Shown: in pieces, positions 1-64,000 of the stretch
How positions within the stretch are numbered: the stretch's first letter is position 1
How the letters are laid out: the number at the start of each line of letters is the position of its first letter
Source: Spirochaetia bacterium
GTDB lineage: Bacteria > Spirochaetota > Spirochaetia > Treponematales > Treponemataceae
Length of the DNA: 64,000 bases
Assembly (NCBI GenBank): GCA_900767955.1
Contig: CAAGBC010000049.1
Span: forward strand, 14,992 to 78,991
Direction of reading: 5' to 3'
Program-made: the position numbers and the translations under genes
Notes under the pieces: generated by a model
Told to the model about the DNA's origin: nothing
Database searches by the model: none
What the model saw: the letters and a program-made list of their open reading frames with translations, nothing else

Positions 1-116
1 GGTAATTCTTGTTAGACAGCTTTTTTTTTACATAAAACGCTTATTGAAAAAAAATTGATGTTATGATAAGTTAAAAACGTAAAAAAACTTGACAAAGGAA
101 TTTTTGACCTTTATGC

Positions 117-154
<38 letters not shown>

Positions 155-204
155 TAATAGTAGAATTATTTCTTTTTTTGAAAAATTTAAATATATAAAC
201 AATA

Positions 205-254
205 GGCGTTGTGAAATTTGCAAAAAATATTGCAAGTTGTACAACGCCTTTTTT
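205..254 (+). terminator. Hairpin plus T-tract, putative intrinsic terminator or attenuator
   Basis: ggcgttgt (205-212) pairs with acaacgcc (241-248), with a partial inner stem, followed by tttttt (249-254). Confidence 0.45.
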
Positions 255-372
255 GTTGCTTTGGCTACGTTTGTCAATTGAATGAGTAGGCGATAGTCGA
301 TATAACAATGGATTTAGTTTTTCTTAATCAAACTAAAAATAAACAATGATTTTAAAACGAGGAGGAAAAATC

Positions 373-2931
373 ATGAAAAAACTAAAATGTCTTGCCGCGT
401 TTATAATTGTGGCAACATTATTTGGTGGAGTCTTGGGATGTAAACAAGAACCAGAAATCAAGTATGTTGAAGTAGAAAAGCAACCAGATGGCGTTGCTCC
501 TGCTGATGTAACAAATTTAGTTGTTACAAACAAAGACGCAAGTGTTTTACTAACTTGGACAGACGCCACAGACGAAGACATTTACGGCTACGAAGTAAGT
601 TGGAAAACATCTACTGAAAACAGAGCTGCCGCTGCAATGGAATCAAATTCTATAATGGTAGCCCCAGGTGCAAAAGGTTGTTACATTAGCAACTTAACAA
701 ATGGAACAGAATATGCTTTTACAGTAAAATCTGTTGATACAAGCGGAAACAAAAGTGCAGGTGTTACAAAAACAATTACACCAAGCATTATAGAAAAATC
801 ACCACTTGCAATAACTCTTACAGCAAATACAACATCAAAAACAAATCAAAATGTTGTAATTTCTGTAAATGCAACAACAGACAATGCAAGTGAAGTAAAG
901 AAAATTGCTTACAAAGAAGGCACTTTGGCAGATATAGAAAGTGTACTTGCAGGAACAAATATTACAGAAACAAAACAAATTACAGCAACAGAAAATACTA
1001 CATTTACCGTTGCAGTAACAGACACAGCAGGACGCCGTGAACTTGCTTTTGTTACAGTGAATAATATTGATAAAACAGCTCCATCACAAGTTGCAAATGT
1101 CATTCCAATTTATTCAAGAAATAATAACGCAATTAAATTGTCTTGGACAAATCCAGCAGACGAAGATTTTGCAGGAACAGAAATTGTTTATGGCAAAACA
1201 GATAGCGAAGAAACAATAACACTAACTTTTGATAAAAATACAACATCAGCAACAATAAAAAACATTGCTGACGATGATAGTGAATACACAATTGCAATTA
1301 AAACAAAAGATGACCTTGGAAACCTTAGCGAAGCAAAAACAGTTACAGTAGTTGCAGCCACAGGTGCAAAAATTACAAGTGTAAATCTTGATAGAACTCA
1401 CTTAGATTCTATTATGGCAAACCGCAATATTAGCGTAACAATTACCGGAAGTAATTTTGACCTTTTATCAAGTCTTTTGGTACAAGTAACAGATGGCTCA
1501 AAAGCAGAAACCCCAGTAACAGCAACAATCAATAAAGAAACAAATACAGCAACAGCAACAGTTATAGCCCCTGTGCCAGCAAGTCCTACAAACAATGGAA
1601 CAACCTACACTGTAAAAGTAATTGTAGATAGCACAACACCAGCAGAAACAACAGCAGAGTTTGTTGTAAGTTTACCAGCTGATGTAAGATATATTACTTT
1701 AGCACAAACACAAATACCAGTAGGAACAGAAGATAATGTAACAGCTACAATAAAAGGATACAACTTTGATATTCGTGGTGTAACAAAAGTAAAATTACTA
1801 GATTCAAATGGAGATGAAGTAATAGAAAGTACAGTTGAAGTTCCTCTTGAAACAAAAACAAGTGAAACAGAATTTACAGTAGATATTCCTTTACCAACAA
1901 CAGAAGGTGTTTATACAGTTGCAGTATTCTTTGATGATGTAAAAGATACAACTACAACAACACTACAAGTTTACGGAACTCCTATTATTTCTGAAGTTAC
2001 AATTCCTGTTGCAGGAACAAGTTATGGAGGAAATGTATTACCAGTAACAATTAATGGTAAAAATTTTACAGCCCCAGGTGTTACAGCAAGTGGATTTACA
2101 AGCACAGGAGCAACTTTAACTAATGTAACAATTGTAAGTGATACAAAAGTAACAGCAGAAGTAGCTTGCCCTTATGCAGCAGGAACAACAAATGTAACAG
2201 TAAGTTATGGAGATTCTAATACAACAACAACATTAAAAGTAATAGAATCAGTAGCTTCATCTTATGCAGTAGGAGATATTATCTTAACAAATGGCTCAAA
2301 AGTGTCTGTAAATGATGTTGAAACTTATTCACCTGATAACGCAAATAAACCAATAGGTGTAGTTGCAATGATTACTGATGTTTACGGAGTTCCAAACCCA
2401 AAAGTAATAGGCTTACAAAAGTCTGCAAGTGAATTAATGTGGGCACCAGATGATACAACAGGATATAACACAAAGTTTACTAACATAGTTTGTACACCAA
2501 GCAAAAATGGTACAGGTGCAGCATTAACAGCAACTTTTACAGGCGACACAGATGGAAGTGATAATTGGGAAGAAATTTGTGCTGTAGACCCAGAAGGAAC
2601 AGCTGATGCAGCAACAAATTACCCAGCTTTTAATTTTGCAAATACTTATGGAACAACAGCAGGATTAACAGGCACAGATTATGAAAACGGTTGGTATGTA
2701 CCAAGTCTTGCAGAATTATGTGAAGTATACAAAAACAAAGAAGTAATACAAATATCATTAACAAAAGCGAATGGATTTAAAATTGGCACAAGTGCTTACT
2801 GGAGCAGTTCCCAGTTCGCTTCCTACAATGGTGACGCGTACCGAGTGAGTTTCAACGCCGGCTACGTGAGCGGCTTCAGCAAGTACTACAATGTTAATGT
2901 GTTTGTTCTGCAGGCTTTAACAGCAGAGTAA
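373..2931 (+). CDS. tvpA: DGR target: surface lipoprotein (TvpA-like) with tandem Ig/FN3-like repeats and a C-terminal CLec/FGE-type variable domain
   Basis: RBS ggagga 361-366, then ATG at 373 (the ORF track begins 346). Signal peptide MKKLKCLAAFIIVATLFGGVLGC has a lipobox. Thr/Val-rich repeated modules follow. The C-terminal ~40 codons form the VR matched by the TR at 4107-4228. The layout matches the T. denticola TvpA DGR target. Confidence 0.8.
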   Translation: MKKLKCLAAFIIVATLFGGVLGCKQEPEIKYVEVEKQPDGVAPADVTNLVVTNKDASVLLTWTDATDEDIYGYEVSWKTSTENRAAAAMESNSIMVAPGAKGCYISNLTNGTEYAFTVKSVDTSGNKSAGVTKTITPSIIEKSPLAITLTANTTSKTNQNVVISVNATTDNASEVKKIAYKEGTLADIESVLAGTNITETKQITATENTTFTVAVTDTAGRRELAFVTVNNIDKTAPSQVANVIPIYSRNNNAIKLSWTNPADEDFAGTEIVYGKTDSEETITLTFDKNTTSATIKNIADDDSEYTIAIKTKDDLGNLSEAKTVTVVAATGAKITSVNLDRTHLDSIMANRNISVTITGSNFDLLSSLLVQVTDGSKAETPVTATINKETNTATATVIAPVPASPTNNGTTYTVKVIVDSTTPAETTAEFVVSLPADVRYITLAQTQIPVGTEDNVTATIKGYNFDIRGVTKVKLLDSNGDEVIESTVEVPLETKTSETEFTVDIPLPTTEGVYTVAVFFDDVKDTTTTTLQVYGTPIISEVTIPVAGTSYGGNVLPVTINGKNFTAPGVTASGFTSTGATLTNVTIVSDTKVTAEVACPYAAGTTNVTVSYGDSNTTTTLKVIESVASSYAVGDIILTNGSKVSVNDVETYSPDNANKPIGVVAMITDVYGVPNPKVIGLQKSASELMWAPDDTTGYNTKFTNIVCTPSKNGTGAALTATFTGDTDGSDNWEEICAVDPEGTADAATNYPAFNFANTYGTTAGLTGTDYENGWYVPSLAELCEVYKNKEVIQISLTKANGFKIGTSAYWSSSQFASYNGDAYRVSFNAGYVSGFSKYYNVNVFVLQALTAE
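2801..2922 (+). repeat. DGR variable region (VR) within the 3' end of the target gene
   Basis: About 122 bp aligns base-for-base with TR 4107-4228. Roughly 23 of 25 differences fall at TR adenines (A to G, T or C), plus 2 non-A differences. The 3' end gtgtttgttctgcagg is identical in both. Confidence 0.85.
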
Positions 2932-2967
2932 GCGTAGCTTAGTCTGCATTAACTATTAAACTATTTG

Positions 2968-3031
2968 TTCATAAAGTAGCGTACGCTACTTTATGAACTC
3001 GGTGGCGTACGCCACCGAAAAAATTTTTTTT
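2968..3031 (+). promoter_or_regulatory. Two tandem perfect hairpins downstream of VR, then A/T tract: candidate DGR target-recognition hairpin/cruciform and transcription stop
   Basis: ttcataaagtagcg/cgctactttatgaa (2968-2997) and ggtggcg/cgccacc (3001-3016) are perfect palindromes sharing the core gcgtacgc. gaaaaaa and T8 follow (3017-3031). Confidence 0.6.
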
Positions 3032-3045
3032 ATGAAAAGAGGATT

Positions 3046-3552
3046 ATGGGTATGAGTAATATTATTGAATTTGAAGATATTGTATCAAAACCTGTAGGTG
3101 TAACTTATGAAAGAGTTCAAACTCTTGGTATATATTGTTTTCAAGCAGAAAAAAAAGAAAGAAATGCTGCATATTTTTTGCCAAGATTATCTTGGAATAA
3201 AAATATTGATTATCTAAAATCAATTTATTCTGATATAGAAAACGAATCAAATTTACAAGGCAAAGGAATTTACACATCTGTTTGGAATATAGAAAAACAT
3301 TATGATAATATTTCATTAAAAAATGCAGATAAACGACTAGAACATGATATGCATACACTAAGTGCTTTTAAGGCATGGGTAAAAGCAGATTCAAATTTAA
3401 GTGAAGATACCGAACTTCAAATATATGTCTTAGCTAGCGAAAGAGTTTTTCCAAAGTATAAATTTACAGAGTTACAAAATACATCTGCTACAATTTATTA
3501 TAATTGGGATGAAATCTTAGAAAAAACACAAATAGAAAGTAAAGGCAACTAA
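3046..3552 (+). CDS. Hypothetical protein (168 aa) encoded between the DGR target and avd; possible extra DGR accessory gene
   Basis: ORF with RBS aaaagagga upstream. No motif recognised. Its stop overlaps the start of the avd-like ORF. Confidence 0.5.
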   Translation: MGMSNIIEFEDIVSKPVGVTYERVQTLGIYCFQAEKKERNAAYFLPRLSWNKNIDYLKSIYSDIENESNLQGKGIYTSVWNIEKHYDNISLKNADKRLEHDMHTLSAFKAWVKADSNLSEDTELQIYVLASERVFPKYKFTELQNTSATIYYNWDEILEKTQIESKGN

Positions 3553-3553
3553 T

Positions 3554-3928
3554 TTGTCCCTTTACTACGATTTACCAGTATTCAAAGATGTCTACAAAAT
3601 GACACTACGCATATTTGAACTTACATCAAATTTTAGTCGTGAATATAAATTTACCTTAGGTCAAGATTTAAAAAGAGATTGTATTTTACTTGTGCGTAGT
3701 ATTTACAGAGCAAATAAATGCAAAGATAAGGTTTTGTATCTTGAACAATTTTTAGACAGCTTTGAAGTTGTAAAATTAGAAATACGGTTATGTAAAGATT
3801 TAAAATTAATTTCTGTAAAACAACAAGCAGAACTTGTTTTACTTACAGAAAATATAGGAAAACAAATTACTGGGTGGCGTAATGCCCAAGATAAAATTGT
3901 GAATAATCGGGCAATGCCTGATAAATAA
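3554..3928 (+). CDS. avd: Avd-like accessory variability determinant (small basic helical protein)
   Basis: 124 aa, Lys/Arg-rich with predicted helical character. Position between target gene and TR matches canonical DGR order. Start is TTG at 3554 or ATG at 3599. Confidence 0.6.
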   Translation: MSLYYDLPVFKDVYKMTLRIFELTSNFSREYKFTLGQDLKRDCILLVRSIYRANKCKDKVLYLEQFLDSFEVVKLEIRLCKDLKLISVKQQAELVLLTENIGKQITGWRNAQDKIVNNRAMPDK

Positions 3929-3947
3929 ATGCCAGAATTTATATTGC
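3907..3947 (+). repeat. 41-bp direct repeat copy 1 (tcgggcaatgcctgataaataaatgccagaatttatattgc), overlapping the avd stop
   Basis: Exact 41/41 match to 5431-5471. Encodes the C-terminal residues of Avd in one frame. Confidence 0.9.
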
Positions 3948-4106
3948 TACGGTGATATAAAGAGAGCGTGCTTTTGTGTAAAAGCGGCAAAGTCTCCTGC
4001 ATCAAAAATAAACCTTAAACCAAGGAATAGGCAGAAATTGCTTTTTGTAGGGATATAGTTTTTATAAAGAATTCTCTTTGTAAAGTATAAGATTTTGCGA
4101 AAATTG

Positions 4107-4228
4107 AAAGCAGTTCCCAGAGAGCTTCCAACAATAATAACGCGTACCAAGTGAATTTCAACGACGGCAACGTGAACAACAACAACAAGAACAACAATAA
4201 TAATGTGTTTGTTCTGCAGGATTTTACA
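4107..4228 (+). repeat. DGR template repeat (TR)
   Basis: Non-coding, adenine-rich copy of the VR (runs of aac/aat). All but about 2 mismatches to VR lie at TR adenines. Flanked by inverted repeats at 3970-3985 and 4222-4236. Confidence 0.85.
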
Positions 4229-4238
4229 CAAAGCTTTT

Positions 4239-4274
4239 GCCACATAAATTGATATTTGTGTGGCGTTTTTTTTT
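4239..4274 (+). terminator. Intrinsic-terminator-like hairpin immediately 3' of TR and 5 nt before the RT start
   Basis: gccacataaat / atttgtgtggc form an 11-bp stem with one G-U pair and loop tgat, followed by T9 (4266-4274). Confidence 0.55.
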
Positions 4275-4279
4275 AGATT

Positions 4280-5446
4280 ATGGATTTAACATTAGAAGAA
4301 GTTTTTGAAGCCTATTATGAATGTCGAAAAACTAAAAGATATTCAAATGGGGCTTTACAATTTGAACTTAATTTAGAAGAAAATTTAATTCAATTATATT
4401 CTCAATTAATAACTCAAGAATGGCAACCTGGAAAATCAACTTGTTTTATAGTAACAAGACCAGTTCGTCGTGAAATTTTTGCAGCTCCATTTAGAGACCG
4501 AATTGTTCATCATATTTTAATTCGCAGACTTAATTCTACATTTGAAAAATATTTTATTTATGATAGTTATGCATGTCGCAAGCAAAAAGGAACTCATGCC
4601 GCAATAAAAAGGGTTGAGCATTTTATAAAAAGTCAATTAAACAATGGAAAATCAAATGTCTATGTCTTAAAACTTGATATAAAAGGTTTTTTTATGAATA
4701 TTGATAAAAATCTTTTATGGCAAAAGTTGGAAAAATTTATAGATATAAATTACAAAACTGATTCAGTAGATTTTGAAAAATATTTATGTAAACAAATCAT
4801 TTTTAACGACCCAACAAAAAATTGTATGATTCGAAGTCCTTTGTATGAATGGAAGGAACTGCCAAAAGATAAAAGTTTGTTTACAACAAAAGAAAATTGC
4901 GGACTTCCAATTGGAAATTTAACAAGCCAAGTTTTTGCAAACTTTTTTCTATCAGAATTTGATCATTTTATAAAACATACGTTAAAAGTAAAATGTTATG
5001 TGCGTTATGTTGATGATTGTGTTATTATTCATAAAAATAAAGATTTTCTAAAATATATTATAAAAAAGGCTAAAAATTTTTTAGAACAAAAATTAAACCT
5101 TACACTTCATCCAAAAAAAATATATTTGCAATTAGCTCAAAATGGAGTAGCGTTTTTGGGAACTTTTATAAAACCAAATTACACAGTTTGTAGTCATCGT
5201 GTAAAAAATAATTTTGTAGAATCTCTTAAGAAATATGCAACTCTTGCAAATAATCATAAATTATCAAAAGAAGAAAAACAAAATTGTCTTTCTAGCGTAA
5301 ATTCTTATCTTGGAATTATGAGTCATTACAAAACATATAATTTTAGAAAAAAACAAATTTTACGTTATTTTGAAAAATGGCTTAAGAAAAGTTATTGTAT
5401 TCCAGAAAATTGCAAAAAAATAATGAATAAATCGGGCAATGCCTGA
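4280..5446 (+). CDS. DGR reverse transcriptase
   Basis: RT motifs present, including the DGR-specific LPIGNLTSQVFANFF (I/LGxxxSQ in place of the group II QGxxxSP) and YVRYVDDCVII (YxDD). Sits directly downstream of the TR. Confidence 0.9.
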   Translation: MDLTLEEVFEAYYECRKTKRYSNGALQFELNLEENLIQLYSQLITQEWQPGKSTCFIVTRPVRREIFAAPFRDRIVHHILIRRLNSTFEKYFIYDSYACRKQKGTHAAIKRVEHFIKSQLNNGKSNVYVLKLDIKGFFMNIDKNLLWQKLEKFIDINYKTDSVDFEKYLCKQIIFNDPTKNCMIRSPLYEWKELPKDKSLFTTKENCGLPIGNLTSQVFANFFLSEFDHFIKHTLKVKCYVRYVDDCVIIHKNKDFLKYIIKKAKNFLEQKLNLTLHPKKIYLQLAQNGVAFLGTFIKPNYTVCSHRVKNNFVESLKKYATLANNHKLSKEEKQNCLSSVNSYLGIMSHYKTYNFRKKQILRYFEKWLKKSYCIPENCKKIMNKSGNA

Positions 5447-5471
5447 TAAATAAATGCCAGAATTTATATTG
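5431..5471 (+). repeat. 41-bp direct repeat copy 2, overlapping the RT stop
   Basis: Exact match to 3907-3947. Encodes the RT C-terminus (KSGNA*) in a different frame from copy 1. Confidence 0.9.
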
Positions 5472-5643
5472 CACATGTCAGGAAATTAAAAAAAATAGTT
5501 ATTCGTTAGAAATTTTTTTTGTTTATGTGTAAACAATTCTGAATTGCACAAAGGATTGTAGCCACTTGTAAAATGGAAAACGCGTTAAGAAAAATTGTGA
5601 TTAGCAATTTTTTAGTGTTTTCTATTTTATGAAGCGCTTTGAC

Positions 5644-5676
5644 GCGGAATGGCGAAAAGCCTGGTTTTTGCGGTAG
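5644..5676 (+). promoter_or_regulatory. Conserved ~30-nt leader motif, copy 1 (gacgcggaatggcgaaaagcctggtttttgcgg)
   Basis: About 27/31 identical to 39205-39234. Both copies lie 50-110 nt upstream of plus-strand genes. Confidence 0.5.
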
Positions 5677-5699
5677 TAAAAATGTGCCCAAATTATTAA

Positions 5700-8600
5700 T
5701 TGATTGTTAAAAATTTTGTTATGATGGCTTTTTATTTTATCTTCAATTGCTTTATAAAAAATATGGTGTATAATAGAAACAATATGGATATCTCTAATAA
5801 ACTTGAAATTGCAAAAAAATTTATTGAAACATCTAAAAAAAATCTTTGCTTTATTGTAGCTGATAGTCTTGTTTCTCAATGTATTGCAGAAGATATGAAG
5901 GATTCTTACCAAATTATTGATTTGGCAGAAGATTTTACACCTTTTAAGCCTTTTTTGAATTTATTATCCAAAGGTAATCTTCCTGAAAAAAATGTTAGAG
6001 AAAAAACTTATTCCATTCAAACTGAATCTTTTGTTTCATTTTTTAAAACTGGAATGGCAGAAGAACGTTATGATATTCCAATTGATAACGAAGAATTATA
6101 TGAAATAAATCAGTATGTAAAATCAATTGTCGTACTTTTTAAAGAACTTCCTGTTAAAAATTATATTTTTACAAATGCACAAAATATTTTCTCTGATTCA
6201 TTTGCTGTAATTAAAGAATTAGAAAATCATGAATTAGCAAGTAAATTTGTTTTTTGTTTTAATGCTGATGTTACAAATCCTTCTGTTGAAGTTTTAGATT
6301 TTTTGGAAAAAAATACAGAATCAGAAAACTTTATGTATCTTCAAGCTCAGTCTACTACTGCAAATACAGCTCTTGCTTTTGAAAATGAAGAATCTGAAAA
6401 TTTATTGAATGTAAGTCAAGAATTTAAAGAAACAATGATGAATAATTTTGATTTTGTATTTTCATTGTTGCGTAATAATCGTTTGTTTATGTCGTTCAAG
6501 CAGTTGAAAATCTTGATAGCGTGGGTTTCTAAGAATTTTCCTAATATGAATTATTCTGTTTATCAAAAGCGAACCTTGCTTCATGAACTTGCAATTGATT
6601 GTTATGTATGTAAATTGGAAGACGAATCAATTCTTCATTTTAATGATATTATTGAAACTCTTCCTGATGATGATTTTGCACTTTCAGCAGCATATTATTT
6701 AGCTAGAATTTTCTATCTAAAAAAATCTGGTGAATTTGCAAAAAAATATGCTCTTCAAGTTTGGCAACAATTAAACGGAAATGAAGAAAATCCTTATTAT
6801 GCACTTTTGTCTATGTTGGAATTTCAGTTTGTAAAACGCTCCGATGCAAATATTGCAAAAGGAAAGTATATAGAAGCGTTGAAGCAGCTTGAAGCTCACG
6901 GATTTGTAAATAATTATATTGCAACAGGTTTGACTATTCCTTGGAATTTGATTAATACTCCAGATTCTAGACCTCTTATTGAAGATACAATTGATAACTG
7001 TATGCGTATGGCAAAAAAATACGGAAATAATCATTTGTATTCTACTGCTTGCCATTGGAAAGGAATTATTGCTTCTCATTACGGTGAACGCGATGTTGCA
7101 ATGAAATGGTATAACGATTGTAATAAAATACGAACAGAAATTGGAGAAATTGGTCCTCTTATGAATATTCGTAATGGCCTTTCTTATGAATCTTTGTGTC
7201 GTGCTTTATATAAAGATGCTTATGATTTAGTAAATGGAGTTATAAGCAATATTTATAATTTAAACGATTATTCCAGAATTGTAGACTGCTTAAAAAATAT
7301 AAGTTATGCACTTTTTTATGCTCGCCACTATGACATTGCTCATGAAATTTTTTCTTTGTTGTTGCATTTTCTTAGACTTTTTAATATGGAAGAGCAGGCT
7401 TATAATTCATTCTTGCCATCAAGAAGTGATATTTTAATATTGAAGACAATTATTGATTTGGATAGAAAAGATGTAATTCATGCAACTATCAATTTCAATC
7501 AAATTGAATCAACAGTAAATTCTGTTACAATGGAAGAAAAACCTTTAATTCCTTTTATTCGTGCAATTTTGTTAGCAAATGATTCTATGTTTGAAGAATC
7601 TGAAAAAGCTGTTGAATTGTGTGTTCAGGAATTTAAGAAAATTAAAAGTAATCAAACCCACAAAATATGTTTCGTTTATTTTGAATATGCAGTTTTATTA
7701 AAAAGATTAAATCAAATGGAACTTTCTCAGAAATATCTTGATTTAGGATATAATCTTGCAAAAGAAAATAATTTTGCATATTACACAAAAAATAAAGATA
7801 GCGTTTCTGTTGAAGATTATTTAAATGGTTATGAAAAATACGATGAATTAAATATTAATTTGGCTTTCCTTTTAGAAAAAGCAGAAAAGGAAAATCTATT
7901 AACTCAACTTCATAAACGAATTCACGATTACCAATTCTTGAATAAAGTAAAAACAAATAACTTAAGATCTTCTAATCTTAAGAAGTATATTGAAAACACT
8001 GTTTTGTATATTTATGAATATTGTTTTGCAGAATCTGTATTTATTGGTGAACTAACAGACGAAGGAGCAGGAACTCTTTATTCTATTAGTCGTGGAAAAT
8101 CTGTAAATATTTCTTCACAAAAGTGGAAGAAGTTGTTCAAAGAATCTACAAATAAAGAAGTTACTCAATTTGTTTATAAAGAAAAGCAACAACTGTTTTT
8201 TGGTAATATGACTCAATTTGAGTATAAGTTTGGAATTGTTATTATTCCTACTGAACAAAATCCATTTACTAACGAAAGTATTAATACTTTGAATATTGCG
8301 CTTTCTACTATTCAATCACAAATTGTTATTTATAAACAAGATGAAAATCTATTGTTCCTTTCTACAACAGATACTCTTTCATTGTTGAATAATAGACATG
8401 CTTTACAGAAACAACTTCTTGTTGAAGGTGATAGAATTCGTCGTTATGCAAAGCGTAAGTCAACAAAAATTCAAGTTTCTATTGCGTTTATGGATTTGGA
8501 CAACTTTAAATATTATAACGATACATTCGGACATAATGCTGGGGACTTGTTTATTACTTGTTTTGCAAAACTTCTTAAAAATACTTGTCGCCAAGTTGAC

Positions 8601-8939
8601 TTTATTTCACGATTTGGTGGAGATGAATTTGTTGTTGTAATGACAGACACTAATGAAACTGAATCTTGTAGAGTTTATGAACGATTAAAAGAAGCGTTGG
8701 CAAAAGAAGAATATTTTATTCCTCAGTTGCGTAATTTGTTAGGTGTAAACACTTTGGAAATTCCTTCTAATAGATATTTGGGCTTTAGTATGGGAATTTG
8801 TACAAATTATGATATTGAAGATGCTTCTGATTTGAATGCAGTATTAAAAAATGCAGACAAAGCTTTGTATCATTCTAAAGAAACTTGCAAAGGAACTTGT
8901 ACTATTTGGTCTGATATTAAAGACAAAGTTCAAAAATAA
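5700..8939 (+). CDS. Diguanylate cyclase (GGDEF domain) with a very large N-terminal, mostly helical/TPR-like region
   Basis: The C-terminus carries RFGGDEFVV and the surrounding GGDEF-domain sequence (FMDLDNFKYYND...). The start is uncertain (5700, 5721 or 5784), and a tataat at 5769-5774 may mean the true start is 5784. Confidence 0.7.
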   Translation: MIVKNFVMMAFYFIFNCFIKNMVYNRNNMDISNKLEIAKKFIETSKKNLCFIVADSLVSQCIAEDMKDSYQIIDLAEDFTPFKPFLNLLSKGNLPEKNVREKTYSIQTESFVSFFKTGMAEERYDIPIDNEELYEINQYVKSIVVLFKELPVKNYIFTNAQNIFSDSFAVIKELENHELASKFVFCFNADVTNPSVEVLDFLEKNTESENFMYLQAQSTTANTALAFENEESENLLNVSQEFKETMMNNFDFVFSLLRNNRLFMSFKQLKILIAWVSKNFPNMNYSVYQKRTLLHELAIDCYVCKLEDESILHFNDIIETLPDDDFALSAAYYLARIFYLKKSGEFAKKYALQVWQQLNGNEENPYYALLSMLEFQFVKRSDANIAKGKYIEALKQLEAHGFVNNYIATGLTIPWNLINTPDSRPLIEDTIDNCMRMAKKYGNNHLYSTACHWKGIIASHYGERDVAMKWYNDCNKIRTEIGEIGPLMNIRNGLSYESLCRALYKDAYDLVNGVISNIYNLNDYSRIVDCLKNISYALFYARHYDIAHEIFSLLLHFLRLFNMEEQAYNSFLPSRSDILILKTIIDLDRKDVIHATINFNQIESTVNSVTMEEKPLIPFIRAILLANDSMFEESEKAVELCVQEFKKIKSNQTHKICFVYFEYAVLLKRLNQMELSQKYLDLGYNLAKENNFAYYTKNKDSVSVEDYLNGYEKYDELNINLAFLLEKAEKENLLTQLHKRIHDYQFLNKVKTNNLRSSNLKKYIENTVLYIYEYCFAESVFIGELTDEGAGTLYSISRGKSVNISSQKWKKLFKESTNKEVTQFVYKEKQQLFFGNMTQFEYKFGIVIIPTEQNPFTNESINTLNIALSTIQSQIVIYKQDENLLFLSTTDTLSLLNNRHALQKQLLVEGDRIRRYAKRKSTKIQVSIAFMDLDNFKYYNDTFGHNAGDLFITCFAKLLKNTCRQVDFISRFGGDEFVVVMTDTNETESCRVYERLKEALAKEEYFIPQLRNLLGVNTLEIPSNRYLGFSMGICTNYDIEDASDLNAVLKNADKALYHSKETCKGTCTIWSDIKDKVQK

Positions 8940-8980
8940 TTCTGATTTATTTGCTGTTGTTATAATTTTTATGAAAAAAT

Positions 8981-9016
8981 AAAAAAAGAGGTTGTTCTAA
9001 GAACAACCTCTTTTTT
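8981..9016. terminator. Bidirectional intrinsic terminator between convergent GGDEF and pckG genes
   Basis: gaggttgttc-taa-gaacaacctc is a perfect 10-bp stem, with an A-run before and a T-run after. Confidence 0.75.
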
Positions 9017-9029
9017 ATCTATTTATAGA

Positions 9030-10880
9030 TTACATATTGTTAAGTTTGCTTTCAAGAATATCAAGCTGTTCGCTGAGTTCTTTTGGAAGGTGTGCACCAA
9101 ATTTTGGATAGTGGTTTTCACGAATATCTTTGATTTCTTTTAACCAACCTTCTTTATCAACACTTGTGATTGCTGGAATCTGTTCTTTGTAAACATCTTC
9201 AAGACCATCAAGGTTAATAGCACCTTCTTTTGGCATGTAACCGATAGCAGTTTCAACAAAGTTGTCTTTTCCGTTACAGCGGTCAAAAATCCAAGCAAGA
9301 ACGCGGCTGTTATCACCGTATCCTGGCCACATGAATCCACCTGGAAGTTTGTCATTGTTGTCATCTTTGCGGAACCAGTTAACATAGAAGATTTTTGGAA
9401 GTTTATCCTGGTCAGCTTTAGCACCAATGTTTACCCAGTGCTGGAAGTAGTCACCCATGTTGTATCCACAGAATGGAAGGTTAGCAAATGGGTCACGACG
9501 GATTTTACCAACTTGGCTTGCATCGATTGTAGAAGCAGCTGTGATTTCTGAACCTACGATTGATCCCAAGAATACACCGTGGTTCCAATCACGAGCCTGG
9601 TGTACAAGAGGAACAGTTGAAGGACGGCGTCCACCAAAGAGGATAGCACTGATAGGAACTCCTTCTGGATTTTCCCATTCAGATGCGATACATGGACACT
9701 GATTTGCAGGAGCTGTAAAGCGTGCATTTGGATGTGCCATTTCTTCACCTTTAGGAGCCTTGTCTTTTTCGTAAGCTGGACGAGTCTGTCCTTTCCAGTC
9801 AACAAGGTTACCTTTAGCAGGATATCCAATTCCTTCCCACCAAACATCTCCGTCTTCTGTTAAAGCACAGTTTGTGAAGATTGTATTCTTTTCTGCAGAA
9901 ATAAGAGCGTTTTTGTTTGATACAGCAGATGTTCCTGGAGCAACTCCGAAGAATCCTGCTTCTGGGTTGATAGCGTATAAACGACCATCTTTACCAAATT
10001 TCATCCAAGCAATATCGTCACCGATTGTTTCAACTTTCCAACCAGGAATTGTTGGGATAAGCATAGCAAGGTTTGTTTTTCCACAAGCACTTGGGAAAGC
10101 ACCTGTTACATATTTTACATCACCTTCTGGGCTAGTAAGTTTTAAGATAAGCATGTGTTCTGCAAGCCAACCTTCTTCACGAGCAATAACAGTTGCAATA
10201 CGAAGAGCAAAACATTTTTTTCCAAGAAGAGCGTTTCCACCGTATCCTGAACCGTAAGACCAGATAAGTCTTTCTTCTGGGAAGTGGCTGATATATTTGT
10301 GTTCAACATCTGCACATGGCCAAATACCATTGTCTGATTCACCTTCTGCAAGTGGTTTTCCTACAGAGTGAAGGCATGGAACGAATTCTCCGTCTGTACC
10401 AAGAACGTCAAGAACTTTTGTTCCAACGCGTGTCATGATGTGCATGTTACATACAACATATTCTGAATCTGTAAGTTCGATACCATTTTTAGAAATTGGA
10501 GAACCAACTGGACCCATACAGAATGGAATAACATACATTGTACGACCTTTCATACAACCTGTGTAAAGGCCAGTCATTGTTGCTTTTAATTCTTTTGGAT
10601 CAATCCAGTTATTTGTTGGACCTGCATCTTCTTGTTTTACAGATGCAATGTATGTGCGTCCTTCTACACGTGCAACATCAGAAGGAAGAGAGCGGAAAAG
10701 GTGGCTGTGTGGTTTTTTTGCAAGTGGAGTTGCAAGACCAGCTTCTACCATTTTATTCATAAGGCGATCGTATTCAGCAGCTGTACCATCACAAACATAA
10801 ACGTCGTCTGGCTGACACATCTTTACTACTTCTTCTACCCATGCTTTGATTTTAGCATGTTTGATGTCATTGATTGTCAT
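9030..10880 (-). CDS. pckG: Phosphoenolpyruvate carboxykinase (GTP)
   Basis: 616 aa with the kinase-1a-like motif [13 protein letters not shown] and FPSACGKTN. Full-length match to the GTP-PEPCK family. Confidence 0.9.
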
Positions 10881-11134
10881 ATTTTCTCCTATACATTCAG
10901 TGTTATCTGAAAAAATTGATTTGCTTAAATATACTATGTTTATTATTTCTTTTCAACAGATATTTATAATTTGTCATTTTAAGTGTAAAAAAATGAAAAA
11001 ATAAAGTATAATTTACTATATTATAAGAATTAATTTTTAATAATTCCGTTGGAATTTAAATTGTAAAAATTATTGTGTGTATACTAAGTATAAAAATAAG
11101 CACAATGATTTAATTTTATTTTTGAGAGAATAAT

Positions 11135-11758
11135 ATGAAAAATGCAATTGTATTTCTTGCTGATGGATTTGAAGAAATAGAAGCCATCACAGTTATTGAT
11201 TATTTAAGACGAGCTAATGTTGATGTAAAAACAGTAGCAGTTCCTTCGGCTACAATGAAAAAAGAAAATATGCCAACAGGTTCACATAATATTACTGTTG
11301 TTGCAGATTACAGTTTTTCTGATTTTGAAGAAGCTTATAGCAAAGATTTACCAGATTTAGTTTATATTCCTGGAGGAATGCCAGGTTCAACAAATGTTGG
11401 AAGTTGTATTGCAGTTATAGATTTTGTAAAAAAATGCTTTAATGCTCAGAAATTTGTTTCAGCAATTTGTGCCGCTCCTGCTGTGGTTCTTGCAAAAACT
11501 GGAATCCTTAAGGAAAAAAACTGGACTTGCTATCCATCTATGGAAGAAGGAATTGAAAAATATTGTTTGAATGGTGAAAATATTGATGAATGTTTAAAAA
11601 ATAGTAGCCACAAAAAAAATGTTCCTTTTGTTGTGGATGGAAATGTTATTACAGGTCGAGGCCCTGGAACAGCAGAAGAATTTGCTATGGAATTAGTGAA
11701 ACTTCTTACTAATGAAGAAACATATAATTCAATTAAAAAAGGAAGTATTCAGCGTTAA
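11135..11758 (+). CDS. DJ-1/PfpI (ThiJ) family protein
   Basis: N-terminal IVFLADGFEEIEAITVIDYLRRA plus the nucleophile-elbow region ...FVSAICAAPAVVL. Confidence 0.75.
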   Translation: MKNAIVFLADGFEEIEAITVIDYLRRANVDVKTVAVPSATMKKENMPTGSHNITVVADYSFSDFEEAYSKDLPDLVYIPGGMPGSTNVGSCIAVIDFVKKCFNAQKFVSAICAAPAVVLAKTGILKEKNWTCYPSMEEGIEKYCLNGENIDECLKNSSHKKNVPFVVDGNVITGRGPGTAEEFAMELVKLLTNEETYNSIKKGSIQR

Positions 11759-11762
11759 TTGT

Positions 11763-11792
11763 AAAAGGGGCTGTCAAAGACAGCCCTTTTGT
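11763..11792. terminator. Bidirectional terminator between DJ-1 and ackA
   Basis: gggctgtc-aaa-gacagccc is flanked by an A-run and a T-run. Confidence 0.7.
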
Positions 11793-11800
11793 TATTATTT

Positions 11801-13132
11801 TTAAGCTTTTGCTAAAATATCTTTAAGTAAAGGAGTTTTTTCTATATCTCCTTTTAGACCTGCTTCACGAGCTTTGTTTACATAGTTTGGATTTTGGAAG
11901 CTGTATGTGAAGTTTGTGTGAACATCGTAAGTTCCTTTCATTAATGCAAAGGCATCTTCTGTCATTACAAGTTCTTCGTCAGTTGGAATTACAAAAACTT
12001 TTACTTTTGAATCATCTGCACTGATACAAGTTTCAGCATTACTTGTGTTAGAAGCGTTATTTTTTGCTTGGTCAATTTTGATTCCCATTACTTCAAGGCC
12101 TTCTAGAGATTTTCCTCTAATAAGAGGTGAATGTTCTCCAACACCAGCTGTAAATACGATTGCATCAACATTTCCAAGGGCTGCAACATAAGAACCAATA
12201 TATTTTTTTAAGCGATATGCTTCCATTTCAATAGAAAGTTCAGAAAGTTTGTCACCTTCTTTTGCTGCGTTTTCTATATCACGGCGGTCAGCATATTTTT
12301 CTGTAATTCCTAAAAGACCAGACTTTTTATTAAGTGCTGTGTCCATTTCGTCTGCAGTCATTCCTGTTTTTCTCATAATGTAGAAAGGAAGTGCAGGGTC
12401 AAGTTCTCCAGAACGTGTTCCCATTACAAGACCGTCAAGTGGTGTAATTCCCATTGATGTGTCATAACATTGCCCATTTTTTACTGCACAAATAGAAGCA
12501 CCGTTTCCGATGTGGCAAATAATTACATTTGTGTCTTTTGGTTGTTTGTTCAAAAGAACAGCTGCTCTTTTTGATGTATATAAAAATGAAGTTCCGTGGA
12601 ATCCGTATTTTCTTGCTTGGTATTTTTTGTACCATTCACGAGGAATTGCGTACATAAATGCGTGTTCTGGCATTGTTTGGTGCCATGCTGTATCCATAAT
12701 TGCACAATGAGGAACATCAGGAAGAACTTTTTGTGCAGCTTCAATTCCCATGATATTTGCAGGATTGTGAAGTGGACCTAAATCTTGTACTTCGCGGAAT
12801 GTTTCTAATACTTCAGGAGTGATAACTACTGATTTTGTAAATTTATCTCCTCCGTGAAGAACTCTGTGGCCTACAGCTTTGATAACATTCATGTCTGTAA
12901 TTACACCAACTTCTGGATCTGTAATTTCTTTCATAATAAGTTCAATTGCTTCTTTGTGTGTAGGACATGGACTTAAAACTTCTGTTTTTTTACCTTTTGC
13001 TTTGTGAGTGATTCCAGAACCTTCTGCTCCAACACGCTCTACAACGCCATTTGCAAGAACTTCTTTGTTTTCCCAATCATAAACTTGATATTTTGCGGAA
13101 GAGGAACCGCAGTTGAGTGTTAAAATAACCAT
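11801..13132 (-). CDS. ackA: Acetate kinase
   Basis: N-terminal [16 protein letters not shown] and overall ASKHA-fold acetate/propionate kinase pattern. Confidence 0.8.
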
Positions 13133-13250
13133 TTGAAATAACCTTCTTATAAAATTTTTTCAAAATTAAGCACCGCGGGAAATATCAATTTTCGAGGATG
13201 TTTAATCAAATATAACTATTTGTTAATTATATTCCTATTTTTATAGATTA

Positions 13251-14867
13251 TCAATAATTTAATACAACATTGGGTAGATTTATCTTTTGTTCTTTTTTGA
13301 ATAAATATTTTAGTGGGTGTATGTCAAATGAATTTACTGACCAGCCACCAATACTATTTAAATCGATTATGTTCAAACTTACTGGGTGTTGTATTGGGAT
13401 AATTAAGCCTTGATTTAATAAAAGTTGTTCAGCTTGAGCCAATATTTTGGAATGATTTTCATCGGAATAAAGAGCCGCTTCATCTAGTAATTTATCAAAT
13501 TCAGAATTTTTCCAGTTTGTTACATTTAAAGTTGAATTACTTCTGAATAATTCCAAAAATGCTAACGGGTCTGCAAAATCGCCAATCCAAGTATATGAAA
13601 ATAAATCTGCGTTAATTTCTTGAATTTTATGTAAATATTCATAGGAATTTACTGTGATTATTGATAATTCAACGCCTAAATCTTGCCAAGCATCTTTTAG
13701 TAGAGTTGCTTTTTTTTGCATATATTCGCTATCTGTAATTGCAAAAGTAATAGGAATTATCTGGTCTTGATTAATGCTGAATTTTTGACGAGCAGCATCC
13801 ATCATCTTTTTTGCTTCGATTTTATCTGTGTAAGAAAAACCTTCTACCGCTGGATAACCATTAAGTGGATAAACAAGGGTAGTTGCTTTTACAAAAGTAT
13901 TTTCTCTTAATTTGTCCCAAGGAATTGCTTCTAGTAGTGCAAGTCTAAAATCTACATTATTCCAAATGCTATTTGGAGTTTCTTTAAAAAATAAATATTC
14001 AGTTGCATATTCTGCAGAAATATGAGTTGAATCTTTTGAAATTAATTTTTTTATGTCAACAGGACCACTTACCCAATCTGCAAGTCCTGTATTAAATGCG
14101 TGTGTGTTTTCTTCGGAATCATCACTAAAGATGTAAGTAATTTGTTTTAGCTTTGTGTTTACACTGTCATAATAATATTCGTTTTTTTTCAAAATTAGGA
14201 ATTCATTAGTTTGTTCTGCAATATAAAAAGGTCCACTTGATACAAATGGATTTGGATTTTTTACAGAAAAAGCATTCATGCATAATAATTTTGGAAGGTG
14301 AGCAGCTGGAGCATTTAAATAAAGTGAAATATTTAAATCGTCAATTACTTTGATTCCTACATTTTCAATAGAGCCGTTTTTTGAATGAAATTCCTTTGCA
14401 CCGTTTACAATATAGAATAAAGATGCGTAAGGAGCATTTGGTTCTGATAATAATGCTAACCAGGAATCTTTTATATTTTTTGCAGTTATTGGTGTTCCGT
14501 CACTGAATTTTGCGTCATTTCTGATTGTAAAAGTCCATCTTTTTTTGTCTCTTGAAATTTTATAGTCAGAAACAATTGCAAATTGAGGTTCGAGTGTTAC
14601 TGGGTTATAGGAAAATAAACCTTCGTATAAGCCAGTTAAAATTTGTGCTTCGGAACTATAACTTGAAGTGTGTGGATCTAAATTATAATTGTGTTCAGAA
14701 GCAATTATGGTGATGTTATCTTGCAACTGTTCATTTATATTGTCGCTAAAACTATTTGTTTCAGGTTGATTATTAATGTCTTGTGCTATTATTTCTAGGC
14801 TTAAAAAAAATACACTTACTTTTAATAATTTTATTAATTTTTTTTTAATCAGCATCGTTAATTCCAA
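13251..14867 (-). CDS. ABC transporter substrate-binding protein, family 5 (peptide/oligopeptide-type)
   Basis: N-terminal signal sequence. Size of about 540 aa and Opp/Dpp-like composition. Confidence 0.6.
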   Translation of the reverse strand: MELTMLIKKKLIKLLKVSVFFLSLEIIAQDINNQPETNSFSDNINEQLQDNITIIASEHNYNLDPHTSSYSSEAQILTGLYEGLFSYNPVTLEPQFAIVSDYKISRDKKRWTFTIRNDAKFSDGTPITAKNIKDSWLALLSEPNAPYASLFYIVNGAKEFHSKNGSIENVGIKVIDDLNISLYLNAPAAHLPKLLCMNAFSVKNPNPFVSSGPFYIAEQTNEFLILKKNEYYYDSVNTKLKQITYIFSDDSEENTHAFNTGLADWVSGPVDIKKLISKDSTHISAEYATEYLFFKETPNSIWNNVDFRLALLEAIPWDKLRENTFVKATTLVYPLNGYPAVEGFSYTDKIEAKKMMDAARQKFSINQDQIIPITFAITDSEYMQKKATLLKDAWQDLGVELSIITVNSYEYLHKIQEINADLFSYTWIGDFADPLAFLELFRSNSTLNVTNWKNSEFDKLLDEAALYSDENHSKILAQAEQLLLNQGLIIPIQHPVSLNIIDLNSIGGWSVNSFDIHPLKYLFKKEQKINLPNVVLNY

Positions 14868-16263
14868 GTCGTTTTAGTTGTGCAATTTCTTCTATATGAG
14901 AAGCGTATTCACCGCGTCTTTGATTTGCTTTTACTATTGCATTTTTTACAGAAACTAAATCCATTTTTAGCCCTTTGATTTTTGATTTATCTTGAGGCTT
15001 TGCATTTGCTTTGAAATATTCATCAATTGCTGTTAAATATGTAAATATTTCTTGGTTTTCTGTAATTTGTTTGTTAACAAAGATAAGAATATTTTCTTCA
15101 GTAGATGCAAGGATAGTTTTGAATTCTGAAGATTCTTTGTTTTGCAAAGTGATAAAAAAGTTTGCCTTGCGATCAAGATTTGACATAAAAACACTTATAT
15201 CAACTTTTTGCTGATAATGAGTTTGGTTTGTTTTATCTGAAATTGTCAAATTGTAAAAAATTGGTGGATCAGGCAAATTAAACATTTTTCGTAATGCTTT
15301 TTTTAATTTATCAAAAAATGTGTTGTGGGCACTTTCTAATACTAAATGATTTGAACTAACTTTGTTGCGTATTAAAGAGTATTCGTTTCCTAAAGTTGCC
15401 AATGCCGAAACTGCATCAACAATAATTTGTTTAGTATCAACTTGCTTTTTTTCTTTTTCAACAGTTTTATTTTTTACTTTTAATTTTTGCAATACTTTGA
15501 ATTGTAATGCTTCTTTATTTGGAGAATGATCTTCTTGAACTATTTCAGAAACTAATTCATGGTAGAATGTTTTTTTTCCAATAACTTCAACATACATTCG
15601 TTTAATTTCTGCAAGTTCGTCAGAAGCGGAGGCTGCTGCTTTTTCTTTGTTAAAAGAAGGATGACAGAAAATATCTAAACGCAATTTTGCTTTGTATGCT
15701 TCTTTTTGATATTCAGTTAATTCTTTTAAAATACCTGTAATTTCATTAATTGAAGAAGCGCTTTTATTTACAGAATCGTTTACCATGTTTAATACAATGG
15801 AAGGAGCACTTTTTTTTACTTCTACAATAAAGTTTGCAATTGCTTTTGTATTGATTTTTGAATTATTTGGAGAACAGTTGTTCCATTGGAAAGAATTATT
15901 AAATTCGTTTAATTTTCTAATTTTTTGTAGTGAAATATTTTCAACGGAAAATTTAAAATAAGTACAGATAAAGTCTAACATACTTTCGTAGTCAGAAAAT
16001 CTTGCACCAATAACCATTGCTTTATCACCGTCTTTGTATGGTGCGTCATCAGGAATTGTAATATCTGAAATTTTTTGGTCTAATTTATATGGGTCAGGAA
16101 TTATTAATCCGCGTTTCTCTAAAATCTCAAACAAATTTTTAACGCAAGTATGTAAAAGTCTGTAACATTCAAGCATTCGTGGAAGTTCAACTTTATTGAA
16201 CCAATCTGCTTTTTCTGTTAGAGCTGAGTTTAATTTTTCAGTAAAATTTGAATTGTTTTCCAT
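14845..16263 (-). CDS. Hypothetical protein (472 aa)
   Basis: Long ORF overlapping the downstream SBP gene by 23 bp, suggesting an operon. No recognised motif. Confidence 0.5.
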   Translation of the reverse strand: MENNSNFTEKLNSALTEKADWFNKVELPRMLECYRLLHTCVKNLFEILEKRGLIIPDPYKLDQKISDITIPDDAPYKDGDKAMVIGARFSDYESMLDFICTYFKFSVENISLQKIRKLNEFNNSFQWNNCSPNNSKINTKAIANFIVEVKKSAPSIVLNMVNDSVNKSASSINEITGILKELTEYQKEAYKAKLRLDIFCHPSFNKEKAAASASDELAEIKRMYVEVIGKKTFYHELVSEIVQEDHSPNKEALQFKVLQKLKVKNKTVEKEKKQVDTKQIIVDAVSALATLGNEYSLIRNKVSSNHLVLESAHNTFFDKLKKALRKMFNLPDPPIFYNLTISDKTNQTHYQQKVDISVFMSNLDRKANFFITLQNKESSEFKTILASTEENILIFVNKQITENQEIFTYLTAIDEYFKANAKPQDKSKIKGLKMDLVSVKNAIVKANQRRGEYASHIEEIAQLKRLGINDAD

Positions 16264-16315
16264 AATATATATATTATCGCCTATGTTTTGTTAAAAATCT
16301 ACCATTTTAATGTGA

Positions 16316-16972
16316 TTAAAATCTAATTTTTATTCCTAGTGAAATCATTGCATTGTTTAAGCCTTGTTCATTAAATAAAGAACCTAATGGAATATAAAAT
16401 TTAAATTCAGGACCAGCTTTTATATATGCAGAAAATTTATACAAATAAGAAAAATCTATTTTTGCAAACAAGAAATTTGCATCAGACCAAAAGTATTCAT
16501 TCATAATTTTTACATCATTTTCTGCAGAACCTGAAGTTCCAAAGTCTGATGAATTTACATTGTTTGATAACATTGCAAATCGTAATAAAAATGCAGGGCC
16601 TAGTCCAAGTTCTAAAGTGTGGCTGTTATTGATTGTGTAAGAACAATTTGCAACTAAATCAATAAAAAATGACAGAGCAGTTCCTGTGCGGTTTTCAATT
16701 TCTGCGGGGCGTGGAATTGCATCATCTAATAGATAATAATTGTAAAAAAATGATAAACCTGGTTCAAAAGAAATTAACGAATAATTTGGAAATCTAAAAG
16801 AAACCGAAATTGGATATACAACAGGCGATGGTGCGCTTTTGTGATTTTTGTCATTGTTTATTAATAGTGCAGGGGAAAAGGAAAAATTTACATCACAAAA
16901 ATTACTAAAGTTAGATGAAAAACAATATATTGATGTGATTGAAAATATAAAAATAAAGAAAAATTTTTTCAT
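16316..16972 (-). CDS. Hypothetical secreted or outer-membrane protein
   Basis: N-terminal hydrophobic signal. Aromatic-rich C-terminus ending in F. Confidence 0.45.
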   Translation of the reverse strand: MKKFFFIFIFSITSIYCFSSNFSNFCDVNFSFSPALLINNDKNHKSAPSPVVYPISVSFRFPNYSLISFEPGLSFFYNYYLLDDAIPRPAEIENRTGTALSFFIDLVANCSYTINNSHTLELGLGPAFLLRFAMLSNNVNSSDFGTSGSAENDVKIMNEYFWSDANFLFAKIDFSYLYKFSAYIKAGPEFKFYIPLGSLFNEQGLNNAMISLGIKIRF

Positions 16973-16997
16973 TATTAGTTCCTGTGTAAAAACAAAT

Positions 16998-18146
16998 TTA
17001 GTATAGCAAAGAATCTAAATTTATTTGTATAAAACCACTTCTTCCTGTTTTGAAAAATGAAGTTTCTTCCCAAGATGCGTATAAAGAAGTTCCAGAAATC
17101 ACGAATTCGTTATAGGTGTATCCTGCAGGTAATTTTGGTAATCGTAATGCCAAAGGATTTCCTTTGTTTAATATGCTTTTGTTGTACAATGCACCATCAA
17201 GATATAAAGTTCCATCTTGGAACAAAACAGCTGTCCATGATTCTGCAATAATTGCGTTGGCATTTAATGTTTGGTTTGTTGCAGAATTGTTTACATTTTT
17301 TTGAAAAACACGAGGAGAGTGACTTCCTGCGGTGTAACATTTTAATTCAAATGAAATATTTTGAGGTAATGTTTTAAGTAAGTTTTTGATTCTGTCTGGG
17401 GCTTTTGCAAAAGATATTGGTGTTTTAATTTTTCGATAATCACTTACAGAAGTTTGTGATATGTGAATATTATCGTTTGCATTTGTAGGCGTAATGGAAA
17501 GAATATTTGTTTTTGGCTGAAAAGTTAAATATTCAAAATCAATTTTTTCATTTTGTTTTGATTTGATACAACAAGTCCAAAATGTTCCATTCCAAATAAA
17601 ATCTATTACATTTCCATTTGTTTTTAAATTTTGAGTGTTCAATATTGGGTAAAAAATTTTTGTTTGTGGATTAAACTGAATTAAAAATGGATTGCTTTTG
17701 TTTGTTGTTGTTTCCGTGTTGAAAAAGCTATTTTTATAAACAGAAAAAATAGGTGTTCCTTCAAAAAAAACAATATTTTCTGCGGTGTTATTAGTAAAAA
17801 TATAATCTTTACAATATTCTATATTTTTATCTTCAAAAACAAGAATTCCTTGTGTGTTTACAATTGCATAGCCTTTTGGAACTGAATCATTTGAATCTGA
17901 ATCAACAGACGCACATGAAATTCTAGTTGCTTCTGTCCAAGGTTTATTTATTGCTTCTGGAGAATTTTGAGGCTTTTCAGTTTTATAAAAATTCCCATTT
18001 TCAAAATAATACCAAGTGTGATTTTTTGTTGGAAGTTCAATATTTTCAATTTTAGGTTCTTGCTTTTGTGAACAAGAATTAAACAAAAAAATAAAAGCGA
18101 AAGTTAATATTGTAGCTTTATTAATTGAAGAAAATTTATTTTTCAT
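16998..18146 (-). CDS. Hypothetical lipoprotein
   Basis: Signal peptide with lipobox FLFNSC. No other motif recognised. Confidence 0.5.
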   Translation of the reverse strand: MKNKFSSINKATILTFAFIFLFNSCSQKQEPKIENIELPTKNHTWYYFENGNFYKTEKPQNSPEAINKPWTEATRISCASVDSDSNDSVPKGYAIVNTQGILVFEDKNIEYCKDYIFTNNTAENIVFFEGTPIFSVYKNSFFNTETTTNKSNPFLIQFNPQTKIFYPILNTQNLKTNGNVIDFIWNGTFWTCCIKSKQNEKIDFEYLTFQPKTNILSITPTNANDNIHISQTSVSDYRKIKTPISFAKAPDRIKNLLKTLPQNISFELKCYTAGSHSPRVFQKNVNNSATNQTLNANAIIAESWTAVLFQDGTLYLDGALYNKSILNKGNPLALRLPKLPAGYTYNEFVISGTSLYASWEETSFFKTGRSGFIQINLDSLLY

Positions 18147-18201
18147 TAATTTTTAGTGTATATCGTGATTTCAGTTATTGCAAGGACAATATTTTTATGC
18201 G

Positions 18202-18669
18202 TTATCTGTTTTTTGCAATTTCTTTTTGACAAAGCTGATCGCAAATTTCGTTGTATTCAATTCCTGCGTGACCCTTTACCCAATTCCATTCAACATTAAG
18301 ATTGGAATTTAATTCATCAAGTTGTTGCCATAAATCTTGGTTTTTTACTGGTTTTTTATCAGCAGTTTTCCAGCCTTTTTGTTTCCAGCTTTTAATCCAA
18401 ACTGTTATTCCGTTTTTTACATATTGGCTATCTATATTTACGATAATTTTCTTTCCATTGAATGATGGTGTATTTTGTATAACGCTAAGCGCTGAAATTG
18501 CAGCAGTTAATTCCATTCTGTTGTTTGTTGTGATTTTTTCACCACCACTGAGTTGTCGTGCTTCTCCATTTGCAATAACAACAATTCCCCATCCACCAGG
18601 GCCTGGGTTCCCTGAACAGCCACCGTCTGTGTAAACAATAATTTCTTCCATAGTTTTTAATATAACCAA
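18202..18669 (-). CDS. rnhA: Ribonuclease HI
   Basis: VYTDGGCSGNPGPGGWG ... NNRMELTAAISAL match the RNase H catalytic motifs. Confidence 0.85.
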   Translation of the reverse strand: MVILKTMEEIIVYTDGGCSGNPGPGGWGIVVIANGEARQLSGGEKITTNNRMELTAAISALSVIQNTPSFNGKKIIVNIDSQYVKNGITVWIKSWKQKGWKTADKKPVKNQDLWQQLDELNSNLNVEWNWVKGHAGIEYNEICDQLCQKEIAKNR

Positions 18670-18775
18670 AAAAAGTTGTATCTACAAGATAATATGTTTT
18701 TTGCTAGACGATACTTTGTATTTTTATTATATTACATAGTATTATATTTTTAATTAAAATTTTTGGAGAATATAA

Positions 18776-20401
<1,626 letters not shown>

Positions 20402-20581
20402 TTCTTGTAATTGAATTAATAAATGGATAATAAAAGCTATTCTTTTAGGATTTTATTCTATGAGAATAGCTTTTTTTTATTTTAAAACTTGACAATACTA
20501 CTCTTAAGGGGATAAACTTGAATAGGTATTTGATTAATCTTGTATTTACAAGATATACCAAAAAAATAAAAAGGGGAGCGT

Positions 20582-21223
20582 ATGAAAAAATTAGCTCTAA
20601 GTTTGGTTGCATTGATGTTTGCTACAAGCGTTTTTGCAATGAATTTTTCTGTTGGTGCAAAAGGAAATATTGGTATTGCAACTACAATTCAATCTGTGGA
20701 TGATGAACCTGTAGAAGATATTTTACCAGTTTTCTCTGGTTCAATTGGTGGTGTATTTGGTATTCAGTTTACAGAAATGTTTGCACTTGAACCTGAAGTA
20801 ATGTTCCATTTTGGAAACGGTTTTTCAATGGAAAATGAAATGTATGGTAAAACAGTAAAATATTCTTATAATTGGACTACTTTAGAAATTCCTGTAATGT
20901 TTAAAGCAAAATTTGCTGTAGGTGATGGTCATTTTGCAGTTGCTGTTGGTCCACAATTTAATTTCCTTTTAGGTGATATTAATGTAAAAAGAGAATATGA
21001 TGGAGATACTGAGACAAAGTCTTATTCTGCAGATGATTATGGCTTTAATACATTTACTTTAGGAATTGGTGTAGGTGTAGAATATGGTTTACCTGTTGGA
21101 CCTGGAGATTTAGTATTTGGTGTTAGATGGCAAATGGATTTAACTAATGTAAAAGAGGATTCAGATTCTCAAGTCAGAAACATGGCAGTTCTTCCATCTG
21201 TAGCATACATGATTAAGTTATAA
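20582..21223 (+). CDS. Outer-membrane beta-barrel protein (paralog 1)
   Basis: Signal peptide. Alternating hydrophobic pattern, Gly-rich strands, C-terminal aromatic residue. Confidence 0.55.
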   Translation: MKKLALSLVALMFATSVFAMNFSVGAKGNIGIATTIQSVDDEPVEDILPVFSGSIGGVFGIQFTEMFALEPEVMFHFGNGFSMENEMYGKTVKYSYNWTTLEIPVMFKAKFAVGDGHFAVAVGPQFNFLLGDINVKREYDGDTETKSYSADDYGFNTFTLGIGVGVEYGLPVGPGDLVFGVRWQMDLTNVKEDSDSQVRNMAVLPSVAYMIKL

Positions 21224-21400
21224 TTAATTTTTTTTAATTAATAATGAGGCTTTCCAAAAAGTGATGTCATAAATATTATGATTTGTGCTTATTGGATAGC
21301 CTCTTTTTTTTATAAATGTTTGATATATGTAATGATATTATAGATTTTTTCTGTTATTATAATCTGAATAATTTATTATTAAAAGTTGGGATTTGACATT

Positions 21401-22108
21401 ATGAAAAAAGTCTTTATCAGTTTAATAGTTTTTGCATTTACAACAAATATTTTTGCAATAGATTTTTCTATTGGTTTAAAAGGTAACATTGGAATTGCTA
21501 ATACTTTTATGGAAGTAGTAGGCGAAAAAGAAGAAACAGAACCTTTGCTTTCTGGTGGTGTAGGTGCTGTTTTGGGTGTTCAGATTTGCGATTGGTTTTC
21601 TGTGGAACCAGAATTTATGATTCATATAGGAAATGGATTTTCTCATGCACAAGTAAATAAAACTACTGGTTACGGAGAACTTTACACAGTAAATTGGACG
21701 ACATTTGAAATTCCTTTGATGGCAAAATTTAAACTTTCAGTTGGAAAAAATAAATTAGTTTTTGCTATAGGTCCTCAGTTCAATTTGTTGTTAGGTGATA
21801 TTAATAGAAGTGTGGAATCAAAAGGTTTTACAGAAGATTATGTATATACCACTGATGATTTAGACATTTATCCATATAGTTTGGGTGCTGCAGCAGGAAT
21901 TGAATATGATATTCCTGTTGGGCCTGGAACTTTTGTTTTGGGTATGAGATATCAAATGGATATTACAAATCTTTGTAAAAATACTAAAGTTTCATCTAAA
22001 GTTGAAAATTCACAATGGCGTAATATGGCGATTTTTCCGTCTATAGCTTATACATTTAGAATTAAATCAAATTCTAATGGAATTGTTAGTGGTTCTATTT
22101 TGCGATAA
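21401..22108 (+). CDS. Outer-membrane beta-barrel protein (paralog 2, tandem duplicate)
   Basis: Clear similarity to 20582-21223 (FSVGAKGNIGIA vs FSIGLKGNIGIA; GPQFNFLLGDIN vs GPQFNLLLGDIN). ATG at 21401 is preferred over the track's TTG at 21386. Confidence 0.55.
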   Translation: MKKVFISLIVFAFTTNIFAIDFSIGLKGNIGIANTFMEVVGEKEETEPLLSGGVGAVLGVQICDWFSVEPEFMIHIGNGFSHAQVNKTTGYGELYTVNWTTFEIPLMAKFKLSVGKNKLVFAIGPQFNLLLGDINRSVESKGFTEDYVYTTDDLDIYPYSLGAAAGIEYDIPVGPGTFVLGMRYQMDITNLCKNTKVSSKVENSQWRNMAIFPSIAYTFRIKSNSNGIVSGSILR

Positions 22109-22217
22109 TATTCATAATGAATGAGTTGTTGTAATAATGACTCATTTTTTTTTGCTTGTAAAATAATTTAATACAAAATAAAACTCCGTTGTTTTTATTG
22201 CGAATATAATATATATT

Positions 22218-23804
22218 TTGTATATGAAATCAAAAAAATCTGTGATTGTTTTTTCTTGCATTGCGGGAATTCTTTTTATATTTATTTTAGTTAATTTTAT
22301 TTTTTTTAGAAATCGTTCTAATTCTGTTCGTCCAAAAGTTATTACTCCAATTTCTGCAGATTCACAAAATAATAAATTGTCAGAAAATGATGTAGTTTCA
22401 GAAGAAGCTTCTATCACAACTTTTGTTCCTTTGCATTCAACAGAAACATTGATTAACACATTAAATGTTGATTTTGATGGCGATTCTCTTGATGATCAGA
22501 TTGTTGCAGTTCATAAAGCTGATTCTCCTTTTATTTTTTTGATTGTGGGATTATATAATTCCGAATCAAATTCTTATGATAGATTTGCAGAAATTTCTAC
22601 TGAAATTGCAAAAATCAGGACATTTTCATACAGCGCAATTGATATGACTGGAACTCACAAAACAGCTCTAGTTTATCAAGGTGTAAAATCAAATAGTGAT
22701 TCTGTTATGAAAATATATCAATATGAAAAAAAAGGTAAGCGTGGGGAATTAATTCTAATTGGTGATTTTTCATCTGACGGAACAATTTTTATTCAGCAAA
22801 CAGAGCGTTCCGAAGCTTATGAATTATCACAAGCAAAAGGTGCAAGTTACAAAGTTTGGGTTTATTCATCAGATAAAACAGAAGAAAATGTTGATTCAAC
22901 TTCTGGTGTAAGTCAAATTCAAACTGAATACAGCTGGAATGAAGAAGAACAAAAATATACTCAATCAAAACAATTTCGTATTACAGGAAGTAGACTTGCT
23001 GCAAAAGAATTAGCAAGAATTCAAAATGGAAATGTAGATACTTTTGCAGAATATTTAAATGGACTGTGGTATAAAACGGCAAATGCAGGTTCAGAACCAA
23101 GATATATTTATTTTAATTATGCAACAAAAGAAGTTATTTTCCTTTCAGACGGAGCAGAAGGTGTTTATTCTTGGGAAGAAAGTAACTTAAGAAGAAGCGG
23201 AATTTACTTAACAGTTGTTAATTCTATTATTTCAAGTATGAAGCGCCGTTTTGACATTATGCTTACTGGAGTAAATGAAGTATATGTTCATGTTCGCGAT
23301 AACATTGGTATGGTTATTAAAGAAACAAACCAATGGGACGGAACATACAAAAAAATGTCTTTTCAGACAACTTTTATAGATGAAAAGAAAGCTTCTAGAG
23401 ATGAAGAATTCTTAAAAGAATTAACTTCTGGTGAACCTTGGGTTGATAGTGAAGGAAATAAAATTTCCTTTAACAAAAATGAATATATATATGAATATTC
23501 TGATAAAAAAGATGTAGGAATGTATATTTCACAGCAAGTAGGAAGTTATGCAGTAATGCAATTCCGCTCTGATGAAAATAGTGGTTTGTTAAATGATGCT
23601 TATTCTATGAAGTTTGAAACAACAGAAGTTCCTGTGAAGCAAACTCGTAAAAATGCAAAACCAAAAACAAAAACTGTTGTGAATAAAAATATTATTCATT
23701 TTACACCAGTAAATCTTTCTCCTGATACATGTTATGTAACAGAAGGAAGAATCTTAACATTACAAAGAGAATCATCTCTTGACACAAAATCAAAGGCTCA
23801 ATAG
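22218..23804 (+). CDS. Hypothetical membrane-anchored protein (528 aa)
   Basis: N-terminal TM helix. No recognised motif. Confidence 0.45.
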   Translation: MYMKSKKSVIVFSCIAGILFIFILVNFIFFRNRSNSVRPKVITPISADSQNNKLSENDVVSEEASITTFVPLHSTETLINTLNVDFDGDSLDDQIVAVHKADSPFIFLIVGLYNSESNSYDRFAEISTEIAKIRTFSYSAIDMTGTHKTALVYQGVKSNSDSVMKIYQYEKKGKRGELILIGDFSSDGTIFIQQTERSEAYELSQAKGASYKVWVYSSDKTEENVDSTSGVSQIQTEYSWNEEEQKYTQSKQFRITGSRLAAKELARIQNGNVDTFAEYLNGLWYKTANAGSEPRYIYFNYATKEVIFLSDGAEGVYSWEESNLRRSGIYLTVVNSIISSMKRRFDIMLTGVNEVYVHVRDNIGMVIKETNQWDGTYKKMSFQTTFIDEKKASRDEEFLKELTSGEPWVDSEGNKISFNKNEYIYEYSDKKDVGMYISQQVGSYAVMQFRSDENSGLLNDAYSMKFETTEVPVKQTRKNAKPKTKTVVNKNIIHFTPVNLSPDTCYVTEGRILTLQRESSLDTKSKAQ

Positions 23805-23815
23805 GATTAACTATT

Positions 23816-25630
23816 ATGACAGCTAATGAACTTAGATCTAAATACATTGAATTTTTTAAGAGTAAAAATCATGTTGAAATTTCTGGACAATCATTAATTC
23901 CAGAAAATGATCCTTCTGTTTTATTTACAACAGCAGGAATGCATCCCCTTGTTCCTTATCTTTTAGGGGAACCACATCCAGCAGGAACACGACTTACAGA
24001 TTATCAGAAATGTGTTCGTACTGGTGATATTGATGAAGTAGGTGATCCAAGTCATCTTACTTGTTTTGAAATGTTAGGTAACTGGTCTTTAGGTGATTAT
24101 TTCAAAAAAGAATCTATCGCATATAGTTATGAATTCCTTACAAGTCCACAGTGGTTGGGCTTAGATCCTCGTCTTATATCTGTTACAGTTTTTGCAGGAG
24201 ATGAAAATGCTCCTCGTGATGAAGAAGCTGCACAATATTGGAAAGATGTAGGAATGAAAGAAGATAAAATTGCATATCTTCCTGCAAGTGATAACTGGTG
24301 GGCTGCTGGTCCTACAGGTCCTTGTGGTCCTGATACAGAAATTTTCTATTGGGTTGGGGAAGGACTTCCACCTGAAGGTTCAAACAAAGGAACTGATAGC
24401 GCAAATTGGCTTGAAATTTGGAACAATGTATTTATGCAATTTAACCGCATAGATGAAAAAACTCTTGTAAAACTTGATAAACAAAATGTTGATACAGGAA
24501 TGGGACTTGAAAGAACAAACTGTATTCTTCAAGGAAAAACAAGCGTTTATTTGACAGAAGTTTTCCAACCAATCATTAATACAATAGAAGAACTTGCTAA
24601 TTATAAATATGGTGATGATGCAGAAAAAGATAAAAGTGTTCGCATTATAGCAGACCACTCACGCGCAGCTGTATTTATTTTAGGTGACCAAAAAGGTGTT
24701 ACACCTTCTAATGTAGGTGCAGGTTATGTTTTGCGTCGTTTAATTCGTCGTGCTGTTCGTCACGGTCGCAAGTTAGGAATTGAAAATGCATTCCTCGCAA
24801 AAATTGCTGAAACTGTTGTTGCAAACTTCAAGAATGCTTATGTTGAATTAGAACAAAATCAGACTAAAGTTTATACTGAACTTACTGCAGAAGAAAATAA
24901 ATTCCGTGAAACTTTGCGTAAAGGTGAAGCAGAATTCCAGAAACTTCTTCCAAATTTAATGAAAAATCCACAGAAAGTAATTCCTGGTCGTGTAGCATTC
25001 CGTCTTTATGATACTTTTGGATTCCCAATTGAATTAACAGAAGAACTTGCTGCAGAAAGTGGATTCAAAGTTGATATTGAAGGGTTTAAGGAAGCAGAAA
25101 AGAAACATCAGGAAGCTTCTAAAACTCTTGATGCAGGTGCTGCAAAAGGTGGTTTAGCAGAACATTCTGATACAACTACAAAATATCATACTGCAACACA
25201 TATCTTACAACAGGCACTTGTTAATGTTCTTGGTGAACATGTTGCTCAGAAAGGTTCAAATATTAACGAAGACCGTATGAGATTTGACTTTACACACCCT
25301 GAACCAATGACAAAGGAACAGATTCAGCAAGTTGAAGATATTGTTAATGAACAAATTCAAAAAGATTTGCCAGTTACTATGGATGTAATGACTTTAGATG
25401 AAGCAAAAGCTTGCGGGGCTAGAGCATTATTTGCAAGTAAATATGGTGAAAAAGTAAAAGTATATTCAATTGGAGATTTTTCTAAAGAAGTTTGTGGTGG
25501 ACCTCATGTTCAGCATACTGCACAAATTGGAACATTTAAAATCCAAAAAGAACAATCTTCTTCCGCTGGTGTACGCCGTATTCGCGCAGTAATTTCTGGT
25601 GGTTTACCTTTGGAACATACTGAAGAATAA
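23816..25630 (+). CDS. alaS: Alanine--tRNA ligase, short form lacking the C-terminal C-Ala domain
   Basis: N-terminal catalytic-core sequence conserved across AlaRS (SLIPENDPSVLFTTAGMHP...). The editing-domain motifs HTATHIL and CGGPHV are present. 604 aa, as in spirochete AlaRS. Confidence 0.85.
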   Translation: MTANELRSKYIEFFKSKNHVEISGQSLIPENDPSVLFTTAGMHPLVPYLLGEPHPAGTRLTDYQKCVRTGDIDEVGDPSHLTCFEMLGNWSLGDYFKKESIAYSYEFLTSPQWLGLDPRLISVTVFAGDENAPRDEEAAQYWKDVGMKEDKIAYLPASDNWWAAGPTGPCGPDTEIFYWVGEGLPPEGSNKGTDSANWLEIWNNVFMQFNRIDEKTLVKLDKQNVDTGMGLERTNCILQGKTSVYLTEVFQPIINTIEELANYKYGDDAEKDKSVRIIADHSRAAVFILGDQKGVTPSNVGAGYVLRRLIRRAVRHGRKLGIENAFLAKIAETVVANFKNAYVELEQNQTKVYTELTAEENKFRETLRKGEAEFQKLLPNLMKNPQKVIPGRVAFRLYDTFGFPIELTEELAAESGFKVDIEGFKEAEKKHQEASKTLDAGAAKGGLAEHSDTTTKYHTATHILQQALVNVLGEHVAQKGSNINEDRMRFDFTHPEPMTKEQIQQVEDIVNEQIQKDLPVTMDVMTLDEAKACGARALFASKYGEKVKVYSIGDFSKEVCGGPHVQHTAQIGTFKIQKEQSSSAGVRRIRAVISGGLPLEHTEE

Positions 25631-25719
25631 ATTATAAAATATAACTATTTGTTGTAACTTTTCAGATTTGTTATGTTTTAGAAATATATAAGATTTTAAA
25701 ATAAGGAAAAGGATAAAAT

Positions 25720-26796
25720 ATGAAACGTTTTGCGATTGCATTTTTAGCATTATTTGCTGCTACAGCACTTTTTGCACAATCAGATTTACAGGTTCTTGCT
25801 GTTGTTAAACTTAATAAGAATGAATCTATTACAGTTAAACAGTTAAAAACAAGAGTTGATTCTTATGAAAAACAAAGAGGAACAGCACTTTCTACAGATG
25901 ATAGAAAAAAAGTTCTTGATGCAATGATTCAAGAAAAATTAGTTCTTCAGGCAGCACAGAAATCTGGTTTATCAATTCCAGATAGCACTGTAGAACAGTA
26001 TTTCTTACAGTCTGTATCACAGCAGCTTGGTAAAAATGTTACTGAACAGGAATTTGAACAGTTAATTAAAGCTCAGACAAATATGTCTCTTGATGAATAT
26101 ATGAAAAAGCAAGCAGGAATGTCTGTTGCAGAATACAAAACATATTTGAAAAATCAGCTTATTGTTCAGCAGTATATTATTACACAGCGCCAGAATGAAT
26201 TAAATTCTGTTGCTCCTTCTGATGAAGAAATTAGAGCATTTTATGAATTAAACAAAACTTCTTTTGTTTGGTCAGATATGTTCAAAATGTTCCTTGTTAT
26301 GGTTCCAAAAGGAAAAGACGGGGAAGCTGCTCGTGTAAAAGCAAATGATTTATACAATAAATTAAAAGAAAAGAAATTGTCAGTAAGCCAAATTACTGTT
26401 GAATCAAAAAAAGCTAATTCTGGTTTCCAAGCTGGTGAAGTTCTTGTTAATAAAAATCAGTTAAGTGCTCAGCAATTAGGTATTTCTTATAATGATTTAT
26501 TATCATTGTTCCAGAATGACAAAGGTTTTGTTTCTCCATTAACAGAAAGAGATGACCTTTTCCAATTCTATACAATCATTAAAAAATATGATGCAAAAAT
26601 GCTTTCTTTAAGTGATGTTGTTCAGCCAGAAACTACAATTACTGTTTATGATTATATTAAACAGACTTTGGGACAGCAAAAACAGATGGAATATTTGACA
26701 GCTGCAGCACAAGAAGTTGCTAATGAACTTGATGTAGAATCAAATGTTGAACGCAAAAAACAAGGTGAAGCTCTTACAAAACTTCTTAATTGGTAA
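25720..26796 (+). CDS. SurA N-terminal-domain-like periplasmic chaperone
   Basis: Signal peptide followed by a helical chaperone-like region. No parvulin motif seen. Confidence 0.4.
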   Translation: MKRFAIAFLALFAATALFAQSDLQVLAVVKLNKNESITVKQLKTRVDSYEKQRGTALSTDDRKKVLDAMIQEKLVLQAAQKSGLSIPDSTVEQYFLQSVSQQLGKNVTEQEFEQLIKAQTNMSLDEYMKKQAGMSVAEYKTYLKNQLIVQQYIITQRQNELNSVAPSDEEIRAFYELNKTSFVWSDMFKMFLVMVPKGKDGEAARVKANDLYNKLKEKKLSVSQITVESKKANSGFQAGEVLVNKNQLSAQQLGISYNDLLSLFQNDKGFVSPLTERDDLFQFYTIIKKYDAKMLSLSDVVQPETTITVYDYIKQTLGQQKQMEYLTAAAQEVANELDVESNVERKKQGEALTKLLNW

Positions 26797-26809
26797 TTAG
26801 GGTACTGTT

Positions 26810-27232
26810 GTGTCACGACGAAAAGGTAGAATTCTTGCATTTCAAACTCTTTATTCATGGGAAGTAGCAAGTGTTCCTATTGATGATTTACTTACTTTTT
26901 CATGGATTGAAAGTGATGATCCAGCAAAAGAGTCTGTAAAAGATGAAGAAATTTGTTCTTTTGCTCGTCTTTTAGTAAAAGGAACAGTTGAAAATATTGA
27001 AGAAATTGATGGATTAATCAAATCTCATCTTGCTTCTAATTGGAGTATGGATAGAATAAATAAAGTTGCTCTTTCTGTTATGAGAATGAGCGTTTATTCT
27101 TTGCTATATCAAAAAGATACTCATGCTTCAATTGTTATTGATGAAGCTGTTGGCATTGCAAAAGAATATGGTGCTGAAGATTCATTTAAATTTATTAATG
27201 CTGTATTAGATAAAATTAATAAAGGTTTATAA
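26810..27232 (+). CDS. nusB: Transcription antitermination factor NusB
   Basis: 140 aa starting RRKGRILAFQTLYSWE with a typical NusB helical core. GTG start. Confidence 0.8.
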   Translation: MSRRKGRILAFQTLYSWEVASVPIDDLLTFSWIESDDPAKESVKDEEICSFARLLVKGTVENIEEIDGLIKSHLASNWSMDRINKVALSVMRMSVYSLLYQKDTHASIVIDEAVGIAKEYGAEDSFKFINAVLDKINKGL

Positions 27233-27264
27233 AAACTAAGTACTTAGTTTAAGGATTATTTAAT

Positions 27265-29115
27265 ATGAAAAGGTCGTACGGAAGATTTATAATAATATTT
27301 ATTTTCTTTCTTGCGACCTTTTTTTCTTGCTCATTAGAAGTTGAACGAAAATCTTTTACATCAAATTTAGATTATATTGATGCACTAATTTCCCAAGGTT
27401 TATATAAAGATGCTTGTGCTGAATTAAAAAAAGTTGAAAAAAAGGCATATAGTTCTTGGGCGGAATTAGGAATTTTCAGAAGATATATTCAAATATCGGA
27501 AGAACAAAATGCAGAAAAATTATTATTAAAATCCCTAAAGAAAAATCCTGAAAATTTAGAATTGTCAGCTGTTTATGCTGATTTCTTAAATAAGCAAAAT
27601 CGTATTCAAGATGCTTTGCAAGTTGGAAAAAAATTAGAAGGCACAAAATACGGTTCAATTTATTCTGAATCGGTTTTAAAAGATACAATAAGTAAATATC
27701 AAAAGGACGAATTTTCAACTGTATTTTTAAAACCTGAATATTATTCTGTATATTATGATGCCTATGTTGGTTCAAAAAAAGATGAATGGCTTAGAAATTG
27801 CGCTGTAATAAATCTTTTATATGGGAATTATTCTAAAGCTGCAGAAATTCAACCAGAACAATCTTATGATGTTTCTGATGCATATTTTTGGTCTTTAGTT
27901 CTGTATGATGCAGGAAATTTTGGAAATGCAATTTATTTTTCTGATTCTGCACTTCGTTTATATGAATTAGCATCAAAGCGAGTTAAAAATAAAATTTCCA
28001 TTGCAGATATTATTAGTATAAAAGCAGATGCTTATGCTGCATTGTTAGATTCTGATAGAGCGGAAGAAACACGAAGAAATTTTATTGAAGCATTGTCAAA
28101 GAATAAGCACGGAGAATTTGTTCTATCTGAAAAAGATAAAAATTCTTCAGTTGTTCCTGTTTTGTTTGCAAATAGTGCAAGTTGGGCAATTGATAATAAT
28201 GATAATCATCGTGCAGCCAATTTGTTGTCTTTTACAGTAAATACTTGGCCAGATTTTGTTCCAGGGCTGGCTTTGTATGCAGATTTTGCATATCAGAGTA
28301 ATTTGCAACGGGAAGAAGATTTTACAGAACTTTCTTTGCGTGATTCAGGATTAGCAACCTTGGAAATGGAACAATATGACAATCGTGCAAAAGTTCCTAT
28401 GAGTGATGCAGTATACAGAGTTTCTGAAAGTTTGAAGCGTACAAAAAATCCATTGTTGTATTTGTTGCAGCTAGATTTAAATTATAAAGTTTCTTCAAAT
28501 TTGTCAGAAAAAGAAAAACAAGCAGATTTGTGGAAAGTTCTTGAAAGAAATATAATCTCTCCTGGAATTTATCCTGAAATTTTAGTCAATTATGCTGTTC
28601 ATTTTTTCTGTTTGCAAAATGAATTTAATCAAAGTAAAACTTTGTTTAAAAAGTATTTATCAAATAAATATTCCATAGCAGTTGATGATTTATTTTGGGA
28701 AAATGTAATTAATGTTATTAATTTGTTAAATGAATGGGAAATTGAATATTGTGCATATTTTTCTACTTTTGATAAGAAAACCGATGAAATTATTCGTTTG
28801 TATGAATACGCTGTTTATGAAGATAGCGATTTAAAAAATATTACACCTTATGTTTCTGATTCAACATGTATAAATTTGGCAATGATTTATAATGCCCTAG
28901 GAAATACATCCAAGGCGCTTGATTTATATAGCAAAATTATGGGGCGTGTTTCTAGTACAAAATTAAAATCTCTTATTATGTATAGAATTGCGTTGATTTA
29001 TAACGATAAAAACGATAAAAAGAATGCATTACATTCCGCTGAATATGCTGTATCTCTTAATGAAAAAAACTTTCAGGCAAAACTTTTAATTTCCAAGATT
29101 AATGCAACAAAATAA
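27265..29115 (+). CDS. TPR-repeat lipoprotein
   Basis: Signal peptide with FSC lipobox. Multiple TPR-like helical repeats. Confidence 0.5.
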   Translation: MKRSYGRFIIIFIFFLATFFSCSLEVERKSFTSNLDYIDALISQGLYKDACAELKKVEKKAYSSWAELGIFRRYIQISEEQNAEKLLLKSLKKNPENLELSAVYADFLNKQNRIQDALQVGKKLEGTKYGSIYSESVLKDTISKYQKDEFSTVFLKPEYYSVYYDAYVGSKKDEWLRNCAVINLLYGNYSKAAEIQPEQSYDVSDAYFWSLVLYDAGNFGNAIYFSDSALRLYELASKRVKNKISIADIISIKADAYAALLDSDRAEETRRNFIEALSKNKHGEFVLSEKDKNSSVVPVLFANSASWAIDNNDNHRAANLLSFTVNTWPDFVPGLALYADFAYQSNLQREEDFTELSLRDSGLATLEMEQYDNRAKVPMSDAVYRVSESLKRTKNPLLYLLQLDLNYKVSSNLSEKEKQADLWKVLERNIISPGIYPEILVNYAVHFFCLQNEFNQSKTLFKKYLSNKYSIAVDDLFWENVINVINLLNEWEIEYCAYFSTFDKKTDEIIRLYEYAVYEDSDLKNITPYVSDSTCINLAMIYNALGNTSKALDLYSKIMGRVSSTKLKSLIMYRIALIYNDKNDKKNALHSAEYAVSLNEKNFQAKLLISKINATK

Positions 29116-29185
29116 AAAAAAAGTTGCTTAAAATAGCAAAATGTCTACTTCAAGCAACTTTTATACAACTTATATCTAGTTATTA

Positions 29186-29473
29186 TTATTTTTCGATTAT
29201 TGCAATAATATCGCTCATTCTTAAGATAAGATGTTCTTCATCATCAATTTTAATTTCAGTTCCAGCATATTTGTCATACATAATTCTGTCACCGATTTTT
29301 ACAGTTACTTTTTCATCTTCTGTACCAGGACCAACTTCAACAACTGTAGCAGTTTGAGTTTTTTCTTGTCCTGCTTCTGGAATAAAAAGTCCACTTGCTG
29401 TTTTTGTTTCTGCTTTATCATTTTTTACAAGAACTCTGTCTGCTAAAGGTTTAATTTTCATTTTGTTATACAC
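29186..29473 (-). CDS. groS: Co-chaperonin GroES
   Basis: MKIKPLADRVLV ... GTEIKIDDEEHLIL is the canonical Cpn10 sequence. Confidence 0.9.
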   Translation of the reverse strand: MYNKMKIKPLADRVLVKNDKAETKTASGLFIPEAGQEKTQTATVVEVGPGTEDEKVTVKIGDRIMYDKYAGTEIKIDDEEHLILRMSDIIAIIEK

Positions 29474-29732
29474 TCCTAAAATTCAGATATTATATCTTTA
29501 AATATAAGAAATAAATGGGGTAAAAGTCAATAAAAAAAATCTGGATTTCATTTTTTTATGAGTCAAAAATACACATTTATTATGTTGTCTTTTTTTGGTG
29601 TGTCATTTTGAATCAAATATTACTGTTGATATTTAGAAGTGAGACTTGAAGAATAATTTTATAGATTTTCTAATTCTTTGTAGTATAAGAAAATATAAAA
29701 TTTTTATAAAAATCTTTTGTTTTTATTTTAAT

Positions 29733-29748
29733 TGGCACGCAAATTGCA
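29733..29748 (+). promoter_or_regulatory. Sigma-54 (-24/-12) promoter upstream of the sigma-factor gene
   Basis: TGGCACG-caaa-TTGCA exactly matches the consensus TGGCACG-N4-TTGCW. It lies about 45 nt upstream of the start codon. Confidence 0.6.
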
Positions 29749-29791
29749 TTGTATATAATGGATACATTTAAAAAATGTGCTGGAGGAAAAT

Positions 29792-30631
29792 ATGGTAAAT
29801 GAATCAAACGTTTTAGAATTATATCTTAGGGATATTAATAAAGTGCCTTTACTAACAAGGGAAGAAGAAACTTCTCTTGCAATAGAAGCAGCAAAAGGAA
29901 ATAAAGCAGCAAAAAATAAGATTGTTAATGCTAATTTGCGCTTTGTTGTGAATATTGCAAAAAAATATCAAAATCATGGACTTGATTTGACTGATTTAAT
30001 TAGTGAAGGAAATATAGGTCTTTTAGTTGCAATTGATAAATTTGATGTAACAAAAGGTTATCACTTTATTTCTTATGCAGTTTGGTGGATTAGACAATCT
30101 ATATTAAAAGCTATTTGCGAAAAAAGCCGTTCGATTCGTTTACCTTTGAATAGAGCAAATGAACTTGTTCGTATTGAACACGCTAGAAAATCAATTGTTG
30201 GTAATAAAACAATTGAGCAAGAATTAACAGAAGTTGCAGAAATGTTAAATATGGATAAAGATCATGTTAGAGAAATGATTAATATTTCCCGTGAAATGAT
30301 ATCCTTAGATGCTGAATTAAGTACTCCAGAAAATGATAAAACAAGCGTTGGTGATTTTATTGAAGATACTCAAAGTGAAAAGCCAGAAGATAAAGTTGTC
30401 AACGATTCCTTAAAAGAAGAAATTGACAATGTTCTTCATACATTAAAACCTAATGAAGAAAATGTTTTGCGTCTTCGCTTTGGTTTAAACGGTGAAAAAC
30501 CAATGTCATTAAAAGAAGTTGGTGATGTTTGCAATCTTACTAAAGAGCGTATTCGCCAAATTGAAAAACACGCAATTTTAAGAATGCAGCATGTTACAAG
30601 AGCTAGACGCCTTGAATCTTATGTTTCATAA
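29792..30631 (+). CDS. RNA polymerase sigma factor, sigma-70 family (group-2, RpoS-like)
   Basis: Region 1.2 and 2 motifs (LYLRDINKVPLLTREEE, DLISEGNIGLLVAIDKFD, YAVWWIRQSI) and a region 4 HTH. RBS ggagga precedes the ATG at 29792. Confidence 0.8.
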   Translation: MVNESNVLELYLRDINKVPLLTREEETSLAIEAAKGNKAAKNKIVNANLRFVVNIAKKYQNHGLDLTDLISEGNIGLLVAIDKFDVTKGYHFISYAVWWIRQSILKAICEKSRSIRLPLNRANELVRIEHARKSIVGNKTIEQELTEVAEMLNMDKDHVREMINISREMISLDAELSTPENDKTSVGDFIEDTQSEKPEDKVVNDSLKEEIDNVLHTLKPNEENVLRLRFGLNGEKPMSLKEVGDVCNLTKERIRQIEKHAILRMQHVTRARRLESYVS

Positions 30632-32759
30632 AAGTAAAAGCGTCTGTTCGTGCGATTTTAAGAATCTCATTATCACGAACAACATCAGCGATTCCTAAAG
30701 TTAAATTTCCTGCTTGTAAGGTTCCGGTTATTTCGCCGGGACCTCTTAATTTTAAATCTTGATTAGCAATAAAAAATCCATCAGTATTTTGTCTTAATAC
30801 TTTCATTCTTTCTATTCCCATTTGGGTTATTTTATTGCTATATATTAAAAAACAAAAAGATTGTTCTGAATTGCGTCCAACGCGTCCTCTTAATTGATGT
30901 AATTGTGCTAATCCAAATCTGTCTGCTTGTTCAATTACGATACAAGTTGCGTTTGCCACATCAACACCAACTTCAATAACTGTTGTTGCTGCCAAAATAT
31001 TTATTGTTCCTTTTTTAAATTCCAAAAGAACTTTTGCTTGCTCTTGTTCATCGATTTTTGAATGAACCAAGGCACATTTATATTCAGGAAATATTTGCTG
31101 TGATAAAATTTGAAACATTGATTCAGCTGATTTTATTTCTGAACCAGAAGAATCTGCTTCAATAGCTGGATAAACAAAATATGCTTGTTTTCCTTTTTGT
31201 AATTCCTTTCTTACAGCGTTGTAAGCATTTTGCTCGTTGCCTTCTTTGACTAAATATGTTGTGATTGGTTTTCTTCCTTCTGGCATTGTTTTGATAACAG
31301 AAACATCTAAATCACCAAAAACTGTTAATGCCAAAGTCTGAGGAATTGGCGTTGCACTCATCATTAAAAGATGTGGTTCAAAAGTTATTTTTTCATCTTC
31401 TGTTGTTCTTCCTTTTTCAATAATTGATTGGCGCTGAACAACTCCGAATCTGTGCTGTTCATCAATTATTGCCAATTGCAAGTCTTTGTATACTACTTGT
31501 TTTGAAAAAAGGGCATGAGTTCCAATGATTATATCAATTTCACCATTGCTTAATGATTTTAATAACTGATTTCGGCCAGAGGCTTTTACATTTCCTGTGA
31601 GGAACGCAATTCTTATTCCTAAGGGTTCCAAGATTGTGGCAGCTGATTCTGCGTGTTGTCTTGCAAGAATTTCTGTTGGCGCCATAATTGCACATTGGCC
31701 TTTCCAGTTTATAATTCTTAAACAAGCAAAAAATGCAACTAAGGTTTTTCCTGAACCAACATCTCCTTGTAACAACCGTGCCATTGTGAATGGAATTTTT
31801 GTTGTTTCATTTTTTAATAATGAAATTCTGTCTTTGTATCCTTGGTCAATGTCGTTATTCATTTGTGTAATAACTTTGCATTGGTCAGGTGTTAAATTAA
31901 ATTTTAATCTGTCTAGCAATTGTTGTTGCAACGGAGATAAAGTTTCGTAAAAATCTTTTTGATTTATGATAAGTTTGTTTTCGGAATAAGTTTCTTCTGT
32001 TTCTAAATCAATTGTTGGAATGTATCCTTTGTGTTTCCATGCGCGAGAAGCAATTACACATTGAAAATTAAATAATTCTTCGTAGATTAATGTGTTTCGC
32101 GCGTTTTGAGCATCATTTATTGTTTTTGGACAATGAATTAATTTTATTGCTTCTTGTTTTGATAATAAATTTCTTTTTTGAATATATTCTTCAGGAAGTT
32201 CGTTTTCAATTCCGTGAACATATTGGTTAATTGCAGTTTGAATAAATTTTCTTATGTTTTTTTGTTTTAGGCCTTCTGTCAAAGGGTAAACTGGAAGAAT
32301 TCCTGTGTCAGGAAGTGGTGTATTTTGAAAATCTTCTAAATTGCCCGAATTTGCCATTTTAACAGCTTCAAATGATGTGCTTTGAATCTGACCATATTTT
32401 TCTGAAAAAGTCCCCGTCACAGCGATTATAGAGCCTACAGGAAGAGAATTTTGCAAGAATTGACGATTAAATGCAATTAATGAAGCAGATGCAGTTCCAT
32501 CGGAAACAATAATTTTTAGGGTTTTCATTTTTCCGTAGCCAAACCATTCGTGGGCAATAACTTGTGCAATTGTATGAACTTTTGATGAAAACTGAAAATT
32601 ATCTATTGAAATGCGTTTAGTTCTATCTTCGTAATTTTTTGGGTAAAATGATAATAAATCAGAAACTGTAAAAATATTTAGTTTTGCAAATAGTTTTGCA
32701 GCTGCAGGGCCGATTCCTGAAATTGTTGTGATTGAATTTTTTATATCTTGTAATTTCAT
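30603..32759 (-). CDS. recG: ATP-dependent DNA helicase RecG
   Basis: Walker A GDVGSGKT, DEQHRFGV box and helicase C-terminal motifs. 718 aa. Confidence 0.85.
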   Translation of the reverse strand: MKLQDIKNSITTISGIGPAAAKLFAKLNIFTVSDLLSFYPKNYEDRTKRISIDNFQFSSKVHTIAQVIAHEWFGYGKMKTLKIIVSDGTASASLIAFNRQFLQNSLPVGSIIAVTGTFSEKYGQIQSTSFEAVKMANSGNLEDFQNTPLPDTGILPVYPLTEGLKQKNIRKFIQTAINQYVHGIENELPEEYIQKRNLLSKQEAIKLIHCPKTINDAQNARNTLIYEELFNFQCVIASRAWKHKGYIPTIDLETEETYSENKLIINQKDFYETLSPLQQQLLDRLKFNLTPDQCKVITQMNNDIDQGYKDRISLLKNETTKIPFTMARLLQGDVGSGKTLVAFFACLRIINWKGQCAIMAPTEILARQHAESAATILEPLGIRIAFLTGNVKASGRNQLLKSLSNGEIDIIIGTHALFSKQVVYKDLQLAIIDEQHRFGVVQRQSIIEKGRTTEDEKITFEPHLLMMSATPIPQTLALTVFGDLDVSVIKTMPEGRKPITTYLVKEGNEQNAYNAVRKELQKGKQAYFVYPAIEADSSGSEIKSAESMFQILSQQIFPEYKCALVHSKIDEQEQAKVLLEFKKGTINILAATTVIEVGVDVANATCIVIEQADRFGLAQLHQLRGRVGRNSEQSFCFLIYSNKITQMGIERMKVLRQNTDGFFIANQDLKLRGPGEITGTLQAGNLTLGIADVVRDNEILKIARTDAFTFMKHKIQGV

Positions 32760-32768
32760 ATTTCAACA

Positions 32769-33371
32769 TTAAACAGGAATAAGGGTGCATAGATAACATA
32801 AATAGTTAATTACGAATTTTCCTAAGAACAAGCAAATTACTAAAATTATGATTGAAATTAATAATCCTGTCTTGTAACTTAATGCTCCATTTTTGGCAAA
32901 TGGTCTTGATAATTTAAATACGATGTTTGAAAATGCGCTATCAAATTGAGCCCAAACTGAACCATAATAATTTTTGTTTTTGCTAACAAGCATAACAATA
33001 AAGCGAATTGCTAAAAATAACAAAAGCATTGAAATTACTGAAGAAAGAATAGACCAAATTAAGCTAATGATTAAAGCAAGAATTCCACCTATATGAACTC
33101 GTCCTGAGTGTGCAATTCCTTGAAGAATTGTTGATATTGCAGTTAAAAGTCCAATTGCTAACATTGGAGAAAAATCTAAGTTCCCAAGGTTTAAGGGAAT
33201 TTTTCTGAATAGATTTAAATATGGATCACAAATTGCTGATAAAATTTGACCAACTTTGCTATATTCTAGCCCAGGAATCCAAGTAAGTATGATTCTTACA
33301 AAACATAAAGTTGTATAAAGTGAAATCCCTTTTATTAAAAGTGAAAAAATCTGAATCATTATATTCTCCAA
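32769..33371 (-). CDS. YggT-family integral membrane protein
   Basis: Multi-pass membrane protein with YggT-like ...CDPYLNLFRKIPLNLGNLDFSP... Confidence 0.5.
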   Translation of the reverse strand: MENIMIQIFSLLIKGISLYTTLCFVRIILTWIPGLEYSKVGQILSAICDPYLNLFRKIPLNLGNLDFSPMLAIGLLTAISTILQGIAHSGRVHIGGILALIISLIWSILSSVISMLLLFLAIRFIVMLVSKNKNYYGSVWAQFDSAFSNIVFKLSRPFAKNGALSYKTGLLISIIILVICLFLGKFVINYLCYLCTLIPV

Positions 33372-33372
33372 T

Positions 33373-36300
33373 TTATTCTGTCCAAACGTCTTTTACGAAT
33401 GGCATATCTAAGAGTTGTTGAATTAATTCTTTGTCTGGTTGAACTGTTAATTGCTGATTAGCTTTTACTATATAGTTTCCATTTTGTGTGTCTATATGAA
33501 AATATATATAACAACTACCTGTTTTGGCAAATAAAAATTCTTTTATTGAATTAAGATCTGTTTCAGAGTTAAATGAATTGTCTAATTCAATATGCAATTC
33601 CTTAATGGAATGTTGTTTTAACTGTTCTATTGGTTCTATTGAATCAACAAGGAAGGAAGGAGTTTCTCGGCTTCCGTCGACTTTTCCTTTGAAGCAGTAA
33701 ACACCGTCTTCTTTTATTTGTGAATATAAAATAGCCCAAGTTTTAGGGAAGAAAGTTAAATCAATTTCTCCGTAAATATCTTGAAGTTTTGCAAACGCCA
33801 TTGGTTTATTATCTTTTTTTGTGTAAATAATTCTAAGGCCAGAAATAATTCCCAATATGGTGTAAGTTTTTCCTGAATTGCGTGATTGCCAAGAATTTTG
33901 TCCACTTGATAATAATGCATTTTTTTCAGCTTCGGCTTCTTTTCCTGCTCGTTCAATATTTTGAGAAGTAAGGGAAATTGATGTTTCAATAACTTTTCTG
34001 TATTCATCAAGAGGATGCCCACTAACATAACAACCAATACAGTCTTTTTCCATGTTTAGTTTTTCACGAGGAGGCATATCTTCTGAAATACTAAAGACAA
34101 AATCAACGAATGTTTTTTCTTCTGTGTCGCCGAACAAATCACCTTGACCAGATTCTTCGTTAATTTTGATATTTTCTACATATTCAGTTGCTTGTTCTGC
34201 ATTTAACAATAATGTTGCGCGATTAAATTTCTTTAATGCGTGATCACTTGTGTCTTCAATTCCCACATTGTCAAAAGCACCAGTTTTAATAAGAACTTCC
34301 ACAGCGCCTTTATTTACAGTTCTTAAATCTACACGCTTTAGGAAATCCATAAAACTCTTGAATGGACCATCTTTTTTACGCTTGCTAATAATTTCTTCAG
34401 CAGCAGCTTCACCCATTCCTTTAATTCCCTGAAGCCCAAAAACGATTCTTCCGTCTACAACATCAAAAACTGAATCTGAACGGTTAATATCAGGTGGATC
34501 AATTTCTATTCCCATGGAACGACCTTCAGCAATGTACTGAGGAAGCTTATCTGTACTAGAAATTTCGTTTGTTAAGTTGGCAGCAATAAATTCCGCAGGG
34601 AAGTGAGCTTTTAAGTATGCTGTTCTGTAGGCAACAACTGAGTAAGCTGCGGCGTGACTTTTGTTAAATCCGTAACCAGCAAATGGAACCATGATTTCAA
34701 AAATGTCAGCAGCGTGTTCTTCTGTAAAACCAGATTTAATTGCACCTTCGATAAATTCTTTCTTTTTTCCCAATAGAACTTCTGGTTTTTTCTTACCCAT
34801 AGCACGACGAAGCATATCTGCTCCACCAAGAGAAAAGCCTGCAATGCGTTGTGCAACTTGCATAACTTGTTCCTGATAAACCATAACGCCATAAGTTTCT
34901 TTTAAAATATCTTCAAGACATGGGTCAGGGTAGTGAACAGTTTCTGGCTTCCATTTTCCGTCAATGTAATTAGGAATATAATCAAGAGGACCTGGGCGAT
35001 ACAACGCATTCAATGCAACAAGTTCTTCGATACAACGAGGTTTAGCTTGGCGAAGAATTTTTTGCATTCCAGGACTTTCAAACTGGAATACGGCAACTGT
35101 GTCACCACGACAGAATAAATCAAATGTTTTTTCATCTGATTCATCAACAGTATTAGTGTCAAAATTTTCAAAGCCAGGACGCTTTTTGATAATTCGTTCT
35201 GCGTATTTTATCAATGTTAATGTTTTTAATCCCAAGTAGTCCATTTTTACAAGACCACATGGTTCAATAATATCCATTGTAAACTGAACAGCAACTTTTC
35301 CTGTTTTAGCATCTTTAAAAACTGGAGCCCAATCTGGAAGTTCTGTTTTTCCAATAACAATACCAGAAGCGTGCAAACCTGTGTTTCTGTTTACATTTTC
35401 AAGCTTTAATGCCAAATCAAATAATTCTTTATAACGAGGGTCTTCCCTGTACTGAATAAGTTGCCCGTTATCTGGATGTTTATCATCTGGAGGAGTGAAT
35501 GCATCTTTTAATTTTGCTTTTGGGTTTTCTGGAATTCCTTTTTTTAGCATATTTACTTCTGCTAATGGAATACCTAAAACTCGCCCAACATCAGCAATAA
35601 CTTGTTTTGCTTTTAATGTACCAAATGTAATAATATGCCCAACTTGTGGGTCGCCGTAATGTTCCCTTGTGTACTGAATAACGCTTTGACGACCTTCGAA
35701 GCACATATCAACGTCAAAATCGGGCATACTAACGCGTTCAGGATTTAAGAATCGTTCAAAAATTAATTTATATCTAAATGGGTCAATGTCGGTGATTGTC
35801 ATTGCGTATGCCACAAGAGAACCAGCACCAGAACCACGACCAGGCCCAATAGGAACATCGTGAGTTTTTGACCAGTTGATGAAGTTCCAAACTATAAGGA
35901 AGTAACCAGCAAATCCCATTTTGAAAATAATATCAAGTTCGTACATTGCTCGGTCTACAATTTCTTGAGTAACGGTTTTATAACGATTGCGTAAACCTTC
36001 TTCTACAAGATGAAGCATGTATGCGTCTTGGCTTACATATTCTTTTGGAATTTTATAAACAGGAAGACAATCTTTTAATTCTTCAGTTTTGTACTGAGGA
36101 ATTGTTAAATCACACATATTTGCGATTTTCATTGTGTTGTCTATCATTTCTGGATAATCAGGGAAAAGCATGCGCATTTCATCTTCGGTTTTCATGTAGA
36201 ATTGGTCAGATTCAAAGCGCATTCTGTTTGGGTCATCACGAAGTTTTTTTGTTCCAATACAAAGCAAAATATCTTGTGCTACAGCATCTTCTTGGCGTGC

Positions 36301-37005
36301 GTAGTGAATATCGTTTGTGACAACCATCGGAATATTAAATTTTTTTGCAATTTCAATCAGTTTTGGTGCAACTTCTTTTTGAATTGCTAATCCGTGGTCT
36401 TGTAATTCAATGTAATAATGGTCAGGGCCAAACAGTTTTGCGTATCGCTGAACTAATTCTTCTGCTTTGTCTATATCGCCGTGAAGTAGCATTTGTGGTA
36501 ATTCACCAGCTACACAAGCAGAAAGACAAATTATTCCTTCGTGGTATTTTTCTAGTAATTCCCAGTCAATACGAGGTTTGTAATACATTCCTTCTGTATA
36601 TGCTTTTGATGAAAGCCAACAAAGGTTTTTATATCCTTGAACATTTTTTGCAAGAAGAACTAAGTGATAATTATATTTTTTTCTAGTTTTTCCAGATTCG
36701 TCTGATTCTGTGTATGGAGAAGGATTTTGTTCAAATCTGCTTCCTTCTGCAACATAAAATTCCTGACCAACAATTGGATTTATGCCATTTAAATGACACA
36801 ATTTTTCAAAATTCAATACACCAAACATATTTCCGTGGTCAGTAATTGCAAGTGCTTTCATGTTTAATTCTTTTGCACGAGCAACAAGAGTATCAATTTT
36901 TGAAGCTCCGTCTAAAAGAGAATAATCAGTGTGTACATGAAGATGAACGAAATTAGATTCTGGGGTACCTTCTGGTGCGTCGGGAAATTTATGATAATCA
37001 GCCAT
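33373..37005 (-). CDS. dnaE: DNA polymerase III alpha subunit
   Basis: N-terminal PHP domain HLHVHTDYSLLDGA. 1210 aa polymerase core. Confidence 0.9.
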   Translation of the reverse strand: MADYHKFPDAPEGTPESNFVHLHVHTDYSLLDGASKIDTLVARAKELNMKALAITDHGNMFGVLNFEKLCHLNGINPIVGQEFYVAEGSRFEQNPSPYTESDESGKTRKKYNYHLVLLAKNVQGYKNLCWLSSKAYTEGMYYKPRIDWELLEKYHEGIICLSACVAGELPQMLLHGDIDKAEELVQRYAKLFGPDHYYIELQDHGLAIQKEVAPKLIEIAKKFNIPMVVTNDIHYARQEDAVAQDILLCIGTKKLRDDPNRMRFESDQFYMKTEDEMRMLFPDYPEMIDNTMKIANMCDLTIPQYKTEELKDCLPVYKIPKEYVSQDAYMLHLVEEGLRNRYKTVTQEIVDRAMYELDIIFKMGFAGYFLIVWNFINWSKTHDVPIGPGRGSGAGSLVAYAMTITDIDPFRYKLIFERFLNPERVSMPDFDVDMCFEGRQSVIQYTREHYGDPQVGHIITFGTLKAKQVIADVGRVLGIPLAEVNMLKKGIPENPKAKLKDAFTPPDDKHPDNGQLIQYREDPRYKELFDLALKLENVNRNTGLHASGIVIGKTELPDWAPVFKDAKTGKVAVQFTMDIIEPCGLVKMDYLGLKTLTLIKYAERIIKKRPGFENFDTNTVDESDEKTFDLFCRGDTVAVFQFESPGMQKILRQAKPRCIEELVALNALYRPGPLDYIPNYIDGKWKPETVHYPDPCLEDILKETYGVMVYQEQVMQVAQRIAGFSLGGADMLRRAMGKKKPEVLLGKKKEFIEGAIKSGFTEEHAADIFEIMVPFAGYGFNKSHAAAYSVVAYRTAYLKAHFPAEFIAANLTNEISSTDKLPQYIAEGRSMGIEIDPPDINRSDSVFDVVDGRIVFGLQGIKGMGEAAAEEIISKRKKDGPFKSFMDFLKRVDLRTVNKGAVEVLIKTGAFDNVGIEDTSDHALKKFNRATLLLNAEQATEYVENIKINEESGQGDLFGDTEEKTFVDFVFSISEDMPPREKLNMEKDCIGCYVSGHPLDEYRKVIETSISLTSQNIERAGKEAEAEKNALLSSGQNSWQSRNSGKTYTILGIISGLRIIYTKKDNKPMAFAKLQDIYGEIDLTFFPKTWAILYSQIKEDGVYCFKGKVDGSRETPSFLVDSIEPIEQLKQHSIKELHIELDNSFNSETDLNSIKEFLFAKTGSCYIYFHIDTQNGNYIVKANQQLTVQPDKELIQQLLDMPFVKDVWTE

Positions 37006-37066
37006 AATTCAATTTTATATTAAAATATAAACAATAACAATAATTCATTTGAGTAATATAAAAAAA

Positions 37067-37112
37067 AGGCTATCCAATTTGTAATGATAATTTTCATCAC
37101 AGTGGATAGCCT
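37067..37112 (-). terminator. Terminator of the chemotaxis-receptor gene
   Basis: aggctatcca ... tggatagcct forms a 10-bp stem with a long loop. On the minus strand it is followed by a T-run. Confidence 0.5.
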
Positions 37113-37134
37113 TTCAATGTTTTATATTGAATTA

Positions 37135-39012
37135 TTAATTTTTAAGTTTGAATTTGCTGATTTCATTATGAAGAAGGTCTAGCTGAGCTTTGTTTTCTTC
37201 TGAATGTTCACCAACAATATTAATTGCACTTATGATTTCAGAAACTCCATCAGAAATAGCATTCATAGATTCGTTAGTTTCTTTTGTTGTTTCACTAAGA
37301 ACTTTCATTTCTTCAACAATCTGTTCACCGCCAGTCATCATTTCTGCAGCGCTATCTTTTACTTCATTAGTAGATTCGTTGATAGAACGAATTCCTTCAA
37401 GAACTTGCTGGTTACCTGCAGTTTGTTCAGTCATTGCATTTGAAATAATATTTTCTTGTTCTTTAACTGTTTGAGTCAAATCATAGATAATATCAAATTG
37501 CTGCTGAACTTGTTTTGTATTAACTGCAACTTGTGAAATAGATTCAGAAAGTGTTTTAAGATTTTGGTCAATTGCTTTTGCTTGTTTATCTGACTGTTCT
37601 GCAAGTTTACGGATTTCGTCAGCAACAACAGCAAATCCTTTACCTGCATCTCCTGCATGTGCAGATTCAATAGCAGCGTTCATAGCAAGTAAGTTTGTCT
37701 GGCTTGCAATATTTTGAATGATTTTACTTGCTTCAATAAGACCTGCTGATTGACCAATAACTGCTTCAGAAGTTTCTACAGCACTTCTAACGCTTCTGCG
37801 ACCATCATCTGATGCTACTGTCAATTCTTTTACTGTTGCTGTGTTTTTTTCAAGGATTGAAGAAACGCTATTAACATTTGCAACCATTTGTTCCACAGCA
37901 GCAGAAGATTGTGTAACACCTGCAGCCTGATTTTCTACAGCTTGATTCAATCGTTTAATTCTTTCAAGAATTTGTTCTGTAGCAGCACTTGCTTCTTCAA
38001 CACCAGCAGATTGATTATTCATGCCGATTTTTACATTATCAATAGTTTGTGTAATTCTTTCTACACATTCTGCACTTGTGTGAAGTTTTTCTTTTAATTC
38101 TTCAGCATTTTGAATTGTAGCATCAGTTGCTTTTTTGAAATCAACAAGAACTTGTCCAGTAGTGTTATAAAGTTTATTAACATGATTACCCATTGTTCCA
38201 AATTCGTTTCTAGATGTAATTTCAATATCTGTTAAATCAAAGTTGTGTTCTGCTAAAGTGCTAATGTAGTCATCTACAATGTTTAACTGTTTTTTAATGC
38301 GATTTATATTAACAATAACATTTACTAAAACCGCAGCTGAACAGATTAAAAGTGGAGTTAGAAGAATTTCTACGATTTCTGTAATACTATCTGTTTGCAT
38401 AATTGTAGGAACAATTGCTGCTCCAATAATTGTAATGATTAAACCAAAAACACAAAGTGTTGTAATTGTAATAAATCTAGTTGCTATAGAAGATGTTCTG
38501 TATTTTTTGTTATATGGAATAAAAGAAACATGTTTTTCTAAGTTTGTACAGAAAATAACATAACCAATTGAAATTAACTGAATTGCAATTCCTAAGTAAA
38601 GCATTGTGATATGCATCATAGGAATTTTTTGATTTAAATTAGAATACTCAATTTCATTTATGCGTGCTTCAATTCCCATTGTGAGTGGCATGATAATTGC
38701 CATAAAAATTGCTGTAAAATATACAAATTTATCAATTTTTACTAGAAATGTGTTTGTTTCATGAATTGAACTTTCTGTTTGTGTGAAATTTGATATTTTT
38801 GAATTATATAATTTATAAATAACGATTGGAGTTGCTATTGTTAGCAAAATTACCAACATAGAAGGAACATTTAAAATTACAGTTTTAAGTTCTTCTAGTG
38901 TCATAACATTTTCTATTAATGCTAAACTAACAAAAGCAAAAAAAGGTAAAATGTTCATTCCCAATAACACGACTAATGCAATAATCGGTAATGTTTTTTT
39001 GTCATTTTTCAT
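37135..39012 (-). CDS. Methyl-accepting chemotaxis protein
   Basis: Two TM segments, a HAMP-like linker, and the conserved signalling domain with Gln/Glu-rich methylation heptads (...[32 protein letters not shown]...). Confidence 0.85.
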
Positions 39013-39140
39013 AATTATTTATTCCTCATTATTTTAAAATGTAGTTTTATTTAGTATAAATCAGAATTTGAGATTTTCAACTTTTTTATTAAATTTTGTT
39101 ATATTTTTTTAGGGCAAGGGATTGTAGCAACTGCGAAGCA

Positions 39141-39187
39141 GGGGGAATAACAATAAGTGCTGTTTTCAGAACTTATTGTTATTCCCC
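39141..39187. other. Perfect 17-bp-stem hairpin in the MCP/ptp intergenic region
   Basis: ggggaataacaataagt (loop gctgttttcaga) acttattgttattcccc. Confidence 0.8.
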
Positions 39188-39204
39188 TGAGCCGCGGTTA
39201 GACG

Positions 39205-39234
39205 GCGAATTGCGAAAAGCCCGGTTTTTGATTA
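39205..39234 (+). promoter_or_regulatory. Conserved ~30-nt leader motif, copy 2 (gacggcgaattgcgaaaagcccggtttttg)
   Basis: Matches 5644-5676. Lies upstream of the ptp-gltX gene pair. Confidence 0.5.
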
Positions 39235-39323
39235 ATGAGTGGAAGGAATTAATCAAAAATGACCCCGTAAAATAAAAAATATTATATCTTTATTATTGTT
39301 TATTGTTTTGTTATATTACTGTT

Positions 39324-39776
39324 ATGACTAAAATTTTATTTGTTTGCCATGGAAACATTTGTCGCTCTCCAATGGCTGAATTTGTAATGAAAAAAATTGT
39401 AAAAGATGCGGGGATGGAAAATGATTTTGTTATCGAATCTGCCGCTGTTAGTTCTGAAGAAATTGGAAATGATGTGCATCCTGGAACTAAGGAAAAACTT
39501 ACTCAGATGAATGTTCCTTTTGCAAAGCGTCGTGCAAGAAAAATTACTCCTGCAGATTACGACTATTTTGATTTGCTAATCGGAATGGATGTTCAAAATC
39601 TTTATTATATGGAAAACGCTTGGAATAAAGACCCTAATGATAAAGTTAAGTTGCTTTTGACTTACGCAGGTAAAGATAGAGATATTGCAGACCCTTGGTA
39701 TACTCACAATTTTGATGATACTTATGAAGATATTGTGGAAGGTTGTACTGCGTTATTTAACTCAATTGTAAAATAA
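39324..39776 (+). CDS. Low-molecular-weight protein-tyrosine phosphatase
   Basis: P-loop CHGNICRSPMAE and a DP motif further in. ATG at 39324 is preferred over the TTG at 39303. Confidence 0.8.
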   Translation: MTKILFVCHGNICRSPMAEFVMKKIVKDAGMENDFVIESAAVSSEEIGNDVHPGTKEKLTQMNVPFAKRRARKITPADYDYFDLLIGMDVQNLYYMENAWNKDPNDKVKLLLTYAGKDRDIADPWYTHNFDDTYEDIVEGCTALFNSIVK

Positions 39777-39833
39777 TGTACTATTTACTATAATATACAT
39801 TAATAGATAGATTTATTAACATGAGGAATTTAT

Positions 39834-41411
39834 ATGTCAGAAAATGAAGTTCGTGTTCGTTATGCTCCATCTCCTACTGGAATGCAGCACATTGGTGGAG
39901 TTCGTACTGCACTTTTTAATTATTTGTATGCACGTTCAAAAGGCGGAAAATTTATTCTTCGTTTGGAAGATACAGACCGCACTCGTTATGATGAAAAATA
40001 TGTAAAAAATCTTTATGACACTTGTTCTTGGCTTGGCATTGAATGGAATGAAGGCGGAGAAAAGGGTGGAGAATATGGCCCTTATGTTCAGAGTGAAAGA
40101 TTTGAATTGTATAAAAAATATGCTTTTGAATTGGTAGAAAAAGGTGAAGCTTATTACTGTTTCTGTGATTCAGAACGCCTTGATAGAATTCGTAAAATTC
40201 AAACTGAAAATAAAATGGCTCCTGGTTATGATAGAAACTGTCGCCATTTAACTCCAGAAGAAGTAAAAGCAAATCTTGACGCTGGAAAACCTTATGTAAT
40301 TCGTTTGAAAGTTCCAATGGAAGGTGTTACAAAATTTCATGACCATCTTCTTGGTGATATTGAATGGAAAAACGAAGATATAAGCCCAGATCCTGTTTTG
40401 TTAAAAACTGACGGATTCCCAACATATCACTTGGCAAATATTGTTGATGATCATTTTATGAAAATCACTCATGTTATGCGCGCTCAGGAATGGATTCCTT
40501 CTACTCCTTTGCATGTTCAGATGTATCGTGCATTTGGTTGGGAACATCCAGAATTCTGTCACCTTCCAATGGTAAACGGAAAAGACGGACAGAAACTTTC
40601 TAAACGCCATGGTGCAACTTCTGTAAATGAATTTAGAGCAAGAGGATATTTACCACAGGCAATTATTAACTATGTTGCTATGCTTGGTTGTTCTTATGTT
40701 GAAGGTCAGGATATTTATACTCTTGAAGAATTAGCTCAAAACTTTAAGTTGGAACATTTGAATAAATCTCCTGCTGTTTTTGATTATAAAAAACTTGAAT
40801 GGTACAACGGTCAGTATATTCGTATGCTTTCTGATGAAGAATTGTACAAAGCTACTTTACCATTTATTACTAAAACAGGAGATGCTGCATTAGAAATTAA
40901 TGTTTCTGATGAATTCCCTGCTCCTCATGTAGGCCCTGAATATTCAGGAATTGCTCTTGGTGATGATGGAGAACCTGTTTGTGTTGATACTTCAATGAAT
41001 ATGAGTAGCGCTGATGTAAAAAAAGCATTGATGGAACTTATGCCATTAATTAAGGAACGCTTAAAGTATCTTACAGAAGCTGCTGAAATGGTTCACTTCT
41101 TGTTTACTGAACCTGCTGTTCCTGCTGCTGATCAAATTATTCCTAAAAAATTAGATTTAGCAAAAACTAAAGAAGTTTTGGAAGCTTCAAAAGAATTTGT
41201 AAAAGCATTACCTAATTTGGATCACGAAGGAAGTGAAGCTTTGGCTCGTGAAATGGCAGAAAAGCTTGGAGTAAAACTTGGTGACTTTATGATGCCAATT
41301 CGTATGGCTGTAACTGGAAGTAGAGTTTCTCCTCCATTGATGGGTTCAATTTTGATTTTAGGCGTAGAACGTTCTTTGGAAAGAATTGAACGCACATTAC
41401 AAACTTTATAG
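39834..41411 (+). CDS. gltX: Glutamate--tRNA ligase
   Basis: RYAPSPTGMQHIGG (HIGH-type) and KLSKR (KMSKS-type) motifs. Confidence 0.9.
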   Translation: MSENEVRVRYAPSPTGMQHIGGVRTALFNYLYARSKGGKFILRLEDTDRTRYDEKYVKNLYDTCSWLGIEWNEGGEKGGEYGPYVQSERFELYKKYAFELVEKGEAYYCFCDSERLDRIRKIQTENKMAPGYDRNCRHLTPEEVKANLDAGKPYVIRLKVPMEGVTKFHDHLLGDIEWKNEDISPDPVLLKTDGFPTYHLANIVDDHFMKITHVMRAQEWIPSTPLHVQMYRAFGWEHPEFCHLPMVNGKDGQKLSKRHGATSVNEFRARGYLPQAIINYVAMLGCSYVEGQDIYTLEELAQNFKLEHLNKSPAVFDYKKLEWYNGQYIRMLSDEELYKATLPFITKTGDAALEINVSDEFPAPHVGPEYSGIALGDDGEPVCVDTSMNMSSADVKKALMELMPLIKERLKYLTEAAEMVHFLFTEPAVPAADQIIPKKLDLAKTKEVLEASKEFVKALPNLDHEGSEALAREMAEKLGVKLGDFMMPIRMAVTGSRVSPPLMGSILILGVERSLERIERTLQTL

Positions 41412-41538
41412 TGAATTAAAGGCTTGGTTTTTGTAAAAAGAATCAAGCTTTTTTTTATAAATTTTTTGAAAAAATTTTTGTAAATTACTTTTCATAGAAT
41501 ATTAAAATGTGTTAAAAATTAATATAGGAGTTTTTAGT

Positions 41539-42522
41539 ATGGATTTACCTAACAAAAGACCTGATGATATGGCTAGAATTACAACCATTGAATTGGCTAA
41601 CAAATTTATTGATGAACAAGTTGAATTAGTTCGTGAACAAGTAAAAGACAAAAAAGTTTTGCTTGCTCTTTCTGGTGGAGTAGATAGTTCTGTTGTTGCT
41701 GCATTGTTGATTAAAGCAATCGGAAAGCAATTAGTTTGTGTTCATGTTAATCATGGATTAATGCGTAAAGGTGAAAGTGAACAAGTTATAGAAGTTTTTA
41801 AAAATCAACTTGATGCAAATTTGATTTATATTGATGCAACTGATAGATTTTTAGATTTGTTAAAAGATGTTGCTGAACCAGAAAAGAAGCGTAAAATTAT
41901 TGGTGGTGAATTTATCAAAGTATTTGATGAAGAAGCTAGCAAATTGGAAGGAATTTCTTTCTTGGCTCAAGGAACAATTTATCCTGATATTATCGAAAGT
42001 GATGGTGTAAAAGCTCATCATAATGTTGGTGGACTTCCTGAAGATATGCAGTTTGAACTTGTTGAACCTGTGCGTCTTCTTTATAAAGATGAAGTTCGTG
42101 TTGTTGGTGAAGCTCTTGGTTTGCCAAAAGCAATGGTTTATCGTCAGCCATTCCCAGGACCAGGACTTGGAGTTCGTTGTTTAGGTGCAATTACTCGTGA
42201 TAGATTAAACGCTCTTCGTGAAGCTGATGCAATTCTTCGTGAAGAATTTGATAATGCAGGACTTGCTGGTAAAGTTTGGCAGTATTTTATTTCTGTTCCA
42301 GATTTCAAGAGTGTAGGTGTTCGTGATGGAAAACGCTATGAAGGTTGGCCTGCAATTATTAGAGCTGTAAATACAACTGATGCAATGACTGCAACAATTG
42401 AAGAAATTCCATATTCATTGTTGAATAAAATTACAGCAAGAATTACATCTGAAGTAGAAGGAATTAACCGCGTTGTTTACGATTTGACTCCAAAGCCAAT
42501 CGGAACAATTGAATGGGAATAA
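41539..42522 (+). CDS. guaA: GMP synthase ATP-pyrophosphatase/dimerisation subunit (GuaA C-terminal half only, no GATase domain)
   Basis: PP-loop LALSGGVDSSV, HNVGGLPE and C-terminal ...GTIEWE. RBS taggag precedes ATG at 41539. About 330 aa, so the glutamine amidotransferase half is absent. Confidence 0.75.
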   Translation: MDLPNKRPDDMARITTIELANKFIDEQVELVREQVKDKKVLLALSGGVDSSVVAALLIKAIGKQLVCVHVNHGLMRKGESEQVIEVFKNQLDANLIYIDATDRFLDLLKDVAEPEKKRKIIGGEFIKVFDEEASKLEGISFLAQGTIYPDIIESDGVKAHHNVGGLPEDMQFELVEPVRLLYKDEVRVVGEALGLPKAMVYRQPFPGPGLGVRCLGAITRDRLNALREADAILREEFDNAGLAGKVWQYFISVPDFKSVGVRDGKRYEGWPAIIRAVNTTDAMTATIEEIPYSLLNKITARITSEVEGINRVVYDLTPKPIGTIEWE

Positions 42523-42587
42523 AAAATCATAGGTGGAAGTAAGTTTTTTACTTCTGCTTGTGTTTGATAATTTATTAAGATAAAAAA

Positions 42588-42615
42588 AACTGTCTGTTGC
42601 CAGACAGTTTTTTTG
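42588..42615. terminator. Bidirectional terminator between guaA-like and thrS
   Basis: aactgtctg-ttgc-cagacagtt is flanked by A8 and T7. Confidence 0.7.
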
Positions 42616-42629
42616 TTTATGGATGTTAA

Positions 42630-44387
42630 TTAGATTCCAACAAAGTGTGTATTTACTTTATCTTGTACATAGGCAACAAAATCTTCTAGTTTGAAAGTTT
42701 TTTGTTCCAAACCACTTGATTGTCTAAATCTAACTGAAACAGTTCCTTCTTCCATTTCTTTTTGACCTACAATCAAAATGTAAGGAGTTTTGTGTTCCTT
42801 TGTAATCATTTTGATTTTTGATTTCATATTGTCATCAGAAATGTATGCGTTTGAACGAATTCCTGCTGCAACTAAAGTGTCGTTTACTTTTTTTGCATAT
42901 TCGTCAAAGTCGTTTCCAACAGGAACAACAGCAGCTTGTTCAAAATGAAGCCATGTAGGTAATGCGCCTGCAAAGTTTTCAATAAGAATTCCAAGGAAGC
43001 GTTCAATTGAACCTAATGTTGCTCTGTGTAACATTACTGGGTGATGCTTTTGATTGTCAGCACCAATGTATTGAGCGTTTAAGCGTTCTGCACTTGGTAA
43101 TTGATAATCAACTTGGATAGTTCCGCACTGCCATCTTCTGCCTAAACAGTCTACCAATTGGAATTCTAGTTTTGGCCCGTAGAATGCGCCTTCACCAGGT
43201 TGAATTTCATATTCAAGACCTGCTGCTTTACAAGCTTCTGCTAAAGCGTTTTCAGCTCTATCCCAGTCTTCGTCTGTTCCAACTCTAAGTTCTGGGCGTG
43301 TGCTGAACATTACTTTAATATCTTTATCAAATCCAAAATCTTTGTAGATATCTTTTAAGAAATTACAGAATTTTGAAACTTCATCACAGATTTGGTCTTC
43401 TGTACAAACAATGTGTCCATCATCTTGAACAAAACCACGAACGCGCATAATTCCATGAAGTGTTCCACTAGGTTCGTTTCTTGCACAACTACCGAATTCA
43501 GCAAATCTGTATGGCAAATCTTTGTAAGAACGAAGTTTTGTGTTGAAAATTTCAAGGTGACCAGGACAGTTCATTGGTTTAATTGCAAAAAGTCGTTTTT
43601 CACTTTCTGTAACGAACATATTCTGTTGGTATTTTGCCCAGTGTCCAGAGCGTTCCCAAAGACTGCGTGGCATTATAGATGGTGTGTGTACTTCTAAATA
43701 TCCACCAGCTTTTTGTTTTTGACGGATATATTCTTGAATTGTTGTGTACAAAGTCCAACCATTTGCATGCCAGAAAACCTGACCTGGATCTTCTGGGTCA
43801 AGATGGAATAAATCCATTTCAACGCCAAGTTTTCTATGGTCTCTTTTTTCTGCTTCTTCAAGCAATTTTAAGTAATCTTTTAAATCGTTTGGTTTTGCAA
43901 AACAGTATGCATAAACACGAGTTAACATAGGTCGTTCTGCATCTCCACGCCAGTATGCACCAGCTACTTTTGCAATTTTAAAAGCTTGCCCATTAATTTC
44001 TTTTGTGCTTTCAACATGAGGTCCACGACATAAATCAATGTAACTGTCTTGTTGGTATGTTGTAATTGTTTCACCTTCAGGAAGGTCGTTAATTAATTCA
44101 ATTTTATATGGTTGATCTTTGAATAATTCCAAAGCGTCTTGTTTTGAAATTTCTTTGCGGATAAATTCGTGATTTCCTGAAAGAATTTTTCTCATTTCTT
44201 TTTCGACAGTGGTAAAATCGGTCTCTGAAAATTTAACATCTTTAGGAAAATCAAAATCGTAATAAAATCCATTATCAATTGCAGGACCTATTGCTATTTT
44301 TGTTCCAGGATATAAGTTTAAGATTGCTTCAGCCATAACATGAGCGCAACTATGACGGATTGTTTGAAGTCTTTCATCAATAGCCAT
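42630..44387 (-). CDS. thrS: Threonine--tRNA ligase (lacks the N-terminal TGS domain)
   Basis: Editing-domain HxxxH (SCAHVM), class II catalytic core and C-terminal anticodon-binding domain. 585 aa. Confidence 0.85.
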
Positions 44388-44510
44388 TTTTTGTTTACCA
44401 CCTTTGTTTAAAATATTTCTACCATAATAACATTGTAATTGTATTTAATCAATTATGTTTAGTTTTAGAGAAATTTTATTTTGTTGTATAATAAGGAATA
44501 AAATAAAGTT

Positions 44511-45119
44511 TTATTTTTGAACTAATTTTATTTGACCGTAGCCTTTGATTTTACTGTTACTTTTATCGTAGCTTCTTTGAGAAACACCTTTTCCGTCTGT
44601 TGCATCTATGAAGTAAATTGTGCTACCAACTTTTTTTTCAAATATTCCAATGTGACTAATTTTTGAGGAATTTGTTTCACCTAAAAAAATCATATCACCA
44701 GGTTGTGGTGTATCTGTGTGGATAGAAAATGTAGAATGTAAATTTGCAGCAGTTGTATCATTAAATGGTAGTTTGTATTTTGTGTTTTCGACAGCATATT
44801 TGTAACAATTGATAACCATGCCAGAACAATCAACTTTTAAAACTCTAGGAATTGGGTCTTGTCCACCATAAACATATTTTGTGTCTTCTTGGCAATACCA
44901 TTTTGCATATTCAAGAGCTTTGCTGCGTATATAATCAATTGAATCAGAATCTGGAGTAACAGTTGGCTTTGGTGTATTGTTTGGTTCGTATGAAGGGGAT
45001 GATGAGGAACTTGAACCTGTTGTTGTATAAATGTAATCTATGTATTCAAAAAATTCGATTAATTCGCATGATGTAAATGAGAAAAGAATTATTAAACATA
45101 GTATTATTTTTCGTAGCAT
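44511..45119 (-). CDS. NlpC/P60-family (C40) peptidase lipoprotein
   Basis: Lipobox FTSC. Catalytic Cys in DCSGMV and a downstream His in SHIGIF. Confidence 0.55.
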   Translation of the reverse strand: MLRKIILCLIILFSFTSCELIEFFEYIDYIYTTTGSSSSSSPSYEPNNTPKPTVTPDSDSIDYIRSKALEYAKWYCQEDTKYVYGGQDPIPRVLKVDCSGMVINCYKYAVENTKYKLPFNDTTAANLHSTFSIHTDTPQPGDMIFLGETNSSKISHIGIFEKKVGSTIYFIDATDGKGVSQRSYDKSNSKIKGYGQIKLVQK

Positions 45120-45192
45120 AATTATATTTTATAGTAGGATGTGTGTTTTTACCATTTAAATATTGTAAATAAAACAAAATATTAAATAAAAC

Positions 45193-45221
45193 TTGACTTT
45201 TGCAATTCTTAATCGTATATT
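45193..45221 (+). promoter_or_regulatory. Sigma-70 promoter for tmRNA
   Basis: ttgact (45193-45198), 17-nt spacer, tatatt (45216-21). About 24 nt upstream of the mature tmRNA 5' end. Confidence 0.6.
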
Positions 45222-45244
45222 GAAAGTGTACGAACTTTATTTAA

Positions 45245-45613
45245 GGGGATGTACAGGTTTCGACGGTTGTGGGAACCCCTGTGCTGCAGGTGAGTGTGAA
45301 GGTGCTCTGAACTGACAAAAAAATAACTGCAAAACGTAAAGAAGACGAAATGTCTGAAAACGAACAGTTCGCTCTTGCTGCGTAAGTAGCTGAGCCAGAA
45401 CTCTTGCTATGCTGTTCCGAAGAGTAGGAAGTTCTGACGCCAACCGGGACTTGGTGTATATTGTTTCTAGCCAATATATACGACATTTAGTTAGAATACG
45501 GAAGAGACGCTTGTAATGCTGCTACCTGTTCCCGACAATTACCTCGCATTACTAAACTTGTAGATGTACTTGGATTACACTTTCGGACGGGAGTTCGATT
45601 CTCCCCATCTCCA
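45245..45613 (+). ncRNA. ssrA: tmRNA (SsrA)
   Basis: 5' ggggatgtacaggtttcgacgg. 3' tRNA-like domain ggacgggagttcgattctccc with acceptor strand catctcc+a. Internal tag reading frame ends ...gaaaacgaacagttcgctcttgctgcgtaa, giving tag ...ENEQFALAA*. Confidence 0.9.
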
Positions 45614-45704
45614 AAAACTTGTCTTTGTCTGGTTATTGAAGATTTAAGACAAGTTTTTTTTTATTAACATTGAAATTACTATTTAGAAATAGTAAATTAT
45701 AATT

Positions 45705-46664
45705 ATGATAAAAGCTGAAATTACTGATAAAGAATTAGTTAAACATCTTGATTCTATACAAAAAGATGATATGTCAATTTTTGTTATGGCTGATGGGCGC
45801 ATTCGTGGTGCTTTATTCAATGGAACTCATTTTGTTAATCAAATGAAAGTTCAACAAAATTTAGGTATTTTGGAAACTATGATTTTGGGACAAGCAGCCT
45901 TGTGTGGTGCTTTGATGATTCCGATGATGAAAGGTAAAGAACATTCTGTTTGGAAATATAATGTTGATGGTCCTGCAGCTGGTTTTTCAATTGAAGCAGA
46001 TTCTTCTGGATATGTTAGAGGTTTTTTGTTAAATAATAATATTCCTATTGAAAAACCTTTAGAAAATTGGGATTTGCGTTCATTCCTTGGAACAGGAACA
46101 ATGACAATTTCTCGTGTTCACGATAATGACAAAATTCCACAAGCTAGCACTGTTGAAGTTAATTCAAAAAATATTGCAGAAGACTTAGCATGGTATTATA
46201 GACAGTCTGAACAATTACAAACTGCATTTAATACAAGTATTCAGCTTGATAAACAGGGTAGGGTAATTGGTGCTGGTGCAATGTTCCTTCAGGTAATGCC
46301 AAAAACAGGAGGAACTGAAAAACTTGGTTCTCAAGTTGATAGTGCATCTGATGTTGATGAAAATGAAGAATTATTGAGAAGTGTTGAAAATGCTTTTTCT
46401 GCTGCACCATCATTAGGCCAATGGTTTAGTGAAGATGGAAAAATAGACGATATTGTTTATGGTTTGTTTAGAGAATTTAATCCTTCAATTGTGCTTCATC
46501 GTGATATAGTATTTGATTGTCCTTGTTCACAAGAATATTTTACTAAATATTTACACTCTTTGCCAAAAGAGCAATTAGAAGAAATAAAAAAAGATTCAAA
46601 ACCTATTGAAATTTCTTGTAGAAATTGTGGAAGTATTTATTCAATTCCATTTGAAGATATTTAG
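45705..46664 (+). CDS. hslO: Redox-regulated chaperone Hsp33
   Basis: C-terminal zinc centre CPCS ... CRNCGS. About 320 aa Hsp33 fold. Confidence 0.8.
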   Translation: MIKAEITDKELVKHLDSIQKDDMSIFVMADGRIRGALFNGTHFVNQMKVQQNLGILETMILGQAALCGALMIPMMKGKEHSVWKYNVDGPAAGFSIEADSSGYVRGFLLNNNIPIEKPLENWDLRSFLGTGTMTISRVHDNDKIPQASTVEVNSKNIAEDLAWYYRQSEQLQTAFNTSIQLDKQGRVIGAGAMFLQVMPKTGGTEKLGSQVDSASDVDENEELLRSVENAFSAAPSLGQWFSEDGKIDDIVYGLFREFNPSIVLHRDIVFDCPCSQEYFTKYLHSLPKEQLEEIKKDSKPIEISCRNCGSIYSIPFEDI

Positions 46665-46671
46665 TTAAAAA

Positions 46672-46700
46672 AAATAAGCTGTCGTAAGACAGCTTATTTT
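46672..46700. terminator. Bidirectional terminator between hslO and the anti-sigma gene
   Basis: ataagctgtc-gtaa-gacagcttat is flanked by A8 and T8. Confidence 0.7.
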
Positions 46701-46709
46701 TTTTAACAA

Positions 46710-47243
46710 TTAGTGTTGTTTTTGTTGAAATCTCTTCAACATTGCAACTGCATTGCGTTTACCATTGTAAACAAATCCACCGTTCCAATATTCAAGAGCA
46801 GCAAACAAAGCGTTTCCACCGTCTTGTGCATCTGATTCTTTTGTTCGGAAAGAAACATAGTCAGCAAGCTGTTCGTAATTTTGTTCATGTAAACATGCTA
46901 AGCGTTTACTGTTGAATTCGTTCCATTTTTCTAGATCTTTAAAACCTTCACCTTCGTCTTGAACAATAACATGTGCGTGAGTAGGGCTAAAAGAATACCA
47001 AACTGTAACTTTTTTGTTAATATCACAATGGTTACCGTGTTTTACAGCATTCTTAATTACTTCACTAATCTGCTGTTCTAGAAGATTTAGTTCTTTAATT
47101 TCTGATGGTGCAGATTGAACAATTAATAATGTAAAATATCTAATCTGTCTGAAATCAGAAGGAAATTCCTTTTTAAGCATGTTTGTTTTATCAAATAATG
47201 GGTCGTTATCATCTGAACGTAATTCTTTTATCTGTTGGTCCAT
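46710..47243 (-). CDS. Anti-sigma factor/serine kinase (RsbW/SpoIIAB-like HATPase)
   Basis: GHKL-type motifs (EVIKNAVKHGN; DEGEGF). Adjacent to a STAS gene. Confidence 0.6.
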   Translation of the reverse strand: MDQQIKELRSDDNDPLFDKTNMLKKEFPSDFRQIRYFTLLIVQSAPSEIKELNLLEQQISEVIKNAVKHGNHCDINKKVTVWYSFSPTHAHVIVQDEGEGFKDLEKWNEFNSKRLACLHEQNYEQLADYVSFRTKESDAQDGGNALFAALEYWNGGFVYNGKRNAVAMLKRFQQKQH

Positions 47244-47297
47244 AAATTCTCCTTTCTGAAAATGAGATTAATAAATAAAGCTATTATTTTTTAATAA

Positions 47298-47636
47298 TTA
47301 TTCTTTTACCATTAATAATGCTTCATCTACACTATTTGCAATTGGGAAATATCCCATAAGTTTTGTAAGTTCGATAACTTTTTTTACAGAACCGTGGATG
47401 TTTGAAATTGCAAGTTTTAAATTCATCTTTTTAATTGTAGAACAGATGTAAATAAGAGCACCGATTCCTGATGAGTCAATGTAATCTACTTGTTCAAGAT
47501 TAATAACGAAAAGTTTTACATTCTTTTCAATCATTTTCATTACAAGTTCTTTAAGTTTGTACGAATTGTATAGATCCATTTCGCCGTTTACGTCAATAAT
47601 GTAAACTTCTCCATTTTTTCGTATTTTAAGTTCCAT
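47298..47636 (-). CDS. STAS-domain anti-sigma-factor antagonist
   Basis: 112 aa. DYIDSSGIGALI contains the conserved phosphorylatable serine region. Confidence 0.75.
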   Translation of the reverse strand: MELKIRKNGEVYIIDVNGEMDLYNSYKLKELVMKMIEKNVKLFVINLEQVDYIDSSGIGALIYICSTIKKMNLKLAISNIHGSVKKVIELTKLMGYFPIANSVDEALLMVKE

Positions 47637-47648
47637 ACTGAAAGCTCC

Positions 47649-49322
47649 TTATCCTTGTATTTTAACTACCAAAAGACTTTGGTCATCATATTGCTGTGTA
47701 CTTCCACAGAAGTTTTTAATATTATCTTTTACTTTGTTAGCAATGTCTTTACCTGATAGTTTACAATTTTCTTTAATTACCTTTGATAGGTTATCAAGTG
47801 AATATTGTACACCACTTTCGTTAAGACATTCAAGTAATCCATCTGTACAAGTAATAATAATATCACCTGTTTCAAGATTTAAGTTAATATCTTTATACTG
47901 TGTTGCTTTATCAACGCCAATTGGCTCGCTTTCTACAGAAATACATTTTACTGTATTATCTTTTGCAGAATACAAGAGAACTGGATTGATTCCACAAGTA
48001 GCAATCTGTGCTGTGTTATCAATGCTGTTGTAATTAATTAAGGCAACGCTAGCAAAATGATCCATGCTATTTTTTTCTGAACAAATTGCTCTATTTACCC
48101 ATTCAAGTAATGTAGATGCACTTTGATTTGTGTTTGCAATAAGACGAATCATTGCGCGTACCATAATCATGATTGTAAGAGATACCATTCCTTTTCCTGC
48201 AATGTCAGACATTACAAAAGAAATTCTATCTTTTCTTGAAGGAATAATATCGTAGTAATCACCACATACATTTTCTGCTGGTTCAAAATATTTACCAATT
48301 GATAATTTGTTTATAACTGGCATTTTTTCTGGTAACATTGTTTTTTGGAATTTAGTTGCAATATCACCTTCTTTTGTAAGTTCAGTGTGTTCTGCGTATG
48401 CAAGGAAGCTATTTAGTGGTTGCATTGCAATTGTTGCAGCGTTTGTAAGTGTACATGCTGTTTCAAATTCGCTATCAGAGAATGGCTGTGCACCTGGTTT
48501 TCTTGCCAAGCCTACAACACCAATTGTTTCTGAATCTCTTTTAAGAGGAATGAACGCATAAGGTCCTGGAATAAGGAATTCTTCTGGGCCATTTTTAACA
48601 ATTCTATTGTCTTTTGCTGGGTTTTTAATATTAGTAGCTTTTCCATCGTTTACAATTGAACCAAAAATATTTCCAATTAAAGGGAATTGTGCAAACTTAA
48701 AGTTTGTTTCTACACGAATTGGCTTATGAGGTAAATCTTCTGGCAATTTGTAAGGAGGAGGGAATGAACCAGTTAATGATTTTACTGCAAGAATGTTGTC
48801 AAATTCATCAAGAAGAAGAATTGCACATCCATCTGCGTTAGTTTTTTCTGCAATAAGTTTGTTGAAATATCCAAGGAATGCACCTTGAGCATCTTCATTA
48901 TTGAAGAAAGTTGACACTTTTGTTGTCATTTCGTTGTTTGCAGCAAGAATGGATTTATATCTTTCTTCGATTTCTTCTTTTATTTCTGCAACTTCAACAT
49001 TGTTTTGAGTTTCTTCTTCTGAATGTTTTTTATTCTTCTTTTTATCACTCTTTTGAGGGTCTCCAGAAGCGATAACAATTACATAAGGAAGAAGTAATAT
49101 TTCTGCTAATGCAACTGCTACAAGAGGGTATATAATATGTTGGTTAAAATATGTATACACCAATCCTGCTATTAAAATTCCTATTACAGGAAAAAGAATA
49201 AGACTTGTTTTAGATGTTGCTCTTATTTTTGAAATTAAAAGGAAGATAAATAATAAAACTCCCGCGCCTAATGCCACATAAAGTGGTATGTTTACAAATG
49301 AATCAATTAAATTCAAGTTCAT
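47649..49322 (-). CDS. PP2C-type (SpoIIE/RsbU-like) serine phosphatase with N-terminal membrane and sensor region
   Basis: N-terminal TM helices. C-terminal SpoIIE-like MSDIAGKGMVS ... DGLLE. Confidence 0.7.
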   Translation of the reverse strand: MNLNLIDSFVNIPLYVALGAGVLLFIFLLISKIRATSKTSLILFPVIGILIAGLVYTYFNQHIIYPLVAVALAEILLLPYVIVIASGDPQKSDKKKNKKHSEEETQNNVEVAEIKEEIEERYKSILAANNEMTTKVSTFFNNEDAQGAFLGYFNKLIAEKTNADGCAILLLDEFDNILAVKSLTGSFPPPYKLPEDLPHKPIRVETNFKFAQFPLIGNIFGSIVNDGKATNIKNPAKDNRIVKNGPEEFLIPGPYAFIPLKRDSETIGVVGLARKPGAQPFSDSEFETACTLTNAATIAMQPLNSFLAYAEHTELTKEGDIATKFQKTMLPEKMPVINKLSIGKYFEPAENVCGDYYDIIPSRKDRISFVMSDIAGKGMVSLTIMIMVRAMIRLIANTNQSASTLLEWVNRAICSEKNSMDHFASVALINYNSIDNTAQIATCGINPVLLYSAKDNTVKCISVESEPIGVDKATQYKDINLNLETGDIIITCTDGLLECLNESGVQYSLDNLSKVIKENCKLSGKDIANKVKDNIKNFCGSTQQYDDQSLLVVKIQG

Positions 49323-49425
49323 ACTCCTAGTGCAATTGTTATTATGCGAATAATTCTAACATTGAAATATTCAGCCGTCAAGTTTTTTGCATTCTTTAAA
49401 TTATCTGTCGTTTTTTATTAATTTA

Positions 49426-50328
49426 TTACCGATTTTTTTTTAATAAATATTTTTTAAACGCATTTTTAATTTTTGTAGGTAATGAAATTTTGTATTCATT
49501 TGTAATGTCAAACACTGCGTCTTCTAACGAATAATTATCTCCGAATTTTCTTTTTAATTCATCAAAATATTTTATAATCCAAACATATAAATCGCTTTTT
49601 GTTCGGTGTTTGAAATATTTCATGATTTTATATTTATCTATTGTGTGAATAACAGGCAAGTAAACTGTGTTAAACCATGAAGTTATAGCATCTTCTATAG
49701 ATATTTCTTTTTCTTGATTTTGGTTGATAAAATATTTGTGTGTAAGAATATGATTGTATATAACATCATATTGCCCTGTTGTGGAAAAATCTAAACACCA
49801 ATAATCAGTTATATCTCCAAAACTTGTTTCAAAGTAGAAATTGCGTTTTTCATAACTAATAATTTCTTTTATCATTCCTGTAAGTGAACGGACAGGGGGA
49901 AGTCGTATTTCACTTTGAAGAGAAACAACTTCTGCATCGATAAATTCTACACCTTTTGATTTTGCAACAGAAACTCTATGATTTCCATCTCTGACAAAAT
50001 ATAAGCCACCAAGTTCGTATACTTTTATTGGAGGAAGAATAATATCTTTTATTACAGCTTCATCTACATGTTCCCAGCGTTCCTTTATAAATGTGTTTTT
50101 AGGAAAGAATTGATTATCAAAATCTTTGTATCTTCCTTCACTGCCTACTATTTTTTCAATTGGAATAACTTGCATTCCAAGGTATGTTTGGTTTTGAGGT
50201 TTTAATAATTCCTTAATATCTCTGAAAGAAATCATTGCTGCTTCTTCAGGTTTTAGAAAGTGTTGAATTTCATTGAATAAAGCTTTGTTTCTTGCTTTTG
50301 CAAAATCACTTTCTGTTTCAGATAACAT
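49426..50328 (-). CDS. ParB/Srx-like nuclease-domain protein
   Basis: GGLYFVRDGNHRVSVAK resembles the ParB N-terminal DGHHR-type motif. Confidence 0.45.
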   Translation of the reverse strand: MLSETESDFAKARNKALFNEIQHFLKPEEAAMISFRDIKELLKPQNQTYLGMQVIPIEKIVGSEGRYKDFDNQFFPKNTFIKERWEHVDEAVIKDIILPPIKVYELGGLYFVRDGNHRVSVAKSKGVEFIDAEVVSLQSEIRLPPVRSLTGMIKEIISYEKRNFYFETSFGDITDYWCLDFSTTGQYDVIYNHILTHKYFINQNQEKEISIEDAITSWFNTVYLPVIHTIDKYKIMKYFKHRTKSDLYVWIIKYFDELKRKFGDNYSLEDAVFDITNEYKISLPTKIKNAFKKYLLKKNR

Positions 50329-50333
50329 TTTTT

Positions 50334-51077
50334 TTACTCCTTTTTTTCATTATATGTTTTTTGTGTTTCTTCATAGTCAATAATACAGTGTGCATATGCG
50401 TTTACAACTGTTGTATCTTCATATTGAGAAATCCTTATTTCACGCTGGTCATACAAATGAATATGTCCATGAACCATATATGTTGGTGCGAATTTTTTTA
50501 CAAACCAATTGAAAGATTTAAATCCTATATGACATGGGTCATCATGGTCATGAACTTTGTAAGGTGTTGCGTGTGTTAAAAAAATATCAAGATACCTTCC
50601 ATAAAAAAGTTTATTTAATAACAATTTTGGAATCATCAACATTAATCTAAGTTTCATTTGATTGTCGGTATATTGATTTAGTCCATTGTTATATTTTATT
50701 GAACCAGAAATTCCTGCGATTAATAATGGTGATTTTTTATTTTTATAAGTAATGGGTGCGTTTTTATTTTTTAATACTTTAAAACCTGCGTAGATTGCAC
50801 CATGATTGCATGAATTGTCTAGTGAATTTATAGAAAAAGATGGTTCAAGTGAAAATGGTGTGCGATTTTTAAAACCATGGTAGTATTTGAATTCTTTTAG
50901 ATTGTGGTTTCCAAAAACAAAGTATGTTGGTTTGTTAAAAACAGAAACGATAAATTCTATGTAATCCATTGGCAAATCTCCTGCACATAGAATTAAATCT
51001 ATGTCAGGAAAATTTTTTTTTGCGTTATTATTATAAATTAATGGGTCAATTTGGTCTGACACACACAGGATTTTCAT
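50334..51077 (-). CDS. Calcineurin-like metallophosphoesterase
   Basis: Motifs SDQID, GDL, GNHN and GHIH. Overlaps the upstream gene by 4 bp (ATGA). Confidence 0.7.
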   Translation of the reverse strand: MKILCVSDQIDPLIYNNNAKKNFPDIDLILCAGDLPMDYIEFIVSVFNKPTYFVFGNHNLKEFKYYHGFKNRTPFSLEPSFSINSLDNSCNHGAIYAGFKVLKNKNAPITYKNKKSPLLIAGISGSIKYNNGLNQYTDNQMKLRLMLMIPKLLLNKLFYGRYLDIFLTHATPYKVHDHDDPCHIGFKSFNWFVKKFAPTYMVHGHIHLYDQREIRISQYEDTTVVNAYAHCIIDYEETQKTYNEKKE

Positions 51078-52453
51078 TTTGCTCCAATAGATAGAAGTTG
51101 TTCAAGTTTTTCTTTTCCTATTAATTCAATAGGTCTGTTTTCGGCAAATGCTAAAGCTGTTCTTGTAAATCCTGAACTTGCGATAATAAATGCTTTTGTA
51201 CAGTTTAGAGCTTTCATTTGGTCAATAGCTTCTCTTACAGCACTGTCTTCAAGAGGTTCTGGTTCTCTGTAAAATCTAAGGAATGTAAGTTGTTTTCTCA
51301 TGTTGCGCCAGTTGTCATCTTTTTTTTCTGTAGCAACAAGTTGACAACCGAATTTTTTAATATCTGCTTGTTGTGATGATAATTTTAATGCATTTAAAGC
51401 AGCGTTTTTACAAATTTCAAGGAAGTCTGCATCAGCACATGTAAGATAATCTTTCATGTTATCATTTGCTTGTAAAGCTTTGTATTCTGATAATTTTGAA
51501 GGAACATCTCTAAATGAACGATTGCGTTTATATATTGCTTCCCATTGTTCAATAGCTTTTTCAATTTTTCTTGTTTTTTCATAACATGATGCAAGAAAAT
51601 ATCTTGCGTGCAATGTTTCTTGTTTTACATTTTCTTTATCAAGGTCAATAGCTCTTTGTAAATCAACTTGTGCATTGTCGTATCTATTTGCCATGATGTA
51701 ACAAGTACTGCGTTCAATAAGAGCTTTTTGTTTGAATTCGTTGTCTCGTTGAGCTTTTTCAAAGGCTTTAATTGCACCTGCTAAATCTTTTGCTTCTTTT
51801 AATATTTTTCCTTGGTAATAGTAACAAGAATATGTGTCAGGACTAAGTGAAATAGCTAAATCAATTTCGCGTTTTGCTTCGTTAAATTGTTTTGATTGGT
51901 ATAAAATATATCCAATTGCGGCATGGGCTTTTGCATTTTTTTTGTCAATTGCTACACATTTTTGTAAAAAAGTATGAGCTGCATCAATTCTTCCTGCTTG
52001 CTGATAAATTTTTCCAACATTGAAGTAGTTTTCAGCATTCATAGGTTCCATTTTTGTAAGAAGTAAATATTCTCTTAAAGCTTCATTTTGTTGATTGAAT
52101 TTTGTATGTAATGTAGCAAGTTCCTTTCTGAATGGGATTTCTGGAAGTTCGTTACTAAAAAGGGCATTTTCATTTACATATTTGTATTCCATTAAAGCAA
52201 GTTCGCTTCTGTTGTCTGCTAAATATGCTTTTCCAAGGTAGTAATGTGCAAGGTAATTTTTTGAATCTTTTGCAAGTATTTGTTTTGCAATTTTTATAGC
52301 AGCTTGAGTTTTTCCTTGTTTAAGTAATTTTTTGATGGAATCAACTTGCTTTGGAGCAGAAAAAAGTCTCACGAGTAAAAAAGCAAGAGAAACAACAACA
52401 ACACTTATAAAAACAATTAGTATGATTAAAAAGGAACCCATATTTACTCCCAT
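51074..52453 (-). CDS. Membrane-anchored TPR protein with C-terminal Mrr_cat-like (restriction-endonuclease-fold) domain
   Basis: N-terminal TM helix and several TPRs. The C-terminal ...AFIIASSGFTRTALAFAENRPIELIGKEKLEQLL resembles the Mrr_cat fold, but the catalytic residues are uncertain. Confidence 0.5.
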   Translation of the reverse strand: MGVNMGSFLIILIVFISVVVVSLAFLLVRLFSAPKQVDSIKKLLKQGKTQAAIKIAKQILAKDSKNYLAHYYLGKAYLADNRSELALMEYKYVNENALFSNELPEIPFRKELATLHTKFNQQNEALREYLLLTKMEPMNAENYFNVGKIYQQAGRIDAAHTFLQKCVAIDKKNAKAHAAIGYILYQSKQFNEAKREIDLAISLSPDTYSCYYYQGKILKEAKDLAGAIKAFEKAQRDNEFKQKALIERSTCYIMANRYDNAQVDLQRAIDLDKENVKQETLHARYFLASCYEKTRKIEKAIEQWEAIYKRNRSFRDVPSKLSEYKALQANDNMKDYLTCADADFLEICKNAALNALKLSSQQADIKKFGCQLVATEKKDDNWRNMRKQLTFLRFYREPEPLEDSAVREAIDQMKALNCTKAFIIASSGFTRTALAFAENRPIELIGKEKLEQLLSIGAK

Positions 52454-52671
52454 AATTTAATTAGATAAAAGGTTTATTAAAAAATATCAATTTTTGATTC
52501 GTCTTTATAATTTATAATATAGTAACTTTATTATATTTTTTTTGTTTAAAATTGCTATATAGTATATCGTTTTTATTATACATCAACTTTTAAAAGTATA
52601 AAAGATAATTGTTAAAGTTGTTTTATTAAAATTAAAATGCTATCATATATAGAAAGAAATGTAATAAAATT

Positions 52672-53457
52672 ATGGATAATTGCATGAAGAAAATTCGTTT
52701 TAGTTTTATTTTTTTTGTTTTGATAATAGCATCTTCTCTTTTTGCAGAGACTGAAGGTGAAAAATTGTTTAAGAATAATGATCCTTCTGGGGCAATTCCT
52801 TTGCTTGAAAAAGATATTGCTACAGGTAGTATTTCTGCAGATACTTATAATTTTTTAGGATTGTCATATTATCAAATTGGTAATTTACCAAAATCCTTAG
52901 AAGCTTTTGAAAAAGGAATGAATTCTCCTCTTTCCAATAAGAAGGTTCTTTCGTTTAATCAAGGAAATGTTGCATATTCATCAGGTGATTATAAAAAAGC
53001 TGAAACATCATTTTCTTTGGCATTAGCTGCTTCTCCTACTTTTTACGAAGCCTTATTAAATCGTGCAAATGCAAGATTGATGTCACAGAAATATCCAGAA
53101 GCTTTGGAAGATTATAAAAAGTATATCACAGTTCTTCCTGATGATCCCCAGGAACCAGAAATACGAAGATTGATTGCATATTTGGAAGGTGAAATTCAAC
53201 GCATTCAAGAAGAAGCAATTCGTTTTGCTGAAGAACAAAAGCGCTTGGAAGAAGAAAATGCTCGTATGCAGGCTGAATTAGCAAGACAACAGGCTGAACG
53301 GGAAGCAGCAGAAGCGGAATTAAGAGCGGCAGAAGCAGAACGCCGTAGAAAATTATTGGAAGATGTTGCTAATTCATTACAGCAGACTGATACAGTAAAT
53401 ATGACAGCTGGTGCTGAAGATGTTCTTGATTATGATTATGAATCTGAACTTGAATAA
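52672..53457 (+). CDS. Secreted TPR/coiled-coil protein
   Basis: Signal peptide, TPRs, and an Ala/Glu/Arg-rich coiled coil. Confidence 0.5.
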   Translation: MDNCMKKIRFSFIFFVLIIASSLFAETEGEKLFKNNDPSGAIPLLEKDIATGSISADTYNFLGLSYYQIGNLPKSLEAFEKGMNSPLSNKKVLSFNQGNVAYSSGDYKKAETSFSLALAASPTFYEALLNRANARLMSQKYPEALEDYKKYITVLPDDPQEPEIRRLIAYLEGEIQRIQEEAIRFAEEQKRLEEENARMQAELARQQAEREAAEAELRAAEAERRRKLLEDVANSLQQTDTVNMTAGAEDVLDYDYESELE

Positions 53458-53478
53458 ATATATTATATAGAAAATAAG

Positions 53479-55656
53479 GTGAAAAAAATGAAAGGCTTTG
53501 ATGATTTTAAAAGTTTTAGTTCCTATGGATTAAAAACAAAATTAACAAAAAAACAAAAAATTGCTATTTGTAGCGGAATTGCTGCTGTTGTGATTTTGGT
53601 TATAGTTTTGTGTGCAAAAGGTTGCGGAGCTGCTTCTAACAATAAAGTTCGAGCAAATACTTTTTCTGTAGTTCGTATGTATCTTGAAAAAGGTCAATAT
53701 GATAGAGCTATGGATAAACTTGATGAATTATTGTTGAAAAATCCTCTTGATGAAGAAGCATTAGCGTTAATGGATGAAATTCTTGCAAAAAAATCTGGAG
53801 CAGAAGGCGCTAATGTATCAACTTCGAATGTTACTGTTGAAGTTGATACTCAAGGTTTGACAGATGCAATGCAATCTTCTATAGAATCAATGAAATATGA
53901 ACTTGCTAAAACAAATCAAACCGCTGTGGAAAACCAAAAAGCAATGGCTGATTTATTAAAAAAGCAACAACAACAAGCTGCAGAAGAACAACAACGCTTG
54001 GAAGAACAAAAAGTTCAGCAAAAAGCAGCAGAAGAACAGCGTAAAAAAGATGAAGCAGCAAGAAAAGCTGCAGAAAAAGCCGCAGAGGAACAGCGCAAAA
54101 AAGATGAAGCTGCAAAAAAAGCTGCGGAAGAAGCCCTTGCAAAAAAGAATGCACAATTAAAAAAAGAAATTGATGCTGTAAATGATGAAATTATGCAAGG
54201 TAAAGTTGCATTAAATTCTGGAAATATAAATTCTGCATTAGAACATTTTGAAAAAGCACAAAAAAATCTTCCTGTGTCAGATGGAGAACCTGCATTTTCT
54301 GGAAGTAAATATTCTGAAATTGCCGTTGCATTATATAATGCTGCAGAAAAAGCTACTGGAGATGATAAAGAGCGTTTAAAATCAACAGCTTTGGTTTATG
54401 CAGAAAATGCTGTATCAAAAAATCCTAAAGATGCGCCTTCTCATTTTATTATTGGAATGAATGCATTGGAAAATAAAGATTATCAAAAAGCACTTGATGA
54501 ATTAACAAATGCTGTAATGTATGATGGAAAAAATTATTTATATTATTACAACCTTGGTCGTGTTCAGTATATGATGAAAAAATATACAGCGGCTAAATCT
54601 TCTTTTTCTACATCAGCAATGTTAAATAGTGCTTTTGCTCCTGCAAGATATAATTTGGGACTAACAAATTTAAGATTAAATGACCAAAAATCAGCTTTGG
54701 CAGAATTCAGAAAAGCTCATGATGTTGACCCTCGTCACGAAAAAGCATATTTGGAAGAAGCTCGTCTTTTGTCAAAATTAGGTGATTTAAATGGCGCAGT
54801 TAGTGCTTATACAAATGTTGTAAAAATTAATAACATAAACAGAGCTGCCTTAGGTGAGCTAGGAAATGTTTACACACAGCAGAAAAAATATGCAGATGCA
54901 GAATCTTCCTTTAGAAAATCTTTAGCAATGTTGCCAGCAGGAACTGATGATCCTTTGACTTATTACAATTTATCTACAGTTTTGTTTGAACAAGGAAAAT
55001 CAGAAGAAGCTATTGCTTATGCAAAAAAGGCTTATGAAACAAAAGATTCATTAAGAGATGCTAATTCAAAAGCAAATGTTACATATAACTATGCTTTGCT
55101 TTGCGAACGAACTTCAAGAGTGGAAGAAGCTATTGCAAAATACGCTGAAGTTTTACAATTTAATCCTAATCACTTAAAAACTCATATTAATCTTGGAGCA
55201 ATGTATATTAATATGACTCCACCAGATGCAGATATGGCTCTTTCTTTGTTCTTAAAGGCATATAATATTGATAGAAATAACTTTGAGGTTAATAACAATT
55301 TAGGAAGTGCATATTTGGAAAAGAAAGAATATAAAAATGCAATTTTGTATTTCCAAAACGCTTTGAAATTAGATTCAAAAAATAATGAAGTTAGATCAAA
55401 TTTGGCTCAAGCTTTTGCAAGTGATAGTCAATTTGATAACGCAAAAACAACTTATCTTGAAGTATTAAAACAAGATCAATCTGATTGGAACGCTTATGTA
55501 GAACTTGGAAAAGTTTGTATGGCATTAAATGATAATGCTGCTGCAGAAAAGTATTTTGTTTATGTTCAAGAAAAAAATCCTACTTTCAGAAAAGCAGAAA
55601 TTGAATCTTTGTTAGCTTCTATTTCTGCAGCAAATATAACATCACTTAATCATTAA
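53479..55656 (+). CDS. Membrane-anchored TPR-repeat protein with low-complexity coiled-coil segment
   Basis: TM helix, a KAAEEQRKKDEAA repeat region, then about 12 TPRs. Confidence 0.55.
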   Translation: MKKMKGFDDFKSFSSYGLKTKLTKKQKIAICSGIAAVVILVIVLCAKGCGAASNNKVRANTFSVVRMYLEKGQYDRAMDKLDELLLKNPLDEEALALMDEILAKKSGAEGANVSTSNVTVEVDTQGLTDAMQSSIESMKYELAKTNQTAVENQKAMADLLKKQQQQAAEEQQRLEEQKVQQKAAEEQRKKDEAARKAAEKAAEEQRKKDEAAKKAAEEALAKKNAQLKKEIDAVNDEIMQGKVALNSGNINSALEHFEKAQKNLPVSDGEPAFSGSKYSEIAVALYNAAEKATGDDKERLKSTALVYAENAVSKNPKDAPSHFIIGMNALENKDYQKALDELTNAVMYDGKNYLYYYNLGRVQYMMKKYTAAKSSFSTSAMLNSAFAPARYNLGLTNLRLNDQKSALAEFRKAHDVDPRHEKAYLEEARLLSKLGDLNGAVSAYTNVVKINNINRAALGELGNVYTQQKKYADAESSFRKSLAMLPAGTDDPLTYYNLSTVLFEQGKSEEAIAYAKKAYETKDSLRDANSKANVTYNYALLCERTSRVEEAIAKYAEVLQFNPNHLKTHINLGAMYINMTPPDADMALSLFLKAYNIDRNNFEVNNNLGSAYLEKKEYKNAILYFQNALKLDSKNNEVRSNLAQAFASDSQFDNAKTTYLEVLKQDQSDWNAYVELGKVCMALNDNAAAEKYFVYVQEKNPTFRKAEIESLLASISAANITSLNH

Positions 55657-55662
55657 TTGTGA

Positions 55663-57747
55663 TTAAGTTCTTCTGACTAACGCAAATAACTGTTCTCTGG
55701 AAATTGTTGTGTAAACAGGTCTTCCATGAGGGCAGTGTGGGTCAGGAAGAAGTAGTGCTTCTTTAGCAATTTTACTAGCTGTGTCATCATCTAGTGTGTA
55801 TCCATCTTTTACGGCTGCTTTGCAAGCGGCTGTAGCTGCAATGGAATAAATTATTTCTTCTGGTTTTACTTTTTCATCAAGTAAAGCATGTTGCAAATCT
55901 TCTTCGCCACCAGTCCATCGTTCTTGGATTGAAGTAAATTCCCAATTTCCATTACCACAATTTTTACAAGTGAAACCAATTTCAATAAGAGATTCTTGAA
56001 TAGATTCTAAATATTTGTCTTCATCATCAGATTGAGTTTTTATTGTGTAAGGAACAAGTAATTCTTGTTTTTGACCTTTTGTTTGGATTATTTTGTTGTA
56101 CAAAATTCTTTCGTGGGCTGCGTGTTTGTCAATTATGTAAAGAATATTGTTTTGTTCTGCAATAATAAAAGTTCCTAATGCACTTCCCACAAAATGAAAA
56201 GAATCTTCATTAAAGTTTTGGGTTTCTGTTGTAACTTCATTTGGAACGGTCAATTCAATATTTGTTTTTTGTGAAATTTCATTTGAATCTACAATTAAAG
56301 TAGTTTCTTGTGGATGATTTATTTCTTCAGTTTTTGGTGTTGCTTCTTGAGTTTGAAAATTGTTGTATGCTTCAAGGGCTTTGTTCACCAAGGAAAGAAC
56401 TTTTTCTTTTGTGGCATTTTTAGTTTCCGCTTGAAGAGTTTGTTCATCATTGGAATTTACTTTTTCTAAATCATTAAATGATGATTTGTACTGAACTTTT
56501 GGAGTTTCGTAAGTGTATTGTTCAGTTTTGTTATAATTTGTAAAAAATTTTTCTCTAACATCGGATAAAATTTCTTTATTTGATGTGCTGTTATTATATG
56601 ATTTTGCAAATCGTTGGTAGCCTGAAAGTTTTGGTTCAGTAGTGTAAGTTTTTTCTGCAAAGGCGTTTTGTGGCTTCTGAATAGAAGTTTCTTCCTGTGT
56701 GAATAATTGTGGAGAATCTTCTGGAATAGATTTTTTTACCATTGTCTTGTTTGTGTATTCTTGAAAAAACAAACGAGTTTTGGAACTAATTCCGTGGTGC
56801 AAATCTGAAATATCTTTAAAGCGAGCTTCTTTTTTTGCAGGATGAATATTAAAATCAACTAATGATGGATTGATGTTTACAAAAACTGCGGCAACGGGAT
56901 ATGTTCCATTTGGAAAATAACCTTGGCAACCGTATTCAATTGCTTGTACAAGAGAATATTCTGTAATTTTTCTGCCGTTTACAAAAATATAAATATCTTT
57001 TTTTGAGCTACGGAAAACGCTTGGTTCGCCAATAATAAGTTTGAAACTCCAATCAGGATTTTGACCAATTGCACTTGCTGAAATTTCATTAAATAAGGAT
57101 ATATCTTCTTTTAATTCCATTGCTTTTACAAATCGTTCTTTTAGGCTTTGGTTTGGTGCAAGGTCTAATTTGATTTCACCGTCTGAAACAAATCTAAATG
57201 CTTTTTCTGGGCAAGGTAATGTTTTTTCTATAAATGTGTTTTTACACATTGTTCCTTCGGCGGAAGGCCTTTTTAAAAATACTCGTCTAGCTGGAAAATT
57301 TTCAAATAAACCTTCAGCTTGAACAATTGTTCCTTCTGTTGGAGTCGTTGGTTCTATAATGTTATCTTCTGTGATGGAAGAACGCATTTTATAGCCACCA
57401 GATGTGATTGAAAGTCTACAAACTGATGATATAGAAGCAAGAGCTTCGCCTCTAAATCCTAAAGTTGTTAAATTAAGTAAATCTGTTTCTGTGGAAATTT
57501 TACTAGTTGCATGAGGTTGTGCACAAGTTTGCAAATCTTCTTTTGTCATTCCACAACCGTCGTCTACAATGCGAATTTTTTCAATTCCGCCGCTGGCAAT
57601 TTCTACTGTGATTTTATTTGCGCCAGAGTCAATTGCGTTATCCATTAATTCGCGAATGATTGCGTTTGGTCTATCGATTACTTCTCCTGCGGCAATTTTT
57701 CTTGCAACTTCAGGATTTAACAACTTTACAGGATTTTTTTCACTCAT
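55663..57747 (-). CDS. mutL: DNA mismatch repair protein MutL
   Basis: N-terminal GHKL ATPase (LLNPEVARKIAAGEVIDRP; ELMDNAIDSGA) and a C-terminal dimerisation domain. Confidence 0.9.
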   Translation of the reverse strand: MSEKNPVKLLNPEVARKIAAGEVIDRPNAIIRELMDNAIDSGANKITVEIASGGIEKIRIVDDGCGMTKEDLQTCAQPHATSKISTETDLLNLTTLGFRGEALASISSVCRLSITSGGYKMRSSITEDNIIEPTTPTEGTIVQAEGLFENFPARRVFLKRPSAEGTMCKNTFIEKTLPCPEKAFRFVSDGEIKLDLAPNQSLKERFVKAMELKEDISLFNEISASAIGQNPDWSFKLIIGEPSVFRSSKKDIYIFVNGRKITEYSLVQAIEYGCQGYFPNGTYPVAAVFVNINPSLVDFNIHPAKKEARFKDISDLHHGISSKTRLFFQEYTNKTMVKKSIPEDSPQLFTQEETSIQKPQNAFAEKTYTTEPKLSGYQRFAKSYNNSTSNKEILSDVREKFFTNYNKTEQYTYETPKVQYKSSFNDLEKVNSNDEQTLQAETKNATKEKVLSLVNKALEAYNNFQTQEATPKTEEINHPQETTLIVDSNEISQKTNIELTVPNEVTTETQNFNEDSFHFVGSALGTFIIAEQNNILYIIDKHAAHERILYNKIIQTKGQKQELLVPYTIKTQSDDEDKYLESIQESLIEIGFTCKNCGNGNWEFTSIQERWTGGEEDLQHALLDEKVKPEEIIYSIAATAACKAAVKDGYTLDDDTASKIAKEALLLPDPHCPHGRPVYTTISREQLFALVRRT

Positions 57748-57761
57748 TATCTAGTTCCTTA

Positions 57762-58040
57762 TTATTGTCTTGTTCCTTGTTCTGGTGCGCCTGCTGAACC
57801 TGTGAAATTATCTGTTCCCATGAATAAATCAAGTTGTGGAACTTCTTGTCTTTCTACAGATGGCTGGTTCATTAAGATGTGAATTTTTCCTTCGATTTTT
57901 TCTATTTCTTTTTCAAGAGTTTTTGCAAGTTTAATTCCTTCTTCAAAATTTTTTAATGCTTCTTCCAAAGAAATATCACTTCTTTTTATGTTGTTTGTAA
58001 GTTGTTCAAGTTTTTCTAAGTTTTGTTCAAAATTATTCAT
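57762..58040 (-). CDS. xseB: Exodeoxyribonuclease VII small subunit
   Basis: 92 aa helical protein, FEQNLEKLEQL ... LEEAL. Confidence 0.8.
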   Translation of the reverse strand: MNNFEQNLEKLEQLTNNIKRSDISLEEALKNFEEGIKLAKTLEKEIEKIEGKIHILMNQPSVERQEVPQLDLFMGTDNFTGSAGAPEQGTRQ

Positions 58041-58237
58041 AATATTTATTTATTCTCCTATAAAAAAAAGTTGATTGTTTATTCTTCTATATAAAAATCA
58101 ATGAGGAAATATCAATTTCCGATTTGATTTTTTACGCTGTTTTGCAACAAAGTGAAAAACAGCATTTAATAAGAAAGTTTGCAACGCAAACTTTAAGATA
58201 AAAACTTACACGCTATTTTAGTGGAAGTTTTTATCCG

Positions 58238-59455
58238 TTAGTTTTGGATTTCATCTACAGTTGCTGTAAATCTACCGACTGCTGGAACAATTTCTATTTG
58301 TGTTCCTTTTGTTAAATTTTTAGTGTTTGTAATTATTTCTTGCGTTTCTTTATTTCTTACCATTGAATAGCCTCTAGCAAGAATTGTTTGTGGACTTGAA
58401 CTTTCAAGAATCGCGTGACAATTTTCAATGAGCATTTTTGTATCTTTTACTTTTTGCATCATATTTTGAATAATTGCTTCTTTTGCATTATCAAGTCGTG
58501 ATAACAATGGCTGTTCAATAGAGCGGAATTTTAATTCCATATTGTCAGGATTAAATTGTTTTACCATAGATTTCATTTTGTCTATTCTGCGTGACATTTC
58601 TTGGTATAATTCGTTAGAAAGATATTGCAAATTATTCAAAATGTCTATTTTTTGTGGAACAACAATTTCTGCTGCGGCGGAAGGAGTAGGGGCTCTACAA
58701 TCTGCTGCGTAATCACTTAAGGCCCAGTCAATTTCGTGACCAACTGCTGAAACAACAGGAATTTTTGAAGCGGCAATTGCTCTGACTACGATTTCTTCAC
58801 TAAATGGTAATAAATCTTCTAAGGAACCTCCGCCTCGTCCAACAATTAAAACATCACACATATTATATGCGTTGGCTGTATTAATTTGTTTTACAATTGA
58901 CGGTGCTGCTTCATCACCTTGTACTAATGCTGGAAAAATAATAACAGAAACACAAGGATTTCTTCTGCGTGTAATCTGAAGAATGTCTCGTAACGCTGCT
59001 CCTGTGGAACTTGTTACTACACCAATAGTTTTTGGAAATGCTGGCAATTGACGCTTTCGTTGGGATTCAAATAATCCTTCCATTGCAAGACGACGCTTTC
59101 TGTCTTCTAGCATTTTTAAAACATCGCCTTCACCAGCTACTTCCATTTTTGTAATTAATATTTGGTAATTCCCTCTTGGGGGATAAACTGTAATTCTTCC
59201 TGTACATTGAACTTTTACTCCGTCTTTAGGAACAAAAGATAATGACATTACATTGCTTCGAAACATTACAGCGCTTATCTGTGATGTTGTGTCTTTTAAT
59301 GTAAAATATAAATGCCCTGAACTGTTTGGTCTGTAATTTGAAATTTCACCTTCAATTTTTATGGAAGGAAAAGTTCCTTCAAGCACATCTTTTAGTAAAG
59401 AATTAAGTTCTGATACGGATAAAACCTTATCATTTAATAAATTTGGTGGATTCAT
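58238..59455 (-). CDS. xseA: Exodeoxyribonuclease VII large subunit
   Basis: N-terminal OB fold plus the catalytic core, 405 aa. Upstream of xseB on the same strand. Confidence 0.85.
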   Translation of the reverse strand: MNPPNLLNDKVLSVSELNSLLKDVLEGTFPSIKIEGEISNYRPNSSGHLYFTLKDTTSQISAVMFRSNVMSLSFVPKDGVKVQCTGRITVYPPRGNYQILITKMEVAGEGDVLKMLEDRKRRLAMEGLFESQRKRQLPAFPKTIGVVTSSTGAALRDILQITRRRNPCVSVIIFPALVQGDEAAPSIVKQINTANAYNMCDVLIVGRGGGSLEDLLPFSEEIVVRAIAASKIPVVSAVGHEIDWALSDYAADCRAPTPSAAAEIVVPQKIDILNNLQYLSNELYQEMSRRIDKMKSMVKQFNPDNMELKFRSIEQPLLSRLDNAKEAIIQNMMQKVKDTKMLIENCHAILESSSPQTILARGYSMVRNKETQEIITNTKNLTKGTQIEIVPAVGRFTATVDEIQN

Positions 59456-59512
59456 ACAATGATTTTATACATTCAGTTCAACTTGTTCAACGGTTTGCCG
59501 ATTATATAAGAG

Positions 59513-61075
59513 ATGAAAACTCTTGTATTTTTATATGTCGATTCAAATTCTCTACATCTTTTTGATAAAGTTTTTGATGGAAAATCAGCTTTTTATCGTA
59601 GTTTAACTTGGGCTGATTCTGTGGAACAAACTGTAGGAACTGTTGTTCTTACTTGTGATAAATATTTGCAAAATGTAAATGAAGAAATTTGCGATTTCAA
59701 CAATATTCAAGTAATTTCCCAATCAGAATGGAATGTGACAACTCTATTGGAACAAATTCGTTCCTGTTGTGAAAAAGTTGAAGCTGAAAATGTAGTTTAT
59801 GCTTTTGCTGATTGTCCGTTTTTGAATTTGGAATTAACAAAGTCTTTGCTAGAAACTCACACAAAATATTGTGCTGAATATACTTTTGCTGACGGATATC
59901 CTTATGGTTTTGCGCCAGAAGTAATATCAAGTGATGTAATAAAATTATTTCTTCAATTAAATAAGCAAGAAAACCTTCATGATGTAAAAAAAGACAGTTT
60001 ATTTTCTTTGATAAAAAAAGATATAAATTCTTTTGAAGTAGAAACTGTTCTTGCAGAAGATGATTGGCGAATGTTTAGAATGAGTTTTGATTGTGCATCT
60101 TTGCAAGGATTAAAAGCTTGTTCTGCGTTGTTTGATATGAATTTGCAAACAAATAATCCTGATGAAATTTCAAAAGTTGCAAGTCAAAATGTAAATATAT
60201 TAAAAACAGTGCCAAGTTTTTATAACATAGAAATTTGTGGAAAATGTTTGGGCTTGTGTTCCTATTGTCCTCATGCAGAAGAAGGAAAAAAATCAACACA
60301 ATTAATGAATTTTGATTCTTTTAAGAAACTTGTAAAAAAAATAAGTGATTTTTCAGAAAATGCAGTAATTTCACTTTCTGCCTTTGGGGAACCTGTTTTG
60401 CATCCAGAATTTACTGAATTTGTAAAAACTGTTTTAGCGGAACAAGGTTTATCTGTTTTGATAGAAACTGACGGAATAAATTTAAACGAAGCAATAATCA
60501 AGGAATTAAGGGATTTTGCAAATTCTGTTTCTGAACGCACAAATGGTTATCAAAAAATTATGTGGATTGTTTCGATTGATGCAATGACAAAAGAAACTTA
60601 TGGCTTGTTGCGTGGTAATTCTGAAAATTTTGGTTATGCAAATGCCATTGTTGCCTTGTTGCAAAATTATTTTGCAGGAAGTGTTTATCCTCAGCTAGTA
60701 AGAATGAATGAAAATGAACATGAATTAGAAAGTTTTTATCGTTTTTGGAGTGATAAAAATAGTCCTTCCTGTGGAAATTTAATAATTCAAAAATATAGCA
60801 ATTATTGTAAAACTTTGCCTGATAGAAAACCTACAGATTTATCTCCTATTGAACGAAATCCATGTTGGCATTTGCGTCGTGATATGACAATTCGTTCTGA
60901 TGGAAATGTTGTTGTTTGTAAAGAAAAATTTGCTGATGGTTTTGTGGGTAATGTGTTTAATGAAGATTTAAATACTATTTGGCAACAGTTTACGCCTTTG
61001 GTTGAAGAACAAATAAGACAAGAATATTCAAAAAAATGTGGGGATTGTGATGAATACTATACCTTTAATTTTTAA
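59513..61075 (+). CDS. Cytidylyltransferase-like N-domain fused to radical-SAM/SPASM-like domain protein
   Basis: CLGLCSYC fits the CxxxCxxC radical-SAM cluster. C-terminal Cys-rich CWHLRRD ... CGDCDEY. N-terminus resembles sugar-nucleotidyltransferase folds. Confidence 0.55.
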   Translation: MKTLVFLYVDSNSLHLFDKVFDGKSAFYRSLTWADSVEQTVGTVVLTCDKYLQNVNEEICDFNNIQVISQSEWNVTTLLEQIRSCCEKVEAENVVYAFADCPFLNLELTKSLLETHTKYCAEYTFADGYPYGFAPEVISSDVIKLFLQLNKQENLHDVKKDSLFSLIKKDINSFEVETVLAEDDWRMFRMSFDCASLQGLKACSALFDMNLQTNNPDEISKVASQNVNILKTVPSFYNIEICGKCLGLCSYCPHAEEGKKSTQLMNFDSFKKLVKKISDFSENAVISLSAFGEPVLHPEFTEFVKTVLAEQGLSVLIETDGINLNEAIIKELRDFANSVSERTNGYQKIMWIVSIDAMTKETYGLLRGNSENFGYANAIVALLQNYFAGSVYPQLVRMNENEHELESFYRFWSDKNSPSCGNLIIQKYSNYCKTLPDRKPTDLSPIERNPCWHLRRDMTIRSDGNVVVCKEKFADGFVGNVFNEDLNTIWQQFTPLVEEQIRQEYSKKCGDCDEYYTFNF

Positions 61076-62009
61076 TGAGCGACAAATTGATAGAACAGTA
61101 TTAGGTGGTTCTCGCATAAATGCTAATGCAAAAATGAATATTTCTGTCATTATGTTAAATTCAAGCGGAAGTCAATTTAGAATTCAAACCATAGAAAAAT
61201 TATTGAATTGTGGATTTAAATCTATTGTTTCCTTTGAACCAGATTCTGACAACTTTAATATTGAAGATATTTCTCATAGATTTCCTGATGTTAAATTTGT
61301 TATTCCATTAGAAAAAGTTTCTACTGGTGATTTAATAAATATGGGAATGAGCGAAGTAGATTCAGAATATGTTTTAGTTATAAAAGATTCAATAAATGTT
61401 CCTGGTGGAATATTACTTCCAAATTTGGCAGAGCGTTTGACAAAAGATTCTGTTTATTGTGTTGTTCCTCGTTTGTTAAACTTTGAAAAACAAAGTATTC
61501 CTATTCAATTTGTTCCTTCTGCATTAAAAGGAAAATTCAGAGTAGATTCTTATTCTTATGTAGTAGACGGAATGCCAACTTTGTATCCTTTTGATTATGT
61601 GGGCCTGTATAATAGAGATAAGTTTATAAAACTTGGTGGATTTGATTATACAATTACAAATCCTTATTGGCAAAATTTAGATTTATCATTAAGAGCATGG
61701 TTGTGGGGCGAACGAATTCAATTATCAACGACTTTTCAATTAAGTTACACAACTGATGAGCCAATTGAAAATTATACTCCAGATTTGTCTTATTTAAGAT
61801 TTTATTTGAAGAATATTTTACCAAAATTTAAAGCAGACCATGGAGTTATTTCGCCACTTTCATTCTTTTTATTCATGATGAATTCTTCATGTGGTGTGAT
61901 TGAATCTATTAGACAATTTTCTGATGCAAAAAATTGGGTAGAAAAAAATAAATATAGATTTACTTGTGATGTTCAAAATCTTATAGAAATGTGGGAACAA
62001 AAACAATGA
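61050..62009 (+). CDS. Glycosyltransferase family 2-like protein
   Basis: ISVIMLNSSG N-terminal beta-strand motif and acidic D-x-D-like region. ATG at 61050 is preferred over the track's GTG at 61038. Stop overlaps the next start (ATGA). Confidence 0.45.
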   Translation: MNTIPLIFNERQIDRTVLGGSRINANAKMNISVIMLNSSGSQFRIQTIEKLLNCGFKSIVSFEPDSDNFNIEDISHRFPDVKFVIPLEKVSTGDLINMGMSEVDSEYVLVIKDSINVPGGILLPNLAERLTKDSVYCVVPRLLNFEKQSIPIQFVPSALKGKFRVDSYSYVVDGMPTLYPFDYVGLYNRDKFIKLGGFDYTITNPYWQNLDLSLRAWLWGERIQLSTTFQLSYTTDEPIENYTPDLSYLRFYLKNILPKFKADHGVISPLSFFLFMMNSSCGVIESIRQFSDAKNWVEKNKYRFTCDVQNLIEMWEQKQ

Positions 62010-64000
62010 AAACAGATATCGCCGTAATTGTTCAATGTAGAATCTCTTCAAAAAGACTCCCTGAAAAAGCATTAAAAATGTTGGGAGGAAGAACTGTTTT
62101 AGAATGGACGCTTTTATCAATGAGTAAGGTAAAAGCTGATAGATATTTTGTTGCAACAGATGAAAATTCTTATGAAACGCTAAAACCTATAGTTGAAAAA
62201 TGCGGTTGGGAAATTTTTGTTGGCCCACTAGATGATGTTTTAAAAAGATATTGTCTATTAATTGAAGAAATAAAATGCAAATATGTATTAAGAGCTACAG
62301 CTGATAATCCATTTTTGTTTTATGAAGCAGCCCAAACTTTGTGTGATGAATTTAAAAAACAAATGTCTATTTCTGCTTGTGATTATATGACTTGGACAGG
62401 TTTGCCTCATGGTTCTGGTGTAGAAATTTTTAATGCAAATTCATTATTAAAAGCAGAAAAACTTACTTCAGAACCTTTTGATAGGGAACATGTGGGCCCT
62501 GCGTTGTATAATCATAAAACAAAATTTACTTCATTATTTTATAAAGCACCGTCTCGTTTTTATTTTCCAGAATACAGAACAACAATTGATACGCCTGCAG
62601 ACTATAGAAGGGCTTTGTCTGTAATAAATTGTTTGTCAGATAAAATGTTACCAAATGAACCTTTTACAACGGAACAAATTCTTTCTGCTGTAAAAAATCC
62701 ATCTGTAAAAGACACAATTTTATTTTTTCCTTGTGTAAAAAAAGGTTTCGGAACTGGTCATTTAAGAAGATGTTTGGCAGCGGCTATAAAAATTGGTGCG
62801 TTTGTTTATATTCCAAAAGACACTGAACTTGAAGAAACAAATCAATTAATAGAAGATTTTATTCAACGAGGATTAAAAGAATATCAGATTGTAAATGATT
62901 TTCCGCAAAATAATGAATATTCTGTAATCGTAACTGATTATTTTTCATTGGATTTAAAAATTGTTCAGGATTTAAGTAAAATTGCGCCAGTAATTGCAAT
63001 TGATGAAGGTTCTGAATATTCTGATTGGTGCGATTATTTGTTAGATATTATTCCTTCAATGGAATTAAAACGAATGTCTAATTATACAGAGCCAGATTTT
63101 ATAGAAAAACCAAAAAACAAAAAAAATGAATCAATAGTTCAAAATGATTTTGTAAATATTTTGGTGTGCCTTGGTGGCGAAGACCCTGCGGGGCTTACAG
63201 TTCCTGCTGCAATGGCTTTTGCTTCAGAAAAAAATAAAATTACAGCTATTGTTTCAAAAATTGATTCAATTCAAGAATGTCACAAAAAAGAAAATATAAA
63301 TTATATTCCTCCTGTCTACAATTTGAGAGAAGAATTATACAAATATGATTTAGTTGTAACACATTACGGTTTGACAGCTTATGAAGCAATGAGCGCTGGT
63401 TGTGCTGTAATTTTGCTTGCTACAACAAAACTTCATGGTCAGTTGGCTCACAAATATGGATTTGAATGGCTTTCTAAAAAACAGTTGGAAGAACAAAATG
63501 TCCACGAAATTTTACAAAAGTCAAAAAAATTATATCCATCTTTGTTAATTAAAAGAGAAACTAAACCTTTGGGGAATTTTATTAAGGAATTGTCTCATAG
63601 TTCCAGATATGAATGTCCTGTTTGCAAAAATCAAAAAGAGCAACCAGATGAAATAATTTCAAGAACAAAGACAAAAACTTATAGACGATGTTCTACTTGT
63701 GGAATTATTTATATGTCTTGGAGTTCCGAACCTGAAACAACTTATGAAAAGCAATATTTTTCGGAACAATACAAAAAACAGTACGGAAAAACTTATTTAG
63801 AAGATTTTGATTTTATCAAAAAGAATTCTGTTCATCGTGTTATGGAAATAAATTCTGCTCTTAGAATTGCTAATGACTACAAGCCTTCAGTTCTTGATAT
63901 TGGTTGTGCTTATGGTCCATTTTTATCAGCAGCAAATGATATGGGATGGCAAGTTTTTGGAACTGATATTGCAAAAGATGCAATTGAATATGTTCAGTCA
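62006..64000 (+). CDS. Partial tri-domain fusion protein: CMP-nonulosonate cytidylyltransferase-like + PseG-like UDP-sugar hydrolase + C-terminal zinc-ribbon/SAM methyltransferase (runs off window)
   Basis: Frame is open from ATG 62006 to the window end and is not in the ORF track because it has no stop. Domain evidence: IVQCRISSKRLPEKAL (CTP_transf_3-like), GFGTGHLRRC (PseG-type G-x-GH-x-x-R), CPVCK...CSTCG zinc ribbon, and the VLDIGCAYGPF SAM motif. Confidence 0.6.
   Translation, partial: MKTDIAVIVQCRISSKRLPEKALKMLGGRTVLEWTLLSMSKVKADRYFVATDENSYETLKPIVEKCGWEIFVGPLDDVLKRYCLLIEEIKCKYVLRATADNPFLFYEAAQTLCDEFKKQMSISACDYMTWTGLPHGSGVEIFNANSLLKAEKLTSEPFDREHVGPALYNHKTKFTSLFYKAPSRFYFPEYRTTIDTPADYRRALSVINCLSDKMLPNEPFTTEQILSAVKNPSVKDTILFFPCVKKGFGTGHLRRCLAAAIKIGAFVYIPKDTELEETNQLIEDFIQRGLKEYQIVNDFPQNNEYSVIVTDYFSLDLKIVQDLSKIAPVIAIDEGSEYSDWCDYLLDIIPSMELKRMSNYTEPDFIEKPKNKKNESIVQNDFVNILVCLGGEDPAGLTVPAAMAFASEKNKITAIVSKIDSIQECHKKENINYIPPVYNLREELYKYDLVVTHYGLTAYEAMSAGCAVILLATTKLHGQLAHKYGFEWLSKKQLEEQNVHEILQKSKKLYPSLLIKRETKPLGNFIKELSHSSRYECPVCKNQKEQPDEIISRTKTKTYRRCSTCGIIYMSWSSEPETTYEKQYFSEQYKKQYGKTYLEDFDFIKKNSVHRVMEINSALRIANDYKPSVLDIGCAYGPFLSAANDMGWQVFGTDIAKDAIEYVQS

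Follow-up and report, generated by a model that had tools for sequence, protein, structure and literature searches.

A diversity-generating retroelement of a gut spirochaete

The 64-kb stretch of DNA that we analysed (the window) carries, at positions 373-5446 of the + strand, a VR-bearing lipoprotein target gene, an open reading frame for a 168-aa protein (orf168), an avd gene, a non-coding TR and a gene for a reverse transcriptase (RT). We are highly confident (a probability of roughly 95%) that this locus is a chromosomal, Avd-dependent diversity-generating retroelement (DGR) of an uncultured gut Treponema/Spirochaetaceae species. The complete DGR that the initial annotation had claimed is borne out, with all four parts present in the canonical order and the coordinates it gave them correct exactly or to within a few bases. 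The class of DGR is already known and this element is an ordinary new example of it, with three local oddities, namely orf168, a 43-nt repeat and a hairpin between the TR and the RT gene.

Two variants of the locus occur in the species; orf168 is found only in the 'variant B' allele, and variant-A strains lack it at the locus. A phage or plasmid origin was rejected: neither the target nor orf168 has a PHROG match, and the flanking genes are housekeeping genes (PEPCK, Mur ligase, HSP20, a GGDEF protein, tmRNA), so that the context is chromosomal. Two features lie beyond those explicitly listed in the initial annotation, the 168-aa ORF in the target-avd interval (3046-3552) and the 43-nt exact direct repeat.

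Adenine-specific differences between VR and TR

The longest direct repeat within the first 8 kb of the window is the VR/TR pair, 120 nt long with 81% identity. The VR (2803-2922, + strand) lies in frame, comprising codons 820-859 of the 861-aa target ORF, with 9 nt left between it and the stop codon, while the TR (4109-4228, + strand) is intergenic and non-coding and contains 47 adenines, with 17 AAY codons in the VR frame that allow ~10^24 theoretical protein variants. Mismatches between the repeats number 23. TR adenines account for 21 of them (with G in the VR at 10, T at 8 and C at 3), and nearly every one of these is in the first or second position of a codon; 21 or more of the 23 would be expected at A by chance with P = 2.8e-7. 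The same A-biased pattern was found for four further VR alleles. When each A of the TR is replaced by N, the resulting pattern matches the 64-kb window at only two places, the VR and the TR, compared with 0 matches in 100 shuffles, and this search revealed no second, remote VR in the window.

The 3' part of the VR, GTGTTTGTTCTGCAGGCTTTAACA (2899-2922), forms an IMH-like end with two differences from the TR (at 2915 and 2919) that are fixed in every strain, the VR reading CAGGCTTTAACA and the TR CAGGATTTTACA. The GTGTTTGTTC stretch is constant except in two strains, each with a single T>A difference in it. In the window itself, the VR has one non-A mismatch, T2816 standing opposite G4122 of the TR. 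Here the variant-A TR reads AAC in place of the AGA of the window TR, and the likeliest source of the mismatch is either that the window TR later changed from AAC to AGA or partial 5' conversion; the derived AGA codon can yield a TGA stop.

Natural variation and activity

We found 15 metagenome contigs encoding an identical RT protein, and both VR and TR are present in 8 of the 10 contigs listed. These identical-RT contigs carry five VR alleles; compared with its own TR, each shows 16-21 differences at A sites and 1-3 at non-A sites. Polymorphism was counted in four near-identical variant-A strains over 2326 nt, consisting of the 2226-nt target gene and 100 nt downstream. The 120-nt VR holds 31 of the 38 polymorphic columns (Fisher P = 2e-35), a density ~80-fold above that of the rest of the target gene, and 28 of the 31 are at TR adenines (P = 4e-9). 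The comparison of strains for VR polymorphism at TR adenines that had been proposed beforehand thus gave the anticipated outcome, at these 28 of 31 VR sites as in the five alleles. Two TR alleles exist. They are told apart by non-A bases, such as those in CTGCAGG/CTCCAGG and AACAAT/AACTAT, and each VR mirrors its own TR; within each variant the TR is constant, bar one substitution in strain L023. Information flow from TR to VR is unidirectional, with strain-specific non-A bases of the TR reappearing in the cognate VR.

Given five VR alleles with an identical RT, and polymorphism that is concentrated in the VR at TR adenines, we conclude that the DGR is active in nature. The window strain and L024 have one VR allele in common, and activity is therefore supported for the species, not for this particular strain.

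We also considered that the element might be a decayed or fossil DGR, whose parts persist after the loss of homing and whose VR differences are relics. Such a history would fit the derived AGA codon and the one non-A mismatch of the window TR to its own VR, the identity of the VR allele in the window and L024, and the decay observed in related loci, where avd is down to 24 codons (L039) or the RT down to its C-terminal half (L045). It is nevertheless very improbable: every ORF of the locus is intact, strains with VR differences at 16-21 A sites have RT genes of 100% identical nucleotide sequence, and this identity, together with the ~80-fold denser VR polymorphism among near-identical strains, requires recent homing in the species.

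The reverse transcriptase and Avd

The RT gene (4280-5446, + strand) encodes a 388-aa protein that matches RVT_1 at 9e-22 and PHROG 1423 at 8e-93 and contains LPIGNLTSQ (4904-4930) and YVDD (5006-5017); the sequence IGNLTSQ, at RT residues 211-217, is the (I/L/V)GxxxSQ motif of DGR RTs. Its best match in the PDB is 8ub7 (2e-28), a 328-aa chain whose deposited name is only 'Reverse transcriptase' and which, from the chain length, we take to be the Bordetella phage bRT. Group II intron RTs match at 2e-8, DRT RTs at 2e-8 or weaker and retron RTs at about 1e-4 to 1e-5. With this closest solved relative far ahead of the group II and retron RTs, and with the IGNLTSQ motif present, the earlier assignment of a DGR-type RT is upheld.

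That the enzyme is instead a retron, group II intron or defence-associated RT lying beside a chance repeat has, in our judgement, a negligible probability, even though NCBIfam ranks a group II intron RT/maturase model first, at 105 bits, and there are matches to DRT models of PADLOC as well. These matches are far under the family cutoffs (105 vs 300 bits for the group II model), and the RT falls below every family cutoff of the NCBIfam group II, retron and Drt models; the NCBIfam and PADLOC libraries themselves appear to be without a DGR-RT model, as none was returned. The match to 8ub7 (taken as bRT) is 20 orders of magnitude better than those to group II and retron RTs, and the (I/L)GxxxSQ motif, the adjoining Avd and the A-specific VR/TR pair are all foreign to the retron, group II and DRT families. 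A search of positions 1-6000 with Rfam detected no group II or retron RNA, nor any other known RNA family, the sole sub-threshold match, to a miRNA, being noise.

The avd gene (3554-3928, + strand) encodes a 124-aa protein with a pI of 9.3, its TTG start lying two bases past the orf168 stop codon, with one base between. The protein matches Pfam bAvd (PF22296; 4e-18, 66 bits, cutoff 40) and PHROG 3206, 'Avd protein of DGR' (8e-23), as well as NCBIfam DivGenRetAVD (NF033474; 9e-15), where its 55 bits are under the cutoff of 80 of this stricter equivalog model. Relative to the Avd of the related locus L001, it has an 11-aa C-terminal extension.

The target lipoprotein

The target gene (373-2931, + strand) encodes an 852-aa surface lipoprotein with the signal MKKLKCLAAFIIVATLFGGVLGC, followed by FN3/DUF4959 modules, Ig-like repeats and a C-terminal C-lectin domain, probably of the DUF1566/Lcl_C type. 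The mechanical ORF extends from 346 to 2931 (861 aa); translation probably begins with the ATG at 373, before which stands a GGAGG, and the resulting length of 852 aa agrees with the gene call in L024. The Pfam Lcl_C match of the target itself is 2e-4, and PF07603 is present in its homologues. Structure prediction of the C-terminus, as called for in the initial annotation, gave an AF2 model with a C-type-lectin fold (pLDDT 95), which together with the FN3 modules detected by Pfam supports the lipoprotein of ~850 aa that had been described. Up to about 24 variable residues are displayed by the lectin domain (~10^24 variants in theory), which presumably varies ligand or adhesion specificity in the gut.

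Non-coding elements and a model for diversification

Beyond the VR lie two adjacent palindromes (2967-2998 and 2999-3018), each with a GCGTACGC core, and then A5T9 (together 2967-3036, + strand). This hairpin pair is terminator-like and may correspond to the hairpin that follows the IMH in the Bordetella DGR. The interval between avd and the TR (3929-4108, + strand) is a non-coding leader that is conserved in relatives and presumably forms the 5' part of the TR RNA; some compensatory pairs occur in its predicted structure, for which the evidence is weak because only about three independent lineages are available. The 51-nt gap between TR and RT is without an ORF and holds, directly 5' of the RT start codon, a hairpin (4238-4275, + strand) with a 12-bp stem, a 4-nt loop and then a T9 run. 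This hairpin is terminator-like, and its shape is kept in relatives while its sequence is not, which suggests that the TR RNA of the clade has a definite 3' terminus or a structural element here.

We envisage that an RNA spanning the leader, the TR and the short spacer hairpin would be transcribed, that the RT and Avd would copy the TR to cDNA while misincorporating opposite template adenines, as homology to Bordetella bRT-Avd suggests, and that the cDNA would replace the VR in the 3'-terminal part of the lipoprotein gene, the direction presumably being set by the IMH at the VR end. What is seen in the sequences is the outcome: A-specific TR/VR differences, distinct VR alleles in near-identical strains and non-A TR bases passed to the cognate VR.

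A 43-nt repeat brackets the TR-RT module

The first copy of the 43-nt exact direct repeat (3905-3947, + strand) extends from the 3' end of avd into the first part of the conserved pre-TR leader, and the second (5430-5472, + strand) contributes the RT stop codon together with the 5 codons before it. An assembly artefact was rejected, since the repeat is seen in independent assemblies, including megahit k141, where the k-mer is longer than the repeat; the ~1.55-kb Logan contigs that end at the repeat would be expected from a k=31 graph break. Rejected likewise was a conserved DGR feature, the repeat being absent from the relatives L001, L002 and L014, with none of at least 35 nt in L003.

The repeat is probably a rearrangement scar. 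Copy 1 aligns to the native post-avd sequence of L001 and copy 2 begins exactly where the 3' homology of the L001 RT ends, and these limits look like those expected of a duplication junction. We think it unlikely that the repeat is instead functional, as a recombination site for excision or switch-off of TR and RT or as a duplicated promoter. In the window the two copies are exact, and the repeat is present in all strains of the species assembled through the region, by several assemblers including megahit at k=141; its copies bracket the TR-RT module exactly with a spacing of 1525 nt, and both contain a sigma-70-like match, CTGATA-16-TATATT; however, promoter-like matches are common in the AT-rich DNA here (41 found vs 28 expected), and a function must also contend with the absence of the repeat from the relatives. 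A scan of JGI metagenome contigs for recombinant junctions of the repeat, whether from a deletion or a circle, gave zero matches of any kind, but that collection seems to lack the species and the result carries no weight.

orf168, a candidate target-linked accessory gene

orf168 (3046-3552, + strand) encodes an orphan 168-aa protein without a signal peptide, between the target and avd. Sequence-profile searches gave no match in Pfam, NCBIfam, PADLOC, PHROGs or the PDB, and a PUA-like fold (ASCH/EVE/YTH) is predicted from an AF2 model of moderate confidence (pLDDT 81), made from a 12-sequence alignment. So far the family is found only on Treponema or Treponema-like contigs, adjoining VR-type lectin lipoprotein genes, and it spans two mechanistically different Treponema DGR types.

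It is possible that orf168 is a new target-linked accessory gene. As a tentative proposal, which we hold to be somewhat improbable, it could be a DGR accessory factor, a nucleic-acid 'reader' aiding or regulating homing at the VR end of the target. Against this stand the variant-A strains, which diversify without orf168 at the locus, one clade of homologues that adjoins a lipoprotein without a recognisable lectin domain (L035, L056-58), the only moderately confident model, and synteny that may be inherited rather than functional. Slightly less probable still is the broader hypothesis that the whole family is an unrecognised target-linked DGR accessory. It would then be a stand-alone PUA-like reader sharing homology with the domain at the C-terminus of putative PD-(D/E)XK nucleases, and in Treponema its genes would directly adjoin those for VR-bearing lectin lipoproteins, be these local or remote targets and the DGR of the Avd or the HRDC type; its action would be at the VR/IMH end, while the cDNA is being integrated or afterwards. 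The CH1 accessory gene of Wu et al. encodes 160-169 aa with a pI of 4.7 and occurs only in avd-less DGRs (PMC5758913). Compared by description only, the identity of orf168 with CH1 is doubtful because the orf168 family has a pI of 5.2-7.7 and co-occurs with avd.

Relation to known DGRs and significance

The Bordetella phage BPP-1 DGR (mtd-avd-TR-brt) has the same order of target, avd, TR and RT with Avd as accessory, and its RT is the closest solved relative of the window RT (8ub7, taken as bRT, 2e-28); a VR at the extreme 3' end of the target, A-specific mutagenesis and a C-lectin-fold VR domain are common to both.

LdtA, the target of the Legionella pneumophila DGR, uses a TAT signal, whereas the window target has an ordinary lipoprotein signal with no TAT signal evident; the host belongs to another phylum, and the N-terminal FN3/Ig architecture differs. 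Wu et al. place DUF1566 VRs in category 'd'/CLec2, with the Legionella DGR as an example (PMC5758913). The window target resembles LdtA and the category d targets as a lipoprotein whose VR lies in a lectin domain, here probably of the DUF1566/Lcl_C type, and Avd is present. No MutS-like (MSL) accessory gene was seen at the window locus. In comparison with the DGR-diversified type V tip pilins of Bacteroides (BovFim1C, PDB 4EPS), the window target is no pilin, being without pilin N-terminal domains or a pilus operon and having lipid-anchored FN3/Ig modules.

In the T. denticola DGR, an accessory gene of the HRDC kind is placed between TR and RT, overlapping the RT in the TvpA type; its targets are FGE-sulfatase proteins, and some are remote (PMC4891356). 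The window locus resembles it in host genus or family and in having a surface lipoprotein with a C-terminal C-lectin-fold VR domain. The initial annotation had the locus matching the TvpA DGR architecture, which is not borne out, as avd lies upstream of the TR, there is no HRDC gene and the VR domain is probably of the DUF1566/Lcl_C type. Homology of the target to TvpA was rejected (no sequence match, low structural rank), and the target does not prove to be a TvpA homologue of the FGE-sulfatase (CLec1) type.

The locus is a well-documented DGR of a gut spirochaete, active in natural populations and of the Avd type, with a lectin lipoprotein, probably of the DUF1566 kind, as its target. It constitutes a natural experiment in which an identical RT is accompanied by two TR alleles, five VR alleles and locus variants with and without orf168. 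If functional, orf168 would be a new accessory attached to the target, not to the RT module, and would bear on the poorly understood step of cDNA integration.

Layout of the locus and the VR/TR pair

Within the window's first 5.5 kb, five ORFs follow one another on the + strand: the target gene (346-2931, with a likely ATG start at 373 preceded by GGAGG; the gene call in a near-identical contig is 852 aa), orf168 (168 aa, 3046-3552), avd (124 aa, 3554-3928), RT (388 aa, 4280-5446) and a GGDEF-domain gene that begins at 5700. The longest direct repeat of the region, 120 nt at 81% identity, pairs the variable repeat (VR, 2803-2922) at the 3' end of the target gene with the intergenic template repeat (TR, 4109-4228). 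Of 23 mismatches between VR and TR, 21 have A in the TR (10 A>G, 8 A>T and 3 A>C); with A making up 47 of the 120 TR bases, at least 21 of 23 would land on A by chance with a probability of 2.8e-7. Nearly all of these TR-A differences affect the first or second base of a VR codon. When every A of the TR is made degenerate, the resulting pattern matches only twice in 64 kb, at the VR and the TR, and never in shuffles. With 24 variable codons, the TR could in theory give rise to ~10^24 protein variants. The initial annotation, which described a complete diversity-generating retroelement (DGR) with a lectin-fold lipoprotein target, was right in kind, as the VR/TR pair, avd and RT confirm, and our ORF calls and repeat search place its coordinates right within two bases.

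All strains carry the same two mismatches close to the VR 3' end, at 2915 and 2919, which, to judge from the sequences, mark the difference between IMH, the element at the VR 3' end, and IMH*, its TR counterpart. The window has one further non-A mismatch, at TR G4122. The TR codon concerned (4121-4123) is AGA in the window and AAC in the other form of the locus (variant A), and the corresponding VR codon (2815-2817) is TTC, which can be obtained from AAC via A changes only. Since TTC fits AAC, the window TR probably acquired AGA only after that codon was last converted; alternatively, conversion stopped short of it. Mutagenesis of the AGA codon can give a TGA stop.

Identity of Avd, the RT and the target domain

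The 124-aa protein (pI 9.3) matches Pfam bAvd at 4e-18, over the cutoff, and the PHROG 'Avd protein of DGR' at 8e-23; it scores under the strict NCBIfam equivalog cutoff. On these matches we assign it as Avd. The 388-aa protein contains an RVT_1 domain with the motifs IGNLTSQ and YVDD. Its best solved relative is 8ub7 (2e-28); this 328-aa chain carries no name beyond 'Reverse transcriptase' in its deposition, and we take it to be the Bordetella phage bRT. Among solved structures, group II intron RTs follow at 2e-8 and retron and DRT RTs are weaker. The group II, Drt and retron models of NCBIfam/PADLOC score far under cutoff, with no DGR-RT model among the matches, and Rfam finds no intron or retron RNA at the locus. 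We assign the protein to the DGR-type RTs.

In a structure model of the target lectin domain, the VR corresponds to model residues 181-220, the last four strands. The domain appears to belong to the DUF1566 class of VR domains, 'category d/CLec2' of Wu et al. (PMC5758913). Structurally closest to it are the DGR-diversified tip pilins of Bacteroides (10.1101/2024.11.15.621889), and many eukaryotic C-type lectins are named beside it. In gene order and accessory protein the window DGR is of the Bordetella phage / Legionella type. The DGR of T. denticola differs from it in both its defining accessory gene, an HRDC gene overlapping the RT, and its target class, FGE-sulfatase (PMC4891356). Because of these differences the label 'TvpA-like' and the analogy to T. 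denticola that the initial annotation drew should be dropped, while its broader statement of a surface lipoprotein target with a C-lectin fold stands. A complete T. denticola-type DGR, unlike the window locus, is present in a JGI metagenome contig (L049, 2030-5740), and consists of an FGE-sulfatase lipoprotein target, a 176-aa orf168 homologue, a TR (within 4144-4419, the repeat itself being ~120 nt), an HRDC-like accessory ORF overlapping the RT, and the RT.

Natural activity across strains

The identical RT protein occurs on 15 public metagenome contigs, which represent two variants of the locus. Variant B (the window and L024) has an 852-aa target, orf166/168 and a 124-aa Avd; variant A (L022, L023 and L025-L028) has a 741-750-aa target without one FN3 module, no orf168 and a 137-aa Avd, called as 140 aa in L027, whose avd includes a run of N. 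The TR is constant inside each variant, save one substitution in L023, and has 6 differences between variants, of which 4 are at non-A positions. At the non-A positions that split the TR variants each VR agrees with its own TR, and therefore information flows from TR to VR. Five VR alleles were found (window = L024; L022; L023; L025 = L026 = L027; L028), each separated from its own TR by 16-21 differences at A sites and 1-3 elsewhere.

When four variant-A sequences are aligned over the target gene and the 100 nt that follow it (2326 nt), 31 of the 38 polymorphic columns fall in the 120-nt VR (Fisher P = 2e-35), leaving 7 sites in the other 2206 nt, and 28 of the 31 are on TR adenines (P = 4e-9). 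A comparison across strains for VR polymorphism confined to TR-adenine positions was the check that the initial annotation put forward, and the locus passes it. We consider this population evidence for DGR activity unusually clear.

Proposed mechanism and non-coding features

In the Bordetella system, RT-Avd reverse-transcribes an RNA that includes the TR, misincorporates specifically at adenines, and yields a cDNA that is exchanged for the VR. By analogy, the TR-containing RNA of the window DGR would be copied by RT-Avd with the same adenine-specific misincorporation, and the cDNA would take the place of the VR in the target gene. The consequences of this process are visible in the sequences; the RNA, its priming and the integration step we infer from Bordetella.

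The 180-nt leader between avd and the TR (3929-4108) is conserved at least as strongly as the coding DNA around it, relative to the nearest GTDB representative, L001, a Spirochaetaceae MAG with an RT 80% identical. Its structure as predicted by RNAalifold includes 18 pairs with double changes, which come from only ~3 independent lineages. After the TR and directly 5' of the RT start codon is a terminator-like 12-bp hairpin with a U9 run (4238-4275), whose shape and position, not its sequence, are kept in L001, L002/L003, L008 and L014; it may set where the TR RNA ends on its 3' side, or belong to the spacer structure. At 45 nt past the VR there are two palindromic hairpins and a terminator. 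Leader, pre-RT hairpin and post-VR hairpins may all be part of the DGR machinery.

A 43-nt direct repeat and the mosaic structure of the locus

The 3' ends of avd and RT share an exact 43-nt direct repeat (3905-3947 and 5430-5472, spacing 1525 nt), which extends to ~55-58 nt when one indel is allowed. The repeat is present in every strain of the species whose assembly runs through it, and in none of the relatives examined. Copy 1 matches the native post-avd sequence of L001 across a ~75-nt deletion; copy 2 begins precisely at the point at which homology with the L001 RT 3' end breaks off, and it contributes the RT stop and the final RT codons, read in another frame. The simplest reading is that the repeat is probably a lineage-specific duplication scar, which could have arisen, for example, by tandem duplication of avd3'-TR-RT followed by deletion. 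In some relatives (L007, L011, L012) avd lies 3' of the RT. Placed between direct repeats, TR-RT could be lost by recombination; the deletion junction would read avd left flank + repeat + ACATGTCAGG, and the circle or tandem junction RT left flank + repeat + TACGGTGAT. A scan of JGI metagenome contigs gave no match to either junction, nor any other match, and this collection seems to lack the species.

Divergence between the variants (window 1-9000 against L022) is uneven between parts of the locus: identity is 100% across the RT block (4353-5752), 96-99% in the flanks, 92-94% in avd and the leader and only 82% in the target gene, and variant B has in addition an FN3 module (471-809) and orf168. 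This unevenness points to recombination, diversifying selection or both, with the target at the centre.

The orf168 family

No library searched (Pfam, NCBIfam, PADLOC, PHROGs, PDB) assigns orf168 to a family. Its homologues (in L024 and L032-L058) are orphan proteins of 161-176 aa with a predicted PUA-like (ASCH/EVE/YTH) fold. The 18 clusters obtained at 90% identity, whose source names come solely from Treponema, and the 36 invariant columns of the alignment mark orf168 as a real, conserved protein. Among 1.84 billion representatives the family is very small, with 35 clusters at 50% identity. In distant homologues the domain is fused to a PD-(D/E)XK-like region.

Members of the family adjoin a gene for an FGE-sulfatase or DUF1566 lectin lipoprotein in ~10 of 12 distinct contexts. 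The interval that separates target from TR contains a family member in the window DGR, which is of Avd type, in the complete HRDC-type DGR of L049, and in L045, where the TR is accompanied by a truncated RT; L039 retains a target-orf-avd remnant. In FGE genes beside orf168 homologues, differences between near-identical alleles cluster at the lectin-domain ends, as would be expected for remote DGR targets. The FGE-sulfatase lipoproteins upstream of the homologues in L038, L042 and L051 have two lectin domains, and the differences gather at the ends of both domains; this suggests a pair of VRs under diversification in trans from a DGR elsewhere. Given these neighbourhoods, orf168 might have a DGR-related function; however, variant-A strains lack it at the locus and still diversify, which argues against a required role, and we consider such a function rather unlikely.

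Host and significance

The host is an uncultured Treponema/Spirochaetaceae, members of the cluster bearing the names Treponema sp. or Spirochaetaceae MAG, and the context of the locus is chromosomal. A tmRNA gene (45245-45616, + strand; Rfam 120 bits, tag peptide AKRKEDEMSENEQFALAA) is ordinary chromosomal content. In L001, positions 1600-4400 hold two tandem DUF1566 target genes, each with its own VR and both matching one TR. The window element adds a further member to a DGR class that is already known, and the association with orf168 is the only lead that could be new.

Follow-up and report, generated by a model that had tools for sequence, protein, structure and literature searches.

A highly probable chromosomal DGR with a DUF1566-type target in a gut Treponema-like spirochaete

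We found that a TR/VR repeat pair and its neighbouring genes very probably constitute a chromosomal DGR of a gut Treponema-like spirochaete, with the order target-(ORF166)-avd-leader-TR-RT. DGRs are a well-known kind of system in which the tip of a surface protein is rewritten by error-prone reverse transcription, and this one is an ordinary yet well-supported example, of Architecture B with a DUF1566/CLec2 target, plus a few undescribed accessory features: 8-nt-spaced repeats in the VR flank, a covarying leader RNA, an ORF family with a predicted PUA-like fold, and a 43-nt repeat bracketing TR and RT. The initial annotation had attributed the pair to mutagenic retrohoming, a reading that, judged on sequence, was supported by every defining feature that could be examined, given the A-restricted and one-directional divergence, the adjacent RT, the bAvd-family gene, the C-type-lectin-like VR domain and the population data. 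In the window (the whole 64-kb stretch of DNA that was analysed), a complete cassette surrounds the pair, from a lipoprotein-like target with its VR through a 166-aa ORF, avd, a structured leader, the TR and a hairpin with U-tract to the RT:

373-2931, + strand: target gene, 852 aa from the ATG at 373 (ORF open from 346)
2803-2896 (start possibly 2801), + strand: mutable part of the VR, encoding ...SSSQFASYNGDAYRVSFNAGYVSGFSKYYNV, located by repeat search and alignment
2897-2922, + strand: IMH-like VR 3' anchor; 2897-2914 equal the TR, with fixed VR-specific bases at 2915 and 2919
2929-2941, + strand: small hairpin TAAGC-GTA-GCTTA, overlapping the target stop codon
2949-2965, + strand: two further TTTAACTA-type units (TTAACTAT, TAAACTATT) at 8-nt spacing, a VR-specific flank element
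2968-3032, + strand: two strong hairpins (stems 2968-2997, 14 bp, and 2999-3018, 8 bp, GC-rich), then an A6T8 run
3052-3552, + strand: acidic 166-aa ORF (ORF166, pI 5.3) between VR and avd
3554-3928, + strand: avd (accessory variability determinant), 124 aa, pI 9.3
3905-3947, + strand: copy 1 of a perfect 43-nt direct repeat, spanning the avd stop codon and the leader start
3929-4108, + strand: conserved, structured non-coding leader RNA of ~180 nt, from avd to TR
4109-4228, + strand: TR, non-coding, 47 A in 120 nt; mutagenic template 4109-4202, IMH*-like end 4203-4228
4238-4274, + strand: post-TR hairpin (12-bp stem, 4-nt loop), then U9, in the form of an intrinsic terminator
4280-5446, + strand: DGR RT, 388 aa, with IGNLTSQ (211-217), R64, catalytic D133 and D245-D246 (YVDD)
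5430-5472, + strand: copy 2 of the 43-nt repeat, spanning the RT stop codon in a reading frame different from that of copy 1

The gapless alignment of 2801-2922 with 4107-4228 (offset 1306) contained 25 mismatches, 23 at TR adenines and two elsewhere (by TR position and TR>VR, 4122 G>T and 4225 T>A), exactly as first annotated. The adenine substitutions comprised 12 A>G, 8 A>T and 3 A>C, a bias with a hypergeometric P of 2.4e-9 given 49 A in 122 TR bases, and a repeat search of the window independently returned the pair as 2803-2922 and 4109-4228 at 81% identity. While the count of about 23 adenine mismatches stands, its reading as mutagenesis does not hold throughout, two or three being boundary differences. 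Extension of the repeat stopped short of positions 4107-4108 (AA in the TR, GG in the VR), and the mismatch at 4106 is not at an A, which places the 5' edge of the repeat at 4107 or 4109. At the other end, the differences at 4221 (A>C) and 4225 are identical in every related strain, indicating fixed IMH versus IMH* boundary differences rather than mutagenesis. About 20 adenine substitutions are left in the mutable part (4121-4200) after boundary corrections, and the positions variable across strains all fell within repeat positions 13 to 94. The TR is indeed rich in AAC/AAT codons (16 of 43), with 20 adenines at codon position 1, 22 at position 2 and 2 at position 3; a VR excerpt given as 'atggtgac' was one base short and reads AATGGTGAC. 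One substitution in the mutable zone, 4122 G>T, sits at a TR guanine; it is compatible with A-only mutagenesis only if the TR then read AAC, as type-B strains still do.

The proposed IMH-type 3' anchor was retained as a putative element, a perfect segment shared at the 3' end of the pair, with its length corrected from 24 to 20 nt (2895-2914 and 4201-4220), as 4221 and 4225 directly follow the identical run inside the interval originally given. The 20-mer occurred at two sites only in 64 kb, versus 0.03 expected by chance, while the G+C content of the IMH-like segment, only 50% and not a GC-rich 14-mer, counted against the reading. Bases 2915 and 2919 make the first TTTAAC unit (GCTTTAACA, 2914-2922), and TTTAACTA repeats at strict 8-nt spacing followed every VR and no TR in the RT clade. 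TTAAC was found 33 times in 12 VR flanks versus 0 times in 11 TR flanks (background 0.06-0.15 per 72 nt), and the VR flank exceeded every other 72-nt segment in TTAAC density in 11 of the 12 loci. The stems of the GTA-loop hairpin covaried among loci (TAGGC-GTA-GCCTA in L096, GTGCTGC-GTA-GCGGCAC in L044, CACC-GTA-GGTG in L001 and CAGCTGCC-GTA-GGCGGCTG in L050), and by analogy this hairpin may correspond to the BPP-1 target hairpin/cruciform (PMC3240598). The hairpins and A6T8 run at 2968-3032 (DNA fold z=-6.75; terminator-like site at 2999-3018) are probably the target-gene terminator.

The target is a probable surface lipoprotein, with a lipoprotein-like signal (MKKLKCLAAFIIVATLFGGVLGC, the lipobox being read from the sequence itself) and Pfam matches to fn3 (4e-13), DUF4959 (5e-12) and, below cutoff, Lcl_C (2e-4); its homologues have PF07603. 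The VR lies at its C-terminus, inside a DUF1566/Lcl_C-type C-type-lectin-fold domain. The AF2 model of the last 227 aa confidently predicts a C-type-lectin-like fold (pLDDT 94.6), and Foldseek with this model returned 4eps (E=8e-9) and the Legionella Lcl C-terminal domain 8q4e (E=1e-3), followed by many canonical C-type lectins whose E-values, about 0.2-2, were weak. ORF166 is a member of a small family that lacks annotation and recurs directly 3' of DGR variable-protein genes, and its predicted fold is PUA-like (ASCH/YTH/EVE); a family member likewise lies between VR and TR in an HRDC-type spirochaete DGR (L088). The avd product matched Pfam bAvd (4e-18, 66 bits versus a cutoff of 40), PHROG 3206 'Avd protein of DGR' (8e-23) and, under that model's cutoff, NCBIfam DivGenRetAVD (9e-15).

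Between avd and TR, the leader contains helices 3938-3948/3951-3961, 3970-3975/3982-3988, 3990-3994/4091-4095, 3995-4001/4046-4052 and 4067-4070/4075-4078. RNAalifold gave 36 pairs, 18 with double-sided changes; 96.9% of cells were paired versus 43-56% with partners slid, and 0 of 500 shuffles reached the observed value on four of five measures, the exception being further pair types. An Rfam search returned no match for the leader. The post-TR hairpin and U-tract were retained in seven lineages with unrelated stem sequences, and the hairpin occupies a position analogous to that of the BPP-1 stem-loop that binds Avd immediately after the TR (10.1101/2023.10.23.563531). In the 43-nt repeat pair bracketing TR and RT, sequence comparison points to copy 1 as ancestral and copy 2 as derived: in L043, L002, L044, L047 and L049 the GCCAGAATTT core occurs once, upstream of the TR. 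The 3' end of copy 1 supplies the 5' arm of helix H2 in the leader, copy 2 has no H2 partner arm, and homology to L001 breaks off at copy 2.

We propose that a + strand RNA carrying the leader, TR and post-TR hairpin, as conservation and covariation suggest, would be copied to cDNA by the RT with pentameric Avd, with misincorporation opposite template adenines; this activity is suggested by homology, the RT having residues that in bRT are linked to adenine mutagenesis. The cDNA would then replace the VR (2803-2896) at the target 3' end, anchored by the 20-nt IMH-like segment, and the VR may be chosen over the TR via VR-only elements, namely the 2915/2919 bases, the GTA-loop hairpin and the 8-nt-spaced repeats. 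Comparison of strains showed the outcome: changes are confined to codons that have adenines in the TR, mostly AAC/AAT, while scaffold residues and the TR stay constant. [quoted passage not shown]

A simple duplication or paralogous segment whose divergence came from AT-biased mutation or allele recombination, without reverse transcription, is exceedingly improbable. The genome is AT-rich (32% G+C), and the target gene body, 82% identical between strain types versus 96-99% in the flanks, is divergent enough to indicate that recombination acts at the locus. However, mismatches tabulated by TR base were concentrated at A and not spread evenly over the four bases, which refutes this explanation. 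Divergence is also one-directional: at sites where VRs can have any base, the TR always has A. The TR, which is non-coding, does not vary, and independent VRs all depart from it at one and the same set of adenines. Adjacent to the pair are an Avd gene and an RT bearing the DGR signature. About 20 related loci show the pattern as well, each RT relative for which enough sequence was available having its own A-biased pair. We give hardly any credence either to an RT from another retroelement (group II intron, retron or defence RT) lying beside the repeat by chance. The RT did have weak sub-threshold NCBIfam matches to group II RT/maturase, Drt3a, retron and Drt2 models, but these scored far under cutoffs (e.g. 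105 vs 300, 64 vs 200), while Pfam RVT_1 (9e-22) and PHROG 1423 (8e-93) were matched and the best solved relative was Bordetella phage bRT (8ub7, E=2e-28), ahead of group II intron RTs (2e-8) by 20 orders of magnitude. The motif is the DGR signature IGxxxSQ (PMC7826257), here IGNLTSQ, not QGxxxSP; R64 aligned to Arg74 of bRT, an Rfam search found no intron RNA or retron msr/msd match, and a TR lies 52 nt upstream of the RT in all relatives (here ~51-52 nt).

Somewhat less remote, though still unlikely, is a relic DGR that formerly diversified the VR and is now inactive in this strain, making the pattern historical. No VR difference separates the window from L024, to which it is 99.99% identical over 10.3 kb, and one VR is common to L025, L026 and L027 from three samples, indicating that diversification is not fast on that timescale. 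The non-A mismatch at 4122 and the TR codon drift AAC>AGC>AGA between strain groups could also be read this way, and the 43-nt repeats can delete TR and RT, as in the apparent deletion allele L040, where 3947 is joined to 5473 via a single repeat copy. On the other hand, none of the RT, avd and target ORFs is disrupted, the RT has both its catalytic residues and those linked to mutagenesis, and the anchor is perfect across 20 nt. Among gut-metagenome contigs with identical RT, four loci (L022, L023, L025 and L028) had one TR variant in common (L023 differing at one TR base) and four VRs, which differed at 18-22 of 100 nt, 18-22 of these at TR adenines, while their flanks differed by 0.2-0.5% upstream (5.5-5.8% vs L028) and 0/300 nt downstream. 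Likewise, the VRs of the window and L036 had 29 differences, 27 at TR adenines, with flank differences of 1/117 and 2/300. Completely different VRs between flanks less than 0.5% apart indicate recent DGR activity in the lineage, and the L036 VR holds a copy of the window-type TR codon AGA, indicating that the present TR version has been used.

The DGR of phage BPP-1 (mtd-avd-TR-brt) has the same target-avd-TR-RT gene order, a homologous RT (bRT) with IGxxxSQ, the R74 equivalent and YxDD, a bAvd-family protein, A-to-N rewriting of AAY codons at a C-type-lectin-fold C-terminus, a shared 3' anchor with VR/TR-specific differences (IMH/IMH*), and hairpins downstream of the VR and directly after the TR. 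However, BPP-1 carries its system on a phage and this one is chromosomal, and in BPP-1 the TR directly follows avd with a 140-nt structured spacer downstream, whereas here a ~180-nt leader precedes the TR and the TR-RT gap is only 51 nt and has a U-tract at its end. The target hairpin loop is GTA instead of GRNA, the 8-nt-spaced repeats are not described for BPP-1, the 166-aa ORF is additional, and the target domain is of DUF1566 type, not Mtd.

The Legionella pneumophila DGR (LdtA), of Architecture B with a CLec2/DUF1566 'category d' target (Wu et al., 2018), is by description alike in its Avd-TR-RT core and in a predicted surface lipoprotein with the VR in a DUF1566-type C-type-lectin variant, but its MutS-like (MSL) accessory gene is absent here, and the fn3/DUF4959 N-terminus, host phylum and cis elements differ. 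The Treponema denticola DGR (TvpA) shares the spirochaete host, predicted surface lipoproteins and a C-terminal C-type-lectin-fold VR, whereas its accessory gene is of HRDC type and overlaps the RT (Architecture C), and its targets are of FGE-sulfatase type (CLec1), in place of the Avd and DUF1566-type target seen here. Finally, compared with the Bacteroides type V pilus tip DGRs, our target has a lipoprotein-type signal and fn3 repeats instead of pilin domains, and RT lineage and host phylum are different; the gut commensal setting is shared, and 4EPS, the reference for pilin-like DGR variable proteins in the type V pilus tip study, was the best structural match of the VR-bearing domain of our target.

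Ungapped alignment of the variable repeat (VR, 2801-2922) with the template repeat (TR, 4107-4228) gave 25 mismatches, of which 23 fell on TR adenines (A to G, 12; A to T, 8; A to C, 3) and two did not (4122, G>T; 4225, T>A). Tabulating this pairwise alignment reproduced exactly the counts of the initial annotation (about 25 mismatches, about 23 at TR adenines, and two non-A positions, 4122 and 4225), and with 49 adenines among 122 TR positions the probability of at least 23 of 25 mismatches falling on adenines by chance is P = 2.4e-9. An independent repeat finder recovered the pair as 2803-2922 and 4109-4228 at 81% identity, and 4107-4108 lie at or outside the repeat boundary. The TR had been described as rich in aac/aat codons, and AAC or AAT indeed made up 16 of its 43 codons; in the frame of ORF 346-2931, TR adenines occupied codon positions 1, 2 and 3 in 20, 22 and 2 cases. 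The 27 variable codons allowed by the TR correspond to a theoretical repertoire of ~1.8e26 peptides. The TR codon AGA (4121-4123) can mutate to the stop codon TGA, and AAG at 4187-4189 can likewise give a stop. No further remote VR was found when both strands of the 64-kb window were scanned with the TR, adenines as wildcards, which returned the TR and one VR only.

The identical 3' anchor was shorter than the 24 nt initially reported, the perfect shared run being 20 nt (TAATGTGTTTGTTCTGCAGG); this 20-mer had no further occurrence in the 64 kb (0.03 expected). Beyond it, VR and TR differ at 2915/4221 and 2919/4225, invariantly across strains. As 4221 was A>C and 4225 T>A in every strain compared, these are fixed differences of the type that distinguishes IMH, the 3' anchor of the VR, from IMH*, its counterpart at the TR end, and not products of mutagenesis.

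The repeats form part of a cassette in the order target gene, VR, ORF166, avd, leader, TR, post-TR hairpin and reverse transcriptase (RT).

Features of the cassette, in order of position
373-2931, same strand as the rest of the cassette: target gene, 852 aa, lipoprotein-like signal ending LGC, fn3/DUF4959 domains
2929-2941: small hairpin TAAGC-GTA-GCTTA, here with a 5-bp stem, and a GTA triloop
2949-2965: two units, TTAACTAT and TAAACTATT
2968-3032: two strong hairpins with a T-run
3052-3552, same strand: ORF166, 166 aa, without family match
3554-3928, same strand: avd, Pfam bAvd 4e-18, PHROG 'Avd protein of DGR' 8e-23, pI 9.3
3905-3947: first copy of the perfect 43-nt repeat AATCGGGCAATGCCTGATAAATAAATGCCAGAATTTATATTGC, spanning the end of avd with its stop codon and the start of the leader
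3929-4108: leader RNA, ~180 nt, non-coding, between avd and TR; conserved to ~60% RT identity, with a common fold and covariation in five helices, among them 3938-3948/3951-3961 and 3995-4001/4046-4052
4238-4274: post-TR hairpin and U-tract (4266-4274) between TR and the RT start codon; form kept and stem sequences unrelated in seven lineages
4280-5446, same strand: RT, RVT_1 9e-22, PHROG RT 8e-93
5430-5472: second copy of AATCGGGCAATGCCTGATAAATAAATGCCAGAATTTATATTGC, perfect, spanning the RT end with its stop codon, in a different frame from the first copy

TR and RT gene were neighbours on one strand (TR end 4228, RT start 4280), an arrangement kept in all relatives. The best solved relative of the RT was 8ub7_A (E=2e-28), followed by group II intron and retron RTs (2e-8 and weaker). 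We identified 8ub7_A as bRT, the Bordetella phage RT, because the alignment numbering agrees with the published residue numbering of bRT, namely R74 and I181 opening IGSLTSQ (PMC7826257). RTs of diversity-generating retroelements (DGRs) carry the signature [I/V/L]GxxxSQ in place of QGxxxSP (PMC7826257), and the window RT had I211-GNLTSQ217 (211-217), YVDD at 243-246, catalytic D133 and D245-D246, and R64 as the counterpart of bRT R74. Signature motif, YVDD and bRT as best PDB relative all point to membership of the DGR clade. Avd scored 66.2 bits against Pfam bAvd (cutoff 40) and 54.9 bits against NCBIfam DivGenRetAVD, under the cutoff of 80. In public records, the RT is entered as 'hypothetical protein' and Avd as 'four helix bundle protein'.

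The VR ended 9 nt upstream of the target stop codon. Neither the target C-terminus nor Avd had a useful match in PDB sequence searches, and the fold of the former was therefore tested by modelling. A model of the last 227 residues, built with 48 homologues, had a pLDDT of 94.6 (AF2), and Foldseek matched it to the Bacteroides ovatus fimbrial protein 4eps (E=8e-9), the reference structure for pilin-like variable proteins in a recent gut-DGR study, to the Legionella Lcl C-terminal domain (E=1e-3), and to a long run of canonical C-type lectins with weak E-values. The VR lies at the C-terminus of a protein with a predicted C-type-lectin scaffold. The Lcl_C (PF07603) match on the target was sub-threshold (22 bits vs. 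34.9), and PF07603 was present in most target homologues. The locus is a DGR of canonical form and probably active. The rest of the window was ordinary-looking chromosome (GGDEF protein, PEPCK, acetate kinase, tmRNA), and the nearest genomes were Spirochaetia/Treponema MAGs from animal guts. The tmRNA gene (45245-45613, tag peptide AKRKEDEMSENEQFALAA) is unrelated to the DGR.

We compared strains through contigs from other gut metagenomes encoding exactly the window RT or Avd. The same chromosomal site carried three allelic arrangements: type A, window-like; type B, with a shorter target (741-750 aa) and without ORF166; and type C, with two small genes inserted between TR and RT and an RT 85% identical. 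In type C (L033-L035 and L037, contigs of a sister strain group), the inserted pair was DUF4160/DUF2442, and the insertion point lay 3' of the post-TR hairpin, at 4289 of the window. Four type-B loci had one TR variant (L023 differing at one base) and four different VRs. Between pairs of these loci, 600 nt of upstream sequence differed by 0.2-0.5% (5.5-5.8% when L028 was compared) and 300 nt of downstream sequence by nothing at all, while 18-22 of 100 VR positions differed, of which 18-22 were TR adenines. Similarly, the window and L036, a contig with type A flanks, differed at 29 VR positions, 27 of them at TR adenines, and at 1/117 and 2/300 positions in the flanks. In seven related loci, VR differences were likewise essentially confined to adenines of their own TR, and ~20 more distant RT relatives each had an A-biased TR/VR pair of their own.

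VR turnover beside near-identical flanks is strong indirect evidence of recent A-templated turnover in this lineage, and the strain comparison stands in for the VR amplicon sequencing that the initial annotation had proposed. Its reading of the repeat pair as made by mutagenic retrohoming is well supported, and the finding real, given the A-restricted mismatches, the full cassette and the strain comparison. Against very rapid turnover, the window and contig L024 have one VR in common, and L025-L027 another. The remaining non-adenine mismatch, at 4122, lies in a TR codon that drifts by strain group: type B has AAC, type C has AGC, and the window has AGA. Given that the window VR codon over this position, TTC, is derivable from AAC by A-only changes, G>T at 4122 is probably left over from a former state of the TR, close to the 5' end of the VR, where overwriting is poor; a variable 5' boundary of the VR has been described (Wu et al. 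2018). The present window-type TR has also been used, since the VR of L036 carries AGA.

The target gene varied outside the VR as well. Its body was ~82% identical between strain types (window 470-2991 vs. 2024-4216 of the type-B contig L022) when flanking genes were 96-99% identical, with a ~340-nt indel corresponding to one fn3-type domain and with ORF166 present or absent, suggesting that the surface protein varies by allele replacement or recombination besides the DGR. In L001 (128-3442), the closest genome relative, the target was 1104 aa long with tandem ~305-aa domain repeats, and contained two VRs, one of them internal, both with A-biased differences from a single TR.

The 43-nt repeat brackets leader, TR and RT, and both copies were found in all type A and B strains. 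At or below 81% RT identity it was absent, and there only the core GCCAGAATTT occurred, singly and upstream of the TR; repeat bracketing of TR and RT is confined to the species-level group of the window and was ruled out as a general trait of the clade. The second copy lies at the end of homology to L001 and is without the partner arm of the leader helix. Because of this, and because the core is single upstream of the TR, the first copy is ancestral and the second a lineage-specific partial duplication. In L040, an 874-nt contig, a single repeat copy joins avd to the GGDEF flank and TR and RT are absent, an apparent clean deletion of ~1.5 kb. The junction could also be an assembly artefact, as L040 is a single low-coverage MEGAHIT contig. 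A look-up of the downstream GGDEF protein for more deletion alleles gave only a window-like contig, so L040 stays the sole example of the apparent TR-RT deletion.

The sequence 3' of the VR runs, in order, through the stop codon, the small hairpin, two TTTAACTA-type units, and the two strong hairpins with T-run. Every VR in the RT clade, which reaches down to ~44% RT identity and includes spirochaetes, a Bacteroidetes MAG and others, was followed by 2-4 TTTAACTA-like units with a strict 8-nt spacing, and a TR never was. The units were compared in the window (2914-2965) and in loci L001, L002, L005, L022, L043-L050, L059, L060 and L096. Their consensus was T-T-T-A-A-C-T-A-T, with AAC invariant (27/29 units), and the Bacteroidetes relative had the form TTTGACTA. 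It is the bases separating VR from TR, and thereby IMH from IMH*, that create the first unit (window VR GCTTTAACA vs. TR GATTTTACA). TTAAC occurred 33 times in twelve VR flanks and 0 times in eleven TR flanks, with a background of ~0.1 per 72 nt, and in 11 of 12 loci the density of the VR flank was unmatched by any other 72-nt stretch. The motif was kept even in coding sequence, which flanks the internal VR in L001, and at L096, an orphan target without avd, TR or RT nearby, indicating that it belongs to the VR and is not an avd promoter or terminator. The mini-hairpin stem covaried across lineages and its loop was always G-T-A; in most lineages it separated the first TTTAAC unit from the later ones, and in locus L050 it came after the repeats. 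We found no relevant description of a TTTAAC motif with DGRs in the searchable literature, and these observations suggest that the TTTAACTA motif may be the IMH determinant of this clade.

How such units might be read can be narrowed by looking at the RNA. Pairing of DGR RNA with the DNA units would call for their complement, and neither GTTAAA nor AGTTAA had a conserved match in the leader, TR or RT 5' region of ten lineages. RNA-DNA pairing with the units is consequently unsupported, and recognition by a protein is likelier than base pairing.

On the template side, the leader structure comprised 36 pairs, 18 with compensatory double changes, a covariation that represents about five independent lineages and a structure that was derived from the same alignment. 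Of the cells, 96.9% were paired, and 43-56% when partners were slid; 0 of 500 shuffles attained the observed value on four of five measures. The many G-U pairs favour RNA of the + strand. Rfam searches of 2700-5800 at permissive E-values returned two chance-level matches only (trpB motif and mir-142), indicating that the leader belongs to no described family. The post-TR hairpin occupies the place of the Avd-binding stem-loop of BPP-1, the Bordetella phage, and its form is also that of an intrinsic terminator, hinting at a discrete leader-TR RNA and at attenuated expression of the RT. The cis-acting DGR RNA of BPP-1 comprises a spacer with the priming adenosine, a cPRT-stop duplex and the Avd-binding stem-loop. 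When 60 nt of upstream sequence were folded together with 140 nt of downstream sequence, no pairing of the kind seen in the BPP-1 cPRT-stop duplex was consistent across lineages, and no priming site was located. A promoter scan returned only weak 9/12 matches, among them one within each copy of the 43-nt repeat, and was uninformative at 32% G+C.

ORF166 is acidic (pI 5.3), and none of its 16 homologue clusters is annotated; the predicted fold is PUA-like (ASCH/EVE/YTH). Members of that superfamily are characterised by a beta-barrel with a pocket for nucleic acid or a modified base. In loci L088 and L089, a homologue has the VR of an FGE-sulfatase-type target on one side and, on the other, the TR of an HRDC-type DGR, whose TR/VR pair had 25 of 25 mismatches at TR adenines. 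Homologues also followed FGE-sulfatase-type proteins in L090, L094 and L095, with no RT within 5 kb, and in L096 a protein whose C-terminus agrees with the TR of the window at 59 of the 68 positions that are not A; two further sampled contexts contained no DGR feature. These contexts indicate that the family is linked to variable-protein genes, and the link spans two classes of target and two types of accessory gene. We considered the published CH1 genes for ORF166; they encode 160-169 aa acidic proteins (pI 4.7) without motifs and are confined to DGRs that have neither avd nor HRDC nor MSL (Wu et al. 2018). ORF166 resembles CH1 in size (166 aa) and charge (pI 5.3 vs. 4.7), as compared by description only, but contrary to that description it co-occurs with avd in the window and with HRDC in L088. 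Literature searches for a link of ASCH, PUA, EVE or YTH with DGRs returned nothing relevant.

Drawing these elements together, we tentatively propose that the TTTAACTA units mark the VR as recipient, acting as a sequence-specific signal for cDNA integration that would be read by a multimeric protein (such as the Avd pentamer, RT or ORF166) and not by RNA pairing, and that the RNA scaffold of this clade lies upstream of the TR, whereas that of BPP-1 lies downstream; this combined scheme is possible, although we consider it somewhat improbable as a whole.

The DGR itself is one more among many thousands catalogued and of modest interest on its own, though the public RT and Avd records could be renamed, and the locus is a good natural example, with an intact cassette, a ~1e26-peptide repertoire, and VR turnover in wild strains beside near-identical flanks. 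The by-products, all inferred computationally, outweigh it in usefulness. As far as we checked, the VR-specific TTTAACTA repeats, the structured leader upstream of the TR and the target-linked, predicted PUA-like ORF are undescribed. The simple, strongly conserved VR-only DNA motif and the covarying leader RNA offer testable handles on two steps that are poorly understood outside the Bordetella phage model, namely the directing of cDNA to VR rather than TR and the RNA elements needed by the RT-Avd complex. As to accessory factors, the target-linked family would add a new candidate.

Under the classification of Wu et al. (2018), the avd-TR-RT core without an HRDC, MSL or CH1 gene falls into Architecture B, and the target, whose VR overlaps a DUF1566-type domain, into 'category d' (CLec2/DUF1566), the Legionella type. 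In contrast to the published Architecture B, which contains no ORF166, the window has this additional gene. The Treponema denticola DGR differs in having an HRDC accessory gene overlapping the RT and an FGE-sulfatase-type target (Architecture C), a type that we ruled out here because no cassette protein matched HRDC or FGE-sulfatase. The IMH and a GC-rich hairpin, the sequence of whose GRNA loop is critical, suffice for targeting in BPP-1 (PMC3240598), and a GC-rich inverted repeat downstream of the IMH has been found in only about a third of DGRs. The IMH of BPP-1 is a GC-rich 14-mer, whereas the segment shared by VR and TR in the window has 50% G+C within a 32% G+C genome. Finally, the BPP-1 TR comes straight after avd and is followed by a 140-nt structured spacer (10.1101/2023.10.23.563531), whereas in the window the structured leader precedes the TR.

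Follow-up and report, generated by a model that had tools for sequence, protein, structure and literature searches.

Why should one and the same segment of DNA end two different genes of a DGR, supplying the last residues and the stop codon of both the accessory protein Avd and the reverse transcriptase (RT)? This question is raised by a locus in the window, that is, the whole 64-kb stretch of spirochaete DNA analyzed here, in which a perfect 41-bp direct repeat brackets the template repeat (TR) and the RT gene, as an earlier, sequence-only reading had noticed. With up to 3 mismatches allowed, the 41-mer occurs twice in the window, at 3907-3947, where that reading had placed it, and at 5432-5472, one base away from the 5431-5471 that it gave. 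A match was found in none of 100 dinucleotide-preserving shuffles, which bears out the view that the identity does not reflect chance. The maximal perfect direct repeat is 43 bp long (R1 at the avd end and R2 at the RT end; Table 1), with a start-to-start spacing of 1525 bp. Across a single 1-nt indel (TGAAT-AATCGGG vs TGAATAAATCGGG) the similarity reaches ~5 nt farther in the 5' direction, to ~48 bp in total, beginning at ~5424 on the R2 side, and the avd allele of other strains (…AAAAAATAGTGAATAA…) extends the repeat to ~60 nt. Both the avd stop (TAA, 3926-3928) and the RT stop (TGA, 5444-5446) lie within the repeat, which starts in frame 0 of avd and in frame 1 of RT; one segment does, as had been claimed, end two proteins in two frames, with the tails …KIVNNRAMPDK for Avd and …KIMNKSGNA for RT, each followed by its stop. 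Independent assemblies (MEGAHIT, SPAdes, scaffolds) contain both copies in 22 distinct contigs, so the repeat is real and no assembly artefact; the observation is also statistically secure. R2 was found, without variation, in 22 of the 22 same-species contigs that span both sites.

Table 1. Features of the DGR locus (positions in the window)
Feature	Position	Strand	Description
VR, variable repeat	2803..2926	+	3' end of target gene 346-2931
168-aa ORF without a family	3046..3552		between target gene and avd
avd, DGR accessory gene, 124 aa	3554..3928	+	Pfam bAvd PF22296, E = 4.2e-18
R1, avd-side copy	3905..3947	+	last 8 avd codons, stop and first 19 nt of the avd-TR leader
Conserved avd-TR leader, ~160 nt	3948..4108	+	82% identical to L001 from 3930 onward
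TR, template repeat	4109..4232	+	TR/VR differences at TR adenines; invariant across strains
Terminator-like hairpin and T-run between TR and RT	4238..4275	+	12-pair stem, then TTTTTTTTT
DGR reverse transcriptase, 388 aa	4280..5446	+	Pfam RVT_1, E = 8.8e-22
R2, RT-side copy	5430..5472	+	last 5 RT codons and stop
Spacer, 100 nt	5473..5572	+	between R2 and the conserved post-RT element
Conserved post-RT element	5573..5680	+	downstream of RT in a second chromosomal context (L044, L045, L067)

Sequence comparison identifies the locus as a standard avd-TR-RT DGR, active in nature. The Avd profile match exceeds the curated cutoff of PF22296 (bAvd), and the closest of the more than 5000 homologues of the RT adjoin bAvd genes and TR/VR pairs. 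Over 124 aligned nucleotides, 23 of the 26 differences between TR and VR fall at TR adenines. Activity in nature is indicated by the variation among strains: in ~20 same-species contigs TR is constant and VR differs in almost every strain, and strain L054 carries an identical 3-nt deletion in TR and VR. As to a C-type-lectin-type variable domain, the target protein shows only a sub-threshold match to Lcl_C at residues 756-851 (22 bits vs a cutoff of 34.9). A hairpin at 3938-3961 (fold z = -3.0) spans the border between R1 and the leader, with the last 10 nt of R1 as its 5' arm; the stem-loop portion of the terminator-like element between TR and RT occupies 4238-4265. The 100-nt spacer that follows R2 has no similarity to the RT, the leader, the rest of the window or the other lineages, and in L044 the post-RT element stands directly after the RT stop, with no such spacer. 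A GGDEF gene lies downstream of the RT.

In the terms of the DGR architecture survey of Wu et al., 2018 (PMC5758913), the locus resembles the canonical BPP-1-type DGR in the order of its parts (target gene with C-terminal VR, avd, TR, RT), in the adenine-specific TR-to-VR differences and in an Avd of the bAvd family. It departs from the canonical form in a ~50-nt TR-RT spacer that contains the terminator-like hairpin, in the additional 168-aa ORF between target and avd, and in the copy of the avd 3' end located after the RT. Such a copy is not described in the DGR literature searched, nor did that literature yield anything relevant on cassettes with direct repeats, duplications or deletions.

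Which of the two copies is the original emerges from the comparison of ~60 related contigs, collected by looking up the exact proteins and by searching for homologues. All lineages with this type of avd have R1 at the avd end, including those in which the RT end lacks the repeat, namely L033-L042 (P0002; RT 85% identical to that of the window in amino acids), L047 (P0004; 86%) and L061-L066 (P0242; ~92% in nucleotides). Moreover, the leader continues the 3' half of R1 (GCC.GAATTTATATTGC) without a break, and it is conserved even in L001 and L044, two loci with 80-81% identity to the window in the RT. R2, for its part, accompanies the window-type RT in 22 distinct contigs and is otherwise found only in L059; it is not seen at the RT ends of L001, L042/L043, L044/L045, L047 or L061-L066, so that five sister RT lineages with 80-92% identity to the window RT (P0002, P0004, P0005, P0007, and P0242) go without it. 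Homology between the window and L001 stops at 5431, where R2 begins. Past …NCKKI, the tails of the homologous RTs vary freely (IK, IKR, IKKT, VYL or LLNRKGL before the stop), which implies that the captured tail was under no constraint. Given that R1 is lineage-wide and contiguous with the leader, that R2 is lineage-restricted and that RT tails are free, these comparisons mark R1 as the native copy and R2 as a derived one, a later addition that replaced an unconstrained RT tail. The apparent absence of R1 from L027 is due to a run of N inside R1.

How the addition came about is suggested by L059, a locus on a 249-kb contig with a different chromosomal neighborhood and an RT that is 91.5% identical to that of the window in nucleotides. 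Here the RT-side copy comprises ~115 nt of avd tail and leader, co-linear with the original, and ends ~35 nt short of the expected TR start; it looks like the start of a second unit consisting of avd 3' end, leader, TR, and RT. The second copy thus starts from a microhomology and stays co-linear with the flank of the first, as a duplication scar should. The junction is at the identical place in L059 and in the window, between …AAAAT(TG/AA)T and GAATAA…, and in L061, which has no duplication, the 10-nt string AAAAAATTGT is found both at the avd end and at the RT end, a ready substrate for unequal, microhomology-mediated exchange. Furthermore, the RT of L059 ends in …NCKKIVNNRSMPDK before its stop, which is the Avd tail read in the Avd frame (…KIVNNRSMPDK). 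As the window differs from the L059 state by a single extra A (AATAATCGG to AATAAATCGG), its two-frame reading is, on this comparison, a secondary consequence of a +1 indel, incidental and not a matter of design.

The two copies within one genome, both in the window lineage and in L059, are more alike than orthologous copies of different genomes. Both copies of L059 share the derived CGCTC, a G at the equivalent of 3943 and the same 67-nt deletion in the leader. This requires either mutual homogenization of the copies or two origins of the duplication at one and the same microhomology; in both cases it follows that these sequences recombine. Concerted evolution or an independent recent duplication is a less simple history than one ancient event.

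We therefore consider it probable that R2 is a duplication scar, left over from a tandem duplication, mediated by microhomology, of the segment from the avd 3' end through the leader and TR to the RT. In an ancestor of these bacteria, a Treponema-like gut spirochaete, illegitimate recombination could have linked the 3' ends of RT and avd through a short A-rich microhomology in each (…AAAAAAAT(TG/AA)T in RT and …A(A/T)AAAAT(T/A)GT in avd). This would have produced a tandem arrangement of the unit, with the avd tail placed directly after the end of the RT coding region. Later the second unit would have been mostly deleted, with ~115 nt remaining in the lineage of L059 and 43-48 nt in that of the window. 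The ORFs of avd and RT would each run into the AT-rich segment up to the first stop codon, the RT at first reading it in the Avd frame until the window lineage gained one A and the frame shifted. An intact second unit was present in no contig, and it is the tandem intermediate of this route that we infer. The arrangement is like known remnants of tandem duplications, with direct repeats of tens of bp around a dispensable segment and a junction at a microhomology.

The extent to which RT ends elsewhere carry pieces of avd was assessed by comparing the 2.5 kb upstream of the RT with the region of the RT 3' end in 149 evaluable DGR loci, drawn from genomes, metagenomes and contigs of viruses. Significant upstream/downstream direct repeats came to light in six of the 149, against none in a control with the RT interior. 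Among the six, the repeat is derived from avd only in L005, a Bacteroidetes locus with an RT 50% identical to that of the window: its RT tail, GKSQLLQNARENIEVVRLLLS up to the stop, copies the internal Avd residues DKSQLLQNARENIEVVRLLF in frame, at 83% nucleotide identity over 63 nt. The remaining candidates were rejected, L118 as a duplicate of a HigA-like gene, L134 as repeated coding sequence, L095 as a REP-like array, and L098 and L008 as mere 17-19-nt matches. L005 being an independent case, avd-derived patches on RT ends recur; they are rare, at ~1-2% of the surveyed loci, and form no general feature of DGRs.

The short patches also bear on a simpler route, in which replication stalled, or the DNA broke, at the 3' end of RT and a microhomology-mediated template switch led to the nearby avd end, where 45-120 nt were copied before the switch back. 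A full tandem duplication would then never have existed, and the outcome would be the same deletion substrate. In favor of such a one-step insertion, it is only short patches that are observed (43-48 nt in the window, ~115 nt in L059, ~75 nt in L005), none of the 149 surveyed loci has a second copy of TR or RT, and R2 ends on the right precisely where the 3938-3961 hairpin has its loop, a plausible switching point. Furthermore, under a tandem duplication the 43-bp remnant requires a second deletion with its left end in that loop (3947/3948), and a templated patch accounts for this end equally well. The unequal lengths of the patches and the left junction shared by sister lineages, however, fit progressive trimming more naturally, and we regard the one-step insertion as unlikely. 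With this variant included, it is with considerable confidence that we propose to view R2 as a scar that supplies the RT stop incidentally and renders TR and RT deletable.

A quite different interpretation would take R1 and R2 for att-like or Xer/dif-like recombinase sites, TR-RT for an excisable and transferable unit, and the short contig L040, which has a single copy of the repeat and lacks TR and RT, for the empty site. Like attL/attR and Xer modules, the locus has perfect direct repeats of comparable length, a discrete unit between them and an 'empty site' sequence that is precise; the repeat moreover contains the imperfect palindromes ATCGGGC-AAT-GCCTGAT and ATAAAT-GCCAGA-ATTTAT, and the within-genome likeness of the copies in the window lineage and L059 described above would also be expected. 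Unlike such modules, it has no integrase or recombinase gene within ±5-6 kb in the contexts examined, only TR and RT lie between the repeats, and the RT-side copy is missing in the five sister lineages. The length of the repeat, 43 nt or ~115 nt depending on the lineage, tracks avd-leader homology, with no fixed core. Modules are in fact exchanged among strains, but the mosaics break elsewhere, at ~3538 (the avd start) and at 4279-4289 (the RT start); this, together with the five lineages that lack R2, speaks against the proposal of the sequence-only reading that the repeats mark the ends of a mobile TR-RT cassette. We give the recombinase-site interpretation almost no credence. A dispersed multi-copy element of the REP or MITE kind, which that reading had named as the finding that would dissociate the repeat from the DGR, is likewise rejected: the 64-kb window holds no third copy, a 36-mer from the repeat has no match among 241 million JGI metagenome records or in IMG/VR, and in all related contigs the repeat is restricted to the avd end or the RT end, so that it was found in no non-DGR context.

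Conceivably, the repeat could also be a functional cis element that is used twice, as a promoter or 5' element of the TR RNA at the avd end and on behalf of the GGDEF gene at the RT end, or else as an RNA hairpin bound or processed by one shared factor. A role of R1 in a functional RNA or DNA element is indeed probable by analogy with phage BPP-1, in which full retrohoming requires ~300 nt upstream of TR (PMC6182149), and the conserved avd-end sequence upstream of TR in our locus parallels this avd-proximal requirement. Both copies contain a sigma-70-like CTGATA-16 nt-TATATT; its TATATT is conserved in L001 and L044, as is the leader that follows immediately. Nevertheless, the promoter matches at only 9 of 12 positions, in a region that gives 28 such matches vs 16.5 expected by chance; its -35 half lacks conservation in L001 and in L044, and the putative -10 is interrupted in L061-L066 by an insertion of 70 nt, which these loci tolerate. 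The predicted fold of the 43-mer has two small hairpins (-10.7 kcal/mol, z = -2.05), and R2 is invariant in 22 contigs, an invariance that is expected anyway among strains that are 97% identical. Five sister lineages, however, work with no RT-side copy at all. R1 may possibly be part of the functional TR RNA or of its promoter, and yet this would assign no role to R2, which lacks the downstream partner of the 3938-3961 hairpin.

The suggestion that the repeat serves as a shared 3' RNA element or terminator fares no better: neither copy received a terminator call or has a U-tract, the hairpin being modest and followed by AAAUAAAU, and the RT ends of relatives show no conserved counterpart. Rfam holds no match for the repeat, and at permissive E-values a search over 3500-5900 gave only matches at the level of chance. 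Both the twofold promoter or 5' element and the shared hairpin thus appear improbable to us.

Deletion between short direct repeats, by RecA-dependent or slipped-strand routes, is familiar from bacterial genomes. Recombination between R1 and R2, whether RecA-dependent or by replication slippage, would be able to remove TR and RT while sparing avd and the target gene, and an unequal exchange would duplicate the unit anew. The predicted deletion product has the form of L040, an 874-bp contig from SRR2250556 that is identical to the window over 3382-3947 and then, through a single copy of the repeat, over 5473-5780, with avd intact and TR and RT gone. At the junction of avd, repeat and spacer, the right flank of the repeat on the spacer side is ACATGTCAGG. 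This correspondence is suggestive only, as L040 is one short, probably low-coverage MEGAHIT contig that could be a de Bruijn-graph chimera across the 43-bp repeat. The sequence-only reading had called for a search for exactly such a cassette-less allele: one has now been seen, possibly chimeric, and when the 137-aa avd allele and the accessory ORF were looked up, the 20 contexts listed included no second one. Together with the lookup of the exact GGDEF protein, these lookups showed no loci other than full-length ones and ones with a different deletion. Three Logan contigs of ~1547 bp (L029-L031) were considered as excised circles or tandems and set aside, their ends, at 3913 (an A/G SNP) and 5459, fitting unitig breaks at k = 31.

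A different deletion is better represented. In eight contigs from different samples, ~230 nt are missing between TR and RT codon ~46, which are joined at the 9-nt microhomology AATGGCAAC, leaving an RT fragment of 250 aa. To judge from these contigs, deletion between short direct repeats clearly inactivates this DGR in nature and spreads. The locus thus resembles other repeat-deletion systems, in that a one-copy product (L040, with the reservation made above) is seen and a second deletion at a microhomology segregates. It differs from generic repeat deletions in that the repeat brackets exactly TR and RT and spares avd and the target ORF; therefore, the predicted loss would freeze the variable protein without damaging it. 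Of the idea that the repeats form a switch for diversification by deletion and duplication, there remains a site at which deletion is mechanistically expected, together with the single contig L040. Reversibility finds no such support, and we infer a deletion activity that would amount to one-way loss.

It may still be asked whether the repeat pair is a selected device at the population level, with recurrent excision of TR-RT and perhaps a circle that re-enters at the avd-end copy. Were this so, lineages could switch the hypermutation of a surface protein off and, by transfer, on again, and the concerted evolution of the copies in the window lineage and L059 would be a footprint of this traffic; we consider such a device very improbable. 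The more sober reading of R2 as a duplication scar makes the locus a case of ordinary genome rearrangement in an ordinary DGR, and no new mechanism is involved.

The present analysis nevertheless has implications for these bacteria and for DGRs at large. The mutagenic core, TR and RT, of an active DGR of gut spirochaetes is predicted to be prone to deletion between the repeats, and at least one other loss allele, in which a microhomology deletion fuses TR to RT, is already frequent in the same population. The locus could thereby offer a natural setting in which to ask how frequently bacteria discard a working hypermutation system yet keep the protein that it diversified. Furthermore, for annotators, Avd-like tails on the RTs of DGRs, as in the window, L059, and L005, would best be treated as scars of rearrangement and not as domains.

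Coordinates of most of the features described here are collected in the table. In eight contigs, each recovered from separate samples, a deletion of approximately 230 nt, with the microhomology AATGGCAAC at the junction, fuses the TR with the RT, removing the 3′ end of the TR, the hairpin that follows it and the first ~45 codons of the RT, and leaving an RT fragment of 250 aa (protein cluster P0021). This deletion is a dead-DGR allele that segregates in the population.

Between the TR and the start codon of the RT, the window contains a strong terminator-like hairpin with a run of nine T residues, implying that expression of the RT requires either read-through or a promoter of its own. Between this hairpin and the RT start, several loci carry an inserted two-gene cassette encoding DUF4160 and DUF2442 proteins, flanked by a duplication of ~10 nt (TATGGATTTAA). 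The nucleotide identity of the RT located behind the cassette is only 85%, compared with 98% for the avd-TR portion, which implies that the cassette-bearing locus is a mosaic. One of these loci, L059, a relative found in a different chromosomal neighborhood, additionally carries a DUF2281/PIN gene pair and a broken avd. The TR itself differs in length from strain to strain: in L054, the TR and VR share a matching 3-nt deletion and are 109 nt each; in L049 a TR of 103 nt is paired with a VR of 112 nt, and in L057 a VR of 115 nt with a TR of 112 nt.

Features of the window and of related or comparable DGR loci
Feature	Position	Remarks
168-aa ORF	window 3046-3552	between target gene and avd
~70-nt insertion in avd-side repeat	5590-5660 in L061-L066	window equivalent 3942/3943
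TR-RT deletion	window 4184-4413	corresponding part of L227, L228, L230-L233, L235
Strong terminator-like hairpin, T9 run	window 4238-4275	between TR and RT start codon
DUF4160/DUF2442 cassette, insertion point	window 4279-4289	in L033, L034, L035, L037, L042, L059, L060
Post-RT element	window 5573-5680	preceded by an inverted repeat
tmRNA gene, full-length	window 45245-45616	Rfam RF00023, 120 bits
Duplicated Avd/RT-end segments	970-1045 and 2987-3060 in L005	Bacteroidetes DGR
Direct repeat copies	1381-1543 and 5048-5209 in L118

In the lineage with the P0242 RT, the avd-side repeat is interrupted by a hairpin-rich insertion that splits it between TTTATA and TATTGC. The 168-aa ORF upstream of avd, which has no matches in Pfam or PHROG, is carried by window-type alleles and by some alleles with the 741-aa target, and is missing in others, such as L022. 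Downstream of the RT, the window shares with L044, L045 and L067 an element (…TTCTATTTTATGAAGCGCTTTGACGCGGAA…GAAAAGCC) that has no match in an Rfam search and is followed in these three loci by a gene for a TPR protein rather than GGDEF; this element may be part of the DGR unit.

In L005, a DGR locus from Bacteroidetes, the RT ends in 20 residues that duplicate, in frame, a helix segment from the interior of Avd; this is an independent avd-to-RT-end duplication. In another DGR, L118, the RT region is bracketed by a 163-nt direct repeat with 91% identity between the copies, which appears to be coding sequence for a HigA-like antitoxin.

Upstream of the DGR target gene, a (TCAA)9 microsatellite (window 117-152) is directly followed on its 3′ side by a perfect TATAAT. 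Comparison of contigs from the same species shows from 6 to 24 copies of TCAA, and L059 has 15. The array, which lies in the promoter region, is hypervariable and may modulate, or cause phase variation of, the expression of the diversified protein.

Follow-up and report, generated by a model that had tools for sequence, protein, structure and literature searches.

Does the sigma factor cascade known from Borrelia operate in other spirochaetes? In the Lyme disease agent the RpoN-RpoS pathway acts as the central switch for adaptation to the host, and it is usually regarded as peculiar to Borrelia. The locus described here raises the question for the Treponemataceae: an earlier note on a 64-kb stretch of DNA from this family (all 64,000 nucleotides of it, hereafter the window) had proposed that a consensus sigma-54 promoter drives an RpoS-like sigma factor gene in an arrangement identical to that of Borrelia. 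Our analysis indicates that the 330-bp region between groES and this sigma gene is likely to be a complete sigma-54-dependent control region for a two-tier cascade like the Borrelia Rrp2-RpoN-RpoS system.

A conserved sigma-54 element upstream of a sigma factor gene

The features of the locus, in order along the window, are as follows.

29186-29461, minus strand: groES (Cpn10; PF00166), divergent from the sigma gene
29559-29575, no strand assigned: distal enhancer-like site TGAGTCAAAAATACACA, with two mismatches to the clade palindrome TGnGTCAAAATGACnCA
29599-29615, no strand assigned: proximal enhancer-like site TGTGTCATTTTGAATCA, with one mismatch to the same palindrome
29732-29759, plus strand: putative sigma-70-type promoter overlapping the sigma-54 element (TTGGCA 29732-29737, 16 nt, TATAAT 29754-29759)
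29733-29748, plus strand: sigma-54-type -24/-12 promoter element TGGCACGcaaaTTGCA (GG 29734-29735, GC 29746-29747)
29758-29760, plus strand: predicted sigma-54 transcription start, 11-13 nt past the C of the -12 GC, the usual sigma-54 geometry
29782-29786, plus strand: ribosome-binding site GGAGG, separated by 5 nt from the ATG at 29792
29792-30631, plus strand: sigma-70-family sigma factor, group-2-like, 279 aa (Sigma70 regions 1.2, 2, 3 and 4)
30603-32759, minus strand: recG, convergent, its 3' end overlapping that of the sigma gene by 29 nt

The intergenic region (29462-29791) holds both the enhancer-like sites and the promoter. Read on the plus strand, the -24/-12 element consists of TGGCACG (29733-29739), caaa (29740-29743) and TTGCA (29744-29748), and its GG and GC doublets stand exactly 10 nt apart within the extended consensus. 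The corresponding pattern, TGGCACGNNNNTTGCW (TGGCACG-N4-TTGCW), has a single exact match when both strands of the window are scanned, against a mean of 0.03 in shuffled sequence (any match in 3 of 100 shuffles), which bears out the earlier description of a perfect element at this position. Matches with up to two mismatches were no commoner than chance (8 found versus 6.2 expected), so it is the exact match that carries weight within the window. The element lies on the same strand as the sigma gene and ends 43 nt before its ATG, close to the gap of about 45 nt first reported. From these observations we infer that a sigma-54 promoter drives the gene of a sigma-70-family alternative sigma factor. 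The 5' untranslated region counted from the predicted start would be about 33 nt long; the leader showed no significant fold (z 0.40) and no Rfam match, and a structured RNA leader was rejected on both grounds.

Conservation provides the strongest line of evidence. Our comparison set comprised 19 orthologous loci from Treponema, Breznakiella, Rectinema, Sphaerochaeta and other spirochaetes (20 clade loci with the window), with protein identities of 47-69% and a GC content of 37-51% in the loci measured. Since the first homologue search was saturated with 97-100% identical proteins, ortholog diversity was drawn from a genome scan instead. The element TGGCAYG-N4-YTGCW was present with at most two mismatches in 18 of the 19 orthologous loci (exactly in nine), and the distance from element to start codon in these loci was about 20-90 nt. 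The nineteenth locus (L013) reads TGGCATG-N4-TTGTA, with GT instead of GC at -12. The element was missing from all 61 non-clade loci of that scan. Information content across the clade loci stood at about 2 bits for T-TGGCA-G and TTGC and fell to nearly zero on either side, and the element was identical in three further assemblies of this species, one of which (L003) differs in nearby sequence. A cascade conserved within a Treponema lineage had been suggested; the element in fact extends beyond any one such lineage. Because the arrangement is common to 19 related spirochaete genomes, the sigma cascade known from Borrelia is probably an ancient one with a wide distribution.

A paired palindrome resembling an enhancer

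The two 17-bp palindromes begin 174 nt (distal) and 134 nt (proximal) upstream of the T of TGGCAC, exactly 40 bp apart. They form the best 40-bp-spaced pair in the whole window, at 33.7 bits versus 2.1 for the next. A pair of TGnGTCAAAATGACnCA sites at exactly 40 bp was likewise the locus-wide top pair in 19/20 clade loci (17.6-41.5 bits), located 96-317 nt upstream of the sigma-54 promoter; other 40-bp pairings scored at most 8.5 bits, except those reusing an enhancer site in L008, L011, L019 and L033, and control loci reached at most 1.3 bits. Sites with no more than one mismatch numbered 12 in 5.8 kb of upstream sequence versus 0 in 178 kb elsewhere. Placement at such a distance upstream and a fixed 40-bp spacing typify NtrC-family enhancers. 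The pair, which is a new finding of this analysis, looks like a candidate enhancer for the activator of the promoter.

An Rrp2-like activator in close relatives

No gene for a GAFTGA-type AAA+ enhancer-binding protein was found in the 64-kb window. Candidates from low-GC Treponema, chosen by amino-acid composition, lie on contigs of close relatives, which may belong to another species and whose tetranucleotide correlation with the window is 0.95. These contigs encode, in the order cvpA-holB-kinase-activator, a response regulator in which the ESELFGHEKGAFTGA motif is intact and an HTH_8 domain is present. The Treponema activator shares 55% identity with B. burgdorferi Rrp2 (E 7e-155) and is at least 70% identical across the best 120 Treponema-type matches; its best NCBIfam match is AtoC, at 489.7 bits and under the cutoff of 714. 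A further activator contig (P0340) was set aside as belonging to a 51% GC Treponema of another lineage than the window. The TGnGTCAAAATGACnCA palindrome was absent from the five activator loci scanned (L086, L096, L097, L100 and L101), and autoregulation of the kinase-activator operon through the palindrome was discarded on this basis.

Taken together, conservation of the element and of the enhancer-like pair and the presence of an Rrp2-like activator in relatives indicate that the wiring is Borrelia-like and reaches well beyond one Treponema lineage.

The class of the sigma protein

The sigma protein begins at region 1.2 and lacks both region 1.1 and a non-conserved insert; its 279-aa start is also the one chosen by gene callers in public assemblies, and its AlphaFold2 model has a mean pLDDT of 94. 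The sigmas that bear the promoter form one clade in 99 of 100 neighbour-joining bootstraps, with E. coli RpoS outside it, and groES adjoins the sigma gene in 10 clade loci. The original description of the protein as RpoS-like is acceptable only if it is taken loosely to mean a short group-2-like sigma. Proteobacterial RpoS (sigma-S) does share regions 1.2-4, the lack of region 1.1 and a length of about 280-330 aa, but the window protein falls below the cutoffs of the proteobacterial RpoS models (TIGR02394, 259.7 versus 378.7 bits; PRK05657, 242.6 versus 394). Residue K173 of E. coli RpoS serves recognition of the C at -13. The corresponding position is N in the window protein (LPLNRANEL) and in the aligned clade members, L023 alone having T, and the low scores together with this residue rule out identity with proteobacterial RpoS. 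The other classes fare no better. A primary RpoD/SigA sigma (group 1) is excluded by the absence of region 1.1 and by RpoD scores under cutoff (282 versus 555, and 255 versus 354 for the RpoD C-terminal model), and FliA/WhiG (sigma-28) by a TIGR02479 score of 110.4 versus 189.6 bits.

The nearest non-spirochaete sequences are the short primary sigma-A proteins of Bacteroidota and Gemmatimonadota, which are of similar length and 43-48% identical. These are thought to be the housekeeping sigmas of their phyla. Their loci, which make up most of the 61 non-clade loci, have neither the sigma-54 element nor the palindrome pair; a sigma-54 link for the Gemmatimonadota homologues, near which an activator gene lies, was rejected since the motif is absent. 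The spirochaete protein is presumably a stress or adaptation sigma, like RpoS. For Borrelia itself, a separate duplication as the source of its "RpoS" is argued by Chiang and Schellhorn (cited in PMC6719511).

Proposed mechanism

In the model we favour, sigma-54 (RpoN) polymerase would bind TGGCACG-N4-TTGCA at 29733-29748 as a closed complex. The acting activator would be an NtrC/AtoC-type AAA+ response regulator, the Treponema counterpart of Rrp2, and would bind the two 17-bp palindromes as dimers. On a presumed signal, an adjacent histidine kinase or another phosphodonor would activate this regulator, which would then assemble, loop to the promoter and open it with ATP. Transcription would begin near 29759, yielding the mRNA for the 279-aa group-2-like sigma, and the sigma would in turn steer RNA polymerase towards another group of promoters, its putative regulon.

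Alternative explanations

The main competing explanations of the promoter concern the sigma-70-type match that overlaps the sigma-54 element. The earlier note had pointed to a tatataat at 29753-29758 as a possible alternative origin of transcription; a TATAAT box does exist, though it lies at 29754-29759 (tatataat at 29752-29759). With TTGGCA agreeing at 5/6 positions with TTGACA, a perfect TATAAT and a 16-nt spacer, the match is 11/12 in the window, and a sigma-70 polymerase on these hexamers could provide basal or alternative expression while sigma-54 provides induced expression. Overlapping sigma-54/sigma-70 promoters of this kind, described for E. coli glmY, offer a parallel. We regard such a dual promoter as rather unlikely: a -10 hexamer 16-18 nt from TTGGCA is kept in only 2/20 clade loci, and in most clade loci the TATA-rich stretch, as read from the alignment, is 11-14 nt away from TTGGCA, a spacing too short for sigma-70; if real, the sigma-70 promoter would therefore be a species-specific addition. 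Its role may be that of a basal or secondary promoter confined to this species, and a dual promoter is compatible with the sigma-54 cascade rather than exclusive of it. The stronger claim, that the sigma-70 promoter works alone and the sigma-54 match is a by-product of its TTGGCA -35 box, is highly improbable. The quality of both hexamers fits it, as does the lack of an rpoN match in the window, but it cannot explain an invariant G at -24/-25, CAYG and TTGC at fixed spacing in 19 other loci. These positions hold in high-GC loci too, while the -10 box is not conserved, and the enhancer-like palindrome pair and the conserved GAFTGA activator would be left unexplained.

Motif scans and tblastn with an E. 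coli RpoN query found no rpoN in the 64-kb window or in any fetched locus, which could also suggest that sigma-54 was lost in this low-GC lineage and that the element is a decaying relic. The window covers about 2-3% of a Treponema genome of typical size, so a missing rpoN there says little. Against decay stand the perfect consensus match, its persistence unchanged in three other same-species assemblies (L003, with its differing surroundings, among them) and the intact activator kept in close low-GC relatives, and we consider a relic extremely improbable. As for the palindromes, they lie between two genes, 98-154 nt upstream of the groES start codon, and a weak promoter-like match on the minus strand (29606-29579) overlaps the proximal one; they might thus be an operator for the divergent groES, or the site of another dimeric factor at the sigma gene, and not an activator enhancer. 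This seems improbable to us. The pair also occurs in loci with no detected groES (L007, L018, L020 and L023), its placement and spacing are those generally known from NtrC-family enhancers, and reading of the palindromes revealed no match to the CIRCE heat-shock operator.

Implications

Sigma-54-dependent control through an upstream activator is thus the reading we retain, and on it the window locus is another instance of Borrelia RpoN-RpoS-type wiring, with an enhancer-like pair added. Borrelia-like wiring with a conserved activator and an enhancer-like element in at least four spirochaete families would give the pathway an evolutionary origin. We tentatively propose, as a broader scenario that could well prove wrong, an ancestral Spirochaetia module in which an activator acts through sigma-54 and a two-site enhancer on the gene of a short sigma-70-type sigma. 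It would be shared by Treponemataceae, Breznakiellaceae, Rectinemataceae and Sphaerochaetaceae, and probably by Borreliaceae and Treponema pallidum (TP1012). The Lyme RpoN-RpoS switch would then be a derived form that lost its enhancer and not a Borrelia invention, and the Rrp2 family would have its long-missing DNA site in the 17-bp palindrome TGnGTCAAAATGACnCA. The palindrome in any case predicts such a site for the Rrp2 family, whose binding to DNA has been a puzzle in Borrelia. Should TP1012 of the syphilis agent prove to have the same arrangement, this would rank among the few regulatory circuits defined in that organism. The signal and regulon could be studied in species that are genetically tractable or can be cultivated (Treponema denticola, Breznakiella homolactica, Sphaerochaeta).

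Comparison with known systems

We found no statement of a sigma-54 promoter upstream of a Treponema sigma gene, and no paper describing an RpoN-RpoS pathway in Treponema, in open-access full text or bioRxiv preprints. The closest known system is that of Borrelia burgdorferi (rpoS, BB0771; rpoN, BB0450; rrp2, BB0763), whose cascade is named Rrp2-RpoN-RpoS and in which the sigma gene is nearly the only target. Here the promoter wiring is the same, and the likeness lies in the promoter and in the activator of close relatives. In Borrelia, the short sigma-70-family gene rpoS is directly preceded by a canonical -24/-12 sigma-54 promoter (PMC3037356). The cvpA-holB-kinase-activator order around the NtrC-type response regulator of the low-GC Treponema relatives is common to Borrelia hk2-rrp2, and the Francke 2011 supplement places cvpA three genes from the activator in Borrelia turicatae.

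The arrangement is nevertheless not the identical one that had been suggested: the sigma-54 promoter before a sigma gene and the gene order of the Rrp2-like activator in relatives agree with Borrelia, and the enhancer-like pair does not. Borrelia Rrp2 has been reported to show no specific binding at the rpoS promoter, which is flanked by BosR sites (PMC3037356). Enhancer-independent activation by Rrp2 counts as a trait of the Borrelia-type cascade; the clade loci carry a conserved enhancer-like pair, a difference that does not disqualify the shared wiring. The flanks differ as well, with groES and recG at the sigma gene here and another context for Borrelia rpoS, which lies near flagellar genes, as does the way of life, that of a free-living gut commensal here and of a vector-borne pathogen in Borrelia. 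In its layout the region also resembles canonical NtrC/AtoC-type promoters (glnAp2, atoDAEB), which likewise combine a -24/-12 element with a pair of inverted repeats of dimer size some 100-300 bp upstream; the TGnGTCAAAATGACnCA palindrome is not assignable to the site of any characterised activator, and the target here is a sigma factor gene, whereas those promoters serve metabolic operons.

A conserved sigma-54 promoter element precedes the sigma gene

Our sequence reading and Pfam search confirmed the coordinates of a sigma-54 element and the description of a 279-aa sigma-70-family gene (hereafter, the sigma gene) that an earlier note had placed directly downstream of it. The features of this region are as follows.

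29186-29461, minus strand: groES, the divergent upstream neighbour of the sigma gene
29559-29575: distal palindrome TGAGTCAAAAATACACA, starting 174 nt upstream of TGGCAC
29599-29615: proximal palindrome TGTGTCATTTTGAATCA, starting 134 nt upstream of TGGCAC
29732-29759, plus strand: sigma-70-type promoter, TTGGCA (29732-29737), 16-nt spacer, TATAAT (29754-29759), 11 of 12 consensus matches
29733-29748, plus strand: sigma-54 -24/-12 element read from the sequence, TGGCACG (29733-29739), caaa, TTGCA (29744-29748)
29782-29786, plus strand: ribosome-binding site GGAGG, 5' of the ATG at 29792
29792-30631, plus strand: sigma gene, 279 aa, Pfam Sigma70 regions 1.2, 2, 3 and 4
30603-32759, minus strand: recG, convergent, overlapping the 3' end of the sigma gene by 29 nt

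Genes for nusB, a TPR protein, yggT and dnaE also lie near the sigma gene. The overlap with recG (30603-30631) is called likewise in other assemblies of the species, and the sole terminator-like hairpin past the sigma gene (30719-30744) falls within recG. Elsewhere in the window (22218-23804, plus strand) lies the gene of a 528-aa protein whose pallilysin beta-barrel domain belongs to the family of T. pallidum TP0751; two small outer-membrane beta-barrel proteins are encoded ahead of it (20582-22108, plus strand).

Across both strands of the 64-kb window, the sigma-54 element, which ends 43 nt before the ATG, is the sole exact match to TGGCACG-N4-TTGCW (mean of 0.03 expected from dinucleotide-preserving shuffles). 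Since the pattern relaxed to at most two mismatches sits at chance level (8 matches versus 6.2 expected), we placed weight on the exact match alone. A one-mismatch site, TGGCACGGTTGTTACA (31768-31783, minus strand, on the coding strand within the recG frame), has no GC doublet and is most likely a chance match.

Because one sequence cannot separate a sigma-54 from a sigma-70 reading, we compared loci across species. By scanning a single genome from each species we collected 80 loci encoding relatives, 19 of them from spirochaetes (L006-L023 and L033; sigma proteins 47-69% identical to the query), including Treponema MAGs, Breznakiella homolactica, Rectinema subterraneum and one Sphaerochaeta MAG; the other 61 came from Gemmatimonadota, Bacteroidota, Ignavibacteriota and similar groups, plus three further Spirochaetota loci. 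TGGCAYG-N4-YTGCW was present with at most two mismatches in 18 of the 19 spirochaete loci (nine exact) versus none of the 61 others, searched over 400 nt upstream. Together with the window, the 19 form a set of 20 loci (the clade), in which only L013 lacks the GC doublet: its promoter, TGGCATGCTTCTTGTA, carries GT at -12. In a motif-anchored alignment, T-TGGCA-G and TTGC reached 1.7-2.0 bits per position while the flanks stayed near zero. This conservation spans 30-51% GC in the loci measured (31.8% in the window) and, by NCBI taxonomy, three families of Treponematales plus Sphaerochaetaceae in Spirochaetales; the element lies ~20-90 nt from a start codon with an upstream ribosome-binding site. 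The arrangement that the earlier note had envisaged as a conserved cascade in one Treponema lineage is thus more widely shared.

The sigma-54 element overlaps the best sigma-70-type promoter of the scanned 2-kb region, whose TATAAT box the earlier note had noticed and placed one nucleotide too far upstream, at 29753-29758. With TTGGCA taken as the -35 element and a -10 hexamer sought at 16-18 nt (at least four of six matches, including A2 and T6), a properly spaced hexamer was found in two of the 20 clade loci, the window and L020. Most loci instead carry a TATA-rich stretch right after the -12 element, merely 11-14 nt from TTGGCA, where it falls in the melting part of a sigma-54 promoter. The signal that has been conserved is therefore the sigma-54 one. 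The sigma gene probably depends on sigma-54. The well-spaced TATAAT is particular to the window species, where it may provide a sigma-70 start beside the sigma-54 dependence; the 11 of 12 matches and 16-nt spacer speak for such a start, the hexamer's presence in only two of 20 loci against it, and we regard it as rather unlikely.

A palindrome pair resembles an NtrC-family enhancer

From an intergenic inverted repeat and alignment with the closest relative, we traced a 17-bp palindrome with the consensus TGnGTCAAAATGACnCA. Across the 20 loci, we counted 12 sites with at most one mismatch in the upstream regions (5.8 kb) versus none in the remaining 178 kb. The palindromes are paired, with a start-to-start spacing of exactly 40 bp. 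When a position matrix (built without the second sites of L012-L017) was run with a fixed 40-bp offset over each entire locus, including all 64 kb of the window, 19 of 20 loci had their top pair 136-317 nt ahead of the sigma-54 element. Scores of these top pairs ranged from 17.6 to 41.5 bits, and other 40-bp pairings reached at most 8.5 bits, save those reusing an enhancer site in L008, L011, L019 and L033 (17-29 bits). The pair in L009 is spaced 41 bp apart, and L008 carries three palindromes in 40-bp steps (~287, 247 and 207 nt before TGGCAC). Neither the activator loci nor the sigma loci from outside the clade scored above 1.3 bits. The pair is kept in L007, L018, L020 and L023, where groES was not found nearby, and therefore goes with the sigma gene.

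NtrC-family enhancers usually consist of two dimer-sized inverted repeats with fixed spacing, 100-300 bp upstream of the -24/-12 element. Position, symmetry, spacing and conservation thus suggest that the pair is a candidate NtrC-family enhancer, and this conserved, enhancer-like element appears as a new observation of our analysis.

The protein is a short group-2-like sigma factor

The 20 promoter-bearing sigmas formed one clade in a neighbour-joining tree (99 of 100 bootstraps), with E. coli RpoS and RpoD, the Bacteroidota-group short sigma-A proteins and three other Spirochaetota sequences outside. Positional orthology is supported by groES, which adjoins the sigma gene in 10 clade loci. 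The window protein is identical in several metagenome assemblies, and copies with 97-99% identity are labelled uncultured Treponema sp. The sister group in the tree comprised L024 and L029 (unclassified Spirochaetota) and L066 (a Leptospiraceae MAG), whose first-ATG ORFs (338-362 aa) are extended at the N terminus and which carry neither sigma-54 motif nor palindrome pair; within the phylum, the cascade may reach its limit at this group.

The protein reached no NCBIfam equivalog cutoff, scoring 282 bits against RpoD (cutoff 555), 255 against the RpoD C-terminal domain (354), 260 against proteobacterial RpoS (379) and 110 against FliA (190). Its nearest solved structures are Firmicute SigA proteins (229 bits), ahead of RpoS (188 bits). 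The clade residue aligned with K173 of E. coli RpoS (E in the RpoD compared) is N (T in L023), within a clade-specific motif, LPLNRANEL; region 2.4 reads YAVWWIRQ. On these grounds, we class what had been called RpoS-like as a short group-2-like sigma; it is no orthologue of the proteobacterial RpoS. A confident AlphaFold2 model (mean pLDDT 94) is all-helical, as expected from the family.

An Rrp2-like activator is present in close relatives

No GAFTGA activator or RpoN box was found in the 64-kb window, and tblastn with E. coli RpoN gave no match in the window or any fetched locus. RpoN is documented in B. burgdorferi and Leptospira. According to Francke et al. 2011 (PMC3162934), spirochaetes have sigma-54 and, on average, one or two activators; the supplementary data of that study supplied the sequences of the T. 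denticola activator NP_972572 and of B. burgdorferi Rrp2 NP_212897. The T. denticola activator showed at least 70% identity among its 120 best matches, which included T. putidum, T. phagedenis and uncultured Treponema sp. AT-rich-looking homologues were selected to reach low-GC contigs; those reached have 30-33% GC and a tetranucleotide correlation with the window of 0.94-0.95, where ~21-kb window chunks correlate at 0.99 with the rest of the window. These contigs are from close relatives of the window species. They carry, in this order, the genes for cvpA, holB, a HisKA/HATPase kinase, the activator and a CCA-adding enzyme, the same layout as in Borrelia turicatae, where cvpA is three genes away from the activator. 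The low-GC activator retains ESELFGHEKGAFTGA and an HTH_8 domain and shares 55% identity with Rrp2 across 406 residues (E 7e-155). The enhancer-binding protein sought in the earlier note is thus missing from the window but intact in low-GC Treponema relatives.

Other activator loci differ in context. In seven uncultured Treponema loci with 51-53% GC (L086-L090, L094 and L095), the Rrp2-like activator has an acetate kinase gene ~4 kb away (e.g., L086:15508-16857), and a 357-aa protein without Pfam match precedes the activator in place of a recognisable histidine kinase; acetyl phosphate has been proposed as the Borrelia Rrp2 phosphodonor. The otherwise near-identical contigs L096-L099 diverge past the kinase-activator-cca block into a variable island, with a TnsA-like gene (L096:12519-14315, L098:12519-14318) or a helicase and N6/N4 methyltransferase (L097:12519-16541, L099:12518-16736), probably a defence or restriction cassette. 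Nine Gemmatimonadota loci (L026, L032, L035, L037, L040, L042, L046, L061 and L083) show conserved synteny of another kind, with a GSFTGA-type sigma-54 activator gene just upstream (~1-3 kb) of the short sigma homologue; the sigma gene has no sigma-54 promoter motif before it in these loci.

A proposed cascade and its Borrelia counterpart

In the mechanism we propose, a signal would switch on an Rrp2-like response regulator, whose dimers on both palindromes would assemble and touch sigma-54 RNA polymerase at 29733-29748; ATP hydrolysis would melt the promoter, transcription would begin near 29759, and the resulting 279-aa sigma would steer a secondary regulon. We infer this binding, start site, signal and regulon; what the sequences themselves show is the cis elements together with their conservation, and that the activator family exists.

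Full-text searches of open-access papers and bioRxiv preprints yielded no description of this arrangement in Treponema or relatives; older subscription papers that predicted sigma-54 promoters in small genomes may already mention it. T. pallidum TP1012 is annotated merely as 'RNA polymerase sigma factor', and the account of RpoS origins by Caimano (2019) leaves Treponema unmentioned. Borrelia "RpoS" has itself been argued to derive from a separate duplication (Chiang and Schellhorn, cited in PMC6719511).

The wiring read from the sequence matches the Borrelia Rrp2-RpoN-RpoS pathway (PMC3037356). Unlike in Borrelia, where Rrp2 reportedly shows no specific binding at rpoS (PMC3037356), a conserved enhancer-like pair precedes the gene here, and its genomic context and host lifestyle also differ.
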